Shown here: one piece after another, positions 1-64,000 of the stretch
How the letters are laid out: every line of letters starts with the position of its first letter
How positions within the stretch are numbered: the stretch's first letter is position 1
Assembly (NCBI GenBank): GCA_963845755.1
Contig: CAWJTV010000019.1
Location: 352,001-416,000 of the forward strand
Reading direction: 5' to 3'
From: an uncultured Planctomycetota bacterium
Lineage (GTDB): Bacteria > Planctomycetota > Planctomycetia > Isosphaerales > Isosphaeraceae
DNA: 64,000 nt
Notes under the pieces: model-generated
The model's database searches: none
Seen by the model: only the letters and a program-made list of their open reading frames with translations
Told to the model about the DNA's origin: nothing
Translations under genes and position numbers: made by a program

Positions 1-16
1 TGTCGTTCTCGGTATT

Positions 17-44
17 TCTCTGTGTTCTCTGTGACTCTGTGGTG
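17..44. repeat. Short 9-mer-period repeat (ctctgtgtt ctctgtga ctctgtggt)
   Basis: Three CTCTGTG units just downstream of the FHA gene. Confidence 0.5.
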
Positions 45-65
45 AAAACTCTTCTCCATCTTCCC

Positions 66-1039
66 TCACGTCACTTTGATTTGGAAGCGTTGCTCGCCGA
101 TCTGGAACTGGACGGTGGCCTCGACGGTGATCTGCGTCATCCGCAGCCAAAGGCCGTTGGGGGTCTTGTTGTGCTCGGCGTGCCAGCCTCCCTTGGGTTT
201 CCGATAAACACGGACGTGCCTCGGCTCGCAGAACGGGTCATCCGGCCGGCAGATCGGGCAGTCGGGTCGGAGCCGATCCAGTATTCGGGCTTGACCAGGA
301 GGATCCGATTGCCGATCTCCGAGCCGATCAGCTCGGTCAGGGCCGGGGGGCGGAACGGGCTGGGCCCGTCATCCCAGCCGTGAGTTTCGCCCCGGCCCGG
401 CAAGTCAGCCGAATAATCGGCCGTCGCGGCAGTTTCGACCTGGGGCGCATCGAACCGGTACCGGCCGTTGCCGACCAGGACCTCGGCCTTGTCGGCCAGC
501 ACGGTCTTGCTGACGCGGACGAACATCCCGTGCGTGCTCTGAAGATCGGTGACGACCCATCGGTGAATGCCGCCGACGTTCTGATAGGTGATCTCGACGT
601 GCCTGGCCGACATGCGATTGTCGAGTCGAATGCGGAGGTCCCCCTCGGTCCGGCCGATAACGAACCGCGGCTCGCGGATCCGGATGATCTCGCCATCGAT
701 CCGCCCGTCGTCGAAGACGGTCAAGAGCGCGATCGGCGGCCGGGCAGTCGGCCGGAACGGGCTGGCCGACCGCGCGGCCGGCTGCGGTTGTTGGCCGCTT
801 GCCGGCGCCGGCGGCGGGGCCGAGGGCACGGCCACCGGAATCGGTGGCTGACCCTTCAGGCCGGAGAGCAGCGCCTGGCGGACGTCTTCCTCCGTCTCGA
901 TCAAGGTGCCGGAGCGCTCGACGGGCTGTTGAGCCTGGCCGGCCGGGGGCCGCAGGAGCGGGTCCGGACGCGACTCGACCAAGGTGCCGGATCGTTCCGC
1001 ATTCGGGTTCGGTTGACTCGGTCTGAGTGGTTGAGACAT
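66..1039 (-). CDS. Tandem FHA-domain protein with Pro/Gln-rich N-terminus (frameshift near 262)
   Basis: FHA motifs IGR, SARH and DLQSTHGMFV. After a 1-nt shift the frame continues CEPRHVRVYR...NGLWLR...FQIGEQRFQIKVT-stop (66-68), a second FHA-like domain. AAGGAG precedes ATG 1039. Confidence 0.8.
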
Positions 1040-1104
1040 CAATTCGTCTCCTTGCTGCGACCAGAGACTGGGAATCAGTACGGGTGCCGGACGTCGCGGC
1101 GCAT

Positions 1105-1350
1105 TCAGGTCGTGGGCAGCACGTCATACCAGTCGTGGACGCCCGGTTGGAGTATTCGTTCAGCAAGGGTCTCGAGCTGATCGATGTCCTGGGTTGCCTC
1201 GATCGCGGCGCGGGTCGTGGCATCGGGCGCGCCGAACCGCCTGGCCCCCTGACGAAGCAGGATTCGCCGCGCCTCGTTGAGACGGCCCTCCAGCCGGCCT
1301 TGCTCAAATATCCACTGATACATCTTCGAACCCACTAAGCTCGAACCCAT
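1105..1350 (-). CDS. Stand-alone Rpn C-terminal (DUF4351-like, RpnS-like) small protein, cassette 3
   Basis: YQWIFEQGRLEGRLNEARRILLRQGARRFG...AIEA..DIDQLE..RIL...HDW is homologous to the C-terminus of 1835..2694. Confidence 0.75.
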   Translation of the reverse strand: MGSSLVGSKMYQWIFEQGRLEGRLNEARRILLRQGARRFGAPDATTRAAIEATQDIDQLETLAERILQPGVHDWYDVLPTT

Positions 1351-1465
1351 GTTCACCGCCCTTCCAGCACGGCAGACGAGCCGTCACTTCGTCCGCAAGT
1401 CGCAGACCCATGAGCCGGTACGTCGCGGTCCCGAGCCTGGCCGCTCGCGGCGGCGGCTTCGTGGC

Positions 1466-1831
1466 TCACAGAGTGCCCAGGAGGCCATTCCAGTCGTGGA
1501 GACTCAGGTCGACGATCCGGTCGCTCAGCCGCTCCAGGCGATCGAGATCGCCGATCGCCTCGATGGCGGCCCGGGTTGTCTCGTCGGGAAGCCCGACGCG
1601 AATCCCTCCCAGTCGGAGGAGGAGCCGCTGCGCCTCGCGGACGCGGCCTTCATTGCGCCACTCGATGAGTCCCTCCCCCCGGCCTTCCTACAAGATGAGC
1701 TGATACATCGCCGATTCACGCATGTTGTACACTCCGTCCACTAACTGTTTGGCAAACATCGGCTGATAACGCAGCGCCATCAGAAAGAGCGTGGCGATCC
1801 AGAGCTTCTCCGCCCGCGGCACCGGCTTCAT
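1466..1831 (-). pseudogene. Rpn C-terminal cassette 2 with in-frame TAG at 1688-1690
   Basis: Manual translation: MKPVPRAEKLWIATLFLMALRY...DGVYNMRESAMYQLIL*EGRGEG...EGRVREAQRLLLRLG...HDWNGLLGTL. Confidence 0.75.
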
Positions 1832-1834
1832 GGT

Positions 1835-2694
1835 TCACAGAATGCCCAGGAGGCCATTCCAGTCGTGGATGCTAGTATCCAGCACCCGTTTGGTCAGTTG
1901 CTCCAGTCGTTCGACATCGCGGATGGCCTCGATGGTGCCCCGAGTCGCTTCGTCCGGCTCTCTGAAGCGGGCCTCACCCAGGATCAAGAGCATCCGCTGC
2001 GCCTCGCCGACACGACCCTCGTTGCGGCCCTCGCTCAGGGTGGCCTGATAGGTAGTGGATTCCCGCATATTCTGCACTCCTTCCAACAACTTCCAGGCGA
2101 ACGCTTGCTCGTAACGCAACCCCATCAGCCAGTAAGCCGCGGTCCAGAACTTACCTGCCCGCGGCGGCGGCTCAGCGTTGATCCGCTCGGCCATCCGCCG
2201 CACCAACTCGGGCAGCGACTCCTCCACGACGTTGGTCAGCGGGGCCAGGGGCACCAGGTTGACCCCGCCGGCCAGGTACGCCTCGGGGTCCTCCTGCCAG
2301 AGCCGCACCACGCGGTAATTATACCGATTCGTCTGCCAGCCGTCGGGGAGCTGCCGCTCATAAGTCCCGGTCAGGCCGGGCGAGTTGGCCTCCTTGCACA
2401 GGAGCACCAGGACGGTGAGCACCGGCAGGTTGTGGCGATAATCGAGGGCGACTTGACGGTACCAGAGCGTCCGGGCCAGGCCGGTGTCATGGTAGGAGTG
2501 GGGCTCGATATTGATCAGGTAGGGCTCGGGGCCATCGACGGCAGCACCTTGTCGGCGGAGGCGGTCAGGGTGGTGATGTCCGAGTCGATGACGGTGACCG
2601 GCCCGAGGGGGCCGATGGCGAACCGTTCCAGCCAGGCGTCGGGGCCCTCCCAGACCAGTTCCTTGGCCGAGACGTCGAGGCGGTTGAAATCCAT
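1835..2694 (-). CDS. Rpn/YhgA-like (PD-(D/E)XK-related) protein with DUF4351-like C-terminus, frameshift near 2545
   Basis: Joining ORFs 2515..2772 and 1835..2806 gives MDFNRLDVSAKEL...SADKVL..DGPEPYLINIEPHS...YRVVRLWQED..LVPLAPL...MRESTTYQ..EGRNEGR. Confidence 0.7.
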
Positions 2695-2820
2695 GAGGAC
2701 GCTCCGTATCTCGTCGGGCCCAGACCCAACGGGCCACCGGCTCGGCACAAACCCTCTCGCGACGCGATCCATTGAGCGCCCGAACGATCCGACTCGCCAC
2801 GCTCACTTCACTTCTCGGTA

Positions 2821-3222
2821 TCAGGACCTGCTCGACTGACGAACAACCGCAGGTCGCTTCGCCGCGCGCGCCGTTGCTATCGGACCAGACATCCCCGCTA
2901 CCTCGAACAGGCCCGATGGGTCATGACGAAACACCTGGATCAGCCTCAAGGCCGCCTGCGACGGCTTCCGATGGCCCTGTTCCCAGCTCTGAACCGTCTT
3001 GGGCGACACGTTGAGCAGTCGAGCGAAGACGGCCTGGGACATGCCGCTCGCGAGTCGGATCTTCACCAGTTCCTCGGCGCCGATCTCCGGCGGCCGGTCG
3101 GGCAATTCGAGGGTCGTGGTTTTCAGGATGATCTCGCCTTTCGCGTGGCGGATCGCTTCTTCCAGGCCCTTGCGGATCTGATCCGCGACCGGGAGCCGTT
3201 TCCGCTGGTCCTTCATATTCAT
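2821..3222 (-). CDS. higA: HigA-type XRE HTH antitoxin (start may be 3216)
   Basis: IRLASGMSQAVFARLLNVSPKTVQSWEQG, directly downstream of a RelE-like toxin. Confidence 0.85.
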   Translation of the reverse strand: MNMKDQRKRLPVADQIRKGLEEAIRHAKGEIILKTTTLELPDRPPEIGAEELVKIRLASGMSQAVFARLLNVSPKTVQSWEQGHRKPSQAALRLIQVFRHDPSGLFEVAGMSGPIATARAAKRPAVVRQSSRS

Positions 3223-3576
3223 TCACACCTTTCTCGCTCGGCGAGTCCGATCTTTGAGTATCTGGACGAGCTGACGGTAGAGTTTCTTGTCGTCCGCCGA
3301 GAGATCGTCCTTCTGATCCTTCCCGTAAACTGTGATGAGATGGATCTGGTCCACCTCCTCGAGGTGCAAGTAGATCACCCTGACCCCGCCCCGTTTTCCC
3401 TGACTCCGTCTCGGGTCGGCGACCCGCATCTTCCGGAGACCCCCGCAACCTTGCACAACCGCGCCCGCATCGGGATCATTCAGCAACTCTCGCTGCAAGT
3501 CGGAAAGCGTTTCGTCGGACAAGTGCACCTTGACCCATTCGGTGAACTCTCTCGTTTCGACGAACGTCTTATTCAT
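3223..3576 (-). CDS. higB: HigB-2/RelE-family toxin
   Basis: FVETREF...GCGGLRKMR...GKRGGVRVIY...LITVYGK, toxin-first gene order. Confidence 0.85.
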   Translation of the reverse strand: MNKTFVETREFTEWVKVHLSDETLSDLQRELLNDPDAGAVVQGCGGLRKMRVADPRRSQGKRGGVRVIYLHLEEVDQIHLITVYGKDQKDDLSADDKKLYRQLVQILKDRTRRARKV

Positions 3577-3905
3577 TCTATCCTACATTGTGGGACAGAG
3601 ACGGCTCGATGCATCCCCTTCAGAAGGAGCAGTGACACCGACGAGCCTTCGCGACAGTGACGCTTGCCAGACATCCTCCTCGATCTCGAGGAGAGTGCTG
3701 GACCTCTCGACGGGCGGATTCGTTGAACCTTGTAGGGAGAGCTGAGCCATTAGAAACGCCCTCACCAAGAATGCGATGATACGTTCGGAACCTAATGTCG
3801 GGCCATCCTAAAAAACGCTTGATCCACACCACGGATCGATACGATGACCTGCGGCCGGGCGTTCGTTGTCAGCCATTGCGGAGCCTTTAGACGGTGAAGG
3901 TCCAT

Positions 3906-6197
3906 CTACTCGGGTAACACTTCGATCGTGATCTCTTGAAACTGAAGGACCGAGTCACCCCAGACAACGAAGGCGATTCCCCCTGAGCCGTACCACCCGG
4001 AGGCGTCCATGTACTCAGCGACCTTCTTGCCGTTCACCGAAGTGGAAATCCGATTCCTGATGGCTGTGATATCCAGTGTGTTCCATACATCGGCAGCGAC
4101 AGGAACCGATTCGGCCCGCTTCTCCCAGGCAATGCCGTGCCAGTAGGGATGATTACTCATTTTCGTGATACTCCCAACAGGTGTCTGCTCCCTGTCGATG
4201 GTCGGCCACAATCCACGACGGACCAAATAGCCGTTTCTGTTATCGCCCACGGGAGAGCGGCGAATCTCAATGTTCCCGCCTCCTCTTTCTTGGTGATCGT
4301 CCTCACGGAATTTGATGCGGAGATGAAAGTTCGCGAAGTCTTGCCGTTGAGCGACGAGGACGGCCGCTTTCCCATTCCCTTTGCCCTCCAGTACACCACC
4401 TACCATCCTCCATTCACCGCCGTTGTCGTATGCTATATCCCAGCCATCCAAATCCTTACCGTTGAACAGCGATACAAAGCGCCCCTGATCGCCTTTCTCA
4501 GGGGCCCGCGCGACGGGAGGCTCGATTCGGACGTTCGTCCCCTTGTTGCCTCCCTCTCGGACGGTCATATCATTTCCGGATTCCTCAGTTCTACCCTGCT
4601 TCACTTTCAACCCTTGTCCGCCGGGAAGCGGTGTGATCTCCGTGGGAGCCCCGCCTCCCGGCGGCTGGACCTTGACCGTTCCGTTGTCAACGATGACTTC
4701 TGACTGATCCGGGGCGTTCTTCAGGACGATGTCTCCATCCTTCGTCTTGATTCTGATGACGACTGCCCATGCGACGAAGAACGCCGTGATCAGGATTCCC
4801 GCGGCCACCGCCGGCCACATCCACGAGGACGATCGTCGACCCGCTCCGTCCACCGATGGATTGGTCTTGGCTGACGCAGATTCCGTCTGCCGCAGATCGA
4901 TCAAGCTGTCCCACATTGGTGCTTCGTGCGGCGTCCCCGTTGTCTTCTTGGATGTGGTCAAGGTCGCAGGTGGCAAGTTCTCCGCAGGCTCAGCCGGCAT
5001 CGATTCCGCCCTCGCTGCAACCGATTGTCCTGGTTGAGAGACCTCCGGCTTCGATCCCACGGCCCCAAGGGTCCCCGCTTTGAAGAACGGCTTGAGCGCC
5101 TGCGCCACCCCTTTGGGCTCCTGGAACCGCCGCTCAGGCTCCTTCGCCATCATCTTACTCACTACGGCCGCCAGCTCCGCAGGCACTTCCGGCCGCGCCA
5201 GGTTCAGTGGTGTCGCCTCCATCGAGTGGTGCGCCTGGAAAAGTTCGTAGAGGCTGTCGGCATGGAATGGTGGGCCGCCGGTCAGGAGGTAGTAGAAGGT
5301 GCAGCCCAGGCTGTAGATGTCCGCCCGGATATCGGCCTTGCGGGCATTGCTGATCTGTTCGGGTGCGATGTAGTCGGGCGTGCCCAGCATCTGTCCATCG
5401 TTTGTCAGGCTCCGATCCGTCGAGCCCTCGCTCCGGATCTTGGCCAGGCCGAAGTCGAGCACCTTGATCAGGGCGCGCTTGCCATCGCGAGTGAGCATCA
5501 AGTTGCTGGGCTTGATGTCGCGGTGGACCATGCTGTGCTCGTGTGCGTGCTGCAAGCCCAGCGCCGCCTGACCGATGAACGCGCAGGCGTTGGCCACGGG
5601 CAATGGCCCCTTGGCCTGGACCATCCGCGCCAGGTCGAGGCCCTCGACGTACTCCATCGCCAGCACGAGGCTCTCGCCCATGCGAATAGCTGCGTAGGCG
5701 GTGACCACGTGGGGATGGTGCAGCTTGGCGGCGTTGCGGATCTCGGCGAGGAAGCGGTCCAGGACGCCGCGACGATTGATCAGGTGGCTGCTGACGACCT
5801 TGAGGACCTCCTTCCGCCCCATGATCTTGTTCTCGGCCAGGTAGACGACGCCCATGCCGCCGCGGCCCAGTTCGCGGAGGACTTCGTAATCGGGGTGGTC
5901 GGCCAGGCCGGGTGGCAGCGTGCAGGCCGCGGGTGGGACCAACGAACGCGGCCCGGCGTCGAGCATCGAGAGTCCCGCCATCGAGGAGACGACCGGCGCG
6001 GGCGAATCGGGCCGGCCCTGGGCGCCGCGGAGGCGACCAAGGAAGCTATCCGAGGAGAGTTCGGCAACGCGGCGACGGCAGTCCGGGCACGACTCCAGAT
6101 GCTGGTTGACCGATTCGGCCGAGGCATCATCGAGCTTGCCCATCCCGTAGGAGGAGAGCGTCTGGTCGGTCGGGTGCAGGGCTTGCGGGGCGTTCAT
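3906..6197 (-). CDS. Membrane Ser/Thr kinase with N-terminal ZAS zinc finger and C-terminal DUF1080 domain (kinase 1)
   Basis: HLESCPDC, GRGGMGVV, HRDIKPSN, DFG, GTPDYIAPE, TM helix WPAVAAGILITAFFVAWAVVI, FVSLFNGKDLDGW. Start MNAPQ chosen by paralog alignment. Confidence 0.9.
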   Translation of the reverse strand: MNAPQALHPTDQTLSSYGMGKLDDASAESVNQHLESCPDCRRRVAELSSDSFLGRLRGAQGRPDSPAPVVSSMAGLSMLDAGPRSLVPPAACTLPPGLADHPDYEVLRELGRGGMGVVYLAENKIMGRKEVLKVVSSHLINRRGVLDRFLAEIRNAAKLHHPHVVTAYAAIRMGESLVLAMEYVEGLDLARMVQAKGPLPVANACAFIGQAALGLQHAHEHSMVHRDIKPSNLMLTRDGKRALIKVLDFGLAKIRSEGSTDRSLTNDGQMLGTPDYIAPEQISNARKADIRADIYSLGCTFYYLLTGGPPFHADSLYELFQAHHSMEATPLNLARPEVPAELAAVVSKMMAKEPERRFQEPKGVAQALKPFFKAGTLGAVGSKPEVSQPGQSVAARAESMPAEPAENLPPATLTTSKKTTGTPHEAPMWDSLIDLRQTESASAKTNPSVDGAGRRSSSWMWPAVAAGILITAFFVAWAVVIRIKTKDGDIVLKNAPDQSEVIVDNGTVKVQPPGGGAPTEITPLPGGQGLKVKQGRTEESGNDMTVREGGNKGTNVRIEPPVARAPEKGDQGRFVSLFNGKDLDGWDIAYDNGGEWRMVGGVLEGKGNGKAAVLVAQRQDFANFHLRIKFREDDHQERGGGNIEIRRSPVGDNRNGYLVRRGLWPTIDREQTPVGSITKMSNHPYWHGIAWEKRAESVPVAADVWNTLDITAIRNRISTSVNGKKVAEYMDASGWYGSGGIAFVVWGDSVLQFQEITIEVLPE

Positions 6198-6262
6198 GGG
6201 ATCGGTCTCCGACTTCGAGTCCGGATCGCGTTCGACGGGTCGATCACTCACACAAGAGAGAA

Positions 6263-6294
6263 AGGCGGTTAAGACGTGGGACCTGCCGCGAAAA
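6263..6294 (-). promoter_or_regulatory. Conserved kinase-upstream motif copy A (candidate ECF promoter)
   Basis: Minus strand TTTTCGCGGCAGGTCCCACGTCTTAACCGCCT, within a ~110-bp block shared with 11911-12028. Confidence 0.5.
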
Positions 6295-6403
6295 TGCGAA
6301 AAACTTTCGAACGATCGCCAGATTCTCGCCGTATCCTCTTGAAGCGGCTCGACTTCACCCTGATCTCGTTGTTTCGGGTTGGCCCCGATTCCGGAGCCGA
6401 TGG

Positions 6404-6718
6404 CTACCACAATCCGATCCGGCGCCGCACCGCGTCTTCGACGATGGTTAGTTGATCCGGCGGGAGGCTCCCCAGTTTGCGGACCAGTTTGGCGTGCGGG
6501 ACCGTGAGCATGTTCTGCGCATCGAAAACCCCGGCCGTAAGGAACCGGGACCGGACGGCGACCTCGAAATTCGACTCGCGGGCGCTGGTCGTGTGAGCCA
6601 CCAGCGTGACCAGCGCATCCTGGGGCCCGGCCGGAACGCTCAAGACCACGCAGGGACGGACTTTTCCGGCCATCCCCAGATCGACGATCCAGACCTCGCC
6701 GCGGTTAGGAGTAGGCAC
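6404..6718 (-). CDS. mazF: PemK/MazF-family toxin
   Basis: RGEVWIVDLG..GKVRPCVVLS...DAQNMLTV...LVRKLGSL. Confidence 0.85.
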   Translation of the reverse strand: MPTPNRGEVWIVDLGMAGKVRPCVVLSVPAGPQDALVTLVAHTTSARESNFEVAVRSRFLTAGVFDAQNMLTVPHAKLVRKLGSLPPDQLTIVEDAVRRRIGLW

Positions 6719-6899
6719 TTGCCGCTTCCTCCGCGTCGAGCGTGCAGAACAAGGCGTCCGCCGCTTCGAGCAGCACGTTCTCCGGCAATTCGTCTTCGGA
6801 TGGCCTCAGTCGGCGCAAGATCTCCACGGCCGCTTCCTGACGATCCGCGTCGGAGAGGCTGTCGAAGGTGTCGAGTAACGACTGAACGGCGGTTGTCAT
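6705..6899 (-). CDS. Small acidic putative antitoxin
   Basis: 64-aa acidic helical ORF overlapping the toxin start. Confidence 0.65.
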   Translation of the reverse strand: MTTAVQSLLDTFDSLSDADRQEAAVEILRRLRPSEDELPENVLLEAADALFCTLDAEEAASAYS

Positions 6900-7012
6900 G
6901 GGCTAAGACCCTCGATGAGGACAACGATGATTCGACTCCCTCGGTTTTACCCAGAACGACGGCGTGGCGAAACGATCCCCTCGAAATACCAGTCCCCCGG
7001 CCCGTCTCCTCC

Positions 7013-9331
7013 CTATTCCTGGACGTTCATCGCGTAAATGAAGAGAGTTCCCGACTTCACGAACAATCCGATCGCCCCCGTGTAATCACTGGCCGGAGGA
7101 GTCTTGCAGGCCAATTCCCACTTCTCCTGCTTGATGGCGACTCGCGCGATGTTCTCGCGGTGGATTTCGAACCGGATCAGGAACGACTTCTCGGGAGCGA
7201 AATGCTCCGGTTTCGTGTCGGACTCGGGAGGTTGGAAGTCGAGCGAGGGGTGCCCGACCTGGATCTTGCCCCCCTCATCCTTCACGCGTACCGTGATCGC
7301 CCGCCAACCGTTTGGACCGCGATGAGCCCGGAGCGCCAGGAATGCTTCCGTTCCCTGGGTCGCGGTCAGGGTGAGCGTGAGCGTGCGCGCGCTTGTAACT
7401 CTCGCGCTTCGTGAGCAGCAGGTTCCCGTTCGGCCCCGCCGAGAGGACCAGCGCCTTTTCGTTGATCTCGATGAAATCGGGGTCGCCGAACTGCCACGCC
7501 TTGAGTTTGTCCGCCGTCAGGGTCGGCCAGATGCCCCCGCGGGGTTGGCCACCGTCGGGATTGGCCAGCCGCTCGACCCCGGCGTGGACGCGCAACTGCC
7601 GGATGTCCAGCGCTGGCTTCACGACGGTTTTCTCGAGGTCGAGCAGACCATTCCCTACGGAAGCCTTCATGATGTTGAGGGAGGGCTTGGAAGTGTTGAG
7701 TTCTGGTACGGCCGCGGAAGTCGTGGCTTTCGGGACGTCCGCGATCGGTACGACGCCTGCCTCACCGAGCCGACTTTCCTGAGCGATCCGCGCCGGGGGC
7801 ACGTACCGACCGGAGTGAGCGTCATCGCTCGGTTTCTTGGCACCGCCTCGATCCTCAACTTCCGATCGCGTTGCGCCGACAAGCTCCGGTGGATCGTTAT
7901 TGCGGCTTTGCCGCCCCGGGGCGAAGCCGAGCGTCCAGGTCATGGCGAGGCCGAGCAGCAACGCACCACCCGTAATGCACGGCCACAGCCAGGGCAAGCC
8001 TTTCGCCCCTCGCTGGATCATCGCGGACTGCTCCCCGGAGAGGCCCTCCTTCCGCCCGAGGTCGATCATGTCCAGGGCCTGTCCGGGATGCGCGGGCTTC
8101 GCCTGCTTCTCAACCGCCGGCGCGGCGGTTGTCGCTACCTTCGGAGGAAGTGCGGCCGCTGGACTCGCGACGGCTCGCTCGGCCGGGGACGCTTCGTCCT
8201 TCGTCTCCCCCGGCTTGAAGAACGACTTGATCGCCTGAGCCACCTCGCCGGGAGTCTGGAACCGACTCGCCGGCTCCTTGGCCATCATCTTGGCCACCAG
8301 GGCCGCCAGCTCCACCGGCACCTCCGGCCGCGCGAGGTTCAACGGCGTCGCGGTCATCGAGTGATGCGCCGTGAGATCTCGGAGAGGCTGATGCCCGAGA
8401 ACGGCGGGCGCGCCGGTCAGGAGGCAATACAAGGTGCAACCCAGGCTGTAGATGTCGGCGCGGATATCGGCCCCCTGAGCGTTGAGGCTCTGTTCGGGTG
8501 CCAGATAATCGGGAGTGCCCAGCATCTGCCCCTCGCGCGTCAGTCCACCCTCGCTCAGTGCCTCCTGCGTCGCCTTGGCCAGGCCGAAATCGAGGATCTT
8601 GATGACCGACCCAGTTCCCTGGCGAACGAGTATGAGGTTGCGGGGCTTGATATCCCGATGGACCATCCCGCGCTCGTGGGCGTGCTGGAGTCCCAGGGCT
8701 GCCTGGTAGACGAAGTTGCAGGCGTGGGCGACCGGGAGCGGCCCCTGGGTCGCGACCAGCCTGGCCAGGTCGAGGCCCTCGACGTACTCCATGACCAGCA
8801 CGATCCGGTCGCCCGCCCGCATCGCCGTGTAGGCGGTGACGAGGTTGGGGTGGTGGAGCTGGGCGGCGTTCTGGATCTCGCGGAGGAACCGGTCCGAAAC
8901 GCTACGACGATCCATCAGGTCCCGTCTGACGACCTTGAGCACCTCCTTGCGCCCCATGAGCGTGTTCTGTGCCAGGTAGACGACGCCCATCCCGTCACGG
9001 CCCAGCTCGCTGAGGACCTGGTAGCTGGGATGATCGGCCAGGCCCGGCGGGAGCGAATCGGCCGGCGGTTCGGCCGTATTGGTGGGGCCACCTGCCATGG
9101 ACGAGATCCCCGAGCACGACGAGTCGAGCGAAGGCGGCGAATCGGGCCGATTCGGGGCGTTACGAACCCGGACAGCAGAACGGTCTGAGGAGAGTTCGGC
9201 GACCCGTCGGCGACAATCCGAGCACACCTTCAGATGACTCCGGACCGACTCGGCCGAGCGCCGTCGAGGTTGCCCAGGCCGTGGGCGTGCAGCGTCTGGT
9301 CGGTCGGGTGCAGGGGTGGCGGTGCGTCCAT
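7013..9331 (-). CDS. ZAS-Ser/Thr kinase 2 with TM helix and DUF1080-like C-terminus (frameshifts near 9260, 8400, 7385)
   Basis: N-terminus MDAPPPLHPTDQTL matches the paralogs. HLKVCSDC, HRDIKPRN, DFG, GTPDYLAPE. C-terminus continues into ORF 7013..7285. Confidence 0.8.
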
Positions 9332-9386
9332 CGATCGGGCTTCCACTCCGGTTCAAACGGTCACTCGCCTGGCCAGTCGACGGCCG

Positions 9387-11910
9387 TCAGTCGGGCTTTG
9401 TCGTCTTGCTCGAAGGCATGGACAGAGAACTGCTCTTTGGGCTCTGTTTCAGCTTTGGCTTATTTGCACGACGATAGGCGTCGGGGTTAAGCGACAACAT
9501 CCTCTGCTTGTCCTTGATCTGCGAGAAGGCTTTCTTGCAAAACTCGGATGGTCCGATGAATAGAGGGGCTTTCCTCTGCTCCTTCAGGGCTTTGATCGCA
9601 TTCGTGACCTCCGTGTCCTTCTTCAGTTCCTCGTACTCCTGTGAGACTTTGTCGAAAATCGGTTTCAGCTTGTTGCTCTCCTCATAGAACTCCGCCCTCC
9701 TCGTCAGGAAGATCTCGCTGAGCCTGTCAATCCTGGCCTGACCTGGCCGACGCTTCACGGCGATTGCGAATTCCCGATTGGTGTTTCTCAGATTCGCGTC
9801 CGCAGCTTGTCGCTCCTGCTGCAGAGCCTGGCGGGCCGGCGCAGTCGCGGGATTACTCGGCAGGTTCCTGAGCTGCAAGTCCAGGTCATTGATGTAGGAT
9901 TGTAGGTTGATCCGTAGATCGTCGAGGCCCTGGACAAAGTTCTCGATCTGCACGGCCTGGGTCAGATCACTCCAGGCCCCTTCCGTCGCCTTCCAGTAGG
10001 GGACGAGCCTATCGTATCCGTCCCGGACCTGGTATTCCGTCGCGATGACGTAGAAGCGCCCTTCTTGCTTCAGGCCGTGTTTGGCAAGCAGGATGGCCTC
10101 GGGGGAGGAATCTTCGGACGATGGCTTGTCCTCGAGTTTTGCCTTCGAATCGAGAGTTTGGATCGGAGTAGGAACGGGTTTGGAGTCCGCGGGCTGCTCC
10201 TTCGCGGTCAGATTCGTACCGTTCTGAAGGCCCTCGTCGACGCGGCGCGTGTTCTCCGAATCGAAGCTCGCGACGACTTTCCGATCATGGCTCGCTGGTT
10301 TCGCCTTAGGTGACTCTGGGTCCGAGGGAATCGGATCCCACCGGTCCTTATCTCCGGCGCGGGGCGTCTCGGGCGGCCGTTCTCGCAGTGCCCGGATGGC
10401 CGGTCTTCCGAGTCGAGGTGGCCAGGGATGGAAGCGAATCGCTCTCGCCCTGATTCGTCTTCGAGTCGATGCTCAACTTCCAACCCACGGCGATCCCGAT
10501 GACCAGTAGGGCAGCGGCGGCCAGGGGCCACAACCAGGCCGGAACGCCTCGGCGTTCGCGCAGGGCGCGGACTTCCGCCGACAGGTCGGCTTGCGGATTG
10601 ATCTCGACGAGCGTGTCCCAGGCGGAATCGGGCGGCGTTGACGGTTTCGCCACCACCACTGCGGGGTCCAGTGATACGACCCTCGTCGTCGGCGCCGGAG
10701 CCTGATCCGCCCCACGCGATTGCGGGACGGGTGGCGGCGCATCGCCCCGGGAGAGCTCCGGCTTCGATGGCTGAGACGCCGCGGTCTCTTTCTTGAGGAA
10801 TGGGATCAGCGCCTGCGCCAGTCCCTTGGGTGTCTGGAACCGACGCTCCGGCTCCTTGGCCAGCATCGTGGCCACGAGGACCGCCAGCTCCATCGGCACG
10901 TCAGGACGCACGAGGTTCAATAGCGGCGCGTCCATCGAGTGGTGTGCCTGGTAAATCTCGTAGAGCGTCGTGGCCTGGAACGGTGGGCGACCCGTGAGCA
11001 ATTCGTAGAACGTACAGCCCAGGCTGTAGATGTCGGCGCGGATATCGGCCTGCCGGGCGTCGTTGATCTGCTCCGGGGCGATGTACTCGGGCGTACCCAG
11101 CCACTGGCCCGCGGCCGTGAGCGAACCGTCCGCGGTCCGTTCGCGTTTCACCTTGGCCAGGCCGAAGTCGAGGATCTTGACCACCGCGCGATTCCCGAAG
11201 CGGACGAGCATGAGGTTGCTGGGCTTGATATCGCGGTGGACCATGCCCAGCTCATGGGCGTACTGGAGCCCGAGCGCCGCCTGGTGGATGAAATAGCATG
11301 CGTGGACCACCGACAGCGGCCCCTTGGTCTTGACCGTCCTGGCCAGGTCGAGGCCCTCGACATACTCCATGGCCAGCACGAGGTTTTCGTCGAATCGGAG
11401 TGCCGAGTAGGCCGTGACGATGTTGGGGTGGTGTAGACGGGCGGCGTTGCGGATCTCGGCGAGGAAGCGGTCCATGACGCCAGGGCGGTTGATGAGGTGG
11501 CTGCTGACGACCTTCAACACCTCCTGGCGACCCATCAGCTTGTTCTGAGCGAGATAAACGACTCCCATGCCGCCGCGGCCCAGTTCTCGAAGGATTTCAT
11601 AGTCGGGGTGATTGAGCAGGCCCGGAGGTAACGTGTTGGCCGATTCCGGAATCGGTGAGCAGGCCCCGCCCGCGTTCGTCGCCGGGCCGTTGGTCGCCGA
11701 GTTGACCGGAGTGGGCGAGCCGGAGTTTTCCTGGGCGTCGCGAGGCCGACTCAGGAAGCTATCGGATGAGAGCTCGGCGACCCGGTGCCGGCAATCCGGG
11801 CATGTCTCCAGGTGTTTGTTGACAGCATCGGCCAGGAGGTCTTCGAGCTTGCCCAGGCCGTAAGCGTACAGCGTCGGGCCGGTCGGATGGTTCGCTTGCG
11901 TTGCGTTCAT
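9387..11910 (-). CDS. ZAS-Ser/Thr kinase 3 with TM helix and coiled-coil-like C-terminus (frameshift near 10370)
   Basis: HLETCPDC, GRGGMGVV, HRDIKPSN, DFG, TM helix WPLAAAALLVIGIAVGW. Helical ORF 9387..9953 appears to be its shifted C-terminus. Confidence 0.8.
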
Positions 11911-11975
11911 GAGATCGGTCTCCAACCTCGAGTCCGGATCGTGATTGATGGATCGATGACTCACACAAGATAGGA

Positions 11976-12007
11976 AGGCGGTCAAAACGCGGGACCTGCC
12001 GCGAAAA
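11976..12007 (-). promoter_or_regulatory. Conserved kinase-upstream motif copy B
   Basis: Minus strand TTTTCGCGGCAGGTCCCGCGTTTTGACCGCCT. Confidence 0.5.
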
Positions 12008-12408
12008 CAGAAATTCTTTTCGAAGGATGTTCCTGATCGTCTGGTGACAGGCCAAGCCATCTGCCATAAGTGTTTTCCAAGGCGGTTGATCAGCCGGCTA
12101 TGGAATTCGTGGTCCCTCGGCCGACGGCTCGGGTATTCGGAACCGCGAACCTGACCCCCCGGTCAAGCCTGAGTTGACCCACGGCTCGTTCACAGGCACT
12201 CCCACACCGTACTACTGCCACGCGAGAAGCACGCATGGGTCGATGATTCGCTGCGAGCGGTTCTCTTCTCGGCGGCGGATCTCCCCGGTAAGATTACGAA
12301 GCACCTATACACGACACTGCGGAATGGACTTTCTCTGGACGTGGACTTCAGTCACACTCGCATCCGTACGGTGCGAGGACTGTTCTTGCCAGGTCGTCTC
12401 GCCAAGCG

Positions 12409-12440
12409 AGACGCCGGAAGCGCGGGACGTGCCGCGAAAA
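12409..12440 (-). promoter_or_regulatory. Motif copy C immediately after the ECF stop codon
   Basis: Minus strand TTTTCGCGGCACGTCCCGCGCTTCCGGCGTCT, overlapping a CGTCTCGC-TTG-GCGAGACG hairpin. Confidence 0.45.
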
Positions 12441-12447
12441 CGCGCGA

Positions 12448-13030
12448 TTATTCGAGGAGGTCGCCGGCTTCTTGCCGTAACCGCTTGAGGATCCTGGACT
12501 TGGCCTGAAGGACGGCGTTCTCGGTGAGCCCCAGTTCCTCGGCCACGCGCGCGGCTGGGAGGCCTTCCAGGGTGAAGCGGCGGAATGCTTCCCAGGTGGT
12601 CGGCTGGAAGTCATCGTGGACGATCGCGATCAGCCGCTCGAACACGTGCCGGTCGTGGTCCTGATCCCACTCGCGGGCCAGTTCGCTGTTCGGCGCTTCC
12701 AGACGGTCCAGGAATCCGTCGGCCGGGTCCAGTCCGACGGCCGGCAATCGTCGCCGGCGCCTGCCGATGACTGCGGGTCTTGTTCACCGTGACCTGCCGG
12801 AGCCAGGCGCGGAAGGAGCCCTCGCGCCGACGCTCGAACCGGGGAAGCTCGCGGACCACGACGAGGAAGACCTCCTGGGCCAGGTCTTCGGCCTCGTCGC
12901 CGAGGCCCGGCACCCGCAACAGCCAGCGCCGGATCAGCGGCAGGTAGATCTCCTGGAGCCGTCGCCAGTCCGAACCATCCGGCCCGGCTGCTTTGAGCCG
13001 ATCCAGCAGACTGACGGACGTCAGAGTCAC
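12448..13030 (-). CDS. ECF sigma-70 factor, kinase-associated planctomycete type (frameshift near 12760)
   Basis: TSVSLLDRL, DEAEDLAQEVF, SFRAWLRQV (region 2); VAEELGLTENAVLQAKSRILKRLR (region 4). TATAAT upstream at 13077-13082. Confidence 0.88.
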
Positions 13031-13237
13031 CGGCGATGTCCTGATTGAAATTTGTGAGATCGCGATTTGAACGGGCATTATAGGCCGATGCACGGAGAAA
13101 TGCATCATGCGAGTCGGACGAATCCCAGGTCGTGAGAGCACTTCAATGGACGAGATCAAGCATGCATTATCAAATAATAGATTGAATATTGACATTTTTA
13201 TCGAACTTATACGGATTCATCGAGATCCTGGCTGTTC

Positions 13238-13264
13238 CACCTGTTCCTCCACCTGTTTTCAGGT
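13238..13264 (-). repeat. 27-bp element with AACAGGTGG subrepeats, left copy
   Basis: Reverse complement ACCTGAAAACAGGTGGAGGAACAGGTG matches 20776-20802 at 24/27. Confidence 0.7.
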
Positions 13265-13692
13265 CCGCGGTCCCCGCGGGCGCCGCATCGCGTCCACTCC
13301 GCGGTGTACGCCTTGGGCGGTGGGGCTCGAATAGAAAACCCGGACCGAATGAGGCTCAACCACCCTCGTTTTGCCGTTCGGGCACCATCTCCCCGCCGGG
13401 GAGGGGAGGACGAGCCTCCTCCCAAGCCGAAGGACTTCGTCGAGCCGACCCGTGATCGTCCGGCGCGATCCTCCCGGAGCGTGGATCTCCGAATCTCCGA
13501 TCGAATTCAGGAAACGCTCTTGACCGTATTCCAGGGAACGGCTAAGTTCCGCCCGCCGTCGGCTCATCTCGGCTCGGCGGCCGTCCGTCTCACAGGGACG
13601 TGGGTGGGCGAGGTTGTCGCGAACGACGCGGCTGGGTTCTCGAGTCGCGTCCGGGGGTTCTCCCCGACCGCTGCGCAAGGAGGCAGGTTCAC

Positions 13693-15786
13693 ATGCGGCG
13701 AACGATACCCACGCCGCCCCTGGGCTCTCGGAGCCCTGGTCGCGATCGCGGTGCTGGCGCTGATACTCCACCCGCTCGGTGCCGCGCCCACCAAGAAGAA
13801 GAAGAAATCGATCCCGCCCAAGGTCCAGGAGACCGTCGGCGACATTGCCTTCGTGGTCAGCGTCGGCGAGATGAAGGTCGAGGGCGTGGGCCTGGTCACC
13901 GGCCTGGATAATTCCGGGGTCGATGCGCCGCCGTCGTCGTACCGCAAGGAGCTGCTCGACGAGATGACCAAGGTCGGAATCGAGAAGCCCGAGCGGATCC
14001 TGGCCAACCCTCAGGTCTCCATGGTGATCGTGCGGATGACCATCCCCATGGGGGTCGATCCTACCGACAGGCTCGACGTCCAGGTGGAAGTCCCGCCGGC
14101 CTGCGGGACCAAGAGCCTGGCCGGCGGCTACCTGCTGACCAGCCGGCTCTTCGGCGTGGCCAGGGGACGGGGCGGCGAGGTGTTGAAGGACCACGAGATG
14201 GGCCTGGCGCAGGGACCGATCATGATCGGCAACCCCGGCAAGCCCAACGATCCCAAGGTCGGCCGCGTGCTGGGCGGGGGCCGGGTCAAGAAGGACTATC
14301 CTTATACCCTCGTCATCAAGGAGAACCGCGAGAGCTATCATACCTCCAAGCTGCTCGAGACCGTCGTCAACACCCGCTTCCATCAGACCGAAGACGGGCA
14401 TCAGAAAGGCGTGGCGACCGGGAAAACCGCCAGCTACCTGGTCCTGAGAGTGCCCGCGCTGTACCACCAGAACCAGCCGCGTTATTTCCGCGTCGTGCAG
14501 CTCTTGCCGATGGTCGATGGGCCCGAACTGCGGGTGCGCCGGCTGGCGATCTGGAGCAAGGAACTGCTGGATCCCAAGATGGCGGGCGTGGCGGCCTTGA
14601 AACTCGAGGGACTCGGCAAGTCGTCGGTCAACGCGCTCAAGGAGGGCCTGAAGAGCCCCAATGACCAGGTCCGGTTCTTCTCCGCCGAGGCGCTGGCCTA
14701 TCTCGGCGACACCGCCGGTGTCGACGTGCTGGGCGAGACCGTCCTCCGCCAGCCGAAATTCCGGGTGTATGGGCTGGCGGCCCTGGCCTCGTTGGATCAG
14801 GCCGCATCGCACATGAAACTGCGCAAGCTGATGGATGAGGCCGACATCGAGGTTCGTTACGGGGCCTTCAACGCGCTGCGGACGCTCGACCCGCGTGACC
14901 CGTTCCTGGGCCAGGTCCGCGTGCTCAAGGAGGCGAAGCCGGACGACGAGGCGGAAGAGCCGGCCGATTCGATGGCACTGGAGATCGCCCACGCGGCCCG
15001 GCGCCGCGCCGTGCCTCGGACCCCTTCGCACTGTACGTCGTCGACTCCGAGGGTCCCCCCCTGGTCCACGTGTCGCGGAGCCGTCGGGCCGAGGTCGTCA
15101 TCTTCGGCCGGCAGCAGAAGCTGCTGACTCCGATCGTCCTGGGCAGCGAGAGTGGCGCGTTCCAGCTCAACGCCGCCGACAACGACGATAAGGTGGAGCT
15201 GAGCAAGATCGTCGCCAACCCGTACGGCGTGTCCGACTCCAAGGTGGCCGCCTCGCTGGAACTGGCCGAAGTGATCCGTCAGGCCGCCAACCTCGGTGCG
15301 GCTTATCCCGAGATCGTCAGCATCCTGGAGAACGCCAACCGCCAGAAGAACCTGCCTGGCCTTCTGGTCGTTGATGCCGTACCCGCCCCGAGCACCGTCT
15401 ACCTCGAAGCCATCATGGGCCGGGACACCACGGCGAAACGCGACGATACCGTCAGCCGGACCTCCGAGGAGACGACCCGAGCGCGGTGGCGGATCTTGGG
15501 GCTGTTCCGTCGCAACGCCGACACCAATCCCGCCTCACCCTCGTCGCAAGGTCCCGCTAGTCAGCCCGATTCGCCCAACCCGTCGAGTTCCAAGCCAACT
15601 GCCTCCTCCGCAACGGTCGCCAAGACCGATCCGAAAGCGTCGGAGAACGCTAAGAAAAGCAGTGTGCCGACGACCCCAGCCACCGCCAAGTCCGATGACG
15701 CGGTGCAGAAGACTGCGGCCGATGCACCTCAGCCGCCGCCCCGGCGCCGGCTCCTCGATTTCTTCCGGCGCGGTGATGATGAGTGA
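13693..15786 (+). CDS. Flagellar P-ring FlgI-like protein with HEAT-like repeats (frameshifts near 13720 and 15015)
   Basis: GGAGG then ATG 13693, signal peptide, VEGVGLVTGLDNSG, LDVQV...KSLAGGYL (FlgI motifs), HEAT-like VRFFSAEALAYLG. Confidence 0.75.
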
Positions 15787-16576
15787 ATTCTCGCCGCCGC
15801 CGGCCCGATTGGACGGCGGAACGGCGAATTCATCCATAGCAACGAGACGGACTTGAGTGCCAATAGCTCCCGGAACACCGGAGTCCGGCGGACCCAGGGT
15901 CCCCTTGCCACGTATCAATGACAGAGGTCTCGGCTAACGATTGTTCCTGCACCCAGTCACGCTCCAACAGCCGAGAAGCCGGACTCTTGGACCGCCTCGC
16001 GAAAAATGTCTAATTTCGCGGTCAACGACGTAAGTCATGCCAGCCGTAGAGACTTCACAAGCCCAATACCCCCCAGGATCGGCCTGCATGGTTGGGCTAC
16101 CCCTGGCCCATCCTAAAGTCGCACGCTGTGCGGTTCGAATATTAGTCTTGACGGTCAGGTTCGCTACGTCAAGGAGGCAAGCGACACCTCCTTGGAGTAG
16201 TTCCCAACCCAGCCGTACCCCGCACGCACCAGAGCGGGGGCTCTCTAGACTTGATCGCAGTGGGGGTCGGGTTCCCCAACCCGGCAGTCCACACACGGGG
16301 CAGGGGCATGGGACATCCGTCCTGCGATTCACGGTCCGCTTGGGCCAGGGATGGCGGGATCGAGGTCGCGGGCCGCGCCCCGGGACGATCAAGGACGGGG
16401 GCGGGGTCGGAGCGAATGGCACGATGGCCTCTCTCGCGGCGACTCGCGCCTGTCCCAGGATGGCGCCGCGGCCTCACCGCCGAGTCGGGTTTGTGACCGC
16501 ACCGACAAGGTACCTTCCGGAGGGAGGAGGAAACCTCCGTGGCCTCGCACCGAACTGGGCGAGTGGAGTCCTCGAG

Positions 16577-17152
16577 ATGAAAAAGGTCTTTACAACCGGA
16601 CAGGTGGCGAAGATCTGCAAAGTCGCGCCTCGGACGGTGAGCAAGTGGTTCGACTCGGGCCGCTTGCGTGGTTATCGAATCCCCGGCTCGCAGGATCGTC
16701 GCATCCCGCGGGAGCACCTCCTGCGGTTCCTCAAGGAGCATGGAATGCCCTTGGGCGACCTCGAAGCCGAGGTTTATCATAAGGTCCTGGTAGTCGGCGC
16801 CGACGGGCCGCTCCAGGCCATCCTGCGCGAGCACCTTCGCGAGACCGACGATTTCCGTATCGAGACGGCCGCGTCGGGCTTCGAGGCGGGTATTCGCGCC
16901 GAGAGTTTCCACCCGGATTGCATCATCATCGATATGGCCCTGGGACGAATCGAAGCCGGTCAGATCGCTCAGAATCTTCGCAAGAGCCCGGACCATCAGG
17001 GTACGATCCTGCTGGCCCTGACCAGCGATGAGCCGGGTGACGAGACCTTCGCCCTCGGGTTCAACGACGGGTTCAAGAAGCCGTTCGACGGGGCGCTCCT
17101 GGCCGAACGCGTCCGCCGCTTGATCTCGCAGAAGAAGGCCGAGGAACCCTGA
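16577..17152 (+). CDS. Excisionase-like (HTH_17) DNA-binding response regulator
   Basis: MKKVFTTGQVAKICKVAPRTVSKWFDSG plus receiver-like domain (IIIDMAL, KKPFD). Confidence 0.88.
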   Translation: MKKVFTTGQVAKICKVAPRTVSKWFDSGRLRGYRIPGSQDRRIPREHLLRFLKEHGMPLGDLEAEVYHKVLVVGADGPLQAILREHLRETDDFRIETAASGFEAGIRAESFHPDCIIIDMALGRIEAGQIAQNLRKSPDHQGTILLALTSDEPGDETFALGFNDGFKKPFDGALLAERVRRLISQKKAEEP

Positions 17153-17445
17153 GGATTCCCCGAGCCGGACCGCTCGGGAAGGGATGACCTGCCGCGCCGA
17201 ATTCGAATCGAATCGAATCGATCGGAGCCGAGTCGCTCGGCCGCAGGCGCGGATGCGGCTGTTCCCTCCCGGGAGGACTACCCGGCCAGGACCTTCACGG
17301 CCACTCGCACAGCGTATCGGAATCGCTCCCGAGACCGAACCCCGAGACCGGCGAGCCCGAGTGCGCCGCTCCCCTCCACCGGACCAAATCCGGATGGGGA
17401 CGGCCCTCGGGCTCGATCGTTTTTTGGGGCAGGTTGTCGGACCGA

Positions 17446-17480
17446 GATTCAGGATTCAGGATTCGAGATTCAGGATTCAG
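17446..17480. repeat. Heptamer tandem repeat (GATTCAG) x5
   Basis: gattcag gattcag gattcga gattcag gattcag. Confidence 0.85.
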
Positions 17481-17652
17481 GAATGATTTAGGCATCTGAG
17501 GTGCCCGTCTGCGAATGGTTTTCACCTACCGCCCGCCGCCTACCGCCGGTTGCAGCCGAGGGCCGCGTTAGGGACACTAGAGGTGGGGTCGGCGGCCGCG
17601 GGTTCGCGAGTTCGCCGCGGGCCATCGCGTGGATTGCGGGAGCGATGCCAGG

Positions 17653-20600
17653 ATGTCGGGTCGGCGGGGTCGGCTGATCGTCTGGGTGATGTTGGGTCTG
17701 GCCATGGTAATTCTGGCCTCGTCGTTGGGGGCCGGCGCCGGCTGGCTGCGCGCGGTCGCGGAGGCTGGAACTGGCCGAGGCGCCAAGGAGCTGGCGGAGG
17801 GGCTGTTGGGCCTGGCACACCAGCGGCTGTCTCGGCTGGCGGAACGCTTCGGCGAAGACGGTGAGGTGCTCGTGCTCCTGGGCGAGTGCGAGCTGGAGCG
17901 GAGCCGAAAAGCTAGCGATCCGGAGCCGCAGCGCCTGGCCCGTGGGGCGGCGATGGCCGCCTGGGCCCGGGTCCCCTGGTCCAGCCCGTTTTACCCGCGC
18001 GCGCGTTGCTCCGCGCCACTCACTTGACCAACACCGGCCGGTACGCACCGGCCGAGGAGGCGCTCGTCAGTGCCCTGGCCATCGGACGGCTGAACGCGGG
18101 CGATCGGTATGAGCTGGAGCGTGCCTTGAGCCGGTTGTACCGGTTCCAGGGTCGGGTGGACGACGTCCGTCGCGTCCTCCGCGCCTCGTGGTGCCGATCG
18201 CCGGATCCCGCGGGCGTGCTCAAGGAGCTCTGGTTGCTCGACCGTTCACCCGTGCCCGTCGAGGCCATGCAGCGCTTCCTCGAACACGCCGACGACCAGG
18301 ACGATCGGGTGTGGCTGGGCCGGGCGAATCACGCCATCCTCACCGGCCGGTTCTCCGACGCGGCCGGCTGGCTCGAGCCGGCGTTGCAGCATCGGCCCGA
18401 GGACCCGGCGGTCTGGCGAGCCAAGCTCGCGCTGGCACGGGCGACCGACGACGTTGCCGGCCTCCGTTCGGCCGCCGCACATTTGCCCGCCGCCGACTTC
18501 GAGCCTGGCGTCATCCACGCACTCCGCGCCTGGCTGTCCGTCTCCCTGGGCCGGCAGGATCTCGAGCGCCACGAGCTGATCGAGCTGATCCAGGTCGCGC
18601 CGGGTGAGGCCTGGGCCATCGAGCGGTTGGCCGTCCTGACCTTCGAGGCAGGGCAGGTGCGCGAGTTTGAACAGTTCCGTCGTCGCAAGGCGGAGGTCGA
18701 CCGAGCCCAGGACCGAGTCCGAAGGATCCTCCTCGACGCCGACCTCTCGGCCCGCGCCGAGGAGCTGGCCCCGCTCTGCCGTGCGCTGGGCCGCGAGTTC
18801 GAGGCCCAAAGCTGGTCCCTCGTGCATGAGGCCCGGGGCCTCGCGCCCGCACGGCCGCCGGGCACCGGGACCAGCTCGGCCCCGGCGATGCCCCACGCGC
18901 TGCTCGACCGGGCGATCGCCCTCTCCGCGCCCTATGAGTCCGCCAGGCCGCGGGAATCCCGGGCCGGCACGCCGCCGCTCTCGGACCGGATGGCCGATCT
19001 CCGCGCGCGGGACGTGGCACCTCGCGAGCGGTCGGGGACCCCGCGGGATCTCCACGCCACTCGCCCCGCGCCCCGCTTCGTCGACGACGCCGAGGCAACC
19101 GGCCTCCGCTTCGCCTTTGACAACGGGCAGACGGTGCGGCACCTCCTCCCCGAGACCATGTCGGGGGGCGTGGCCTTGCTCGACTTCGATAGCGACGGCT
19201 GGCTCGATGTGTACTGCGTTCAGGGCGGATCGCTTTCGGCCGGGGCCGGCAAAGAACCGGCGGGAACGGGCACCCCCGCGCCAGGCGACCGGCTCTTCCG
19301 CAACCGAGGCAACGGCCGCTTCGACGACGTCACCGAATCCTCCCGGATCGCGGCGATTGCCTGGGGACGCGGTTACGGGCTGGGCGTGTCGGTCGGCGAC
19401 TACGACAACGACGGCGACCCCGATCTATTCGTGACCCGTCTGGCGAGCTATGCGTTGTATCGCAACCGCGGCAATGGGACCTTCGAGGACGCGACCATAG
19501 CGGCGGGACTGGCCGGACGCCGTGACAACCCGACTTCCGCGGCATTCGCCGACCTGGACAACGACGGCGACCTGGACCTATATGTCTGCCATTACATGTT
19601 GTGGGACCCCGAGAATCCGCGCACCTGCTTGAACGACGTCGGCGAATACTTCTATTGCGATCCCAGCAAGGTCGAGCCGGCGCCGGACCATCTCTTCCGC
19701 AACGACGTCGGCCGGTTCGTAGACGTGACTGAGGCCGCCGGCCTGGCTGACATCCAGGGCCGCGGCCTGGGTGTCGTCGCCGCCGATCTCGACGACGATC
19801 ATCTCATCGACCTCTACATCGCCAACGATGGCACAGCCAACTACCTGTATCGCAACAAGGGGGGCTTTCGATTCGAGGACGTGGCGCTCGAGGCCGGCGT
19901 GGCCGGCAGCGCCTCGGGCGGCTACCAGGCCGGCATGGGCGTGGCCTGCGGCGATCTCGACGGCGACGGCCGCCTCGACCTGCTGGTGACCAACTTCTAC
20001 GGCGAAGGGACCACGCTCTACCGGAATCTGGGCCAGGGGCTCTTCGCCGATCGCAGCAGTGCGTCGGGCCTCGGGCTGGCCTCGCGCTACCTGCTCGGCT
20101 TCGGCATCGGGCTGGCCGACGTCGGCAATGTCGGACGGCCCGACGTGCTGATCACCAACGGACACGTCAACGATCGACGGCCGTTCTTCCCTTATGCCAT
20201 GCCGTGCCGGTTGTATCAGAACCGGCCGGATGGTCGGCTGGTTGACATCTCGCGGGAGGCCGGTGATCCGTGGCAAGCGGCGCGCGTCGGCCGCGGCCTG
20301 GCCGTGGGCGACCTCGACAATGACGGCCGGCCCGACGCCCTGATCCTCGCTCAGAACGAGCCCCTGGCCTATTTCCACAACCAGAGCGAGCACGTCGGGC
20401 GATTCGTGGTTTTCCGGCTCGAGGGCACGGCCTCCAACCGTGACGGCGTCGGCGCCCGGCTGACCATCCAGTCCGGCGGCCGCCGCCAGGTGGCGCACCG
20501 CGTCGGCGGGAGCAGTTATCAATCGGCCAACGACCCTCGAATTCATTTCGGACTGGGCGAGAGCGACCGGGTCGATGCCGTCGAGGTGCGATGGCCCTCC

Positions 20601-20708
20601 GGCAAGGTGGATCGCCACGAGAACTTGCCCGCGGGCACGGGCTACCTGCTCCGTGAGGGCGATCCGAAGCCTCGACCCTTGCCCGGCGTTCGAGCGCTTC
20701 AGAGATGA
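17653..20708 (+). CDS. TPR plus FG-GAP/CRTAC1 (ASPIC/UnbV) family protein (frameshift near 18003)
   Basis: ETMSGGVALLDFDSDG, repeated DxDNDGDxDL, C-terminal NRDGVGAR...SYQS...HFGLG...VRWPSG. Confidence 0.88.
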
Positions 20709-20775
20709 GTTGCAATCGCCACAACGCGAGTCCGTCGCGTGGGCAACCCGAGCGTGAGGCGCTCGAGAGCCGTCC

Positions 20776-20802
20776 ACCTGAGAACAGGTGGAATAACAGG
20801 TG
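20776..20802 (+). repeat. 27-bp element, right copy, followed by imperfect palindromes
   Basis: ACCTGAGAACAGGTGGAATAACAGGTG, then CGCAAGTC-N13-GAGTTGCG at about 20834-20862. Confidence 0.7.
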
Positions 20803-20996
20803 AGAGGCGATCCGGACAGAGGCGGGATATCTCCGCAAGTCATTGTGATTCATGGAGTTGCGCCAAGAGCGTGCGGAATTGCGCAAGCCGTTAGCCTACA
20901 GGAGTTTCGGGCCGTCTCCCACCCGGCTTTTTCCGGATCTCCTCTGAAACGACCGGGCGCCTGATCGATTCGAGTTGATGATACATACAGAATTTT

Positions 20997-21599
20997 TCAA
21001 GATTCGCTCGCCGATGTACCCGGTTTCTTCCCAGGCGATCGTGTGACACCTTTCCCATACACCTGAACTGGCGCCGCCTTCCAGATCAAGAATGGCTCTG
21101 ATCTCGCGATCGGTTTCGAACCGTGTCCGTGCGGGGCCTTGGGCTTCTGTCTCTTCGAGGGCTTGGGCTTGGGGTGTGGCTTGGGCCTGGGCTTCTGGTG
21201 TTTGGTCTTATGCCCGCCCTTGGTTCCGTCGGGCGTGGAGCGAGAGACGACGAGCTGGAGGATCTCGTATGTGCCGCCGACCCCCGGCCCATGCTCACCG
21301 GGGGCCTCCGTGATCCAGAGGTTGCCGTCGGACCCGGCCGTGATTCCGAGGGTGGTCAGTTGCGTGTCCTTGCGGTCGTTCACATGGAGCTGGGTCGTGA
21401 ACTTGCTGAACGTACCCGATCGAGTGACGCGTTCGACGTAGGCCGGTATGAACGCCGTCCTCTGCGTGGCGGTGAACTTGGCCAGCGCCTCATACAGATC
21501 CAGCAAATCGTCTCCGAGAGGGGACGCGACCAGGTCGTCGTCGCGCAGCTCGCGGCGGGCACGTCCCTGGCCGATGCCTGCCCAACCGATCCCGCTCAA
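20997..21599 (-). pseudogene. Chimeric remnant: ECF-like piece, Vgb-like beta-propeller repeat and PK-rich tail
   Basis: GDDLLDLYEALAKF (ECF-like), LGITAGSDGNLWITE (Vgb/NHL-like), KPRPKPHPKPKP. Confidence 0.4.
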
Positions 21600-22960
21600 A
21601 CCGCGTCGCTCTTCGACGTGAACAGGAAATCGCGGGCCCGGATCGCGGGGACGATCATCGAGGAGAACTCGTTGCCGCCGGCGCGGACGGCGCGGCTCGT
21701 CGCCTCGAGGTTCTTCAAGAGGTTCACCGGGCTGTCGTTGAACCGGAAGTTATTCACTGGGTGGACGACCTTACCCTTCTCGACCAGCCAGACTCCGTCA
21801 CGGGTGAGCCCGGTGACGGTGGCGTTGAGGGGGTTGACCATCCGGATGTACCAGAACCGGCTGACGAGCAGGGCGCGCTCGGTGTCGGCGATGAGGGCGT
21901 CGAGCGTCTTGTCGGAGCCCTCGAGGATCAGGCCGCCGGAGAACGGAACGGGCTCGACCCCGGTCTTCTTGGCCCAGTAACGGTGAACGGGAAGAGTGCG
22001 GACGACGCCGTTTTCGATCCAGGTGGCCCGACGGGCGGGGAGGCCGGGGGGATCGCCGAACCTGCCGGCGTACCGGCCGGCGAAGCCGGCCCATGGGGTG
22101 CCGGGGCTGCGGCGGTCGAACGGGTCGGAGAGCAGGGTCACGCCGTCGGCGAAGACCTTCTCGCCGAGGCGGCTGCCGCCACCGGGCTTCGAGAGGAAGC
22201 TCCGCCCCTCGTCAACCGAGCGGGCGTTCATCGAGAACACCAGCCACATCAGCAGATCGGCGACAGCCTCCGGCTCGAGAATCACGGGGTATCGGCCGGG
22301 CGGCAGGTCGCGCGGGTGCGCCGAGGTCTCAGCCTTGGCCGCGGCGCGTTCGGCCAGCACGGCCGCGTCGACGTCCGCCACCCGCGGCGAGGCGAAGCCC
22401 GCGTAGCCCGAGCCGGTGCCATCGGCCGTGCGCATCGTGGTCGTATAGGCGGCGAAGGTCGAGCGGTGGAAGCCGAAGTTCCCCTTCTTGTTGGCGATCG
22501 CGGCACAGGTCGCCGAGGTCTCGAAGAATCCGGCGCCGTTGAGCCCGCGGGCGCGGGCGCGGTCCAGCGCCGGCCGGACTCCGTCGCGGCGGCGGGCCGG
22601 TCCGGCCGTGGCCGTGGCCTCGTCGTAGGCTGGGATCGCGCGATAGTCCTGCCGCCCCAGGCCCTCGACCTGCTCCGGATCGGGCCGCGCCGCGGCCATC
22701 AGGGCCTCGCTCCGCACTACCGCCTCGCGGAGCAGCGAGTCGTCGAGTTCGCCGGTGGTCGACGAGCCGCTCCGACCCCCCTCGCGGCTGGTGATCTGCA
22801 CTTCGACGGTCCGCGCCGTTCCGGAGGTCGTGACCTCGTTAGCGGCGAACCTCGTGTGCCCCTCCTCCGCCAGCCGGAGCGAGACCTCGCACTCGGGGGC
22901 CTTCGAAAACGACAGGATGCGGTCGGTCAACGCCCGCGCCTTCTCATTGGTCCAGGTCAT
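21596..22960 (-). CDS. tldE: TldE/PmbA-family protein
   Basis: TRFAANEVTTSG, PGRYPVILEP, TGLTRDG, NFRFNDSP; no HExxxH motif. Confidence 0.85.
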   Translation of the reverse strand: MTWTNEKARALTDRILSFSKAPECEVSLRLAEEGHTRFAANEVTTSGTARTVEVQITSREGGRSGSSTTGELDDSLLREAVVRSEALMAAARPDPEQVEGLGRQDYRAIPAYDEATATAGPARRRDGVRPALDRARARGLNGAGFFETSATCAAIANKKGNFGFHRSTFAAYTTTMRTADGTGSGYAGFASPRVADVDAAVLAERAAAKAETSAHPRDLPPGRYPVILEPEAVADLLMWLVFSMNARSVDEGRSFLSKPGGGSRLGEKVFADGVTLLSDPFDRRSPGTPWAGFAGRYAGRFGDPPGLPARRATWIENGVVRTLPVHRYWAKKTGVEPVPFSGGLILEGSDKTLDALIADTERALLVSRFWYIRMVNPLNATVTGLTRDGVWLVEKGKVVHPVNNFRFNDSPVNLLKNLEATSRAVRAGGNEFSSMIVPAIRARDFLFTSKSDAV

Positions 22961-22961
22961 C

Positions 22962-24555
22962 TCAGGCTGTCCTCAGTATGTTGATCTGTCGGAACCGCGC
23001 CGGTGCACACCCGTGGCTCATCGCGTTGATCTGGGGAGGCTGGCCCTTGCCGTCGCGGTCGAGCCCCACGTTCTCCCACAGCGTCTGGCCGCCGATGCCG
23101 TCGCACGACGCCCAGAAGTCCGGCGTGCGGCTCTGATAGGCCACGTCGGCGATCATCCCCCGCACCTTGCCCCCCTTGATCTCCCAGAACGCGTCGCCAC
23201 CGAACTGGAAGTTGTACCGCTGCTGGTCGATCGACCACGAGCCCCGGCCATCGATCAGGATGCCGTCCTCGACGCCCGAGACCAGGTCGTCGAGCGTCAC
23301 GGGCTTCTCCGATGGCTCGAGCCAGACGTTCGGCATCCGCTGGAAGGGCACCGAGGCGTACGAGTCGGCGTAGCAGCAGCCCATCGACTCGGCCTGGCCG
23401 ATCAGGTGCGCCTGGTCGCGAATCGTCTGGTACCCCACGAAGATCCCGGCCTTGATGATCGGGAACTGGCGGGTCTTCACGCCGTCATCGTCGTATCCGC
23501 AAGTCGAGAGGCTCTCGGGCCGGGTGCGGTCGCCGTTGAAGTTGACGATGTCGGACCCGACGCGGAACTTGCCGAGCTTGTCCGTCGTCAGGAATGATGT
23601 GCCGGCGTAGTTGGCCTCGTAGCCGAGCGCCCGGTCGAGCTCGGTGGAGTGGCCGATCGACTCGTGGATTGTTAGCGAGAGGTGGGTCGGCAGCAGGACG
23701 AGGTCCTTGACGCCGGGCGAGACCGAAGGCGCCTTCAAGTGCGCGACGGCCTCCTCGCCGATCCTGCGGCGCGGCCGATCATGTCGGCCCGCTCGACCAC
23801 CTCGTAGCCGGCGCAGACCGAGTGGGCGCGTAGTATCGCGACTTGATCTTACGGCCGGCCTCGACGGCGTTCGCGGTGATGTACGGCGAGATCTGGTAGA
23901 TGTGCTGCTCGATGACGCTCCCCTCGGTCGAGGCGAAGAAGCGGTCCTCGAGGCGGGCATCGATCCACCCCATGACCGAGAAGACGCCGGCAACCGACCG
24001 CGCATTCTCGGCGGCGGCGCGGAGCAGCTCGAGCTTCTGCTCGATCGGGACGGAGAAGGGGTCGGTGACGACCTTCGTCCGGTAGGTGTCGCGATAGGAT
24101 GGCGTGGCGGCCAGCTCGATCGGCCGGCGGCGCAGCGGGGCATTGGCGCGAGCGATCTCGACGGCCTCGGCCGCCGCGCGGGCGATGGCGTCGCGCGTGA
24201 CCTCGTAGGACGCCGAGAAGCCCCAGGCGCCGTCGGCCAGCACGCGGAGGCCGAAGCCGAACGAGCCGTCGTCCGAGACGGTCGGGACCTCGACCGGCTT
24301 GCCCGTGGCGCGGTCGGCCTGGACCCGGAGGCGGACCGACTGTTCGCGGTAGCGATTGATGCGGATGTCGGCATAGGACGCGCCGGCGGCCCTGGCCCGC
24401 TCCATGGCGAACGCCGTCAACTCGGCCAGCCGGTCGGGGTCGAACGCCGCGGCCAGGGCGCCGGCCCTCGCCGACTCCCAGCCGCCGGCGCCCAGCGCCG
24501 TCCAGGCCGCCGCACCCGCACCGCAACGGCCCAAGAACGCCCGTCGAGACTCCAT
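22962..24555 (-). CDS. tldD: TldD-family metalloprotease with Tat signal peptide (frameshifts near 23780-23820)
   Basis: SRRAFL twin-arginine motif, YADIRI, GFGLRVLADGAWGF, HESIGH metal motif, QRMPNV. Confidence 0.85.
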
Positions 24556-24703
24556 CACGGTCACCTCCTTCGCGCAGAAGAAAGTCGGTCAGGCTTTCCA
24601 GCTTGGCGGGATCTGATCCAGGATCATGCCCGTCACCGGCTCTTGTCCGAATCAGGCCCACCTGCGCTCGAGCCGAGTTGGACAATCACCCGATGTCGTC
24701 CCG

Positions 24704-27700
24704 TCAAATCCCGGAGCTTGCGATCGCGGACTTGGTCAATTTGGGCGCACTCATGGTGCTGGCCAGGTAGTCAGGATCGCCACTGTACACGATCGTCAGC
24801 GGCTTTTTCAACATCTGGTTGGATTTGAATGTCAACGTGGCCTCGCCGTCACTCAACTCCGCGGTCCCGAGCGTCTTCACCGTGACCTTCTTTCCGTGCT
24901 TCTTGACGAACTCGAAGGTGACCTGCCCCGTAGGCACCATCCCGCCGGGGACCACCGGCTCGATCTCTGCCGTCAGGACAAACCTCTTGAGCGTCTTCTT
25001 CCCCTTGAGGACCACGGGTGGCACCAGGACGATCCCGGTGGCCGCCTGGCTGACCGACTCGGCCGCCGTGCTCGACTTCACATCGAGGAAGTCGGTGCTG
25101 CCGTTGTAGGTCGCCGTGATCGCGTGCGAGCCCAGGCTCAAGGTGGAGATCGTCACCGCAGCCTGGCCGGAGCCGTCCAGCGGGACGGTGGCCAGCGGAG
25201 TGGCGCCGTCGGCGAAGGTGACCGTCCCGACCGGCGCGCCGCCGGCGGAGTTCACCGTCGCGACGAAGGTGACGGCCTGTCCGTAGACGGGTGAGCTGAT
25301 CGGAGACGTCAGCAGGATCGTCGCAGCGGCCGGCGCGATCACGAAGGCGGCGGACTCCGAGTGGGCCGCGGCGTAATCGGCGCTGCCCGGGAAGCGGGCC
25401 ACGACGGTGTAGGTCGCGGCGGCGGAAGGCGCCGCCGAGCCAAGGTCCGTGCCCGAAGTGCCGGTTCCGGCGTAATACGTCAGGGTCGGCATGACGCCTT
25501 CCAGGCTCCGGGCCGCCGGGCCATTGACACCCGTCACGCTGGCCGTTGCCGCGATCGGCGAGCCGGCGTAGGTCCCGCCCGGGTCGCTGACGGTCACTGC
25601 GGGCGTGGCCGGGGTGATGCCCAGGGAACTGCTGGTGAAGTGGATCGTGTAGTTGCTGTCGGCCGTGAGAGTTCCCTGGCCGATCGCGTAGGGACTGTCC
25701 GAGACCGTCTCGCCGGCCGCCCGCGCCAGCGAGCCGGTGAGGACCGTCGCGGCGGTATCCGAGAACTGGAAGCCGCTGGAAGTATAGCCCAACGTCGGGT
25801 CCGGCGAGCCGAAGACCTTGGTCTCGGGACCGGCCACGATCGTTAGCGTCGCTGGGGTGATGGTCAGGGTGTTGCCGGTGAAGGTCATCGTGTAGTTGCT
25901 GGCCGCGAGCGTCCCCTGGGTGATCGCGTAGGGGCCGCCGGATACCGTCTCGCCGGCCGCCCGTGCCAGGTGGCCCGTCAGCGCCGATGCGGCGGTGTCG
26001 TCGATTGTCACCCCATCGACCGTCGTGTTGATGAGGCCGGACACGGTGTCGGTCAGGCTGGGGTCGGCCGCGCCGTAGACCTCGGTCTGGGAATCAGCCG
26101 TGACCGTCAAGGGCGCCGGGGTGACGGCCAGCCTGCTGCCCGTGAAGGCGATCGTGTAGTTGCTGTTCGCCGCGAGCGTGCCCTGGGCGATCGCGTAATC
26201 GCCCACCTGCTCTCCGGCCAGCGTGCCCGACTGGGCCCGGGCGAGCGCACCGGTCAACACAGTCGCAGCGGTATCGTCGATCGCCACTCCGTCCACCGAG
26301 GTATCAATCAAGCCGGTTGCTGAGTCGGTCAATCTCGGGTCCTCAGTGCCGTAGACCTTGGTCTGGGGATTGGCGGTGACCGTCAAGGTCGCGGGGTTGA
26401 TCGTCAGCGTGCTGCCGGTGAACGCGATCGTGTAATTGCTGTCGGCGGCGAGCGTGTCCTGGGTGATCGCGTAATCGCCGACCTCCTCTCCGGCCAGAGT
26501 GCCCGATTCGGCGCGGGCCAGGTTGCCGGTCAGGACCGAAGCAGCGGTGTCGGAGAACGCGAAGCCGCTGGCGGTGTAGGCCAGCGCCGGGTCGGCGGTA
26601 CCGTAGACTTTGGTCTCGGGGTTCGCCGTGATGGTGAGCGTCGCCGGAGTGATCGTCAGGCTGCTGGACATGGTGGCGGAGGCGAAGGTCCCGTCGCTGG
26701 TATAGGCATAATTGACCGTGTCGGGCGAGCCGGTGACGGTGAGGCCGTCGGCATTGAAGGTGGTGGAGAAGGCGCCGTCGGATCCGATGGTGGCCGACTG
26801 CTCGACGCCGTCGAGGGTCACGGCGATGGTCTCGCCCACCGGGGCTTGTGAGCCGTCGGCCAGCGTACCGGAAATGGTCACGCTGGAGGTGCCGTAGGTG
26901 ATGCTCGGGTCGCTGATTCCCGAGAAGGTCAGCGCGATGAGTGGGGATCCCTGGGTCTGGAAGGCACCGATGTCCGGATTGGGGGAGTCGAGCGGAAGGC
27001 CGCGCTGATCGGTGGTGATCGGCGTGGTGGTGCCCGGGTAGTCGGCGATCACACCCGCGCCGATGGCCGGGCTGCCGGGGAGCAGAGCGAGGGTCTGGGT
27101 CGGCCCGCCATTGTTGCCCAGCGGGGCCAGGCCGAGCTCCGTGAGGCTGGTCAAGACGATGTTGCCGTCGACCCCATTGGTCAGCCCCCCCGAGCCGCCG
27201 GTGCCGATCAGGTTGTCGCTGCCCGAGACGTTGGTACCAGCGATGTCGCTGGCGCCGACGGAACTGGTGTTGCCGGCGACGATGGTGTTGGTCAGGGTGG
27301 CCGGGCCGGCCGGGATGTTCCCGTAGCCGTAGTTGGCCAGACCGCCGCCGCCCCCGGGAGCGGCGGCGTTGCCGCTGACGGTGCAGTCGGTCAGGTTGGC
27401 CGTCGCGATATAATTGAACACGCCGCCGCCGAAGCCGCCGGCGTTGCCGCTGACGGTGCAGTCGGTCAGGTTGGCCGTCGCGTAACGGTTTGCAAGGCCG
27501 CCGCCGTAGCCGGCGTTGTTGCCGCTGAGGGTGCAGCCGGTGAGCGTCGCCATGCCGCCGTTTAATAGACCGCCGCCAGAGCCAGCGGTATTGCCGCTGA
27601 GGGCGCAGTCGGTCAGGTTGGCCGTGCCGCCATTCAGCACGCCGCCGCCGTCGTAGCCGGAGTTGCCGCTGAGGGCGCAGTCCGTCAGGGTCAGGTTGGC

Positions 27701-30679
27701 ATAGCCGGAATTCGACACGCCGCCGCCGCTGCCGATGGCGGAGTTGCCGCTGACGGTGCAGCCGGTCAGGGTCAGATTGGCCGTGCCGGAATTGAACACG
27801 CCGCCGCCGAAGCCGCTGAGGCCGTTGTTGTAGCCGTTGTAGGAGGGGGCGGAGTTGTCGCTGAGGGTGCAGCCGGTGAGCGTCGCCGTGCCGTAGTTCG
27901 CCAGACCGCCGCCACCGCCTTCATCGCGGCCGCCGCCGCTGGAGTTGCCGCTGAGGGTGCAGTCGGTCAGGGTCAGGTTGGCCGTGCCGGAATTGAACAC
28001 GCCGCCGCCGACGCCGCCGAAGCTGTGGAAGTAAAGGTAAGAGGCGGGGGAGGAGTTGCCGCTGAGGGTGCAGCCGGTGAGCGTCGCCGTGCCGTAGTTC
28101 GCCAGACCGCCGCCATCTCCGCCATCCCGGCCGCCCAGACCGCCGAAATATCCGCCAGCCAGGCCGCCGCCGCTGGAGTTGCCGCTGACGGTGCAGTCGG
28201 TCAGGGTGAGGTTGGCCGTGCCGGCATTGAACACGCCGCCGCCGAAGCCGCCGCTGCTCTTGGGGTAACTGTAGGAGGCGGAGGCGGAGTTGCCGCTGAG
28301 GGTGCAGCCTGTGAGCGTCGCCGTGCCGTAGTTCGCCAGGCCGCCGCCATTGTCGCCGGGGGAGACTGTGCCACCGGAGATGGTCAGGCCGGAGAGCGAG
28401 GCGGTCACACCACTGTCAACCTCAAAGACGCGACCCAACTCGCCGCCGCTGATGGTTACGCCCACGGCCGGCCCGGTGATCGTCTGCGTCCCCCCGGTGT
28501 CTGACAGCTCGAGCGGACCGCTGTTCAGTGTGATCGTCTGGGGCGTGCTGAAGACGGTCGGATCGAAGACGATCGTGTTCGCCTGGTTATCGGCGTTGGC
28601 CTGGTTGATGCAGTACCGCAAGTCGCCCGCGTCGTTGGATCCGATCCCCGCCGGGGAATCCCCCACGCTGTTGACGGTGAAGATGGTCATCGGCGAGGTG
28701 ACCGTCAGCGTGCTGGTGGTACTGGCGGAGGCGAAAGTCCCGTCGGTGGTATACGCGTACGTGATTGTGTAGGGCGAATCAGCCACGGTGAGGCCGCTGG
28801 TGTCGAAGGTCGTGGAGAAGCCACCGCCGGCGCCGATGGTGGCCGACTGCTCGACGCCGCCCAACGTCACGGCGACGGTCTCGCCCACCGGGGCCTGCGA
28901 GCCGTTGGCCAGCGTGCCGGAGATGGTCACGCTGGGGGTGCCGTAGGTGATGCTCTGGTCGCTAATCCCCGAGAAGGTCAGCGCAATGAGCGAGGACCCC
29001 TGGGTCTGGTAGGCGCCGATGTCGGGATTAGGCGTGTCGAGCGGGTAGCCGCGCTGGTCCGTGGTGATCGGAGTGGTGGTTCCCGGGTAGTCGGCGATCA
29101 CCCCCGCGCCGATGGCCGCGCTGCCGGGGAGCAGGGCCATGGTCTGCGTCGGCCCGCCGTTGTTGCCCAGTGGGGCCAGACCCAGGTTGGTGAGACTGGT
29201 CAGGACGATGTTGCCATTGACCCCATTGACCAGCCCCCCCGAGCCGCCGGTGCCGATCAGGTTGTCGCTGCCCGAGATGTCGCTACCGGCGATGTCGCTG
29301 GCGCCGGAGGGATCGGTGTTGCCGGCGACGATGGTGTCGGTCAGGTTGACCGTGCCGGCCGGGAAATAGTTCTCGAGGACGTAGTTGGCCAGACCGCCGC
29401 CGCGGCCGCTGGAGTCGTTGTCGCTGACGGTGCAGTCAGTGAGGTTGGCCTTGCCGGTAAGAATGTACACGCCGCCGCCATTGGTGGCGGAGTTGCCGCT
29501 GACGGTGCAGTCGGTCAGGTTGGCCGTGGCGAAATTGAACACGCCGCCGCCATCGCCGGCGGAGTTGCCGCTGATGGTGCAGCCGGTCATGGTCAGGTTG
29601 GCCGAGGAGACGATTATCAGGTCGAAATTGCTGCCGTTGAACACGCCGCCGCCGTCGTTGGCGGAGTTGCCGCTGAGGGTGCAGTCGTTGAGGTTGGCCG
29701 TGCCGCCGTTGGACACGCCGCCAAAGTCGTTGCCGCTGAGGGTGCAGTCGGTCAGGTTGGCCGTGCCGCCGTTGGACACGCCGCTGTCCTCGTTGCCGCT
29801 GATGGCGCAGTCGGTCAGGTTGGCCGTGCCGCCGTTGAACACGCCGCTGCCGTCGTTGCCGCTGAGGGTGCAGTCGGTCAGGTTGGCCGTGCCGGAATTG
29901 TCCACGCCGCCGAAGCTGGCAGTGTTGCCGCTGACAACGCAGTTATTCAGGTTGGCCGTGCCGTAGTTGGACACGCCGCCAGCGTAGTTGCCGGTGAAGG
30001 TGCAGTCGTTCAGGTTGGCCGTGCCGGAGTTCTGCACGCCGCCGCCCGAGCCGGCGGAGTTGCCGCTGACCGTGCAGCCGGTCATGGTCAGGTTGGCCGA
30101 GGAGGCGTTTAACACGCCGCCGCCGGTGGCGATGTTGTAGTCGCCGTAATTGCCGACTAGGCCGTAGTAGGCGGAGTTGCCGCTGACGGTGCAGTTGGTG
30201 AGCGTCACCGTGCCGTTGTTCTCCAGACCACCGCCATTGCCGGACGAGGTCGAGCCGCCGGAGATGGTCAGGCCGGAGAGCGAGGCGGTCACACCACTGT
30301 CGATCTCAAAGACGCGGCTCGTCCCGCCACCGCTGATGGTCACCCCCGCGGCCGGCCCGGTGATCGTCTGCGTCCCGCCGGTGTCTGACAGCTCGAGCTG
30401 GCCGCCGTTCAGCGTGATCGTCTGGGGCGTGCCGAACACGATCGAATCGAAGACGATCGTGTTCGCCTGGTCATCGGCGTTGGCCTGGTTGATGCAGTAC
30501 CGCAGGTCGCCCTCATCGCCGGAACCGATCCCCCCATCGCCCACGCTGTTGACGGTGAACGTGGACAGCACGACGCGGCCCTCGAGGACCTCCAGGACCG
30601 GGCGGAGGCCGAGGCGGTGATGGTGAACCGCGTGTGAGGCGAATGCGAACCGCTGAAGAAGTCTGCGACGGCTGGCCAT
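24704..30679 (-). CDS. ~1990-aa secreted adhesin-like protein: two beta-helix/choice-of-anchor-Q modules, MBG repeats, Ig-like domain
   Basis: Leader LEVLEGRVVLS, GGGVxNxGTANLTDCTxSGN repeats, LAPLGNNGGPTQT...DQRG..DIGA twice, KVYGxxDP MBG repeats. GAGGAG before ATG 30679. Confidence 0.88.
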   Translation of the reverse strand: MASRRRLLQRFAFASHAVHHHRLGLRPVLEVLEGRVVLSTFTVNSVGDGGIGSGDEGDLRYCINQANADDQANTIVFDSIVFGTPQTITLNGGQLELSDTGGTQTITGPAAGVTISGGGTSRVFEIDSGVTASLSGLTISGGSTSSGNGGGLENNGTVTLTNCTVSGNSAYYGLVGNYGDYNIATGGGVLNASSANLTMTGCTVSGNSAGSGGGVQNSGTANLNDCTFTGNYAGGVSNYGTANLNNCVVSGNTASFGGVDNSGTANLTDCTLSGNDGSGVFNGGTANLTDCAISGNEDSGVSNGGTANLTDCTLSGNDFGGVSNGGTANLNDCTLSGNSANDGGGVFNGSNFDLIIVSSANLTMTGCTISGNSAGDGGGVFNFATANLTDCTVSGNSATNGGGVYILTGKANLTDCTVSDNDSSGRGGGLANYVLENYFPAGTVNLTDTIVAGNTDPSGASDIAGSDISGSDNLIGTGGSGGLVNGVNGNIVLTSLTNLGLAPLGNNGGPTQTMALLPGSAAIGAGVIADYPGTTTPITTDQRGYPLDTPNPDIGAYQTQGSSLIALTFSGISDQSITYGTPSVTISGTLANGSQAPVGETVAVTLGGVEQSATIGAGGGFSTTFDTSGLTVADSPYTITYAYTTDGTFASASTTSTLTVTSPMTIFTVNSVGDSPAGIGSNDAGDLRYCINQANADNQANTIVFDPTVFSTPQTITLNSGPLELSDTGGTQTITGPAVGVTISGGELGRVFEVDSGVTASLSGLTISGGTVSPGDNGGGLANYGTATLTGCTLSGNSASASYSYPKSSGGFGGGVFNAGTANLTLTDCTVSGNSSGGGLAGGYFGGLGGRDGGDGGGLANYGTATLTGCTLSGNSSPASYLYFHSFGGVGGGVFNSGTANLTLTDCTLSGNSSGGGRDEGGGGGLANYGTATLTGCTLSDNSAPSYNGYNNGLSGFGGGVFNSGTANLTLTGCTVSGNSAIGSGGGVSNSGYANLTLTDCALSGNSGYDGGGVLNGGTANLTDCALSGNTAGSGGGLLNGGMATLTGCTLSGNNAGYGGGLANRYATANLTDCTVSGNAGGFGGGVFNYIATANLTDCTVSGNAAAPGGGGGLANYGYGNIPAGPATLTNTIVAGNTSSVGASDIAGTNVSGSDNLIGTGGSGGLTNGVDGNIVLTSLTELGLAPLGNNGGPTQTLALLPGSPAIGAGVIADYPGTTTPITTDQRGLPLDSPNPDIGAFQTQGSPLIALTFSGISDPSITYGTSSVTISGTLADGSQAPVGETIAVTLDGVEQSATIGSDGAFSTTFNADGLTVTGSPDTVNYAYTSDGTFASATMSSSLTITPATLTITANPETKVYGTADPALAYTASGFAFSDTAASVLTGNLARAESGTLAGEEVGDYAITQDTLAADSNYTIAFTGSTLTINPATLTVTANPQTKVYGTEDPRLTDSATGLIDTSVDGVAIDDTAATVLTGALARAQSGTLAGEQVGDYAIAQGTLAANSNYTIAFTGSRLAVTPAPLTVTADSQTEVYGAADPSLTDTVSGLINTTVDGVTIDDTAASALTGHLARAAGETVSGGPYAITQGTLAASNYTMTFTGNTLTITPATLTIVAGPETKVFGSPDPTLGYTSSGFQFSDTAATVLTGSLARAAGETVSDSPYAIGQGTLTADSNYTIHFTSSSLGITPATPAVTVSDPGGTYAGSPIAATASVTGVNGPAARSLEGVMPTLTYYAGTGTSGTDLGSAAPSAAATYTVVARFPGSADYAAAHSESAAFVIAPAAATILLTSPISSPVYGQAVTFVATVNSAGGAPVGTVTFADGATPLATVPLDGSGQAAVTISTLSLGSHAITATYNGSTDFLDVKSSTAAESVSQAATGIVLVPPVVLKGKKTLKRFVLTAEIEPVVPGGMVPTGQVTFEFVKKHGKKVTVKTLGTAELSDGEATLTFKSNQMLKKPLTIVYSGDPDYLASTMSAPKLTKSAIASSGI

Positions 30680-30917
30680 GAATGTCTCCTCCTCGAGTGG
30701 GATGCCCTGCGATTCGGTGTGATGTAATGTGATGCGATGCGATGCGATTGCCGGGACGCGGGCGCGCACTCCCGACGTCCCCGGCCCCGACAAGGGGCCG
30801 CGATCGGCCTGAGACGATGGCCGGCCATGCCCGTTACAGCTCCATGCGCCGTTGAGAACAGAATCCCCCGGAGGGATTTGACACTCCTCGCCGAACATCA
30901 CTGCGGAGGGTCGCATA

Positions 30918-31028
30918 CTCGTTCCCACGGTCCCCGTGAGAATGCCGTCTTCCACGCTCAGCGTGGTCGGCGGCGGCCCTCGGACGCAGGAGCGTCCCAG
31001 ACGGCATTCCCAAGAGCGTGGGAACGAG
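30918..31028. repeat. REP/MITE-like palindromic element
   Basis: CTCGTTCCCACG...CGTGGGAACGAG terminal inverted repeat with internal GAATGCCGTCT/AGACGGCATTC arms. Confidence 0.75.
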
Positions 31029-31330
31029 GTTACTGATCGCTGCGCAAAGAAAGTTACTCTCGGCGAACGCTTCGCCCTACGCTTTCCAGGGAAAATCCGG
31101 CCTAGCTCAAATCTCGCCATCCGGAAACCGAGCATGTGATGGGGAGACGCGATCGCGACGGACCTTTGCCCCGAAGGGGCCAAACAGATCAGCCCGGGGC
31201 ATCGCCCCGGGACCGCGTCGGCTACCCCAACGAAAGCCCTGAAAGGGCGACACAACACGAGGCGGGACGGGTTCCGTGTCCCGCCCTTTCAGGGCTCCTT
31301 TGAAGGAGGGGCCTCGGTTCCCGGGGCGTT

Positions 31331-32318
31331 CAACTTATTCCATTTGGAACGTAAGTCCTTGTCGATTCACGATCCGCACAGCATTGATCAGCAGTTTGGC
31401 CCAGACCCAACGCCACACCCGCCACGACCGGCGCACCCAGGCCGGCAGCGGACCCAGGCCGCCACCGAAGGAGGTCGCCTGGCCGAAGGATCGCTCGATC
31501 GCGCCGCGCATCGCGTAGAGGCTCTTCCCGAAATCTCCCTGCAACAGCTCGATGCAGCGGAGGCGGTACGGGCTTTGGCGGCGGTGTCCCAGTCCGGCCT
31601 TGGGGTCCTCGCCGGGGCTACCAACTGGTAGCCCGCGGCGCCCGCCGCGTCGAAGACCGGGTTGGCGTCGTACTCGCCATCGCCCAGCACGTAGCCACCG
31701 CCGCCGCAGTCGGCCAATTCCGGCAGCAACTGCTCGGCGGCCTTGGTCTCGGCGACATTCAGCGGTGTGATCGAACACACCTCGGGCATCGGACGGTTGC
31801 TCCAGACGGCGTGCAATTTGTAGCCCTTGGCGATCTTGCCGGCGCCGTGGCCATTGCGGGCATCCGGATCGTGACTGGCACCACCAACCGGCAAGGGCTT
31901 ACCGTCGAGGATCTGTACCAACCGCGGGGGGACTACATCGCGGAGCCGCGTCGCCAAAGTCCGCATGAGGACGCCCACGGCCAAGCTCCGGAGTCGTCGG
32001 CTCAGAGTCGAGGGCGCGGGCAAACGACCCGGCTGGAGCGTCGTGGTCTTCCAGTGCCGAGGATCACAAGCCCAGCAGGCCGGTCGATCGTGAAGGGCGG
32101 CCCACAGGTGGACCAGGACCAAGATGTGGGGCTGGTAGGAGACGTTGACCTGGCGGATCGAGCCACCCACCGCCATGACGAGGTGATACAGTTGCGGCCA
32201 GAGTTCCAGTTCCATAGTTGCCCTCCTCTGAGGATTGTCTCTACTTCCATACATAGATACGATCCTGGGAGGGAAATTGTTCTGACATAAAGACTTGCGA
32301 CCTAAATGGAATAAGTTG
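31331..32318 (-). mobile_element. 988-bp insertion sequence (DDE, IS5/IS4/IS982-like) with 3-bp target duplication GTT
   Basis: Perfect 15-bp terminal inverted repeats CAACTTATTCCATTT extending imperfectly to ~30 bp; GTT on both flanks. Confidence 0.9.
31335..32215 (-). CDS. tnp: DDE transposase (frameshift near 31610)
   Basis: PSTLSRRLR, ILDGKPL, DPDAR, GYKLHAV, LGDGEYD, YAMRGAIERSFG; stop codon lies inside the left inverted repeat. Confidence 0.88.
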
Positions 32319-32494
32319 GTTGCCCCGGGCTGGTTTGTTGCGGCCCCTTCGGGGCGAGCAAGAGCGGCCCCCGATCTCAAGGACTCGGCCATCACTTTCC
32401 CTCTTGCGTGGTCCGATTCGACAGTAACATTCTTTGCGCAGCGGTCAGTAAGAAATTCCTTCATAAATGTGCGTTGTCCCCTTCGTCTTTTCCG

Positions 32495-33682
32495 TCATCG
32501 CCTCCCTGCCCCGTGCCGCGCAATCTTCAGGGAGCCGAACAGGCCGTGGAACGGGTTGTCGCTGGGGGCCAGGTGCGAGGTCAGGCCGGCCGTGAAGTAC
32601 AGCGTGTCCCTGGGGCCGGCGGCACCGCCGTTGCCGAACGCCAGCCCCCAGAGGTGCGTGATGGCGATCGGCTGGCCCTTGGCGTTCTTCAGCTCGCCGA
32701 CGAAATGGCCGTTCTTGGGATTGAAGGCGTTGATGGTGCCGTCGCCGAAATTGCCGACCAGCAGATCGTGGCTGAAGCTGCCGAAGTTCGAGGGGGCCTT
32801 CGCGATGGCCCACGGCTGATTGATGTGCGTGTCGTTGGGGCCAACCAGGCGCTGCTGTAACTGGCCGTCGGCGTTGTAGACATCGACGGCCCCTTCGCCA
32901 GGAGCTGCCGTCCCGGCGAGGACGTCATCGATCGGGGCGTATTCGACGTACAGCCGATTGTTGATGGCCTGGATGTTGAACGGATGGTAGTCGGCCGGCA
33001 GGTTGGGGTCGGTGAAGTTGCCGGCCAGGGTCGTTACCAATTGGAAGCTCTGATTGTAGACGTCGATGGTGCCCTTGGCGAAATCGGCCGCGTACAGCAG
33101 CGTTTCGCCCTGGCTATCCGTGTCGATGGCCAGGCCGAGGTAGATCGCGCCGGGGTTGGTCGCCTCGACGACCGCATGGTTGGGGTCCACTCTCGGACTC
33201 CAACCGGAGATGGTGCCGTCGGCGGTGGCGAACAGGAACTCGCTGGAGCTGGTCTTGCCGTATTCGGAGACGTCAAACCCGCCTCCGGGGTTGTAGACGA
33301 TACCGGTCGGCGCGCCGTGCGGAGAGCCTGTCGAGTTGGGCGGAACGCTGGCAACCAGCGAGAAGGTCGTCAGTGGCGAAGTCGAGGTCTTGTACAGGGT
33401 ACTGGTGCCCGTGCCCTCGTTGGCCACCCACCACTCGCCGGTGGCACTGGCGGCCAGTCCCCAGGGATTGACCAGGTTCGGGTCCTGAACCTGCGCCGGG
33501 GTGAACTGAGTGTCGTCGGACACGAGGTTGGTTTGCACGAGGGCTGTGGACAAAAGGCAGCGATCTTCGATCGCTTCCAGTCGCGGGCGGAGTCTGGCCC
33601 GTTGGCGAGGGGACGTTTGTGTGCGCCGGCGCGCTGCGGTCGCGGAGCGGTTCGCGTTTCGCAGCCAGGAAGAGAACAACAT
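32495..33682 (-). CDS. TIGR03118-family secreted protein with planctomycete leader
   Basis: LEAIEDRCLLS, QTNLVSD, DPNLVNPWG, PTGIVYN, LLVGNFGDGTINAF, LWGLAFGNG, HGLFG. Confidence 0.88.
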   Translation of the reverse strand: MLFSSWLRNANRSATAARRRTQTSPRQRARLRPRLEAIEDRCLLSTALVQTNLVSDDTQFTPAQVQDPNLVNPWGLAASATGEWWVANEGTGTSTLYKTSTSPLTTFSLVASVPPNSTGSPHGAPTGIVYNPGGGFDVSEYGKTSSSEFLFATADGTISGWSPRVDPNHAVVEATNPGAIYLGLAIDTDSQGETLLYAADFAKGTIDVYNQSFQLVTTLAGNFTDPNLPADYHPFNIQAINNRLYVEYAPIDDVLAGTAAPGEGAVDVYNADGQLQQRLVGPNDTHINQPWAIAKAPSNFGSFSHDLLVGNFGDGTINAFNPKNGHFVGELKNAKGQPIAITHLWGLAFGNGGAAGPRDTLYFTAGLTSHLAPSDNPFHGLFGSLKIARHGAGRR

Positions 33683-33737
33683 GACGTTTCTCCTTTCGAG
33701 AGCTGGTCTGCGATACAATGAGAAAGCCATCGCCCCG

Positions 33738-33824
33738 GCGCAGACCGAGCGTCGGAGCGGTGCCTGGCCGGCGGGGGCTTGCTTGGCGGTAAGGACCCCG
33801 CCGGCCGCTGCTTGAGAAATCGAA
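33738..33824 (-). promoter_or_regulatory. Duplicated structured leader, copy 1
   Basis: Roughly 90% identical (by eye) to 37278-37362; stem GGCCGGCGGGG/CCCCGCCGGCC. Confidence 0.6.
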
Positions 33825-33950
33825 GCCACCCGGGCTCCGATGGTCAGTTAATCTTCATCTTCGCCTCCAGTTCCGCGACCACCATCTTGACTTCCCCTCC
33901 TTCGACCCCGCCCCGCCGCGGGTCGGTTCGGGGTCATGGCTGGCCCGGGA

Positions 33951-36900
33951 TCATCGGTTCATCGCGACATCCCCCTTCCCCGAGGCGGCCTTCGGTGACG
34001 AATTGCCGGAATGGACCTTGGCTCGCGAGCCCTTAGGGAGAATTCCATATCGGTTCAAGAACGGCTTTGACACGTCCCCCAGCACGAGCTGGCGCCAGGT
34101 CAGGACGACGTGGTCGCTGCTGCCCGGTTCACCCGCATCCTTGCTGTCGAGGGGCTGGCCGCTCATGTTGCTCACCGCTCCCGGCCCCGCACCGTTGACG
34201 ATCAACTGGTAGGGGTGGTGGATGCTGATCCGCTGCTCGGGATGCAGCGTGACCGTGAGGGGGGTCGGGCTGAGCACGGCCCGGCTGATCCGGATCCGAT
34301 GGCCGCTCGGGTCGATGATGTCGTAGTTCCGGGCGTCTTCGGCGGAGCTGGGATCGAGCGGCTGGTCGAATGTGAGCACCACGGTCGTCGGCATGGCGTG
34401 GATTCCGAAGCGCTTGACGCTGGTGAGCTGGGGACCCGTGCTGGTGGCCGGAGCGTTGACCGTCTCGGTGGTGACGCCGATGGCGTTGGCGAAGTCGGTA
34501 TCGCCGCTGTAAACGGCGGTGATGGTGTGCGAGCCCACGGCCAGAGCCGAGATGGCGAAGGTGGCGACGCCGTCGTCGAGGGGGGCGGTCCCGAGCACGG
34601 TCGTTCCGTCCTTGAACGTCACGCTGCCCGTCGGCGTGCCGGTCGACCCGACCGCGGATGTCACGGTGGCCGTGAAGGTGACCGTCTGGCCGGCGGTCGA
34701 GGTGCTGGGCGATGCGGCGAGGCTCGTGGTCGTGCCGGCCTGACTGACCGCCTCGGGCGTGGTCCCGCTGCCGCCGGCGAAGTTGGCATCGCCGCTGTAG
34801 ACGGCGGTGATGGTGTGCGCAGCCCACGGCCAGGGTCGCGAGGGAGAAGCTGGCCGTGCCGTCGGCGCCCAGCGGGGCGGTCCCGAGCACCGTTGTCCCC
34901 TCCTCGAACGTTACGGTGCCGGTCGGCGTGCCGGTCGATCCGGCGTCGGGTGTCACGGTGGCCGTGAACGTGACCATCTGGCCGATGGTCGAAGAACTCG
35001 GCGAGGACCTGAGCGTCGTGGTGTCAGCGGATGGCGTAACTTGAACTTGACCGGGCGCGAACTTCGCGATGAAGGCGTTGCTGGAGCCGCCGAGGGTCGA
35101 CTGAAGGGCGTTCTTGATCGGGAAGTTGCCCGGGAAGGCAAGCCCCGTGACGTAGATGTTGCCGGCCGAGTCCACGGCGATGGCTTGTCCAGCGTCAATG
35201 ACGCCCTCGTCGGCGATAGTGCCGCCGAGGTAGGTCGAGTACTTCAGCGCCGTGCCGTCGGCGTTGAGCTCCGAAACGAAGGCGTCGATGTCTTCGAAGA
35301 TGACGGACTGCACGGCGTCGGCAGTCGTCGGGAAGTTGGTCGAAGTGGTGTAACCCGTGATCCATGCGTCGCCGGCCGAGTCCACGGCGATCCCGGTGCC
35401 GTGATCGAAGCCATTGCCGCCGAGGTAGGTCGAATAGATCAGCGCCGTACCGTTAGCATTGAGTTTCGTCAGGAAGGCGCCGCCGTAGGTACCCGTCAGG
35501 AAGGCGCCGGCGGTGGTTGGGAAGCTGGTCGAAGTGGTGGAACCCGTGATATAGGCGTTGCCGGCCGAGTCCACAGCGATCCCGGTGCCATAGTCTTCGC
35601 CGATGCCGCCGAGGTAGGTGGAATAGACCAGCGCCGAACCGGTGGCATTGAGCTTGGTCACGAATGCATCGCTCTCGTAGTCGCTCTGCACCGTCTGGAA
35701 GGCGCCGACGGTGGTCGGGAAGTCGGTCGAACTGGCCGTTCCCGTGACGAAGGCGTCGCCGGTGGCATCCACGGCGATCCCGTTGCCGGAATCCCCGTCA
35801 AAGCCCAGGCAGGTCGAGTAGACCAGAGCCGAACCATTGGCGTTGAGCTTCGCCACGAAGGCGGCGCCGTTGCCGTCGGTATCCGCCTCGAAGGCGCCGG
35901 CGGTGGTCGGGAAGCCTTGACCGTCGGTCGAACCGGTCGATCCCGTGACGTAGGCGTTGCCGGCCGAGTCCACGGCGATCCCGTTGCCTTGAGCGTTGCC
36001 AGAGCCGTCGAGGTAGGTGGAGTAGACCAGCGCCGAACCGTTGGGATTGAGCTTGGCCACGAAGGCGTAGTTGCCGCTGTCACCCGGCTCCGTCTGGAAG
36101 GCGCCGGCGGTGGTCGGGAACTCGTTCGAAGTGGTGGAACCCGTGATGTAGGCGTCGCCGGCCGAGTCCACGGCGATCCCATTGGCCTGAGACGTACCTT
36201 CGCCGCCGAGGTAGGTCGAGTAGACCAGCGCCGTGCCGGCGGCATTGAGCTTGGACACGAAGACGTTCTGGCTGCCGAGAGTCCCCGAGATGGAACCGGC
36301 GGTGGTCGGGAAGTTGTCCGAAGTGGTGGATCCGGAGATATAGACATTCCCGTCCTGGTCCACGGCGATGGCGTTGCCCTGGTCGTTGCCGTCGCCACCG
36401 AGGTAGGTGGAGTACACCAGGGTGGGATCGATGACCAGGGGCTGGCTGGGGTCATAGGTTCCCACCGCGAAGCCGACCTGGCCGTCCTGCTCCAGGACAT
36501 AATGGCCCGAGACGGCCTGGCGAGCGCCAGCGATCTCCTGGTAGAGTACCGGCGCATGCTCCACCACGTCGCCCGCGGCCGTGTGCAGTACGAGGTCGCC
36601 CTGGGCGTCGAGAGCCATCGACTCGGCCCCCGAGAACGCGAGCCGGATCACCCCCGGGTCGGTTCCCGGCGCGACTGTGAAGTCGTACTCCAACTGCTGC
36701 TGGTTGCCGTAGTACACGAGATTCACGCCGGGATAAACGCCCGGCTCCTGCACCCGGGCGAAGTTGGGCACGTCGGTGACCCATTGGCTCGGGTTGTTGC
36801 CGGTGATGTAGTTACTCGTGCTGGGGATTTGATCTTGCCCCACCAGTTGCGGCGCCGCGTCGGCGCCGACCAGTTGCATCCGCAGCGCGGCCCCCGGCGA

Positions 36901-37188
36901 CTGCTGTGCGGCGCCGGCCGTAGCCGACTGAAGGCTCAGGACGGCCTCCTCGGGGGTGAGGAACAGGGTGTAGCCGGCGCCGTGGGCCAGGTACTGGACC
37001 TGGGCGTCGGTCTGTCCCTGGTTGACTTCGAAGCTCATGGGGATCTGGTCGTAGGCCGCCAGCGGCGCGGCCGCCCCGCTGAGCATCGTACGACTCTCCA
37101 ATTCCTCGACCCGAGCCCGATGGCGATGCGCCCCCGCAGACCGGAACCGGATCCTCTGGTGAAGCCTCGAGAAACGAGAGTTGTTCAT
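33951..37188 (-). CDS. SBBP-repeat beta-propeller surface protein with Ig-like (Big_3) domains (frameshift near 34820)
   Basis: VEELESRTMLS, FEVNQGQTD, LVIDPTLVYSTYLGG, repeated IAVDSAGNAYVTGST, continuation in ORF 33951..34664. Confidence 0.88.
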
Positions 37189-37277
37189 GGCAGGCGACTC
37201 CGTGGAATGGTCCAGCGAGATAAAACTTCTCCCGAAAGCAAGAAACGTCGGGCCTACCAGGGGGCACTGCCGCCGGT

Positions 37278-37362
37278 GCGCAGACCGAGCGCCGGAGCAG
37301 TGCCGGGCCGGCGGGGGCTTGCTTGACGGTAAGGCCCCCCGGCCGCTGCTTGGAAAATCGAA
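37278..37362 (-). promoter_or_regulatory. Duplicated structured leader, copy 2
   Basis: Matches 33738-33824; lies ~90 nt upstream of the SBBP gene start. Confidence 0.6.
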
Positions 37363-37367
37363 CCGAG

Positions 37368-37483
37368 TCCTGGGGTTTCACACCGGACTGGGCTCCTGCG
37401 GCCCTTCAGGCCGCGGGGACGTCGGGTGTTGTGGGCTCTCCTGGGGTTTCACCCCAGGCTGGGCTCCTGCGGCCCTTCAGGCC
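37368..37483. repeat. Two direct copies of a 45-bp REP-like unit
   Basis: TCCTGGGGTTTCAC..CTGGGCTCCTGCGGCCCTTCAGGCC at 37368-37412 and 37439-37483. Confidence 0.8.
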
Positions 37484-37591
37484 ACCGGAGAGCGTCGCCG
37501 GCATGGCGCGCATGCGCAACCCAAGTGATAGGCGCTCTAGTCAGATGTCTCCTTTCTCCTCGCTGTCCGCGAGGCCGATGAGGGACCGCGC

Positions 37592-40500
37592 TCAGCTTCC
37601 GGTCCCTAAACCCACAGGGCAGGCTGTTCCTCCACCTTTTCCTCCTCCCTTTTTCCCCCTCGTGCCTGGCTCACTTCGCAGCAGCTCTTCGGCCTCCGCG
37701 CGGAATGCCTTCAATTCGTCCTGATACTGCGACGGCAAGTCCTTGTGCGCCTCGGTCCACTTCAGGGCTCGATCAAAGCAGTCCCTGGCCTTCAGCGAAT
37801 CCCCGAGTTTGGCATGGCCCATGGCGAGGAAGAGCAAGTCAAAGGCGTCGAACTGTCCCTTTCCGGCTTTGAGGCTGTTTTCGAGCGTGGCGATGGACTC
37901 TCCATAAAGTCCGTTGCGATACTGGGCCACGCCCAGCGTATTGAGGTACGCCTGGGAGTCGGGCGCCCGCTGGATGATCATCTTGGCGAGCTCCAGCCCT
38001 CGGACCGGGTCGCGCTCGGCCGCGGGGCCGGTGAGGAGACGCCAGGCCCTGCCATTGAGCTTCCCCGGCGCGTTTCGCGCGAGCTCCACCACCTTCTTGC
38101 GGTCGGCGTCGGCGTGGCTCCGGTCGTTCAAGGCGTCGTAACAGCGGGCGCGCTGAGCGTACAGGTCGGCGTACTCGGGGGAGAACTTCAGCAAGGCGGT
38201 GAGGTCCTCGACCGCCTCGGCGTGGCGCCCGAGGCGCTGGAGGGACTCGCCGCGGGCCCAGAGAGCGTCCAGGTGGCCTGGTTGCTCTAGCAGGACCCAG
38301 GTCGCATCGACGACGGCCTCCGCCCAATGGCCGCGGCGGTGCGCGGCCATGGCCCGCAGGCGGCGAACCTCGAAGTCGTCGGGGCGGATCGTTCGTGCGA
38401 TCGACAGGTGGGCGAACGCATCCCCAAAGCGCCCGTCCGCGTGCGCCAGGGCCCCGAGCCGGGCGTGGGCATCGGCGTCGAAGGGATTGACCCAACAGGC
38501 GATGGCCGCCTGGATCAGCTCCCACCGGCGCAGTTGGGCCGCGTCGCTGGCCAGCTCCGGATCATGCACCTTCACGGCGGGCGCCGGCCACGTCATCGGC
38601 CGGTCCGTCTGCTCGGGGTACGGAGGCAAATCCATGTCCAAACCCAGCTCGGCGAGCTGACTGCGTATGACCCTCAGGTCCCAGCGATAGAGCTGCCGGG
38701 ACTCCCGGCCGATGGCATATAACCAGGTGCCGTCGGGGCTGAAGTTCCGCGGCTCGAGGCGAGTCTGCTCAGGGATGCTCAGGCGGGCCATCTCCTTGCC
38801 GGTCTCGAAGTTCACCAGCAGGATTTCACCATACCCAGCGAGACAGGCGAGCAGCCGGCCGTCGGGCGCGAGCAGGCCGGACGGACAGGGAACGGCTTTG
38901 GGCTGCCAGGTGCCGACCTTGCACCAGTACGGCGAGCGATAGAGATTCGTGGTGTGCAGCCAGATGCCGTTTGCGCTGAAAACTGGGTTCGCAGTCGGAT
39001 CTACCGGCAACACGGTTATCAACTTGCCCGTTGCCGCCTCCCAGACCTTGGCGTTCTCACCGTTTGGGTCGTCCCAGTGACTGCCGGTTACAACCCAGCG
39101 CCCATCAGGACTGACGTCGACGTGACTCAACTCGTACTGGGGCCCCAGGGTCAGTGTTCGGAGCGGCGGGCCCAGGTGAACGACTGTTGCGTGCGTCCCG
39201 CGCAAACGCCAGCACTCGCCCATCCCGGGAGGCACCGAACGGCCTGTTGTCGATCGTTGTCGGCACGGTGTGCTGCGAGGTGACCCTTTGAGGCGGGCCC
39301 AGGCGGTAGCTCTCTGGCGAGCCGGCGTCCACGCGGACCGGCCAGCGGAAGACTCCATTCGCATTCCGACTCAACAGGGCGCCCGAGGCATCAAACCCAA
39401 ACCGGCCCTCGATCGCCAGGTCCGCCGACAACAGCCACCCGTGCGGGTATAGCAGGTGGTAGAAGTCGTCCTCGATGATCGCCGGGGTGGCCGAGATCAA
39501 CACCCGGTGTTCCCGGCCTGGGGCGAATCGCAGTAACTTGATAGTGTCGCCGGTGGATCGCGCCGCGAGAAACTGGTCATCGCGACAAAGGCTGAGCCAA
39601 GACCAGGCGGGCAGATGCCCCGAGCTGTTGCCCGGCATGTTGAACAGCTGCCTGCCCGTACCGGCGTCCCAGACGCGGAGGAGTCCGCTCCAATCGCCGC
39701 TGAGGAGGCGATCGCCGGTCGAGTTGAATCGTAGGCTGAGGCCGCTGCGAGAGAGCCCCTCATAGGGCAGGGTCAGTTGCTGCCCTGTCTCGCTGTCCCA
39801 CAGGACGAGTTTTTGCTCAAAGCAGTCGATGGCCAGCCTTCTGCCGTCTGGGTTCCAGGCGACAGCCGACACGCCGTTGGAGTTGGTGAACCGGGGGGAA
39901 AGGAGGGTGCCGCCCTCGACGTCGTAGAGGCGAACCTCGACCCCGCAAGCGACGGCCAGGCGGGGAAGGCGGGGGTGGAACATGGCGGCGTACGGGGGAA
40001 CTCCGACCTGCCACTGCCGCACGACCGCCCCCGTTTCGGTGTCGTAGACGGTGAGCGTGCCGTCACGGTGGCCGACGGCAAGCTGCCGCCCGTCCGGCCG
40101 GAATGCCGTGGCCGACTCGGATATCCCGCGATCTTCCAGCACCAACTTCGCCTGGGGCCCATCGCAGCGCCACAGCTTCATCCAGTCCGACCCTTTCCCG
40201 GCGATGTGCGGGCTGCCCAGGGCCAGAAAACGGAGGTCCGGGCTGTGCCACTCCCCAGCCTTGGAACTCCCTGCAACGTGCAGCTCCCTTTGCCGCTCCT
40301 CCTTCCCATCGACCAGCCGACAGTAATAAGCGTGGCCATCGTCCACTTGCACGTAGCGCTGCCCGGTCGGGTCGGAGGCAATCTCGGGAGAGGGACTCGC
40401 CGTCTTCCATTGGGGCCCGCCATCAGCAATGTCGGGCAAGCACAGCGCGGCAATGGCCTCGTTGCGCAGCTCGTCGAATGTCTCGGGCGGCTTCCGCAGT

Positions 40501-42017
40501 CGCCGGGCCAACTGGACCGCCTCCTGAATTGCCTCCAGGCTTTTGAATCGCTGCCCGGATCGGCCGCTGTACCGCCGCGCCCGCGCCTCGGCGACCTGGG
40601 ACGTGAACAGCTTCTCCAGCGCGACGCCTTCCGCCTGGCGCCGGTAGCCCAGCTCCCGCTCCAAGCGCAGGGCGAACACCGAGGAACTCACGGCCACGAC
40701 CAGCAAGAGCAGCAGGACGGCGGCCGACAGGCCGGCCAGCCAGGGATTTCGGCGGCACCAACGCCAGGCTTGCTCGGCGGCGGTGGCGCGCCGCGCATGG
40801 ATGGGGCGATCGGCCAGGAACCGGCGCAGGTCCTCCGCCAGCGCCTCGGCCGTCGCGTAGCGCTCCCTGGGGTCCTTCGCCAGGCACTTGAGCACTAGCG
40901 TCTCCAGATCGCGCGGGACCCGCGGGTCGAGCTTGCACGGCGGCCGGGGCGGCTCGTGCTGCACCCGGTCGATGAGCCGGCCCTTGTTCGTGTCGTCGAA
41001 CGCCGGCCGGAGTGTCAGCAGTTCGTAGAGCGTCAGGCCCAGGCCATAGACGTCGCTCTGCGCTAGCGACTTACCCTCGAACCGCTCGGGAGCCATGAAG
41101 CGGATCGTGCCGACGATGTCGCCGGTCTGCGTCAGCTCCTCCGTCCCCTCGGCCTTGGCCAGCCCAAAGTCGGCGACCCACACCGTCCCCTGGAGATCGA
41201 GCAGCAGGTTCGACGGCTTGACGTCGCGGTGCAGGATGCCCTGGCGGTGGGCGTAGGCCAGCGCGTCGGCGACCTGGACGCCGAGCCGCGCCACGCCTCG
41301 GAAGTACTCCGCCTCGGGCCCGCACGGCGACAGCCGCGAGGTCAGCGACGAAGGATCGGGGCGTTCGGTCGGCTCGCCGGGATCGGCGACCGTGGGCGAA
41401 TTGAACTGGCCGGTCAGAAGGCTGTGCGCCACGCTCCCCTCGGAAGGCAGTGCCTCACCGGCTCCCAGCGGCCGGCGGAGGCGGCGGACGTCGGCCAGCA
41501 CCTTGTCGAGCCCCTCGCCCTGGATGAACTGCATGGCGTAGTAGTGGACGCCGTCGCACTCGCCGACGCCGAAGACGGGCACGATGTTGGTGTGGTGCAG
41601 CCGACCGGCCGCCTGGGCCTCGCGGCGGAAGCGGGCCAGGTACGTCGGGTTCAGCAGCGCCGAGGACGGCAACACCTTGAGGGCCACGTGCCGGCCGAGC
41701 GATTCTTGCTCCGCCTCGTAAACGACGCCCATACCGCCCCGGCCCACCTCACGCAGGATGCGGTAGTCGCCGAGGCGCTCCAGGTTGGCGAGGGCGGGTA
41801 TCGCCGGCCGCTCGAAGTCGTCGGTGGCGTCGGTGGCCGGCTTCAGTTTCTCGATCTGCACCAGCGCCGGAAACAGATCGCGGATGTCGGCGGCGAGGTC
41901 GGGGTAACGGTCTGTGTACTCGCTCAGGGGCGGGTGCTTGCCCTGGCGGTGGCGTTCGACGAAATCCGCGGCCAACCGCTCCAGCACTTCATCGCGGGAC
42001 GAATTGGACGAGGGCAT
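37592..42017 (-). CDS. Ser/Thr kinase with WD40 repeats and C-terminal TPRs (frameshift near 39195)
   Basis: GRGGMGVV, VALKVL, HRDVKPSN, DFG, RFLADRPIHAR..WRWCRRNP, WD40 repeats, YLNTLGVAQYRNG. Confidence 0.9.
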
Positions 42018-42035
42018 TGCATTCCTCCGGGACGT

Positions 42036-42668
42036 TCAGCCGAAGAACCCGGGCACGGCGTCCAGAATCGCCTTGAGCCGTCGAATCGCCCGGATGTAGC
42101 GCTTGCTGGCCGCCGAGGTTTCGATCCCGAGGACCTCGGCCGCCTCGATGTTGCTCAGTTCTTCGAAGTGACGCAGCACGACCACCTCGCGGTCGATGGG
42201 GTCCATGCTGTTGAGCACCTCGTGCAGCCGAAGCTGCATCTCCGCCCGAACGGCGGCCTGTGTGGGCGACGTCAGGCCGGCCAGCAGCTGCTGCGCCAGC
42301 GACGCGGACGAGGCCGCCGGCATTGGGCCGCGGTACAGCGAGACCTCCCGCCCGGCATCGCGCATCTCCGCGCCCAGGTTGCGGCGATGCACATCGACGA
42401 GCCGCTGCCCCGTCAGGGACCGCAGCCAGATGTAGAACGGCACGGTCGGGGAGGCCGCGTACTCGGGGAAGCGCCGGGCCACATCCAGGTAAGTGTCCTG
42501 GAGGACGTCCGACGTGTCGATGCGACCGTACAGGCGGCGATCGAGGCGAAGCCGGACCATCTTGCACAGGCGGTCGCGGTAGCGGGCGAACAGCGTGGCT
42601 AGAGCCTGCTGATCGCCCTCTTTCGCCCGCCGCAGGAGGTCGGTCTCGTCGCTCGCGGGTGCGGTCAT
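42036..42668 (-). CDS. ECF sigma factor, planctomycete TIGR02984-like
   Basis: [62 protein letters not shown]. Confidence 0.9.
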
Positions 42669-42834
42669 GTTGGTCCCCCTTAAGGTATATTCCGCACTGC
42701 AGGCCTGCGCGAGGACAGGAAAAAAGGTAGCCGGCCTGGTGATCAGCGACGGACTCAGCATACTCGGCCGATAACGATGCCAACAGTGACCGTACAAAAG
42801 GCCGCTGCCTGCGATGGGATCGTTCCCTGCCGAG

Positions 42835-43110
42835 CCCCGCGTGCCTACGATCGCCCCGAAGCCGGTGACCAGCGTCTTGTCGGTCAACTGTTGCCCGGCC
42901 GCCTTGGCCACGCCGAAGTCGATGATCTTGGGCACCGACTTGCCGTCATAGAGGTCAACCAGCACGTTGGAGGGCTTGAGGTCGCGGTGGATGATGCCCT
43001 TCTGATGCGCGTGCTGCACCGCCTGACAGACCGGGATGAACAGTTCCAGCCGCTGCCGCGGCGTGAGGTGGTGCTCGTCGCAGTAGCGGGTGATGGGCAC
43101 CCCTTGACGA
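42835..43110 (-). pseudogene. Internal fragment of a Ser/Thr kinase
   Basis: PITRYCD...[22 protein letters not shown]...IIDFGVAKA...GAIVGT; lacks the N-lobe and most of the C-lobe. Confidence 0.8.
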
Positions 43111-43218
43111 GATTACGGATCACCTGAGCCCAAGATCGGCATGCAGGCCGGCCGACGAATGGGCCCGAGAACCCCTCGGGCCCATTCGTCGGCCTCTATC
43201 TTCCCATCGAGGTCGAAC

Positions 43219-43575
43219 ATGACTGACATGCAAGGTCTGCAACGGTCGAGCACCAGGTCCCAACCTCCTCGGGAAGGCCCGAGCCGGGCATCGCCACCAT
43301 TCCTGGATTGTCACATCACGGAAGGATTCCTGGGATGGATGGCGCAGGCTGGCGGGAGAACCGGCTCACCGGCGGATTGATCCTCGACGTTGCCTGTGGC
43401 GAACCGCTCGCCACCGGCCTCTGCATGCCCCATTCACCGCGCCTCCATCGCGGTCAACTCTGGGTCCTGAACTCGGGCGCAGGCGAGCTCTTGCGCGTCA
43501 ACCCGGCGACCGGCCAACGGGAGGTCGTCTGCGTCCTCCCCGGCTATCTTCGTGGTCTGAGCTTCGTCAACCGAG
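43219..43575 (+). pseudogene. TIGR03032/DUF4915-family remnant with internal deletion
   Basis: GWRENRLTGGLILDV...GLCMPHSPR...LWVLNSGAGEL...LPGYLRGLSF. Confidence 0.7.
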
Positions 43576-43599
43576 TGACACGAGAGGGCAAAAAAAGGC

Positions 43600-44028
43600 T
43601 CAGGCCCGTTCCCGCTTTTGGACCGAGCCCAGGATGCCCGCGATGGTCGTCTTGGCGAGCTGCTCGTCCATCCGCCGCTCGACCTCGCCATAGACCGCTG
43701 TAAGGATGCCCTGGATGTTCCGACCCACCGGGCAGAGCGGGTTGGGCTCGCTCCGGTGCAGGGCAATCGTCTCGCCCTGCGGCTCGACCGCCCGGAGCAC
43801 ATTCAGGAGCGTGATTCGCCCGGCGGGGACCTTGAGCCGCCAGCCGCCGCCGATCCCGCCTTGGGACTCGACGATCCCGGCCTCGCGGAGGCGGCCGAGC
43901 AGGCGGCGGATGACCACGGGATTCGTGTTGACGCTCCCGGCGATGTACTCCGAGGTCTGGGCCTGGTCCGGCGTCAATGCGAGCAGGGTCAGGATGTGGA
44001 CGCCGACGGTGAGCTTGGAACTGAGCAT
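43600..44028 (-). CDS. Rrf2-family regulator (YwnA/HypR-like, single Cys)
   Basis: TSEYIAGSVNTNPVVIRRLLGRL, GGWRL, ITLLNVLRAVE, PNPLCPVG. Confidence 0.9.
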   Translation of the reverse strand: MLSSKLTVGVHILTLLALTPDQAQTSEYIAGSVNTNPVVIRRLLGRLREAGIVESQGGIGGGWRLKVPAGRITLLNVLRAVEPQGETIALHRSEPNPLCPVGRNIQGILTAVYGEVERRMDEQLAKTTIAGILGSVQKRERA

Positions 44029-44040
44029 CGCCTCTCCGAT

Positions 44041-44061
44041 TCGCAACCATAATAGTTACGA
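44041..44061. promoter_or_regulatory. Palindromic candidate Rrf2 operator
   Basis: TCGCAAC-CATAATA-GTTACGA, an AT-rich palindrome 13 nt upstream of the Rrf2 start. Confidence 0.6.
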
Positions 44062-44349
44062 CTGACGTCGCTGTGAAGCCGATCTCCGAGGGGCGACCAC
44101 CGAGGGCGAAATGTCTCGACCCACCCGGGTTCGCCACCTTGCCGCCAGGACTTGCCCGATCATCGCCCTGGCCGGATGGGCGGGTCATCCCGGTCGATCG
44201 GAGACCGCCTCCCGGCCCACGGCCCCGACCGCCCTCCGTGGTCGGGAGAGGTCCGTTGGCTCGCAGCTCTCCCTCCCGCGGGCACCCGGCGGGAGGTCGC
44301 ACACCGGGATGGGCTCCCGGCCTCGTCGGCCGTTGGTCGCCCGACCGGG

Positions 44350-45486
44350 TCAGGTGTGGCAGACCCGTCGATAGATCGCCTCGTAGCCGGGGACGATGAC
44401 GTCGGCCGAGAAGCGGTCCCTCGCGCGGCGCCGCGCCGCCGCGCCCATCGCGGCGCGGCGGGTCGGGTCGGCGATCAGGGCCTCCACGGCCCGGGCGAGT
44501 CCGGCCGCGTCGCCGGGGGGTACGAGGAGGCCCGAGATGCCGTCCTCCACCACCTCGGGGATGCCGCCGACGCGCGTCGCGACGCTCGGGCAGCCGAAGC
44601 ACATCGCCTCGAGGATGCTCAGGCAGAAGCTCTCGGAATCGGACGCGAACAGCCCCAGGTCGGCCGCCTGCAGGTACTCCTCGATATCGTGGACGCGCTC
44701 CAGCACGACCACCCGGCCCTCGAGGCCGAGCCGCCGGACATCGTCGGCGAACGGCGCGAATCCCTCACCGGCGAGGATCACCAGGCGGAAGGATTCGCGC
44801 AGGCGCACCCGCGCGGCGGCCTCGAGCAGCAGGTCGACCCGCTTGACCGGGCGGAGGTTCGAGCTGTGCAGCACGACCGCCTCGTCCATCACGCCGAGCT
44901 CCTGCCGCACCTCGTCGCGCGTCCGGCGCGTCCGGCGCGGCTCGAAGTAGTTGTGCACCAAATCGATCGGCCGGTCGAAGCCGAGCAGGCGACGGGTCTC
45001 GTCGCGGAGGTACTCCGACACGACCGTGACGGCGTCGGAACACTCCAGGGCGTGGCGGATCGCCGGGCCGTAGCCCGGGTCGCGGCCGAGCAGGGTGGTG
45101 TCGGTCCCGTGCAGCGTGGCGACGACTTTCGGGCGCAGCTCGGGCGGCAGCATCGATCGCGCGAGGATGGCGGCCGTCGCGTGCGGCACGGCGTAGTGGA
45201 CGTGCAGCACGTCGAGCCGATGCTCGCGGCTCACCTCGGCCATCTTCACGGAGAGGGGCAGGGTGTAGTCGGGGTACTTGAACAGGCCGTAGGCGTTGAT
45301 GCCCACCGGGTGGTAGCGGACGCGGGGCGCGTCCGGCGGGAGCCGGAAGGGCCGCTCGTAGCTGATGAAGTGCACGTCGTGCCCGCGGCGGGCGAGGTCG
45401 ACACCCAGGGACGACGCGAGGATGCCGCTCCCCCCCACCGAGGGGTAGCAGGTGATGCCGATCCGGAGTGGGCGGTCACAGCTCAT
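44350..45486 (-). CDS. bshA: N-acetyl-alpha-D-glucosaminyl L-malate synthase (GT4)
   Basis: IGITCYPSVGGSG, LFKYPDY, LHVHYAVPHA, TLHGTD, HSSNLRPVKRV, ESFCLSILEAM. Confidence 0.92.
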   Translation of the reverse strand: MSCDRPLRIGITCYPSVGGSGILASSLGVDLARRGHDVHFISYERPFRLPPDAPRVRYHPVGINAYGLFKYPDYTLPLSVKMAEVSREHRLDVLHVHYAVPHATAAILARSMLPPELRPKVVATLHGTDTTLLGRDPGYGPAIRHALECSDAVTVVSEYLRDETRRLLGFDRPIDLVHNYFEPRRTRRTRDEVRQELGVMDEAVVLHSSNLRPVKRVDLLLEAAARVRLRESFRLVILAGEGFAPFADDVRRLGLEGRVVVLERVHDIEEYLQAADLGLFASDSESFCLSILEAMCFGCPSVATRVGGIPEVVEDGISGLLVPPGDAAGLARAVEALIADPTRRAAMGAAARRRARDRFSADVIVPGYEAIYRRVCHT

Positions 45487-45487
45487 G

Positions 45488-46216
45488 TTAGAACCGGCTC
45501 GCGTTGCGGCCCAGCCGCGCCAGGGAGTCAACGACGGGCGGGTCGTTGGGGTAGAGGGCGATGGCGTGGCCGACGCCGGCCCGCAGGCCGTTGACCCGGG
45601 CGCGTGTCAGTTGCATCTCGACATAGGCGCGGGCCTTCACCTGCGTCGCGTGCGCCTGCATCGCGGCGGTCCAGGCGGCCAGGATCTCCGGGGCCGAGAC
45701 GTCGACGAGGACCGGCGAGACGTCGCGGGGCTCGGCCCCCGGCGACGTCGCGTAGAAGAAGAGCTGCTCGATCGCGTGCGGGGCGAGTCCGCGCAGCTCG
45801 GCGACGCCGCCGTAACGGGCGAGCCGGGTCGCGTCGCGCACGAGGCGGCCCAGCCGGACATGGTCGGGGTGCTGGTTCTCGACCGGCGTCGGGGCCAGGA
45901 CGGTGGCCGGACGCAGCCGTCGGATCACGCCGGCCAGGCGGATCGCGTGCGCGGCCTTCTCCTCGAGGTGGGCATCGCCGTCGAGCTCGATCAGCTCCAA
46001 GGACGCGCCGAGCGCTCGCGCGCCGGCCCGGCACTCCTCCAGTCGTTCCTCGGGCGTGCCGTGGCTGGCCGACTCGCCGCGCGAGCAGACGACCAGGTGC
46101 GCAGGGCGCCCGGCGCGGGACTCGAGGGCCACGACGCCGCCGCAGCCGAACTCGACGTCGTCGGGATGACAACCGAACGCCAGCAAGGGCGCCGGCTCAG
46201 GTCGGGGGTTCGACAT
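45488..46216 (-). CDS. bshB1: GlcNAc-malate deacetylase, PIG-L family
   Basis: HPDDVEFGCGG, SRGESASHGT, HPDH; adjacent to bshA. Confidence 0.85.
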   Translation of the reverse strand: MSNPRPEPAPLLAFGCHPDDVEFGCGGVVALESRAGRPAHLVVCSRGESASHGTPEERLEECRAGARALGASLELIELDGDAHLEEKAAHAIRLAGVIRRLRPATVLAPTPVENQHPDHVRLGRLVRDATRLARYGGVAELRGLAPHAIEQLFFYATSPGAEPRDVSPVLVDVSAPEILAAWTAAMQAHATQVKARAYVEMQLTRARVNGLRAGVGHAIALYPNDPPVVDSLARLGRNASRF

Positions 46217-46982
46217 AGGCTTCATCAGGTCGCTCGATCAGGTCGCGGACGATATAGGTGATCTCGGGCGCATCATCCTTCCGGAGGTAATCCTGCTCGC
46301 TGGCCCCCGACACGTAGTGGGTGCACCGGATCACCGATTGCATCCAGCGCAGCCGGGTGTCGCGCGTCGGGCTGATCTGCTCGCGGGTGTACGCCGCGTC
46401 GGGGAGGTCCACGTACTGGTCGCCCCCCTTGTAAAGCCTGGGACGGCCCTCGAGCAGCCGGGCCCGCACGACTTCGCCCTCGTATGGCACGTCAACGTAG
46501 TAGTCTTCCACGTCGCACGCCGCCCGGCGGAAGGCCGGGTCGCTCGAGCGGGCGACGCGGATGCCGTCAAGCAGGCCCATGTGTCGGTACATCTCCAGGC
46601 AGAAATCGGCGACGGTCTCGGCCTCGACCGCGCGGAACGTCTCGGCCCACTCGGGGCCGACGTAGGGGCGGATCTGGTCGGCGGTGCGGGCCTGCCAGTC
46701 GGCGCGGACCCGCTTGAGGTACAGCGGCGAGAACTTCCGCTGCACCTGGTTGTCGAAGGCGAAGTTGAGCTGGAGCGGCTCGCCCGTCTTGCGGTGGCGC
46801 AGGGTCGTGCGGGTCTCGCGGAAGTCGTGGTCGCTATCGTGGCAGAAGAAGACGACCTCGCCGCCGATCTCCGACTGCAGCCGCCGCGCCGTGGCGATCT
46901 TGGCGTAGAGATAGCGCCGGGGGAAGAAGCCGCACGGCTGCTGGCCGAAGCAGATGACGGGGGTGGTCGCGGTCGCGGTCAT
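46197..46982 (-). CDS. Half-size BshC-like protein (putative cysteine-adding enzyme)
   Basis: GQQP...YAKIATA...VVFFCHDSDHDFRE and RWMQ...YVSGASEQDY echo the BshC motifs GQQ, DHDxxE and RPxxQ..YxxGPGExxY; located in a bsh operon. Confidence 0.65.
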   Translation of the reverse strand: MTATATTPVICFGQQPCGFFPRRYLYAKIATARRLQSEIGGEVVFFCHDSDHDFRETRTTLRHRKTGEPLQLNFAFDNQVQRKFSPLYLKRVRADWQARTADQIRPYVGPEWAETFRAVEAETVADFCLEMYRHMGLLDGIRVARSSDPAFRRAACDVEDYYVDVPYEGEVVRARLLEGRPRLYKGGDQYVDLPDAAYTREQISPTRDTRLRWMQSVIRCTHYVSGASEQDYLRKDDAPEITYIVRDLIERPDEAYVEPPT

Positions 46983-48694
46983 GGGTTCGCAGGCGCCTCC
47001 TCAGGCGAAGGGCCGGGGCCTAGCGCGGCCTGGAGTACCAGGCTGAAGCCGACGCACGCCGCGCAGCCGATCAGATTGTACCAGAGGTAGCTGATATCCA
47101 GGCTGGCGAAGAGCGCGAACACCAGGAGCTGCGCCGCGATCGCCGCCCAGAAGACGGCGGTCCCCCGCACCCGCCGCAGGAAGAACGCCACGAGGAACAG
47201 GCCGAGGACCACGCCGTAGAAGATCGAAGCCACGATGTTCACCGCCTGGATCAGGTTCTCCGCCAGGCTGGCGAAGAGCGCGAAGCCGACCGCGACCGCA
47301 CCCCACATCACCGTGAACCACCGCGTGGCGGTCACGTGGTGCGCGTCATCGGCCTGTCGCGCCACGAGGAGCCGATAGAAATCGACCGTCGTCGTCGTCG
47401 CCAGCGCGTTCAGCTCGGCGGCCTTCGACGAGAGCGTGGCGCCGAAGAACGCGGCGATCAGCAGACCGATCATCCCGTGGGGGAGGTGGCCGAGGATGAA
47501 CGTGATGAACACGTAATCCGTGTCCGGGGATTTCGCCCGGGCGCTCAGCGATTCGAGGGCCGCCTTCGCCTCGGCCCGGACGGCCTGGCTCCGGTCCTGG
47601 GCGGCCAGGGCTCGCGACCGCGCCCCGGCCACGGCCGAGGGGTCGCCGTACTCCCGGGCGGAGAGCCAGTCCTCGACGGCGCACCGCTTCTCGGCGTGGA
47701 GCTCGCCGTACCGCCGCTCCAGATCCCGCAGGCGACCGTCGGGGTCGCGCTCCAGTCCACGCTCCCACACGACCGGGTTGAAGTACACGGGCGGCGGCTC
47801 GAACTGGTAGAAGACGAACACCATCGTCCCCAGCAGCAGGATGAAGAATTGCATGGGGATCTTGACCACGGCGTTGAACATCAGGCCCAGCCGGCTCTCG
47901 CGGAGCGATGTTCCCGAGAGGTAGCGCTGGACCTGCGACTGGTCGGTGCCGAAGTACGACAGCGCGAGGAAGAAGCCCCCGAGCAGCCCCGACCAGAACG
48001 TGTACCGTCGGCTCGGATCGACCGAGAAGTCGACCCCGTTGAGCTTGCGGAAGCCGCCCGCCAGGGCCAGGGCGTCGTCGAGCCCCACCCCAGGCGGCAT
48101 CCGGCGCAGCAGGACGACGAAGGCCGCGAACATCCCGCAGAAAATCACGCCGAGCTGGTACTTCTGCGTCACGTTCACCGCCTGGCTTCCGCCCGCGGCC
48201 GTGTAGGCGATCACGACCAGCCCCGTGAGCAGGATCGTGGCGTCGGTGCGCCAGTGCAGCACGGTCGAGAGGATGATCGCGGGCGCGTAGACGGTGATCC
48301 CCGCCTGAAGGCCGCGCTGGAGGAGGAACAACGCCGCGCCCAGCAGCCGGGTCTTCGCGTCGAACCGGCGGCCGAGGTACTCGTACGCCGTGTACACGTT
48401 GAGGCGACGGTACATTGGCAAGAACACCGCCGCGATGAGGATGAGCGCGAGCGGGGCGCCGAAGTAGTTCTGGACGAACCCCAGGCCGTCCTGGTACCCC
48501 TGGCCGGGCATCGAGAGGAACGTGACCGCGCTGGCCTGGGTCGCCATCACCGAGAGGCCGATGGCGGCCCAACCCGTGCGCCGGTCGCCCTTCAAGTAGT
48601 AGCTCAGCTCCTGTCGCCCACGCGTCTGCCAAACGCCATAGACTGCGATCCCGACCATGCTCCCGACCAGCACCAGGAAGTCGAGCAGATTCAT
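46979..48694 (-). CDS. Sodium:solute symporter (SSS family)
   Basis: LSVMATQASAVTFLS, TAYEYLGRRFD, YFGTDQSQVQRYL, many TM helices. Confidence 0.92.
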   Translation of the reverse strand: MNLLDFLVLVGSMVGIAVYGVWQTRGRQELSYYLKGDRRTGWAAIGLSVMATQASAVTFLSMPGQGYQDGLGFVQNYFGAPLALILIAAVFLPMYRRLNVYTAYEYLGRRFDAKTRLLGAALFLLQRGLQAGITVYAPAIILSTVLHWRTDATILLTGLVVIAYTAAGGSQAVNVTQKYQLGVIFCGMFAAFVVLLRRMPPGVGLDDALALAGGFRKLNGVDFSVDPSRRYTFWSGLLGGFFLALSYFGTDQSQVQRYLSGTSLRESRLGLMFNAVVKIPMQFFILLLGTMVFVFYQFEPPPVYFNPVVWERGLERDPDGRLRDLERRYGELHAEKRCAVEDWLSAREYGDPSAVAGARSRALAAQDRSQAVRAEAKAALESLSARAKSPDTDYVFITFILGHLPHGMIGLLIAAFFGATLSSKAAELNALATTTTVDFYRLLVARQADDAHHVTATRWFTVMWGAVAVGFALFASLAENLIQAVNIVASIFYGVVLGLFLVAFFLRRVRGTAVFWAAIAAQLLVFALFASLDISYLWYNLIGCAACVGFSLVLQAALGPGPSPEEAPANP

Positions 48695-48873
48695 GAAAAA
48701 CTCCGCTCGAGGACGACCAGGAGCACCACCCACGCGACGAGGCAGATGAGCACGACCGCATAGACGGCCGGCCAGGTGCGGGGCCACGGCAGTCCGGTCG
48801 CCCCGTCAAGCAGTTCGTCCGCAATGACGGGCGGGTGCGGCGGGCCGGCTCGATCGTCGTCGTGGATGGTCAT
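48691..48873 (-). CDS. Small single-TM membrane protein, probable SSS accessory subunit
   Basis: 60 aa with WPAVYAVVLICLVAWVVLLVVL; ATGA overlaps on both sides. Confidence 0.75.
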   Translation of the reverse strand: MTIHDDDRAGPPHPPVIADELLDGATGLPWPRTWPAVYAVVLICLVAWVVLLVVLERSFS

Positions 48874-51373
48874 TTGCCGAGCGAGACCAGGTTTGCGAAG
48901 AGCCGATAGGCCCCCGGGACCCCGGCGGGGAGTTGCCGGAAGAACACGAGTCCCGTGTAGACGAAGTGGCCTCGGCCGTACTTCGCCACGAGCAGGCCCC
49001 CCTTCAGTGGCGTTTCGCCCGGGTCGCCCGACGCCAGGATCGGCGTGAAATGCGAGTCCCATTGCGTCGGGAAGTAGATGCCGCGCTCCTGCACCCAGCC
49101 TTCCATGTCGGCCTCGCCGATCTTGTTGGGCGTCGTGAGCACGGGGTGGTCGGGCGCGAGGAAAGTCACCGGTGCGTTCTCGTCGGTGACGCGGGCGTCG
49201 GACAGCCGCAGGTCGTAGGGGGCGAGGCGGTTCGTCCGGAGCCCGTTCGGCCGGTTGTACTGGGCGACGACCGTCCCGCCCCCCTCGACGTAGGCGAAGA
49301 GCGCCGGCAGGTGGGCGGCGAGGTCGTCGCGCACGTTATAGGCGCGGACGCCGATTACCACGGCGTCGAGGCCGGCGAGCTTCTCGGCAGTCAGGTCCGT
49401 GCCGGCGAGCCGTGTGACCTCGTAGCCCATCTCCTCGAGGCCCTCGGCCACGCTGTCGCCGGCGCCGGGGATGTAGCCGACGCGACGCCCCTTGATCGTG
49501 AGGTCGAGGGTCAAGACCTTCAGGCGCGGGGGGCTGGAGCAACTGCACGGGGATATGCTCGTGCTTGATCACGACCCGACCGGAGTTCCAGGTCCGGTCG
49601 CCCATGCGGGCCTCGGCCGTGATGGCGGCCGTAGCCGATCCGGGCGGGGCCTTGACGGTGAACGACAACCGCGCACGGTCGCCGGCCGTCGCCAGCCGGA
49701 ACGGCTGCGACGCGGGGGTGACCGTCCACCCGGCCGGCGCACGGAGGGCGAGCGTGCCCGCCGCGCCGTCGCGCGCGGCCGTAACTTCGACGTCGACCGG
49801 GCGGCTCGGCCCCCGGGGCGAAGAGCCGCACCTGGGAGAGAGGCCGCAGGGCCACCGGCGCGATCACGTCGAGCCGCCGGGCCGGCTGGCCCTGCTCGGC
49901 GGCCTGCACGGGTACGTCAGCGATCTCCAGGGTCTGGCCGCCGACCTGGAATCGGTGCTCGACCGGGAAGGCCGTCGGGTTCTCGGGTTGCCCGATCAGA
50001 GCGGGATTGACCTTGAAGAGGCCGACGGAGTGCTCCTCGCGCAGCCAGTACGGTTGGCCGAGCGGGGCATCGGACGGCAGCGTCTGGTCCACGTCGCGGC
50101 TGGCGGGCCGCCCGGCCGTCAGGTCGATCGGCTGGTCCACCGACCGACCCGTGAGCGGGTAGGAGACGGACAACCAGCGGACGGGGACGCCGGCCGCGAC
50201 CGTCGCCGAGTGCCGCAGCTTCAATACCTCGCCCGGCACGACTTCGGCGCGGGGAACGGTCGTCTCGACCACGAGCCCGAGGCAGCCCTGGATTGCCCGG
50301 TCGAGCTGGCGGCGCTTCTCGGCCACGAGGGGGTCGGCGGGGAGCGAGGCGAGCCGCTCTCGGATCGCCAGCAGGCGGGGCACGATCGCGGCGGGGGCCT
50401 TCGCGATCGAACTTCGCCACCGCCTCGTGGGCCAGCTTCGCGACCTCAGGCCCCGCCCGGGCAAGCGGGCCCAGGTCGTGTTGACGCCGTCCATGATGTC
50501 TTTCGTCGCCGGCTCGCCGCCCAGGAGCGTAAACGAGTCGGTGCGTGGGCCGCTCCCCCCGCGCCCGCCGAAGTTGCCGAAGCCCTGACTTTTGTGCATC
50601 GAACGGCTGCGCCCGGCGATCGTGCCGAGCGGCTCGTGGGTGACCGGGTCGTCGCCGCCGATCTCGACGCGGAGCCCGCCGGCACCGCCGCCACCCCGGC
50701 CGAATCCGCCGCTGTTCTGGAGGATCCGTTTGGGCTGCCAGGCGGCCAGCTCGCCGATTTGTTCGGGGAACGCCCCGGGGTCGCCCGCGAGCCGGAAGGC
50801 CTCGACGGCCAGGATGGCGGACGCCGTGTGGTGGCCGTGGCCGCCCCCCTGGGGCGAGAAGCGGGTGACGATCACGTCGGGCCGGAACGCGCGGATCACC
50901 CGCACGATGTCGGAGACGACGGCCTTCCGATCCCAGATCCGGAGCGTCTCGGCGGGGTTCTTCGAGAAGCCGAAGTCGATGGCGCGGGTGAAGAACTGCC
51001 GGCCGCCGTCGAGGCGGCGGGCGGCGAGGAGCTCCTGGGTGCGGATCACCCCCAGCTCCTCGAAAAACTCGGGGCCGATGACGTTCTGACCGCCGTCGCC
51101 CCGCGTGAGCGACAGATAGGCCGTGCGGTAGCCGCGGCCGCGCGCGAGGTAGGCGATGAGCTGGGTGTTCTCGTCGTCGGGGTGCGCGGCCACGTGCAGG
51201 ACGCTCCCCAGCTCGCGGAACCCGCGCAGCTCACGTAACGTGTCCTGGGCCGTCATCGGCTCCGCGGCACGGCCGCCGGAGATCGGCCCGGTCAGCAGGG
51301 CCCCCGCCAGGAAGAGTGGGACGAGCCGAGCGGCGGGCCGATTCGACCCGCGGGAGCGTCGTGGTGCGGACAT
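48870..51373 (-). CDS. Large secreted PIG-L/LmbE-family deacetylase with Ig-like and GATase-like C-terminal domains (several frameshifts)
   Basis: Signal-like N-terminus, AAHPDDEN, TRGDGGQN, DFGFSK, HGHH, HKSQGFG; C-terminal GYIPGAGD...WVQERGIYF...GAYRLFANL. Confidence 0.85.
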
Positions 51374-51458
51374 GGCCAGACCTCGGAGTTGGGAAGTCCA
51401 TCGCGGCCGAACAGGAGGGCCGCGATGGAAGTCAGCGACAACGTGAGGCCGTTCGGCC

Positions 51459-52040
51459 TCACTTCTTCACGGTAAACGGGATCGAGTACTGGGTGCTCTC
51501 CCACATCATCTTGAGCAGGCCCCCGCCGGCCTCCGGCTCGATCGCCATCGTGAACTGGTCGACCGTCTTGTCGAGGGTCAACTTCTTCAGATCCACACGC
51601 GCCAGCTCGTTGGCCTTCTCCGAGTCCTCCTTGTAGGGGATGCCCCACTGGCCGGTCTTCTTGTTGATGACGAGTTTGGCGGTACCGTCCTCGTTGGGCA
51701 CGGTGAACAGCGAATACGTGCCGGGGGCGAGCGAGTAGCCGCCGAGCTCGATCGGCTGCGCGGTCGTGAGCAGGGTCGCCTCGTCGGCGCCCGTGCGCCA
51801 GACCTTGCCGTAGGGGACCAACCCGCCCCAGATCTTGCGGGCCTCGGTGGTCCCGGGTTTCGTGGTGTAGGGGCGCCCGTAGACGAGCTTCATCTCGTCG
51901 CCGTCGATCTTGGCCGTGATCGTCTCGTGCGGGCTGATGCGCTGACGCTGCTTCTTCTTGGCGGCCTGGGCCATCGCGGGCGTCGCGGTGACGAGCGCCG
52001 CCGCGACGACGAGGGCGAGTGCGATTCCGAGCTTCCTCAT
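51459..52040 (-). CDS. DUF2911 family exported protein
   Basis: Signal peptide, RISP, YGRP, IWGGLVPYGKVWRTGADEAT, GTYSLFTVP, QWG. Confidence 0.88.
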   Translation of the reverse strand: MRKLGIALALVVAAALVTATPAMAQAAKKKQRQRISPHETITAKIDGDEMKLVYGRPYTTKPGTTEARKIWGGLVPYGKVWRTGADEATLLTTAQPIELGGYSLAPGTYSLFTVPNEDGTAKLVINKKTGQWGIPYKEDSEKANELARVDLKKLTLDKTVDQFTMAIEPEAGGGLLKMMWESTQYSIPFTVKK

Positions 52041-52328
52041 GAGGTCCCTCCGGTTGTCGGGTCGTTGGGCGATCGGGCCTCAGGCCAGGTCCGGCACCTT
52101 GCGGACGAGGTCCCTCGGACCGAGTACCTACAAGTAGTTACAAATTGGGCCGCGGTCAAGACATCTCCAAAGTTGCGACGGGCCCGGGCCGGGCTTTTCT
52201 CGCGACTCCTCGGACGATACGAGGATCTCCGCCCCGTGAAGCCAGAGGGAGTTTCCGCGGTCTCCCAGACTATGGGCTCCGGAGCCGGTCGCGTCATGGA
52301 CGATCTTCGCAGGGCGTGCCCGGCCGGC

Positions 52329-52590
52329 CTAACGCGGGGTCCCGCCCCCGTTCTTCAGATGCTTGTCGAAGAACGTTTCGACGAGCCTCATGTTCTCCTC
52401 GCTGCCGAACGCGCGTCCACCGTGCCCGGCCCCCTCGACCGGATGGAACGTCGCATCGACGCCCGCCTTCTTCAGGGCCTCGTACAGCAACTCGCTCTGG
52501 TTGAACGGCACCATATTATCCCGGTCGCCGTGCATGATAAGGAAGGGCGGGTCGTCCTTCGAGACGTAGGCGATGGGGTTCGCCGACCGC
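52329..52590 (-). pseudogene. C-terminal fragment of an alpha/beta hydrolase
   Basis: ANPIAYVSKDDPPFLIMHGDRDNMVP..QS..GAGHG; no GxSxG-containing N-terminus. Confidence 0.75.
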
Positions 52591-52594
52591 CGGT

Positions 52595-53260
52595 CGGCAC
52601 GAAGAACGATCGACCGGCGGCGCTGCCGCAATCCGTCGAGGTCGTCGGCAAAGTCGTCGACGCCGAAACGGGCAAGCCGATCGAGGCGTTCATCACCCAG
52701 GCGGGCAAATTCGATCCTAAAGATCCGAAGAACGTGACTTGGGGGTTCAGCGAAACGCGCAACACGTCGGGTGGTTTCAGCGCGACGATCAAGTGGAACG
52801 AAGGCCTGGACGGCGCGCATTCTCGCGGACGGTTACGTACCCCAGCCGGTCCTCAGCGAGGCGCCCCCGCCGGAAAAGTCCGAATCGAGACGGTGATTCG
52901 GCTGAAGAAGGGGCGAACTGTCCGCGGACGCGTCCTCGACGATCTCGGGAAGCCGGTGAACGGATGCCTCGGTATTCGCCGTCAGGTCCCATGGCATGAC
53001 TCTCGCCGGGGGGCGGGCCGTCAATTCTTTCGACGGCGAGGAAGACCGAACCGTCCGCGGGGCGAAGACCGATTCCGAGGGGCGGTTTCGAGCTGGCTCT
53101 CAGCGTTGCCGCGGGGCAGGGGCGTCCGCCCGGCGATCCGCCGGCATCCGCAGTCGCAACGCCGGGATTGGCCATCTCGAGCTCGGCGCTCGACGCCTGG
53201 CCGGTGCCGCTGCCGGAGGGGGATGCCGAAGCGGTCATCCGCCTTCCGTCTCCCACGCGA
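52595..53260 (+). pseudogene. Internal fragment of a carboxypeptidase-regulatory-like (beta-sandwich repeat) protein
   Basis: GKVVDAETGKPI, GRTVRGRVLDDLGKPV, KTDSEGRF spread over several frames. Confidence 0.55.
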
Positions 53261-53272
53261 GTGGAGTGGCTC

Positions 53273-53569
53273 ATGACGACACAGCAACTCGTCGTGGGGA
53301 CCGTTGTTTACTCCGTCGCACTGGCCACGGTCGTGTTCTTCATGCGGCCGACTGGGCGGCGCTTCGCGGGGGCCCTGGCCGGGGCGGCGGTCGTCGCGAG
53401 GTTGGGGCTCTGGGTGCTGTTCCCCCTCGGCGAGGCGCGGGGGTGGTGGCGCGTCCCGCTCGACCCGTCGCCGTCGTCAATGACGCTGCTCTACCTCGGG
53501 ACGACCGACTCCACCGTCCCGGTCTTCCTCGTCACCTGGTGGATCGCCCACCGGTTTGGCTGGCGGTGA
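53273..53569 (+). CDS. Small membrane protein, possibly truncated
   Basis: GGAG then ATG; three hydrophobic segments. Confidence 0.5.
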   Translation: MTTQQLVVGTVVYSVALATVVFFMRPTGRRFAGALAGAAVVARLGLWVLFPLGEARGWWRVPLDPSPSSMTLLYLGTTDSTVPVFLVTWWIAHRFGWR

Positions 53570-53636
53570 CTCTGTGTCCGTTCATCATGTCGTCGCGGGG
53601 AAATGAGGAACGGACACGCGTTATTCCCGACACCAG

Positions 53637-55128
53637 TCATTCCCCCTTTGTCGTCCTTCGTTCCGTCCCTTTTGTCGTCCCCTGCCCCTTGTTGTCGGGC
53701 GGGGCACCGGATCGCAGGCCGCGGCCCCGTCTGCGCTCCGGTTCCGGTTCACCCTCGACGACGACCCACTCGTAGATGCCGATGCACATCTCGTCGTTGG
53801 TCCCCTCGCCCCACCTGACGAGCTTGGGAGGTTTGTTCCGGTTGGCCGGATTCGTGTCGGAGTTATCGAAGTGCGCCTCTACCTCGAACCACGAACCCTT
53901 CGGCACGCGGATCGGCTCCTTGAACGCGTAGGTTCCCTGCCAGTTGAAGTTCCAGTGATCGATCTTGATCAGCGGGATACGCCGCTTGCCATCGGGCAGG
54001 ACAGCCGTGAAGGTGAAGTCCTTGCCGAGCCAGTGCATGTGGGGCATCACCGAAGTGATCAGAATATCACGGTCGAGCGGACGGGCCATCAGATTGGAGC
54101 CGGGCCGGGTCGATGCCTTGACTTCATACTGGGGCGCCCCGGCGGGAATGACCATGGCATCCACTTCGCGGAATAACTCAAGGATTCCAATGCGTTTCCC
54201 CGCCTTCTGGGCTTCCTCGACCTTGGCGCGGGCGGCCAGCGCCTGGCGTATCGTCAGGTTGGGAAAGACGAATCCGGTATGGACCTCGCGCGGCAACGGC
54301 TTCCTGGAAAGATAGAGGCCCACGGAGGTGGCGTCGGCCTCGGGCTTACCGGTCTTGTGGTAGTGGACCTGGATCAAGATGTCGGCCCCCTTGGGCAGCA
54401 TGTAGCCGGTGCCGTCGGGACAGTAGCGGGACTTGGCGCCCGGGGTCCAGATCGGCAGGAAGGCGGAGATGGGCACTCCATCGCCGAATCCACCCAGGTC
54501 GTAGTAGCCGGGGCCCGGGTCGGCCGCATCCAGCTCACGACCCCGGCCCGACGGATCCACGCCCGCGATGATATGGTGCACGACCGAGCGATTACCGGGA
54601 TGAAAATCGACCGCGCGAATCCAGCGATCCTCGGGAAAATTCGTCTGGAGCACGAAGACGCGGAAGTCGTCGCTGCCGGTAGTGGCCAGGTGGTAAGGTT
54701 CGGGCATCGTCAGGGTCAGGTCGGGCTCGCCGAGCGCCCAGTCCGAAGAGAACGTCCGGGGCGCAGGGCGCCTCCTTGGGTTCGCCTTCCGGGCACCCGG
54801 CATCGACCCACGACTGCAGGGTGGCGATCTCGTCGTCGGTCAGCACCCGCGCATCGCGGAACGGGCCGCCGAAGCTCGAGGAGGCCGGCCACGGGGGCAT
54901 CACCCGCTCGCCGGTCACGTGCGCCAGGTCGGACCCGCGCTTGCGGGCCTGCTCGTAGGTGAGCAAGGAGAACGGCGCCACCTGATTGGGGCGGTGGCAA
55001 TCCTGGCAGCGCTCTTGAAGGATCCGGACCACGTCCTTGTGGTAAGTCGGGGCCGGTTTCTCGGCCGCCGGCAACGTCGTGCTCGCCGCCACGGCCGCGA
55101 CGCCGCAGAGGAAACTCAATCTCCACAT
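53637..55128 (-). CDS. Heme-c (CxxCH) plus copper type II ascorbate-dependent monooxygenase-like protein (frameshift near 54765)
   Basis: Signal peptide, CQDCH, MPPW, VVHH, QVHYH, PHMH, WNFNWQ, DEMC. Confidence 0.85.
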
Positions 55129-55544
55129 CGAATGGCACGCCAAGACTCTGCTCCTTTAACGGGTTTCTACCGCTGGATATTCGCCCGCAAACCGAACCGA
55201 ATCTCACTACCCTCAGGTCAGATGTCAGGTTTCCGCAGTCCTGGCCATGCATCGGGGGAGGCCAAAGGGGACACCCTACGCCTGTTCGCGCATGGATTGC
55301 CGGACGGGCTACCTCCTTCATGACACCTGGCAGCGGCTATTGTCAAGGGCAGTCGAATTCAGAGCTCTTGTTCGGAGGAATGGGGACAGAGTATGACCTG
55401 AGGTGATGTCCGGCCGGAAGTCCGGGTGTAGGAGGGGGGCTCTGTCCCCCGACCGTCAGCTAGATTTAACTGCTGGCCCAGGCTGAGCCGTGTTGCGCCT
55501 CAGCCCATGCTCTTCGGTGTGATGTCGTCGCGGGGTCATTACCT

Positions 55545-55603
55545 GCTTCGGTGTGATCGACCGAAGCCACCTCGGATCAATCGGATTCGGTGTCGTCGGA
55601 CCG
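55545..55603. repeat. 59-bp multi-palindrome element, copy X
   Basis: GCTTCGGTGTGATCGACCGAAG...CTCGGATCAATCG..TTCGGTGTCGTCGGACCG; direct copy at 58473-58531. Confidence 0.75.
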
Positions 55604-55704
55604 GAGCACGATCGGAGCCAGGCTCTTCCGCTCCGATTCGCCCGGGTTCCGGCATCATCTGGCACAGGCGGGTCGTGTGGGCCTCCGCGTATTGATCCGA
55701 GGGT

Positions 55705-58197
55705 CTAGGGCAAACCCGGCCTCGGTGCGGTCGCGGCCGGGGACACTTGCCATTGGAGGATTCCGGCCGATAGGTTTGGCTGGAGCTTCGCCTCGATGCG
55801 AAGTGCCATCGTCTCGACGGGCTCGAATTCGACCGTATTGGCGGTATCCAACTTGGTCCCGAATTCGTCGCGCGCTCGGACAGGCTCCCATGTGCCGTCG
55901 GGCTTGCGGAAGACCAGCCGCCAACTCCTCGGCGCGGCGCAGTGGCGGCCGAGTCAACTGTCGTCCCACCAGTAGACGCTCGTACCGCCGACCCTGCGCG
56001 GCTGGTCGAAGTCGTACTGTACCCACTCGTCCGTTCCCCTCCGGTCCCACCAGGTGAACCTCCTGCGCGTCCCGTCCGACGAATTCTTTGGTGCGACGCC
56101 GTCGTTCATCGCACCCACGGCGTCGTTGACGAAGCAGTGAGAGGCTGTCGGAGTGGAGAGGGACGCGATCGTCGGGCGCATGGCGCCGGCCGGGGTCGTC
56201 GGCACCCAGACGATCATCTCGGCCGGGCCGCGATTGGCGTTCGCGTAGTAGGGGATCGCCACGACCTCGGTCTCGAACGGCTCTCCACCTCCAATCGGCA
56301 GTCGTTCGGCCGCGGCGCGGACGATCGTCACGCCGCCGAGAAGCTCGGGACGCCATTCGGACGCGATCGATGCGCGTTCCGGGAGCCATACGTCTCGCAC
56401 TCGGCCTCGATTGTCAGGGGACTCGAGGCAATACACGATCGGCCCACGCATGAGGGCGGCACGACCGCGGTCGCTTTCGACGCGGTCGTCGGCGCGCACG
56501 AGCTGCGACGGCATCGCCATGTGGATGAGGACCAGGTCCCCCGCACGCCACTGACGGCGGAGCTCCGCATATCCTCGGACGATCGTCGGCGAGGCGACGG
56601 GCTGGCCGTTGATGGAGATGCGGAACGCGTCTGGCCCGGCCATGGCCGTGGCGTAAAGGCCGCCGTTCATCACGCCGCCTCGACACCAGGCTGGGACTCG
56701 AATGCGGACGTCGAACGTGGCGGGCCGTTCGGGATCGACGGCCAACCGAACGTCGCCATCCCACGGGTAATTCGTCCGCTGGGTGAGGGAGAGCCGCTTC
56801 CCGGTCTCGCCTTGCCAGTTGATCTGCCGCGCGACCCAATGAAGAGGTTGACGTAAAGGCCGGCGGCGTCCGTCGCGTAGACGTACCGGGGCAGCGCCCC
56901 CATGAGCTTCAAGAACATTGGCGGGCAGCATGGGCAGGCGTGCCAGGACCATCGCGCGCGGTCCTTGCGGGCGTCCAGTGGGTTTTCGTAGAAGTAAGCA
57001 TTGCCTTTCAACGAGCCGCCAGCGAGCGCACCGTTGTAGAGCGAGCGTTCCAACTCGTCGAACTTCGCGGCGTCGGCCGTGGCGAGGAACAGGTTGTAGT
57101 CGAGGAATCCGCACGCGACGGCGGCGCAGGTTTCGAGGTAACCGTCGTTCGGCAGGACGAAGTCGCCACCGAACTTCTCGTCTCGCGCGATCGCTCCGAC
57201 GCCGCCGGTGATGTAAAGGCGGCGCGTGATCATGTTACGCCAGAGGCGCTCGGCCGCGTTCAACGTACTGCGGCTGCTCGCCCGCGACACCGAACGCCGC
57301 GACGCCTGCCGCGAGAAGCGTCGCTCGCACGGCGTGCCCTTCGATGGTCGCTTGCTGAAGCACTGGCAGGTGGTCCTGACCGTATTCGCCGAAGTTCTGT
57401 CGGCCCTCATGGTGGCCTCGAGCATCGATCCAGAAGTGGGCGAGGTCGAGGTAGTCCCTCTCGTTGACCCGTACGCCCAGGTCTCTCTTGAGCTCAGGAT
57501 GCTCCCGGAACAGCTCGTAAAGTCGGACGAATGATTCCTCACTCAGCGCGTGCCCGGGGATGATGTTTTTCCGCGGCGGAGGCCCCATCACCGCCACCAT
57601 GCCGTTCGCCGCCCGGACGGCCGTGGCGAGCAACTTCGTCTTGCCCGTGGAGCGGTAGTAGTGGATACCGGCCTCGACAAGGCAGCCGATGTTGTACAGG
57701 TCGTGCTGCTCGCGGTCGTTTCCTCCATTCTGGCCCCAGCGGTGGCCGGGTTCGCGCAGTTGCGTATAGGTATTGATGTAGCCGTCGGGGTCACGCGCCG
57801 CCGCTGCGCTAATCCTGTCGATGTAGCCGTCGATCCGCGCCTCGAGCGAGGGGTCGGGCTCTTGCGCCATCAGGTCGACCGCGCCACGAATGAGCTCGTA
57901 GATCAGCCCGTCGTACCACGGCGGGCCGCCGTGCGGGGCGTCGAGTTCATCGCGGGCGACGTGGTCGAAATTCCTAAAGGCGCCATCCCTCTCGAACTTG
58001 TCCAGACAGTCTTTGATCGTCACCGCCCGCCAGGTCTTCAACTTCGGAGACCAGAACGCGTCGTCGATCGTCACGCGGTTCGCCGTGACAGGAACGGGCC
58101 GTACCGCCGAGGCATCGGACGCGAATGACGACGTCACGGCCGCGGAGCACACGAGAAGGGCGGACAGCGGACACCTGACGCGGTCAGCGAACCTCAT
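55705..58197 (-). CDS. GH127-like (beta-L-arabinofuranosidase-type) glycoside hydrolase with C-terminal beta-sandwich (multiple frameshifts)
   Basis: IDDAFWSP, DGYINTY, HDLYNIG, GHAVRA, YITGGVG, YLETCAAV, CPCCPP, YPWDG, RGPIVYCLE, IPYYA; final frame ends GILQWQV...LP-stop. Confidence 0.85.
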
Positions 58198-58472
58198 CAC
58201 TCTTTTCCCAGGACTCGCGGAGTCCATCGAGAAGCATCCCGCCGGACGGCGAGGCTCCGAACGGCGGCTCCCTCGCGTTCCCACGCTGGCCGCGTTTGCA
58301 GATGCCACGTCAAGTTCCGGGAGCCTTACGCCTAGAAAACATCAACGAAGCTTAACGGATGCTCCTGGAAAAAGAAAGGACGTCGAAACCGCCCGCCGAA
58401 GTGGTCTGGCGACTCTCCATTCCCGCCGAAGGGATGGAACAATCGGTCGAGATTCCGAGGATCTCGGAAAGC

Positions 58473-58531
58473 GCTCCGGTCGGATCGACCGAAGTAAACT
58501 CGGCTCAATCGACTTCGGTGTCGTCGGACCG
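58473..58531. repeat. 59-bp multi-palindrome element, copy Y
   Basis: GCTCCGGTCGGATCGACCGAAG...CTCGGCTCAATCG..TTCGGTGTCGTCGGACCG. Confidence 0.75.
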
Positions 58532-58632
58532 ACGACCGCGCAAGACCACACCGCAAGGGGCAGCTTGCGACCCGTGTTCGACCGCGCCGGCTGCCCCGAT
58601 TGTCTTGCTGGGTCTGCCTCTATCCCATAGAG

Positions 58633-58974
58633 TCATTCCCGACCGTGACGGGCGGCTGATGGTCCGCGTGCAGGGTTGAACCCACTCGTCCGCCCCACCC
58701 TATTCGCGACCTGCTTTCTGCCCGTGTGACGCGGACTCCGCGTGTGCGTGAACGAAGGTGGCGGGTTCACATACGCCAGGGTATTCGGCAGGTCGGGCTC
58801 GTTGCCGTGCGCCGGGGCGACCGCGATCTGGGGGGCCATGGACCACGAGATCGCAGCGGCCGAGCTCAGCAGCGAACGGACTTCGAGTACCGCGACCGCG
58901 TCGTCCGCCAGTGGGAAAGTGCGACGGGGACAGCAACGGCGCCGAACGCGGTTCGAGCGTGGCGGGAATCACAT
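58633..58974 (-). pseudogene. N-terminal remnant of a LExRxLLS-leader secreted protein
   Basis: AAGGAG, ATG, then TGA at codon 2, then FPPRSNRVRRR...VLEVRSLLSS in frame. Confidence 0.55.
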
Positions 58975-59014
58975 GTGATGCTCCTTGATCAAAGCAATCG
59001 TGCCGCTTCGAGCC

Positions 59015-59977
59015 TCAGCGACGGCCACCCGACACCGGGCCCCGAGCGAGAGAGGTGGCCGCGAACACGAGACCGAGCCCGCCGGCCAACAAGATGACGG
59101 AGGCCGGCTCCGGCACGGCAGTGGCGGTGAAACCGTGGACCACACCGTCGGCAGCGATGTAGGTCCCTACGATCTCGCCCTGCACGTTGATCCCGTAGGC
59201 CTCTGTCCACGTCGCTCCAGGGGGGTCGAGCGTTGTGTACCTACCGTCGCTATACAGGAAGCCATGGTCATTGCCCGCGGCGTCAACATAGTCGCCCACG
59301 ATCTGCCCGAACTGGTTAATACCTCTGGCATAGGTGGAGACGGAATCCGAGAAGGAGATCGTGGTGTACGTGCCACCGCTCAGCAAGAATCCACGTCCTC
59401 CATCTTTCGAGTCGTAAAAGCCCACGATGTCACCCTTCTCGTTGATACCGCCGACGCTGGTGCCACCTCCGACTACGGTGGAAGGGTCGTCGATCCGGTA
59501 GTATGTCGAGCCGTTCAGCAGGAAGCCGTGCTTATTTCCATTGCTGTCCTGATAGGTACCGGTGATCTGACCGAGGGAGTTGATCCCGGAGGCCCATGTC
59601 GCCTGCGTTCCTCCGGGGACGACGAGGTTGGTGGTCGTGCCGTCAACCACGTTGAAGCTGCCCTGGTTGCCGAGGAAGGGCAAGGCGTAGAACCCGATGA
59701 TCGAGCCGGCGTTGTTGATGCCCGTGACAGTCACACTCAAGAAGGGTCCATTCTCGATCGGGGTGTAGACCCCGTTGCTCAAGACGAATCCGTACTGGCC
59801 CCCGCCCGCAGTGGTATTGTAGCTTCCCACGATGTCGCCCTTGTCGTTGATCCCGTAGGCCCAGGTGGCATATGAGTTGGGCGCGGTCAGCGTGGTATAG
59901 CTGTAATCTGCCTGAACGCGGGCCTCCAGGGACAGCGCCACGTAGAGAGTCATCAACACGGCTTGGATGCAACGCAT
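59015..59977 (-). CDS. PEP-CTERM protein with HAF-like extracellular repeats
   Basis: Signal peptide, repeated AxGINxxGxIVG...HGF, C-terminal VPEPASVILLAGGLGLV. Confidence 0.88.
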   Translation of the reverse strand: MRCIQAVLMTLYVALSLEARVQADYSYTTLTAPNSYATWAYGINDKGDIVGSYNTTAGGGQYGFVLSNGVYTPIENGPFLSVTVTGINNAGSIIGFYALPFLGNQGSFNVVDGTTTNLVVPGGTQATWASGINSLGQITGTYQDSNGNKHGFLLNGSTYYRIDDPSTVVGGGTSVGGINEKGDIVGFYDSKDGGRGFLLSGGTYTTISFSDSVSTYARGINQFGQIVGDYVDAAGNDHGFLYSDGRYTTLDPPGATWTEAYGINVQGEIVGTYIAADGVVHGFTATAVPEPASVILLAGGLGLVFAATSLARGPVSGGRR

Positions 59978-60568
59978 AGATCTCGCCCTCCTCAGGTCCA
60001 CGAAGCGATTTCCCAGCCAGCGGCAGACTGGCCAATTTGCCTAGGTGTTATATGCGCACGAATCGATAGAACCAGCGCAGATATCGCTAATTATTCAGAG
60101 AATAAAGCGAGGGACTCGCCTGGTGTGAACTCACAACCAATGCTGTACCAAGAGGTTCTGTCAAGACTGTGGAAGGGAAGAAGGCTGACACGGCACGCCT
60201 GTTCGGCAGGAGAGTTGCGCCCGCGGCTCTGCCGGCCAACGTGACTGCCATCGTGGTAGAGACGATGCATGGCGAAGTCGTCCGACTGCCCCGGCCCGGG
60301 ACATCCGCTCCGGGGGCATAAAGTACCTCGATGAGCTCCTGCCGCTGTTCGACCGCCTCCCGGGCGTCGGCTGTCAGCGCGATCGGGCCGGGAACCGCGA
60401 GCCTCGCTTCCGTCGCAAGGACGGCACCAGAAGCCATGTCCGGCCAGGGCGATTCAAGGCGTTCCCTGGGTGCGATGACGACCATCTCGTCATGGTACGC
60501 CGGTACGTCGAGCGCGACGTGCGATTGGGGAAGGCGCAGCCGCTCCTAGTGAAGGAGCGTTGCGCGAG

Positions 60569-60588
60569 TCGGTGTGATCGACCGAAGC
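60569..60588. repeat. Partial third copy (Z) of the palindrome element
   Basis: TCGGTGTGATCGACCGAAGC, identical to the first palindrome of copy X. Confidence 0.7.
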
Positions 60589-60687
60589 ATAGGTGGGTGA
60601 GCTGATACTCTGATCGTCACCGGTCATTTCGGCGACACTCGCTGTGCCCCTGCCGCCGGCGAATGGATGTCGTGACTTCGCTCACCG

Positions 60688-61524
60688 TCAAGGCGACCTT
60701 GCACGTCTTACCGACCTGGCCCGATACACCTCGTACAGGAGCAGGCTTCCCGCTACGGCGAGATTCAGCGAGTCGGCGACACCGACCATCGGAATGCGAA
60801 CGAGGTCCGTGCAAAGGTCACGCTGCAGCGGCGTGAGCCCCCGGCGCTCCTCGCCGAGGACGAGGATCGTCGGGCGGGGATACTCGAAGCGGTGGAGATC
60901 GGCCGACCCGTCGGGCGAAACGCCGATGACGCGACAACGGTGGCGGCGCACCCAGTTCCGGAGGCTGCGATCGTTCGTCCGGATGAGTGTCTGCCGGAAC
61001 AGCGCCCCCATCGAGGCGCGGACGACCGCGGGGGCGAAGGGATCGATCCTTGGCCCCACCAGGATGAAGCCGGCGCCTCCGATGGCCTCCGAGGTTCGGA
61101 TCAGGCTGCCGAGGTTCCCCTCGGAGCGGACCGCCTCGAGCACGACCCAGCAGAGCCCCGCCCGCGGCGAGGCGCCGTGCAACGGCGACCACCGCTGGGC
61201 GACGACGGCGCCCACGCCGGAGGCGCGAGGCGTCGTGGAGACCTGGCGGAAGGCCTCGGGAGAGACGTGGAACGTCGGGGTACCCGACCGGCATCGGTCG
61301 CGGACTAGCCTGCGGGCGATGGGTACGATGAGGAGCTTCTCGCTGTAGACGAGCGTCTCGATGTGGAAGCCGCTCTCGATGGCATGGACGACGTTCCTCA
61401 CGCCCTCGACGAAGAACGTCCGGTGTACATCCCGGTGCGCGCGATCCGCCTGGAGGCGTCTGATCGCATCGAGCGTGGACCGGGCATCGGGCGAGTTCCG
61501 ATCGGGGTGGATTTCATGCGGCAT
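60688..61524 (-). CDS. TrmH/SpoU-family RNA methyltransferase
   Basis: FFVEGVR, GNLGSLIRT, VRASMGALF, LGEERRGL, IPMVGVADSLNLAVAG. Confidence 0.9.
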   Translation of the reverse strand: MPHEIHPDRNSPDARSTLDAIRRLQADRAHRDVHRTFFVEGVRNVVHAIESGFHIETLVYSEKLLIVPIARRLVRDRCRSGTPTFHVSPEAFRQVSTTPRASGVGAVVAQRWSPLHGASPRAGLCWVVLEAVRSEGNLGSLIRTSEAIGGAGFILVGPRIDPFAPAVVRASMGALFRQTLIRTNDRSLRNWVRRHRCRVIGVSPDGSADLHRFEYPRPTILVLGEERRGLTPLQRDLCTDLVRIPMVGVADSLNLAVAGSLLLYEVYRARSVRRARSP

Positions 61525-62053
61525 TCTCCTTTCGGGGAGCCTGGGGCTCGGTACGAGGAAGAAAGGGCGGGCCACGCCCGCGCCCGCTCACGAGCGGCCG
61601 CGATCCGAAGTGCGGGACCGCATCGATAGGATAACGTGTAGGAGCGGGATGTGCCCAGAGCGGCGCGGTGGCCTCCGCGGCGTCCCGGTGCACCGTTCGA
61701 GACGTGATCGGCAGCCGTGATGGGCGAATTCCCGGGCCTGCATTCATCGACGAGAGCGCCGGGGTTGCTCTCCGCTGCCGTTTTCGAGGCTCGTCGGCAT
61801 CTCAGCGGCCCCGGCGCCACCGCTCCGTGCCTGAACTTCTTCTCTCCGGCATCCAGAGTTGGAACGCCGGGTTGCGGCGAATTCTCTCCGGGCATTCAGG
61901 ATGACGTGGTTCAATCATATCCATTTGCAACAACCTCATTTCCGAACAGACATCGGCCCCTCGACTGGTGCACTGACACATCCTCTTCGCGGTGAGTCCT
62001 GCGGGCATACTCGATGGACCCGGGCGTCCAAGACGGCGAGGCCCTCTTCGGAC

Positions 62054-62083
62054 TTGACACGTAAGTGCTTCCTTGCGCATATT
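62054..62083 (+). promoter_or_regulatory. Sigma70-like promoter with palindromic operator in the spacer
   Basis: TTGACA-CGTAAGtgcttcCTTGCG-CATATT, 6 nt before the ArsR ATG (possibly leaderless). Confidence 0.6.
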
Positions 62084-62089
62084 GACAGC

Positions 62090-62423
62090 ATGCTGGTGTC
62101 TCCCGATCGCGAGCCGGATGTCTTTGGGGCAATTCGCCATCCCGCGCGTCGCCGGATGCTGGATCTTCTCGTCGAGGCCGACCGCTCCGTTAACACGATT
62201 GCGGGACATTTCCAGATGAGCCGCCCAGTCGTTTTCCAGCACCTCCGCATTCTGCTCGATGCCGGTCTCATGACCGAGCAGCGGCATGGCAGAGAGCGCC
62301 GCTATCGCCTCATTCCCGCGCGGCTCGGTCCGGTGCGGGACCGGATCGGCGCGCGACGAGCGGTTCTGGGATGACCACCTCCAGCGGCTTCAGGAGCATC
62401 TCACGAAAGGGAGCGAAAAATGA
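62090..62423 (+). CDS. ArsR/SmtB-family regulator (frameshift near 62350)
   Basis: VFGAIRHPARRRMLDLL, MSRPVVFQHLRILLDAGL, GRERRYRL. Confidence 0.85.
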
Positions 62424-62840
62424 CTAAAAATATCCGAAGCGCCAAGAGCACCACCAAGAAGGCCGTGGAGAAGAAGGCGGCCGCGCGACCCGGCCCGCGC
62501 GGACGAGGCGGAGGGGGAAAGCCGCCGTGCTCGCGAAGATCTCCGAGATGCCGGAACCGGATCGCGCCCTAGGCGAGCGGCTCCATGCGATCATCAAAGC
62601 CAGCGCGCGGACCTCTCGCCGAGGCTCTGGTACGGGATGCCCGCGTATGCCAAGGACGGCAAGGTCCTCTGCTTCTTCCAAAGCGCGCAGAAGTTCAAAA
62701 CGCGGTACGCGACGTTCGGCTTCATGCACCAGGCGAACCTCGACGAAGGCGCCATGTGGCCGACCGCCTTCGCGCTGAAGGAGTTGACTGCTACCGAAGA
62801 GGCAAGGATCGGCGCGCTCGTGAAGAAAGCGGTGAGCTGA
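62420..62840 (+). CDS. DUF1801 (YdhG-like) protein (frameshifts)
   Basis: [60 protein letters not shown] overlap with ArsR. Confidence 0.8.
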
Positions 62841-63068
62841 GGACTGAGTGACCCGATGGCGACGGAACGCGCGCGTCTTCTTCGAGCATTCCGGCTTTGA
62901 CGTCCCCCAGCCCTGGGGCAAACAGGCGCTCTTGCGAGGAAGCAGGCTTTACTGCCTCCCGAACTGTTCGACAGGATTTGAACCTCGTATAGTCCAGTAG
63001 TGAATGTCTGGCTCATGGGCCGAATTCGTGAGCGGTGGCGCTGAACGGGCGGCAGGCGTTGCTCAGGT

Positions 63069-64000
63069 TCATGGGGTGTTGCCCGCAGGTCGCCGACGTA
63101 TCGTGAGTCGGTTTTCCGCGACGATCGCGACGAAGGTCAGGACGACGAGGCCCGCGAGTAGCCAGAGGGCGTGAGAGGCTGCACTTTCGACGACGGGAAC
63201 GATGGGGTTGGCCCAGCCGAAGGTCCGCTCAGCGAGCCATGCGGCGGCGGCGATGCCGGTGAGGGCGGCCCCGGTGATACGGAACGGCCCGTAGACTCGC
63301 GATGGTGCCAGCAGCACGAGCCAGGGCATGGCCGCAAGGATGACCAGGAGTTGGACGGCTTCGATCCCGAGGTTAAAGCCCAGCACGCTCGAAATCATCG
63401 TCAACGGGTCCAATCCGAATCCGGCCAGCGTCGACGCGAACGCCAGGCCGTGCACCAGCCCGAAGCCGCCGGCGATCAAGACTTCCCGGCCCCGGAAGAC
63501 CGGGAGCAGGGCGTGGACGGCTGAGACCAGGATCGACAGGGCAATGGCCGACTCGACGAGGGCGCCGGGCAGGCGCACCCAACCGAGCGCCTCCGAACAC
63601 GAGTGTGATCGAGTGGCCCAGGGTGAACGCGGTCACGACTTTGACGATTCGCCGGAAGGCCGTTTTCCATCCGGCATAGCCACCCCATCTCCCGTTCGTA
63701 GCGACCAGCGGCGCGGGGAGGATCAGGGCGAGCAAGAACAGGAGGTGATCGGTCCCCTCAGCGATATGGCGCGCACCGAGGCGAAACATGGCGGCGAATC
63801 CCTGAAACCAGCTACCCCCTGAGCGGTCGATGGCGAGCTCGGTATCTGGTGTCGCGCATCGTTCCCAGGATTACCGGCTCCTCGCCCAACACGCCAGTGC
63901 GCCAGTCTCTGGCCAGGGTGACCACCGCCGTGTGCGTGATCAGATGGTGGAAGATCACATCGTAGTGGAATGTCAGCCGGTCTACGGGCGCGCCGGATGG
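63069..64000 (-). CDS. HupE/UreJ-family membrane protein (5' end outside the window, frameshift near 63590)
   Basis: GARHIAEGTDHLLFLLAL, VTAFTLGHSITL, VESAIALSI, FGLVHGLAFA, GFNLGIEAVQL. Confidence 0.88.

Follow-up and report, generated by a model that had tools for sequence, protein, structure and literature searches.

Rpn genes constitute a recently recognised and very widespread type of toxin-antitoxin defence system. According to the available portions of the main report on Escherichia coli (Zhong 2023, PMC10400941), rpn genes are accompanied by downstream RpnSs genes, which are lost by deletion or by fusion to the N-domain, and at least one product of such a gene, RpnESs, is made. The same portions of the report describe 4-aa repeats of variable number 8–20 residues after the RpnS methionine, equate free-standing DUF4351 genes with separately encoded RpnS, and present tandem arrays of whole rpn genes in Parabacteroides (SI Fig. 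S1B). The hypervariability of the tail and the origin of the downstream copies are questions raised by the Rpn authors themselves; a literature search for later Rpn work, with subscription journals mostly outside its reach, returned only the 2023 paper and a commentary. In E. coli K-12 we found that ypaA lies 12 nt downstream of the rpnE stop codon and covers the small protein only.

Diverged copies of a 3' gene end are also a feature of the CdiA-CT/CdiI and Rhs systems, in which orphan modules located downstream of the main gene share a conserved junction motif with it and can be recombined into it. The module swapped in these systems consists of a toxin domain together with its own immunity gene.

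In the present study we analysed a locus in the window (i.e. the whole stretch of 64,000 nucleotides of planctomycete DNA under study) that probably encodes a distant member of the Rpn (COG5464) toxin/intragenic-antitoxin type, accompanied by reshuffled copies of its own tail, the more distal of which (unit 3) is likely to be a small RpnS-type gene, while the proximal one (unit 2) is inactive here. An ORF and coordinate check of the window placed all features of the array on the minus strand, with the start codon of the main gene at 2694 and its stop codon at 1837-1835. The features, with their sources, are as follows:

2275..2694, minus strand: predicted N-terminal PD-(D/E)XK-like nuclease domain, ADKV...IEPHS (D...ExH), with approximate boundaries (fold model, hhalign)
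1835..2694, minus strand: main Rpn-like gene (RpnL-like, ~286 aa after allowing for a 1-nt gap at ~2540) (ORFs)
2538..2541, minus strand: apparent 1-nt deletion splitting the main gene (bridging contigs)
1835..2176, minus strand: cassette 1, the part of the main gene encoding its C-terminal tail (PPPRAGKF to stop codon; ORFs, MAFFT)
1835..2082, minus strand: putative internal start 1 and 77-aa RpnS-like ORF (AAGGAG 2082-2077, N8, ATG 2068-2066)
1825..1869, minus strand: first copy of the conserved junction, from the end of cassette 1 through the stop codon into unit 2 (MAFFT, shuffles)
1466..1834, minus strand: unit 2, a full-length spare cassette that shares the frame of the main gene (ORFs, MAFFT)
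1456..1500, minus strand: second copy of the conserved junction, from the end of unit 2 through the stop codon into unit 3, 42 of 45 positions identical to 1825-1869
1105..1465, minus strand: unit 3, a further spare cassette, its first ~30 codons in a different frame from those that follow (ORFs, MAFFT)
1105..1350, minus strand: putative free-standing 81-aa RpnS-like ORF within unit 3 (ATG 1350, stop codon 1107-1105, DUF4351 at 22 bits)

Units 2 and 3 are diverged copies of the last ~120 codons of the main gene. All the units lie in one frame, with single stop codons alone between them; unit 2 starts 3 nt past the main-gene stop, and neither a nuclease domain nor an extra ORF was found between the units. 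Alignment of whole units with MAFFT gave identities of 69% for cassette 1 and unit 2, 62% for units 2 and 3, and 57% for cassette 1 and unit 3. A repeat search revealed a 269-nt pair (72% identity, spacing 369) and a 58-nt family present in three copies (spacings 369 and 345); Tandem Repeats Finder did not detect the array, since its units are too diverged. Each junction comprises the last ~33 coding nt of one unit, the stop codon and the opening ~12 nt of the unit that follows, and the two copies are identical at 42 of 45 positions (1869-1825 versus 1500-1456), a value reached in 24 of 5000 shuffles. The preliminary description had reported a gene followed by two diverged copies of its tail, with near-identical junctions and internal starts at 2068 (AAGGAG-N8), 1723 (GGAG-N8) and 1350, and all of this was confirmed. 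A scan for promoters and terminators of the locus yielded no promoter-like sequence and one terminator-like sequence, on the wrong strand and within chance expectation. The surroundings contain a RelE/HTH pair, an FHA protein and Ser/Thr kinases, and form no recognisable defence island.

Parts of the locus are supported by independent data: short-read metagenome contigs were 100% identical to it over positions 1191-1427, 2022-2256, 2108-2258 and 2323-2486, and the junction between units 2 and 3 is also present in two loci of one same-genus genome. No contig extended over 1768-1959 or 1448-1511, and the junction between cassette 1 and unit 2 (~1835) and the TAG codon of unit 2 are without cover by any independent sequence, i.e. 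both rest on a single error-prone assembly.

Several lines of evidence connect the main gene with the Rpn proteins. Its homologues are named "predicted transposase YdaD" (JGI), which we take to be COG5464, and in one case "Rpn family recombination-promoting nuclease" (NCBI). PF14261 (DUF4351) is precomputed on many homologues that are 65–72% identical, and was detected at E<=1 in 7 of 12 intact relatives, with a best E-value of 2.7e-6; cassette 1 gave no match to this family. Neighbours in the protein atlas (score 0.96) carry DUF2887 and Transposase_31. When 13 planctomycete proteins were aligned with E. coli RpnA/B/C/E using hhalign, the E-value was 3.8e-4 at a probability of just 36%, with 224 collinear columns and the HD..FK, D and ExQ motifs in register; against RpnE alone the probability was 9%.

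Recognition of the N-domain by curated models was poor. Pfam returned no N-domain family (E<=1) for the window pieces or the 12 intact relatives, while the same scan gave 293 bits for E. coli RpnE. The curated cut-offs of the Rpn/YhgA-like models (PF04754, TIGR01784) were missed (TIGR01784 matched 3 of the 12 relatives, with a best E-value of 0.0014, short of the 52-bit cut-off), NCBIfam found only noise in the window pieces, and searches of PDB sequences with whole-protein and tail profiles retrieved nothing relevant. We also considered a fold model of an intact relative that is 76% identical (pLDDT 75). The best matches of its N-domain were all PD-(D/E)XK nucleases, all of them weak: NucS (2vld; Z 5.9, rmsd 3.1, 102 residues), McrC (Z 4.8), SfsA (Z 4.6) and MspJI (Z 4.4), with Foldseek E-values of 0.066–0.5 (all fold hits had E >= 0.015 and Z <= 6). 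The INIEPHS reading was verified, so that the third catalytic residue is H and not the Q of the ExQ motif of Rpn/COG5464; ExH also occurs in two intact relatives (L013, L027) and in the C11 copy of the same genome, while most relatives carry ExQ. The original assignment of the gene as Rpn-like is supported by homologue names, PF14261 and the collinear alignment with its D...ExQ motifs in register. The fold check agreed with it as far as the PD-(D/E)XK-like matches and the collinear profile are concerned, and fell short of it in the Z-scores (<= 6), the probability of 36% and the missed cut-offs of the curated N-domain models. Judged from its sequence, the gene appears to encode a distant Rpn/COG5464-type protein: a probable N-domain of PD-(D/E)XK-like type is followed by a tail of DUF4351 type, with a conserved internal SD-ATG and 4-aa repeats of variable number.

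The 77-aa ORF reads MRESTTYQ...GIL. Its initial methionine is invariant in all 12 intact relatives, and 18 of 25 sites carry an SD-like core. The glycine codon at position -4 (23 relatives) is GGA in 14 cases, GGG in 8, GGT in 1 and GGC in none, compared with 23% GGA and 41% GGC for the glycine codons elsewhere in the same ORFs. At the sequence level, the long gene appears to contain the internal translation start that distinguishes RpnS. The 4-aa repeats (EGRx/EGLx) begin approximately at residue 12 after the methionine, and their number varies from 1 to ~6 among relatives, orthologous cassettes differing by steps of 12, 24 and 36 nt; both the position, 8–20 residues past the methionine, and the variable number are those of RpnS.

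In the full-length model, the tail contains helices at residues 227-257, 262-269, 274-283 and 292-296 (pLDDT 83–91). RpnS proteins fold as a long helix plus a three-helix bundle and dimerise through the long helix (7TH0). Modelled as a monomer, the 77-aa protein gave a poor structure (pLDDT 69), for which Foldseek returned no match at E<=0.001 and no likeness to 7TH0. A complex model of the small proteins of cassette 1 and unit 3 scored 0.75 (best control 0.01), a mark that 116 of 157 solved complexes attained, as did 2 of 215 mismatched pairs; the contacts agreed fully (100%) between runs, the pLDDT of the partner was >=83 and the modelled interface lies on the long helix. Because a like dimer (RpnAS, 7TH0) has already been solved, this result speaks for likeness only.

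In unit 2, a GGAG (1735-1732) precedes the ATG at 1723-1721 by eight nucleotides. The in-frame TAG noticed earlier is indeed present (1690-1688) and corresponds to codon 12 of the small ORF, which it cuts, so unit 2 can supply no intact antitoxin in this genome. In a same-genus genome, the unit-2 type of cassette serves as the tail of the main gene, with CAG at the site of the TAG, and unit 2 groups with those tails with a support of 100/98.

Unit 3 begins with KPPPRAARLG and changes frame between ~1385 and ~1360; it had been described as broken upstream and intact from ATG 1350 onwards, which proved correct. The same frame break is found in two same-genus loci. The ORF matches PF14261 over positions 2-47 (22 bits, E 1.6e-4; the cut-off is 25), is called as a gene in a protein collection (P0121) and has six small-protein relatives, three of them with the same MGSS start. 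The sequence GGAAGGGCGGTGAACATG is invariant in three loci of two genera. This 18-nt SD-spacer-ATG block has remained unchanged at a dS of ~0.4–0.6, and the codons that follow it vary. Phylogenetically, unit 3 is placed together with the extra cassettes of other genomes inside another main-tail clade (supports 100/99, 96/93 and 98/95). The preliminary description had regarded the spare cassettes as orphan antitoxins; this may hold for unit 3, insofar as its ORF is intact and has its own start, and not for unit 2, which is cut by the TAG, and constraint on the units is weak. Of the cognate full-length partners sought for them in the same genome, no close one emerged, the best match being the C11 paralog in both cases (48% for unit 2; 56% over 62 aa for unit 3).

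Of 61 related genomes, 7 were found to contain extra cassettes, at 15 places in total and in arrays of 2–4, and array length and composition vary among relatives; none of the other paralogs of the same genome has extra cassettes. Arrays with the same junction occur in three other assemblies. Ten of the 16 extra cassettes examined have a methionine at the start-equivalent position followed by an uninterrupted ORF, and the remaining six are fragments, have no start or are interrupted by a stop shortly ahead of their end. Both same-genus loci are without cassette 1 and have the N-domain fused to unit 2. In one metagenome contig, the 5' half of cassette 1 is joined to the 3' half of unit 2, and the main tail of another locus (G015:C179) shows the reverse arrangement, with a unit-2-like 5' half and a cassette-1-like 3' half. 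Cassette 1 itself is closest to main-gene tails of other genera (L019, 84% over 75 tree columns; L020, 76% for the S segment and 78.9% for the complete cassette). The main gene is a mosaic: its core (residues 52-140) is 80–88% identical to the ExH-type relatives and 61–78% to L020, whereas its linker and tail (residues 141-287) are 76–83% identical to L020 and 52–60% to L013. An AU test in which all cassettes of the locus formed one clade did not reject this grouping (p 0.063), the group having been named after inspection of the tree.

The locus resembles E. coli rpnE-ypaA and rpnC-rpnCSs in its probable PD-(D/E)XK-type N-domain, its tail with an internal SD-ATG and its variable 4-aa repeats, and also in having a tail ORF directly downstream that is subject to loss by deletion or fusion. 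It differs in several respects: (i) there are two downstream copies (up to three in relatives) compared with the one described in the available portions of the E. coli report; (ii) in contrast to ypaA, the repeat unit opens ~36 codons upstream of the internal start, at PxPRA, and each spare is therefore a whole tail; (iii) the distal copy groups apart from its own upstream tail, although the AU test (p 0.063) leaves a single origin standing; and (iv) the host is a planctomycete, the motif is ExH rather than ExQ, and the sequence similarity to E. coli Rpn emerges in profile comparison only. Unit 3 occupies the position of the ypaA-type RpnSs genes and is grouped in the tree with extra cassettes of other genomes. 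Like the free-standing DUF4351 proteins, its 81-aa ORF matches PF14261, but below the Pfam cut-off, and it is embedded in a vestigial full cassette instead of forming a clean small gene. Both this locus and the Parabacteroides rpn arrays reflect tandem direct duplication, here of the last ~120 codons and there of whole genes. The array shares with the CdiA-CT/Rhs orphan modules the diverged 3' end copies starting from a conserved junction and open to recombination into the main gene; however, its cassette is a putative regulatory or antitoxin tail of ~120 helical residues and the nuclease domain lies outside it. As the cassettes contain no toxin domain, the analogy drawn earlier with orphan modules of polymorphic toxins is a loose one. 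The features that go beyond the published cases are the multi-cassette arrays in relatives, a same-genus relative without cassette 1 and with the N-domain fused to unit 2, and a unit 3 that appears to belong to another cassette lineage and is kept, together with its start, across genera.

Homology would make the long product a nuclease of PD-(D/E)XK-like type with a DUF4351-type helical tail. The internal SD-ATG at 2068 would give rise to the 77-aa RpnS-like protein, which may pair with the tail via the long helix carrying the 4-aa repeats and thereby hold the nuclease in check. The downstream units would be extra tail cassettes, made and reshuffled by recombination between cassettes, for which the conserved PxPRA and HDWNGLLG-stop junctions and the 12-nt repeats are candidate crossover sites. 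This would be the same phenomenon as in E. coli rpnE-ypaA and rpnC-rpnCSs. Unit 3, which has its own start and is retained in two genera, has most likely remained a small free-standing gene of RpnS type, and unit 2 appears to be a spare tail, inactive here due to the TAG, whose counterpart is the main tail in a sister species.

It is conceivable that the array was misassembled, or that the gene is unrelated to Rpn and has an ordinary helical tail of some other function. The assembly does have indel errors, two stretches (1768-1959 and 1448-1511) have no independent cover, and the curated Rpn models stayed below their cut-offs. On the other hand, the units are just 57–69% identical and thus cannot be collapsed or duplicated reads, arrays with this junction recur in three other assemblies, and several independent lines lead towards Rpn/COG5464; we regard this explanation as exceedingly improbable. 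A more serious alternative is that the gene is Rpn-like and both units are non-functional, neutrally decaying relics of unequal crossing-over or tandem duplication, with no role as antitoxin or reserve. This would account for the TAG in unit 2 and the frame break in unit 3, and for the fragmentary, startless or stop-cut state of 6 of the 16 extra cassettes of relatives; moreover, GC-rich DNA readily retains open frames. The substitution rates point in the same direction. When unit 3 was compared with the same-genus loci, dN/dS was 1.33 and 0.62, and the comparison with the other genus gave 0.63; these values are indistinguishable from neutral (one-sided p of about 0.07 in a rough two-proportion test against 1), compared with 0.22–0.30 for main tails across genera. 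The downstream units as a whole (0.34–1.33) are under far weaker constraint than the N-domain (0.08–0.23 against same-genus loci), and no clear difference in dN/dS emerged between the regions upstream and downstream of the internal ATGs, the sites being few. Decay alone, however, does not readily explain why unit 3 keeps its ATG and the 18-nt block across two genera, why half of its six small-protein relatives keep the MGSS start, or why 10 of the 16 extras are intact small ORFs from the start-equivalent methionine, and in E. coli RpnESs is made (PMC10400941, in the portions available). We consider the neutral explanation unlikely and prefer an Rpn-type locus in which unit 3 is still a small gene.

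The exchange of tails raises the further question of whether the array is kept for this purpose. It might be maintained so that swapping of tails and antitoxins re-sets the specificity of pairing under phage pressure, as in silent-cassette and orphan-module systems. The exchange between sister species, the hybrid cassettes of the metagenome contig and of G015:C179, the mosaic main gene (core versus linker and tail), junctions more conserved than the interiors, the common frame with single stops and the placement of unit 3 in another cassette clade (96/93, 98/95) would all fit this explanation, but ordinary unequal crossing-over gives the same patterns without selection. Furthermore, the spare cassettes are decaying (the TAG, the frame break), the AU test leaves a single origin standing (p 0.063, with the group named after the tree had been seen), and neither switching within a population nor a dedicated recombinase or signal was seen; maintenance for this purpose is very unlikely. 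We find a related, more speculative reading, in which the spare cassettes are a working reserve, distinctly doubtful as well: recombination at the junctions and within the 12-nt repeats would repeatedly replace tail and antitoxin together, the old tail would move downstream and persist for a time as a free antitoxin with the former specificity, and the array would be both the record and the substrate of specificity switching, possibly driven by the Rpn nuclease itself. Of the swappable tails proposed in the preliminary description, the exchange was seen (the N-domain fused to unit 2 in the sister), while the reserve function, and with it the suggested immunity library, is something that we only infer. 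Irrespective of this, the loci offer natural intermediates for asking whether tail exchange re-sets the pairing of toxin and antitoxin: arrays of 2–4 cassettes, deletion and fusion in a sister, hybrid cassettes, and a distal gene kept across genera despite a different main tail.

It is also worth mentioning that a 1-nt gap at ~2540 splits the main gene in the assembly, a feature absent from the preliminary description. All three bridging contigs (run X4), one of which is 99% identical to the window, have an extra base at this position, as does an X1 contig at its loose end, and this base restores ADKVLRVDG. The rpoB and rpoC genes are likewise frame-split in this assembly. The gap, which is shared by the same-genus ortholog, probably reflects either a mistake in the assembly or a polymorphism between strains; the former is most likely, since the bridging contigs carry the base and rpoB and rpoC are frame-split, and the pseudogene-like appearance of the main gene should be treated with corresponding caution. 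A programmed frameshift was rejected, because no slippery motif is present, the extra base is found in the short-read contigs that bridge the site and essential genes are frame-split too. An old shared pseudogene was rejected in view of the same contigs and essential genes and of the low dN/dS of the N-domain. The main gene has 564 homologues at E<=1e-5, and among the best matches listed these are mostly 280–300 aa in length.

The Rpn-like gene of the window is followed by two diverged copies of its own tail, an arrangement that recurs and turns over among related genomes and in which the internal start signals are conserved. The main gene, unit 2 and unit 3 all lie on the minus strand:

from ATG 2694, minus strand: first frame of the main gene (MDFNRLDV...ADKVL)
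to stop 1837-1835, minus strand: second frame of the main gene (VDGPEPYLINIEPHS...GIL)
1834-1466, minus strand: unit 2, a second copy of the last ~120 codons, 3 nt past the main-gene stop and in the same frame
1690-1688, minus strand: in-frame TAG of unit 2, as read in the sequence
1465-1105, minus strand: unit 3, directly past the unit 2 stop

The first ~30 codons of unit 3 (KPPPRAARLGTATYRLMGL...) do not share the frame of the rest, which is an intact ORF of 81 aa starting at ATG 1350. The internal start signals listed in the preliminary description were borne out exactly (AAGGAG-N8-ATG at 2068, GGAG-N8-ATG at 1723, and a purine tract then ATG at 1350). A repeat search returned a 269-nt pair (72% identity, spacing 369) and a 58-nt family in three copies. 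The units align over their full length with pairwise identities of 69%, 62% and 57%, and their junctions (the last ~33 coding nt, the stop and the first ~12 nt of the following unit) match at 42 of 45 nt, which was reached by only 24 of 5000 shuffles. The cassette repeat is real and goes beyond chance.

The main-gene frameshift probably has no biological basis. Among short-read contigs from soil metagenomes are pieces matching the window at 99-100% identity; where X4 contigs bridge 2538-2541, all three have an additional base (one shows a single other difference from the window over 113 nt), the loose end of an X1 contig ending there carries the same reading, and two X2 contigs break precisely at 2540/2541. 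With this base the sequence reads ADKVLRVDGPEPY, as in the relatives, and the intact protein would be 286 aa long, like the closest relatives in the database. The dN/dS of the N-domain (0.08-0.23 against both same-genus loci) is consistent with a live gene. Unit 3 differs: one short-read contig exactly reproduces its frame break, within 1191-1427, and two loci of the sister species of the same genus (G001) share it. In the sister species the codon at the place of the unit-2 TAG is CAG; the TAG itself is known from this assembly alone.

Indel errors are frequent in the window's own assembly, since rpoB is split over two frames and rpoC runs from frame A to B and back to A (the two genes at G000:C34:79366-83015 and G000:C34:567489-571586); therefore, any apparent frameshift or pseudogene in this genome, and probably in G001, should be verified before it is interpreted. 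Own-genome paralogs at C11:304302-305202 (twice), C26:45305-46072 and C27:48909-49640 look frameshifted, which may not be real given these errors, and those on C33, C3, C34 and C46 are intact (~285-307 aa). In L015, a same-genus ortholog (3603-3747, minus strand), the 25 codons around the catalytic D are flanked by two indels, a +1 insertion at a site containing GATC and a -1 deletion where the window has its frameshift, so that the long frame is open and the motif scrambled; systematic sequencing error at those sites is a possible cause.

Direct domain scans found the C-terminal DUF4351 domain alone and no match for the N-domain. DUF4351 scored 22 bits on unit 3 (Pfam cut-off 25), was not found on cassette 1, the main-gene tail, in the Pfam scan, and was present on seven of the 12 intact relatives (E<=1); TIGR01784 (Rpn family) matched three of the 12, well below its cut-off. 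Many of the 564 homologues are named 'predicted transposase YdaD' (JGI) and many carry PF14261, and one is named 'Rpn family recombination-promoting nuclease/putative transposase' by NCBI. A profile of 13 planctomycete proteins aligned with that of E. coli RpnA/B/C/E over 224 collinear columns (E 3.8e-4, probability 36%), which puts in register the N-terminal HD..FK, the catalytic D and ExQ, with the internal-start region aligned too. When the N-domain of an intact relative (76% identical) was modelled, it matched PD-(D/E)XK nucleases only, and weakly (NucS with Z 5.9, McrC, SfsA, MspJI), and protein language-model neighbours include DUF2887 and Transposase_31 clusters. The rpn genes are defined as COG5464 and occur in 34 bacterial phyla, according to a passage of Zhong et al. 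(PMC10400941). The Rpn assignment of the preliminary description thus draws agreement from names and PF14261, profile, fold and language model, but curated cut-offs are missed and ExQ is replaced by ExH, in a subclade that includes intact genes. As several independent leads agree, we treat the main gene as a putative distant Rpn-type protein lying outside the curated models.

The internal Met is invariant in all 12 intact relatives. The Gly codon upstream of it is GGA at 14 of 23 sites, GGG at eight, GGT at one and GGC at none, against 41% GGC and 23% GGA elsewhere in the same ORFs (nominal p 1e-4, overstated because the sequences are related). Four-residue repeats (EGRx, EGLI, KGIE) begin ~12 residues past this Met; relatives have between one and about ten of them, and comparing orthologous cassettes between the genus's two species shows length steps of 12, 24 and 36 nt in the repeats. 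An internal start and 4-aa repeats of variable number shortly past it are properties given for RpnS by Zhong et al. (PMC10400941). Free-standing small ORFs with very long repeat runs were seen in G007, a related genome (L025:1537-1893, minus strand; L024:1664-1918, plus strand), with KGIE/KGIQ about nine times and also QEGF/QKGF/QEGR types.

The core of the tail-copy idea is a published phenomenon, since passages of PMC10400941 describe downstream copies in E. coli together with their origin and loss. There, RpnS can be encoded by a gene of its own, under the annotation DUF4351; rpnE has a further copy 3' of it (ypaA), as does rpnC in some strains, and its product is made. These copies originate from the gene that precedes them and can be lost through deletion or when the N-terminal domain fuses to the downstream copy. 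A supplementary legend also names RpnFSs and RpnP1Ss and describes whole rpn genes arrayed in tandem. The 61-codon ypaA begins 12 nt after rpnE in K-12. What is new here is the occurrence in Planctomycetota of multi-cassette, whole-tail spares of apparently mixed ancestry.

Searching 61 related genomes with cassette 1 gave matches in 23. Head-to-tail arrays of more than one cassette, read from the search table and locus maps, occupy 15 places in seven genomes (four each in G001 and G012, three in G007, one each in G015, G017, G033 and the window's own genome), with one to three extras per array. Ten of the 16 extra cassettes examined retain a Met that coincides with or shortly precedes the start-equivalent position, and their frame stays open up to the usual end; in one the Met is followed by a late stop, and five are fragments or lack a start; some of these 16 loci come from assemblies that may have the same indel problem. 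At G001:C19 (L013:2450-3330, plus strand), three RpnS-like domains follow an intact gene, uninterrupted by stops, in one open frame of 361 aa; these domains are either fused into a multi-domain small protein or three ORFs that begin at internal starts.

On G001:C10 of the sister species the whole locus occurs twice (L014 at ~434 kb and L015 at ~410 kb, ~24 kb apart), flanked in both cases by the same sequences on either side. Both copies lack cassette 1, the N-domain continuing directly into the unit-2 cassette; they differ in repeat number, and one has an extra ~312-nt unit within unit 3. At G015:C179, in another genus with the same downstream FHA gene, the array consists of a main tail and a unit-3-type small ORF; this tail resembles unit 2 ahead of the repeats (dN 0.11 to unit 2 vs 0.27 to cassette 1) and cassette 1 beyond them. 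One metagenome contig joins a cassette-1 5' part to a unit-2 3' part with different repeats between. The window's main gene is likewise a mosaic, by sequence identity:

residues 52-140, core: 80-88% to ExH-type relatives, 61-78% to L020 (G015:C7, ExQ-type)
residues 141-287, linker and tail: 52-60% to L013, 76-83% to L020

In a tree of the small-protein region (36 of 49 rows, leaving out 13 distant or partial rows from nine loci), cassette 1 fell among main tails from three other genera (87/88), unit 2 joined the main tails of the sister species (100/98) and unit 3 clustered with extras of G001 and G015 (100/99). The unit-3 group is nested in a clade of main tails of other paralogs, the own-genome C11 copy included (96/93). 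A foreign origin of unit 3 is suggested at most, because the AU test did not reject a single clade for all cassettes of the locus (p 0.063, for a group picked after the tree was seen).

By analogy with the E. coli work, the long product would be a nuclease silenced by the 77-aa product of its own 3' end, toxin and antitoxin would pair via the repeat helix, and the system may act against phage. The compared loci suggest that recombination between cassettes may duplicate, delete and hybridise tails, that unit 3 probably persists as a free small gene, and that unit 2 would be a disabled spare here and an active tail in the sister species. The array described at the outset was confirmed as an observation; its reading as antitoxins or swappable tails is supported in part. 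That recombination repeatedly replaces tail and antitoxin, the old tail being kept downstream, seems unlikely, and selection of the array as a reserve for tail switching slightly more so. The small ORF of unit 2 stops after 11 codons in this genome. That of unit 3 is intact in the window and in G015; an 18-nt block at its start (GGAAGGGCGGTGAACATG) is invariant in three loci of two genera, the next codons varying, and three of six relatives found among metagenome small proteins share the MGSS start. Its dN/dS (1.33 and 0.62 within the genus, 0.63 between genera) is not distinguishable from 1 in a rough two-proportion test on substitution counts (one-sided p about 0.07); comparison values are 0.22-0.30 for main tails and 0.30 for the neighbouring FHA gene. 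A modelled heterodimer of the cassette-1 and unit-3 small proteins scored 0.75 vs 0.01 for the best of three controls, a mark reached by 116 of 157 solved complexes and two of 215 mismatched pairs. Three runs agree in 100% of contacts, partner pLDDT is at least 83, and the contact follows the long repeat-bearing helix. Because the RpnAS dimer is already solved (7TH0, supplementary legend of PMC10400941), the model points to likeness rather than binding of the copy.

Directly upstream of the Rpn-like gene lie a RelE-like toxin gene (PF06296; 3576-3223, minus strand) and then one for an HTH_3/Xre-type protein (3222-2821, minus strand), a probable second toxin-antitoxin pair (2821-3576). The genes at 137-1042, 3906-6410, 7275-9356 and 10348-12060, all on the minus strand, encode an FHA-domain protein and three Ser/Thr protein kinases. 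The FHA-domain gene is just downstream of the Rpn locus and syntenic with it in two other genomes, and one nearby Ser/Thr kinase carries a 3-keto-disaccharide hydrolase (DUF1080-type) domain.

Follow-up and report, generated by a model that had tools for sequence, protein, structure and literature searches.

The window analysed here is a stretch of 64,000 nucleotides from an uncultured planctomycete of the family Isosphaeraceae (contig CAWJTV010000019.1, positions 352,001 to 416,000). Its reverse strand carries a cluster of six genes, which are listed below in cluster order.

51459..52040, reverse strand: DUF2911 protein with a signal-peptide-like N-terminus, the first gene of the cluster (PF11138, 129.3 bits)
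48870..51373, reverse strand: large secreted PIG-L-domain protein, spread over three reading frames in the window (located by tblastn with the L068 protein)
46979..48787, reverse strand: sodium:solute symporter family transporter of 602 aa (PF00474, 110.8 bits; TIGR00813, 219.7 bits)
46197..46982, reverse strand: X261, a 261-aa stand-alone homologue of the Rossmann-like catalytic core of BshC (ATG start; ORF list and DNA)
45488..46225, reverse strand: PIG-L/LmbE deacetylase, BshB-like (PF02585, 69.7 bits; TIGR04001 BshB1, 117.9 bits, cut-off 182.5)
44350..45531, reverse strand: BshA, N-acetylglucosaminyl-L-malate synthase of the GT4 type (TIGR03999, 394.7 bits, cut-off 273.7)

X261 is packed tightly between its neighbours: its ATG (46982-46980) and the TGA that ends the symporter gene (46979-48787) share nucleotides as ATGA, and its own TGA (46199-46197) lies 29 nt within the next ORF (45488-46225), the ATG of which is at 46225. 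An earlier note on this DNA had described an intact 261-aa ORF that overlaps both neighbours, and the ORF list and the DNA bear this out, with no internal stop or frameshift in the ORF as read in the window. All of the motifs named there (GQQP, YAK, a DHD-type and a YVSG-type motif) are present, as FGQQPCGFFP, YAK, VVFFCHDSDHDFRET and RLRWMQSVIRCTHYVSGASEQDY. The protein does end soon after the last of these, but at 29 residues past the final Y of RLRWMQSVIRCTHYVSGASEQDY rather than the approximately 25 first given. The downstream genes had been called clear bshB and bshA genes. This is accurate for BshA, which scores over the equivalog cut-off and is the only BshA-level match in the source genome, and the PIG-L domain of the deacetylase is indeed present, but the deacetylase falls under the BshB1 cut-off. 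In one metatranscriptome run, a 150-nt contig spans the start of X261, with no cover on the remainder of the gene.

The database proteins related to X261 number 6766, every one of them unnamed, and form a compact family whose members are about 258 aa long. The best 120 of these 6766 are 243-284 aa long, and the short length of X261 is therefore a property of the family and not a truncation. The search turned up only six longer members, none with BshC domains; each is a one-off fusion with an adjacent gene. Relatives are encoded in at least 578 stretches of the species-representative genome set; in the 80 loci that were fetched, the matches measure 720-786 nt and the neighbouring genes abut or overlap. 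When the six closest relatives (L009-L014) are excluded, the best 74 matches are 63-71% identical to X261 and come from genomes labelled as Verrucomicrobiota or as one of several other phyla, a few of them additional Planctomycetota, which argues that the family is under strong constraint. Standard searches place X261 nowhere outside this family: hmmscan against Pfam and NCBIfam gave no match at E<=10, and phmmer against 1.84 billion representatives returned its own family alone, with no protein of about 540 aa among the best 150.

The relationship to BshC emerges from structure and from profile-profile comparison. The AF2 model of X261 (pLDDT 93.9, pTM 0.91) has as its best Foldseek match the B. 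subtilis BshC structure 4wbd (E 1.4e-10, probability 1.00, TMq 0.65), followed by a class I LysRS at E 4.6e-4. VIA-align superimposes 243 of the 261 residues on 4wbd with a Z score of 20.4 and an rmsd of 3.1, at 16% identity; beyond 4wbd, 1irx reaches Z 14.9 and all others are at or below 9.9. The structural comparison proposed in the earlier note thus came out in favour of BshC. In the ESM Atlas, the matches that follow X261's own clusters include 12 with PF10079 (score 0.91). The comparison with BshC profiles had a mixed outcome. The BshC HMMs fail outright, since PF10079 and TIGR03998 do not detect X261 even at E<=10 and also missed it in whole-genome searches, but hhalign of the X261-family alignment (A2) against 11 canonical BshC sequences (A3) gives 94.3% probability and E 9.7e-8 over 221 columns, with the motifs aligned as predicted. 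Searches of PDB sequences did not recover BshC: phmmer with X261 gave only weak matches to NADPH-P450 reductase (E 0.01), and the family profile gave nothing better than E 0.24.

In the hhalign alignment, G13-Q14-Q15 of X261 falls on the invariant GQQ of BshC, D51-H52-D53 and E56 on DHD..E, S204-P205 and R210 on FSP..R, and V224, G226, E229 and Y232 on the V, G, E and Y of YVxGxxExxY. The residues common to the two proteins include most of the invariant core positions of BshC; among the exceptions are P353, which is Ala or Ser in the X261 family, and W129, which is Phe. The nearly invariant polar residues of the family cluster in these aligned motifs. The alignment spans only residues 84-361 of BshC, so that the N-terminal 80 or so residues and the coiled-coil domain are absent from X261, and the conserved C-terminal block of BshC (P498, Q503, E504, R505 and G517 in A3) has no counterpart either. 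Supply of the coiled coil in trans was considered and rejected, because the separate coiled-coil domain PF24850 has no match in the source genome (best E 0.72). The family also has conserved residues of its own without BshC counterparts, namely C11, C128, C220 and H222. A CysRS-like zinc site for the cysteine thiol, built from these four, was considered and set aside; their strand positions lend it no obvious support.

The gene order around X261 is shared by several bacterial phyla: DUF2911, large secreted PIG-L, sodium/solute symporter, X261, deacetylase, BshA. In 79 of the 80 loci X261 comes immediately after the symporter gene, and a BshB-like gene follows X261 in 77, the matches overlapping in 57 of those. 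BshA is present in 74, and all six misses are at locus ends. Linkage to bshB and bshA, as the earlier note had anticipated, is accordingly the rule. The same-strand order of symporter, X261, BshB-like gene and BshA is found in 70 of the 72 loci with the full set of four, and all six cluster genes are present in 54 of 80. In 61 of the 80 loci a DUF2911 gene precedes the PIG-L gene. Of the 19 loci where it was missed, 16 have an upstream flank shorter than 5 kb, and in the others (L039, L040 and L071) the flank measures 5.8-8 kb. The canonical operon of one genome with full-length BshC (G429) reads bshC-bshB1-bshA, an order that matches X261, BshB-like gene and BshA. The large PIG-L protein, which by eye has a signal-peptide-like N-terminus, is encoded in a single frame in L009 and in L068 by a single ORF of 843 aa with PIG-L and NEW3 domains; in the window, tblastn with the L068 protein matches 51310-49808 (frame -1), 49806-49525 (frame -2) and 49526-48873 (frame -3).

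In the genomes examined, X261 and canonical BshC do not occur together. Whole-genome searches with PF10079 and TIGR03998 found no full-length bshC in the source genome, a check that the earlier note had named, nor in nine other carrier genomes. Among 251 genomes of the phylum that contains the Opitutaceae, 17 have BshA over the cut-off: 15 of these have X261 without BshC and two (G429 and G606) have BshC without X261, while X261 or BshC without BshA was found in none of the 251. This complementarity should not be counted as independent evidence: related genomes share the cluster, in which X261, the BshB-like gene and BshA travel together. One in-frame stop is reported in four of the 15 X261 matches of this sample, and the copy in G314 is split over two frames. 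The cluster is commoner in genomes labelled Verrucomicrobiota than in the window's own phylum, where X261 is scarce and scattered (found in 1 of 301 sampled genomes); it occurs in 4 of 36 other genomes of the window's family and is absent from a genome of the same genus. Two of the seven BshA genomes in that family (G323 and G331) have neither X261 nor BshC, and hence BshA does not strictly require one or the other.

Together, the predicted fold, the aligned motifs and the gene neighbourhood suggest that X261 is probably the free-standing catalytic core of a BshC-type enzyme, one that would carry out the cysteine-adding step toward bacillithiol or a very close relative. The minimal BshC without a coiled coil that the earlier note proposed, standing in BshC's place before bshB and bshA, is supported by structure, hhalign, synteny and the lack of a full-length bshC. 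In its model, X261 has the class-I-aminoacyl-tRNA-synthetase-like Rossmann fold of BshC, and the residues that mark BshC are kept: GQQ follows strand 1, DHDxxE follows strand 2, FSP..R comes next, and YVxGxxExxY follows the last-but-one strand. X261 shares one operon with the BshA glycosyltransferase and the PIG-L deacetylase. BshA would join UDP-GlcNAc and malate into GlcNAc-malate, the deacetylase would convert this to GlcN-malate, and X261 would transfer an activated cysteine onto the free amine of GlcN-malate in the third step, yielding bacillithiol or a very close relative. What the data establish is the homology, the loss of domains, the order of the genes, the mutual exclusion with BshC, and how large and how conserved the family is, while catalytic activity, substrates and product are inferred.

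The best-surviving alternative, which is somewhat unlikely and which the earlier note had also raised, keeps the fold and the pathway position and changes the product. If X261 attached something other than cysteine, be it an amino acid or an acyl group, or if the cluster used an aglycone that is not malate, the outcome would be a bacillithiol analogue with an accessory, envelope-linked or consumable role in place of recycled redox buffering in the cytoplasm. Each of the three enzymes departs from its canonical counterpart: X261 escapes the BshC HMMs and shows conserved Cys and His residues that BshC lacks, the cluster BshA proteins score 381-406 bits against 451-461 in the two canonical-BshC genomes, and the deacetylases of the window and of L068 (117.9 and 124.2 bits) lie under the TIGR04001 cut-off of 182.5 that the G429 protein exceeds at 207.3. 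The bacillithiol disulfide reductase YpdA (TIGR04018) was not found at E<=1e-20 in the source genome (87.9% complete) or in three other carriers (G355, G593 and G596), whereas it is over the cut-off in both canonical genomes; its absence from the four carriers tested suggests that the product may not be classic bacillithiol. YtxJ and BrxA/B were likewise not found in the source genome. A limited search for glutathione genes, which carries little weight, gave gshB at 55.7 bits, under its cut-off, and no gshA of the E. coli type, the sole glutamate-cysteine ligase family searched. The symporter and the two secreted proteins are conserved with the X261 cluster; none of the three was seen in G429's canonical operon. 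These divergences, together with the rare and patchy occurrence in the phylum, are the reason that an analogue is kept in consideration. Against it, BshA exceeds the equivalog cut-off for GlcNAc-malate synthase, and X261 keeps most of the invariant core positions of BshC. Furthermore, the large secreted PIG-L protein occurs in 16 of the 251 genomes, namely the 15 X261 carriers and the canonical-BshC genome G606, and in none without BshA, suggesting that both types of cluster make a compound that is handled by the same enzyme family.

A broader proposal for the whole cluster can be put forward tentatively. The six genes might form a self-contained, horizontally mobile module for a low-molecular-weight thiol of a new type, in which the minimal ligase makes a bacillithiol-like compound. 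The secreted PIG-L amidase, the secreted DUF2911 protein and the sodium/solute symporter would then use this compound, or recycle it across the inner membrane, without the cytoplasmic disulfide reductase that classic bacillithiol systems have.

It is improbable that X261 is no ligase at all and serves instead as a subunit for binding or regulation, or as an enzyme that takes part, alongside the symporter and the secreted PIG-L amidase, in the uptake and breakdown of bacillithiol-type compounds shed by other bacteria. The transporter and the two secreted proteins would suit such a role, as would the behaviour of the cluster as an accessory, horizontally moving module. In addition, a 2018 review describes the BshC reaction as unknown and without in vitro reconstitution, with a missing substrate, cofactor or partner protein suspected (PMC5790435), so the fold is no proof of ligase chemistry. 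However, the same operon encodes a biosynthetic GT4 enzyme at the BshA equivalog level and no glycoside hydrolase, bshC is replaced position for position with respect to the G429 operon, and near-invariant polar residues in BshC-aligned motifs are what one would expect of a catalyst. Finally, although two frameshifts in the adjacent large PIG-L gene indicate that the assembly is not error-free, the idea that a canonical bshC was truncated, collapsed or misassembled to give this ORF has practically no chance of being right and is refuted by the common length of thousands of relatives, the uniform 80 loci, the six fusion-only longer forms, the mere 16% identity to BshC, and related soil-metagenome short-read contigs, in which the check for a collapsed longer gene found no consistent indel within X261 (the sole case being one contig with a compensating +1/-1 pair).

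The BshC-type reading of X261 matters for both biochemistry and annotation. The 2018 review also states that a bshC mutant accumulates GlcN-malate and that BshC is needed for bacillithiol synthesis (PMC5790435); no later reconstitution of BshC was found in the literature searched. A natural half-size version that retains the conserved core residues and has no dimerisation domain is an easier subject for biochemical and crystallographic work, and it reveals which regions of BshC the core can do without, whatever its task may be. If X261 is active alone, it would define the minimal catalytic unit of BshC-type enzymes, and the cysteine-adding reaction and its activated donor could be reconstituted. 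Surveys of bacillithiol genes, as described in two papers (PMC6282198, PMC12719100), require a full-length BshC orthologue, and they therefore miss every genome with a member of the X261 family, which is to say at least 578 stretches in species-representative genomes. One of these papers (PMC6282198 or PMC12719100) names Verrucomicrobia and Planctomycetes as lineages without a documented or predicted low-molecular-weight thiol. With thousands of members and no Pfam or NCBIfam name, the family would be better annotated with a name and a testable function.

Among known systems, class I aminoacyl-tRNA synthetases share the fold class of X261, with LysRS (1irx) at Z 14.9 and TyrRS, GluRS, YadB and CysRS at Z 8-10. 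The synthetase match is much weaker than the BshC match, and X261 lacks (by eye) the HIGH and KMSKS motifs, has GQQ in the place of HIGH, and has no anticodon-binding domain. A parallel in architecture is the truncated paralogue YadB/Glu-Q-RS (1nzj, 4a91), which like X261 consists of the catalytic domain alone without accessory domains. The mycothiol cysteine ligase MshC, a CysRS paralogue, catalyzes an analogous step, adding cysteine to a deacetylated GlcN-aglycone that a GT4 enzyme makes together with a PIG-L deacetylase. MshC, however, is a full-size enzyme with synthetase motifs, and CysRS structures match X261 at Z 8.7-8.8 only. The canonical bacillithiol system differs from the X261 cluster in that only BshA of the latter reaches equivalog level, with the deacetylase below that of BshB1 and YpdA not found in the four carriers tested. 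The nearest relative of X261 is BshC itself (YllA; 4wbd; TIGR03998, PF10079 plus PF24850), which has in common with it the Rossmann-like core, the four aligned motifs and the place upstream of bshB-bshA, and which excludes it mutually among the 17 BshA-bearing genomes of the 251. BshC is 540 aa long in 4wbd, whereas X261, at 261 aa, is without the N-terminal segment, the coiled coil and the C-terminal block, carries conserved Cys and His residues particular to its family, and sits in a cluster with a symporter and two secreted proteins. X261 is best described as a variant of the known BshC type, a real, widely conserved and unnamed relative of the BshC catalytic core that presumably performs a BshC-like function.

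X261, the 261-aa product of an intact ORF with an ATG start (window 46197-46982, minus strand), is a widespread, undescribed half-size relative of BshC that replaces BshC in a separate, apparently mobile six-gene cluster. The cluster genes in the window are:
44350-45531, BshA, after the deacetylase gene
45488-46225, BshB-like PIG-L deacetylase, downstream of X261
46197-46982, minus strand, X261
46979-48787, sodium:solute symporter, upstream of X261
48870-51373, minus strand, large secreted PIG-L protein, in three reading frames with breaks near 49806 and 49525
51459-52040, minus strand, DUF2911 protein, a conserved upstream gene

The ATG of X261 shares ATGA with the TGA stop of the symporter gene, its own TGA lies 29 nt within the deacetylase ORF, and its C-terminus is 29 residues past the Y of YVSGASEQDY. 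The earlier note's description of an intact ORF overlapping its neighbours and preceding bshB and bshA is thus borne out, with all of its quoted motifs present. The note had called both downstream genes clear. This holds for bshA (TIGR03999, 394.7 bits against a cut-off of 273.7); its companion is a PIG-L deacetylase whose best NCBIfam match, BshB1, scores 117.9 bits and falls short of the 182.5 cut-off. Downstream of bshA, after a gap of 300 nt and in the same orientation, is an Rrf2-family regulator (43600-44046, minus strand; PF02082, 110 bits; weak HypR-like match); only L009 and L010, the two closest loci, have it beside the cluster.

A scan of species-representative genomes gave at least 598 pattern matches, at least 578 of them encoding an X261 relative, and 80 loci were kept. 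By record title these are mostly Verrucomicrobiota; others belong to Planctomycetota (Isosphaeraceae, Phycisphaerae and Pirellulales) and Obscuribacterales, with single Binatia, Acidoferrum and Xenobia records. When the window's proteins were compared with these loci by tblastn, the symporter was found in 79, the deacetylase in 77 and BshA in 74, so that the synteny survey suggested in the note supports the linkage of X261 homologues to bshA and bshB. In the six loci where BshA was missed, the gap always falls at the end of the locus, as it does in two of the three with no deacetylase match; the deacetylase is absent from L059, and the upstream genes are absent from L039. Of the 72 loci having all four genes, 70 keep them on one strand in the sequence symporter, X261, deacetylase, BshA; in L074 and L075 BshA is displaced, by 2.4 kb and 6.6 kb. 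The match to X261 overlaps that to the deacetylase in 57 of 77 loci. The DUF2911 gene is present in 61 of the 80 loci and all six genes in 54. In one metatranscriptome, contig depth over the DUF2911 region (48-78) is far above the rest of the cluster, though other organisms' contigs may contribute.

The large PIG-L protein is encoded by one 843-aa ORF with PIG-L and NEW3 domains in an Opitutaceae chromosome (L068), and L009, the nearest relative, likewise has it in a single frame. In short-read contigs from two soil runs a base is absent at 49803, and so at least the first break in the window may be an assembly error or strain-specific. Judged by eye, this protein and the DUF2911 protein have signal-peptide-like N-termini.

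No Pfam or NCBIfam model picks up X261, not even at E<=10. Of 7771 candidates from a word-indexed search with X261, 6766 reach E<=0.001; the best 120 range from 243 to 284 aa, none has a Pfam domain, and any name given is 'hypothetical protein'. Exhaustive phmmer against 1.84 billion cluster representatives gave 243 proteins at E<=0.001, mainly fragments of the X261 family, with no ~540-aa protein among the best 150. A search for longer forms turned up only six proteins, all of them single-member fusions to the adjacent symporter or glycosyltransferase. These results argue that the length of ~258 aa is a family property; truncation as its source is ruled out by the relatives' lengths and the near-absence of longer forms. 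The collapse of a longer bshC, raised in the earlier note, finds no counterpart in short-read contigs from related soil metagenomes, which show no consistent indel in the ORF.

An AlphaFold2 model of X261 built from A2, a cleaned 20-sequence family alignment, has a mean pLDDT of 93.9 and a pTM of 0.91. Its top Foldseek match in the PDB is B. subtilis BshC (4wbd; E 1.4e-10, probability 1.00, TMq 0.65, 16% identity), followed by class I lysyl-tRNA synthetase (E 4.6e-4) and then other class I synthetases. VIA-align superimposes 243 of 261 residues on 4wbd (Z 20.4, rmsd 3.1), with Z 14.9 for 1irx and at most 9.9 for all remaining entries. Comparison by hhalign of A2 with A3, an alignment of 11 canonical BshC proteins from TIGR03998-found loci of the window's own phylum, gave 94.3% probability (E 9.7e-8, 221 columns), matching X261 7-235 to BshC 84-361. 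It pairs G13-Q14-Q15 with the invariant GQQ, A32 with invariant A113, D51-H52-D53 and E56 with D134-H135-D136 and E139, S204-P205 and R210 with FSP and R336, and V224, G226, E229 and Y232 with V350, G352, E355 and Y358. Together, these comparisons uphold the proposal of a BshC-like core without the coiled coil. In the ESM Atlas, 12 PF10079-carrying clusters come immediately after X261's own. The suggested profile search succeeded only as this profile-to-profile comparison: BshC HMMs do not detect X261, and neither the protein nor its family profile reached BshC from PDB sequences. Every sequence-only route failed. X261 is a remote relative and, by the BshC family models, a non-member.

The window's genome (14.27 Mb, 49 contigs, 87.9% complete) has a single BshA, and a search of it for a full-length bshC elsewhere found none (best E 0.27 to 3.7). 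In a sample of 251 genomes from the phylum of G355, an X261-carrying Opitutaceae genome, X261 occurs in 15, BshA over cut-off in 17 and BshC in two (G429 and G606); the 17 are exactly the 15 plus the two. As X261, the deacetylase gene and bshA travel together in a cluster common to related genomes, the counts do not amount to independent observations. Four of the 15 X261 matches (G548, G467, G455 and G595) were reported with one in-frame stop, and outside this sample the copy of G314 is divided between two frames; these may be assembly errors, match overhangs or decayed copies. BshC was not found in nine additional carrier genomes. The canonical operon of G429 reads methyltransferase, bshC, bshB1 (207.3 bits, over cut-off), bshA, and X261 therefore holds the position of bshC. 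The first gene of that operon (252 aa, SAM-methyltransferase-like; L102 723-1481), immediately before bshC, is a possible N-methyl-bacillithiol synthase.

In the window's phylum, BshC was found at E<=1e-5 in 157 of 301 sampled genomes (68 over cut-off) and in none of 16 of the same class. This contrasts with Hiras et al. 2018 (PMC6282198), which, in the text available, counts Verrucomicrobia and Planctomycetes with the lineages for which a low-molecular-weight thiol is neither documented nor predicted. X261 was found in only one of the 301, the window's genome itself, and in five of 61 close relatives, that genome counted; it was not found in the same-genus genome G301 (87% complete). This patchiness and the 63-71% identity of X261 across phyla make the cluster look horizontally acquired here. 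Two of seven BshA-bearing relatives, G323 (BshA 425 bits) and G331 (394.6 bits), have neither X261 nor BshC, which counts against a strict rule. Their regions are:
L103 4594-9333 (G323), PIG-L deacetylase, bshA, then a 438-aa PaaK-like adenylate-forming ligase
L104 5056-9314 (G331), PIG-L deacetylase, bshA, then a 433-aa PaaK-like adenylate-forming ligase

The G323 deacetylase scores 227.6 bits to BshB1, and a FemAB-like GNAT (PF13480) also lies upstream in G331. The ligases (60% mutual identity; PDB 4r1l, E 5.6e-19; NF045666, 129 bits) are possibly a third, unrelated solution to the amino-acid-adding step.

The function we infer for X261 is probably that of a BshC equivalent, adding cysteine to make bacillithiol or a near-identical thiol. 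Bacillithiol is favoured by the cluster BshA, which passes the equivalog cut-off, and by the large PIG-L protein, which is present in 16 of the 251 genomes (the 15 carriers and canonical G606), that is, in 16 of 17 BshA-bearing and 0 of 234 other genomes. On the other side, the deacetylase does not reach the BshB1 cut-off; YpdA (bacillithiol disulfide reductase), YtxJ and BrxA/B were not found in the window's genome; YpdA is over cut-off in both canonical genomes and absent at E<=1e-20 in three other carriers; and the transporter and two secreted proteins are all missing from the G429 operon. On balance, these points leave an analogue with different physiology as a less likely product, a non-ligase role for X261 as improbable, and an artefactual ORF as scarcely credible. 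Being found in the 251-genome sample only where BshA is present, and once with canonical BshC, the large PIG-L protein is a candidate extracytoplasmic bacillithiol-related amidase.

The available text of a 2018 review (PMC5790435) describes the BshC reaction as uncharacterised and not reconstituted. The orthologue search of Hiras et al. demanded similar query and subject lengths, and a 2025 survey (PMC12719100), in the text available, applied comparable length and coverage rules. No further papers on short BshC or Verrucomicrobia bsh genes were found in full-text literature, a coverage that excludes most subscription journals. A separate coiled-coil domain was not found in the window's genome. 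Relative to BshC, X261 dispenses with the first ~80 residues, the coiled-coil domain and, of the positions in A3, the conserved C-terminal block P498...G517. According to the available text of the 2018 review, BshC dimerises by way of its coiled coil and has an exposed active site that may be accessible to a partner protein.
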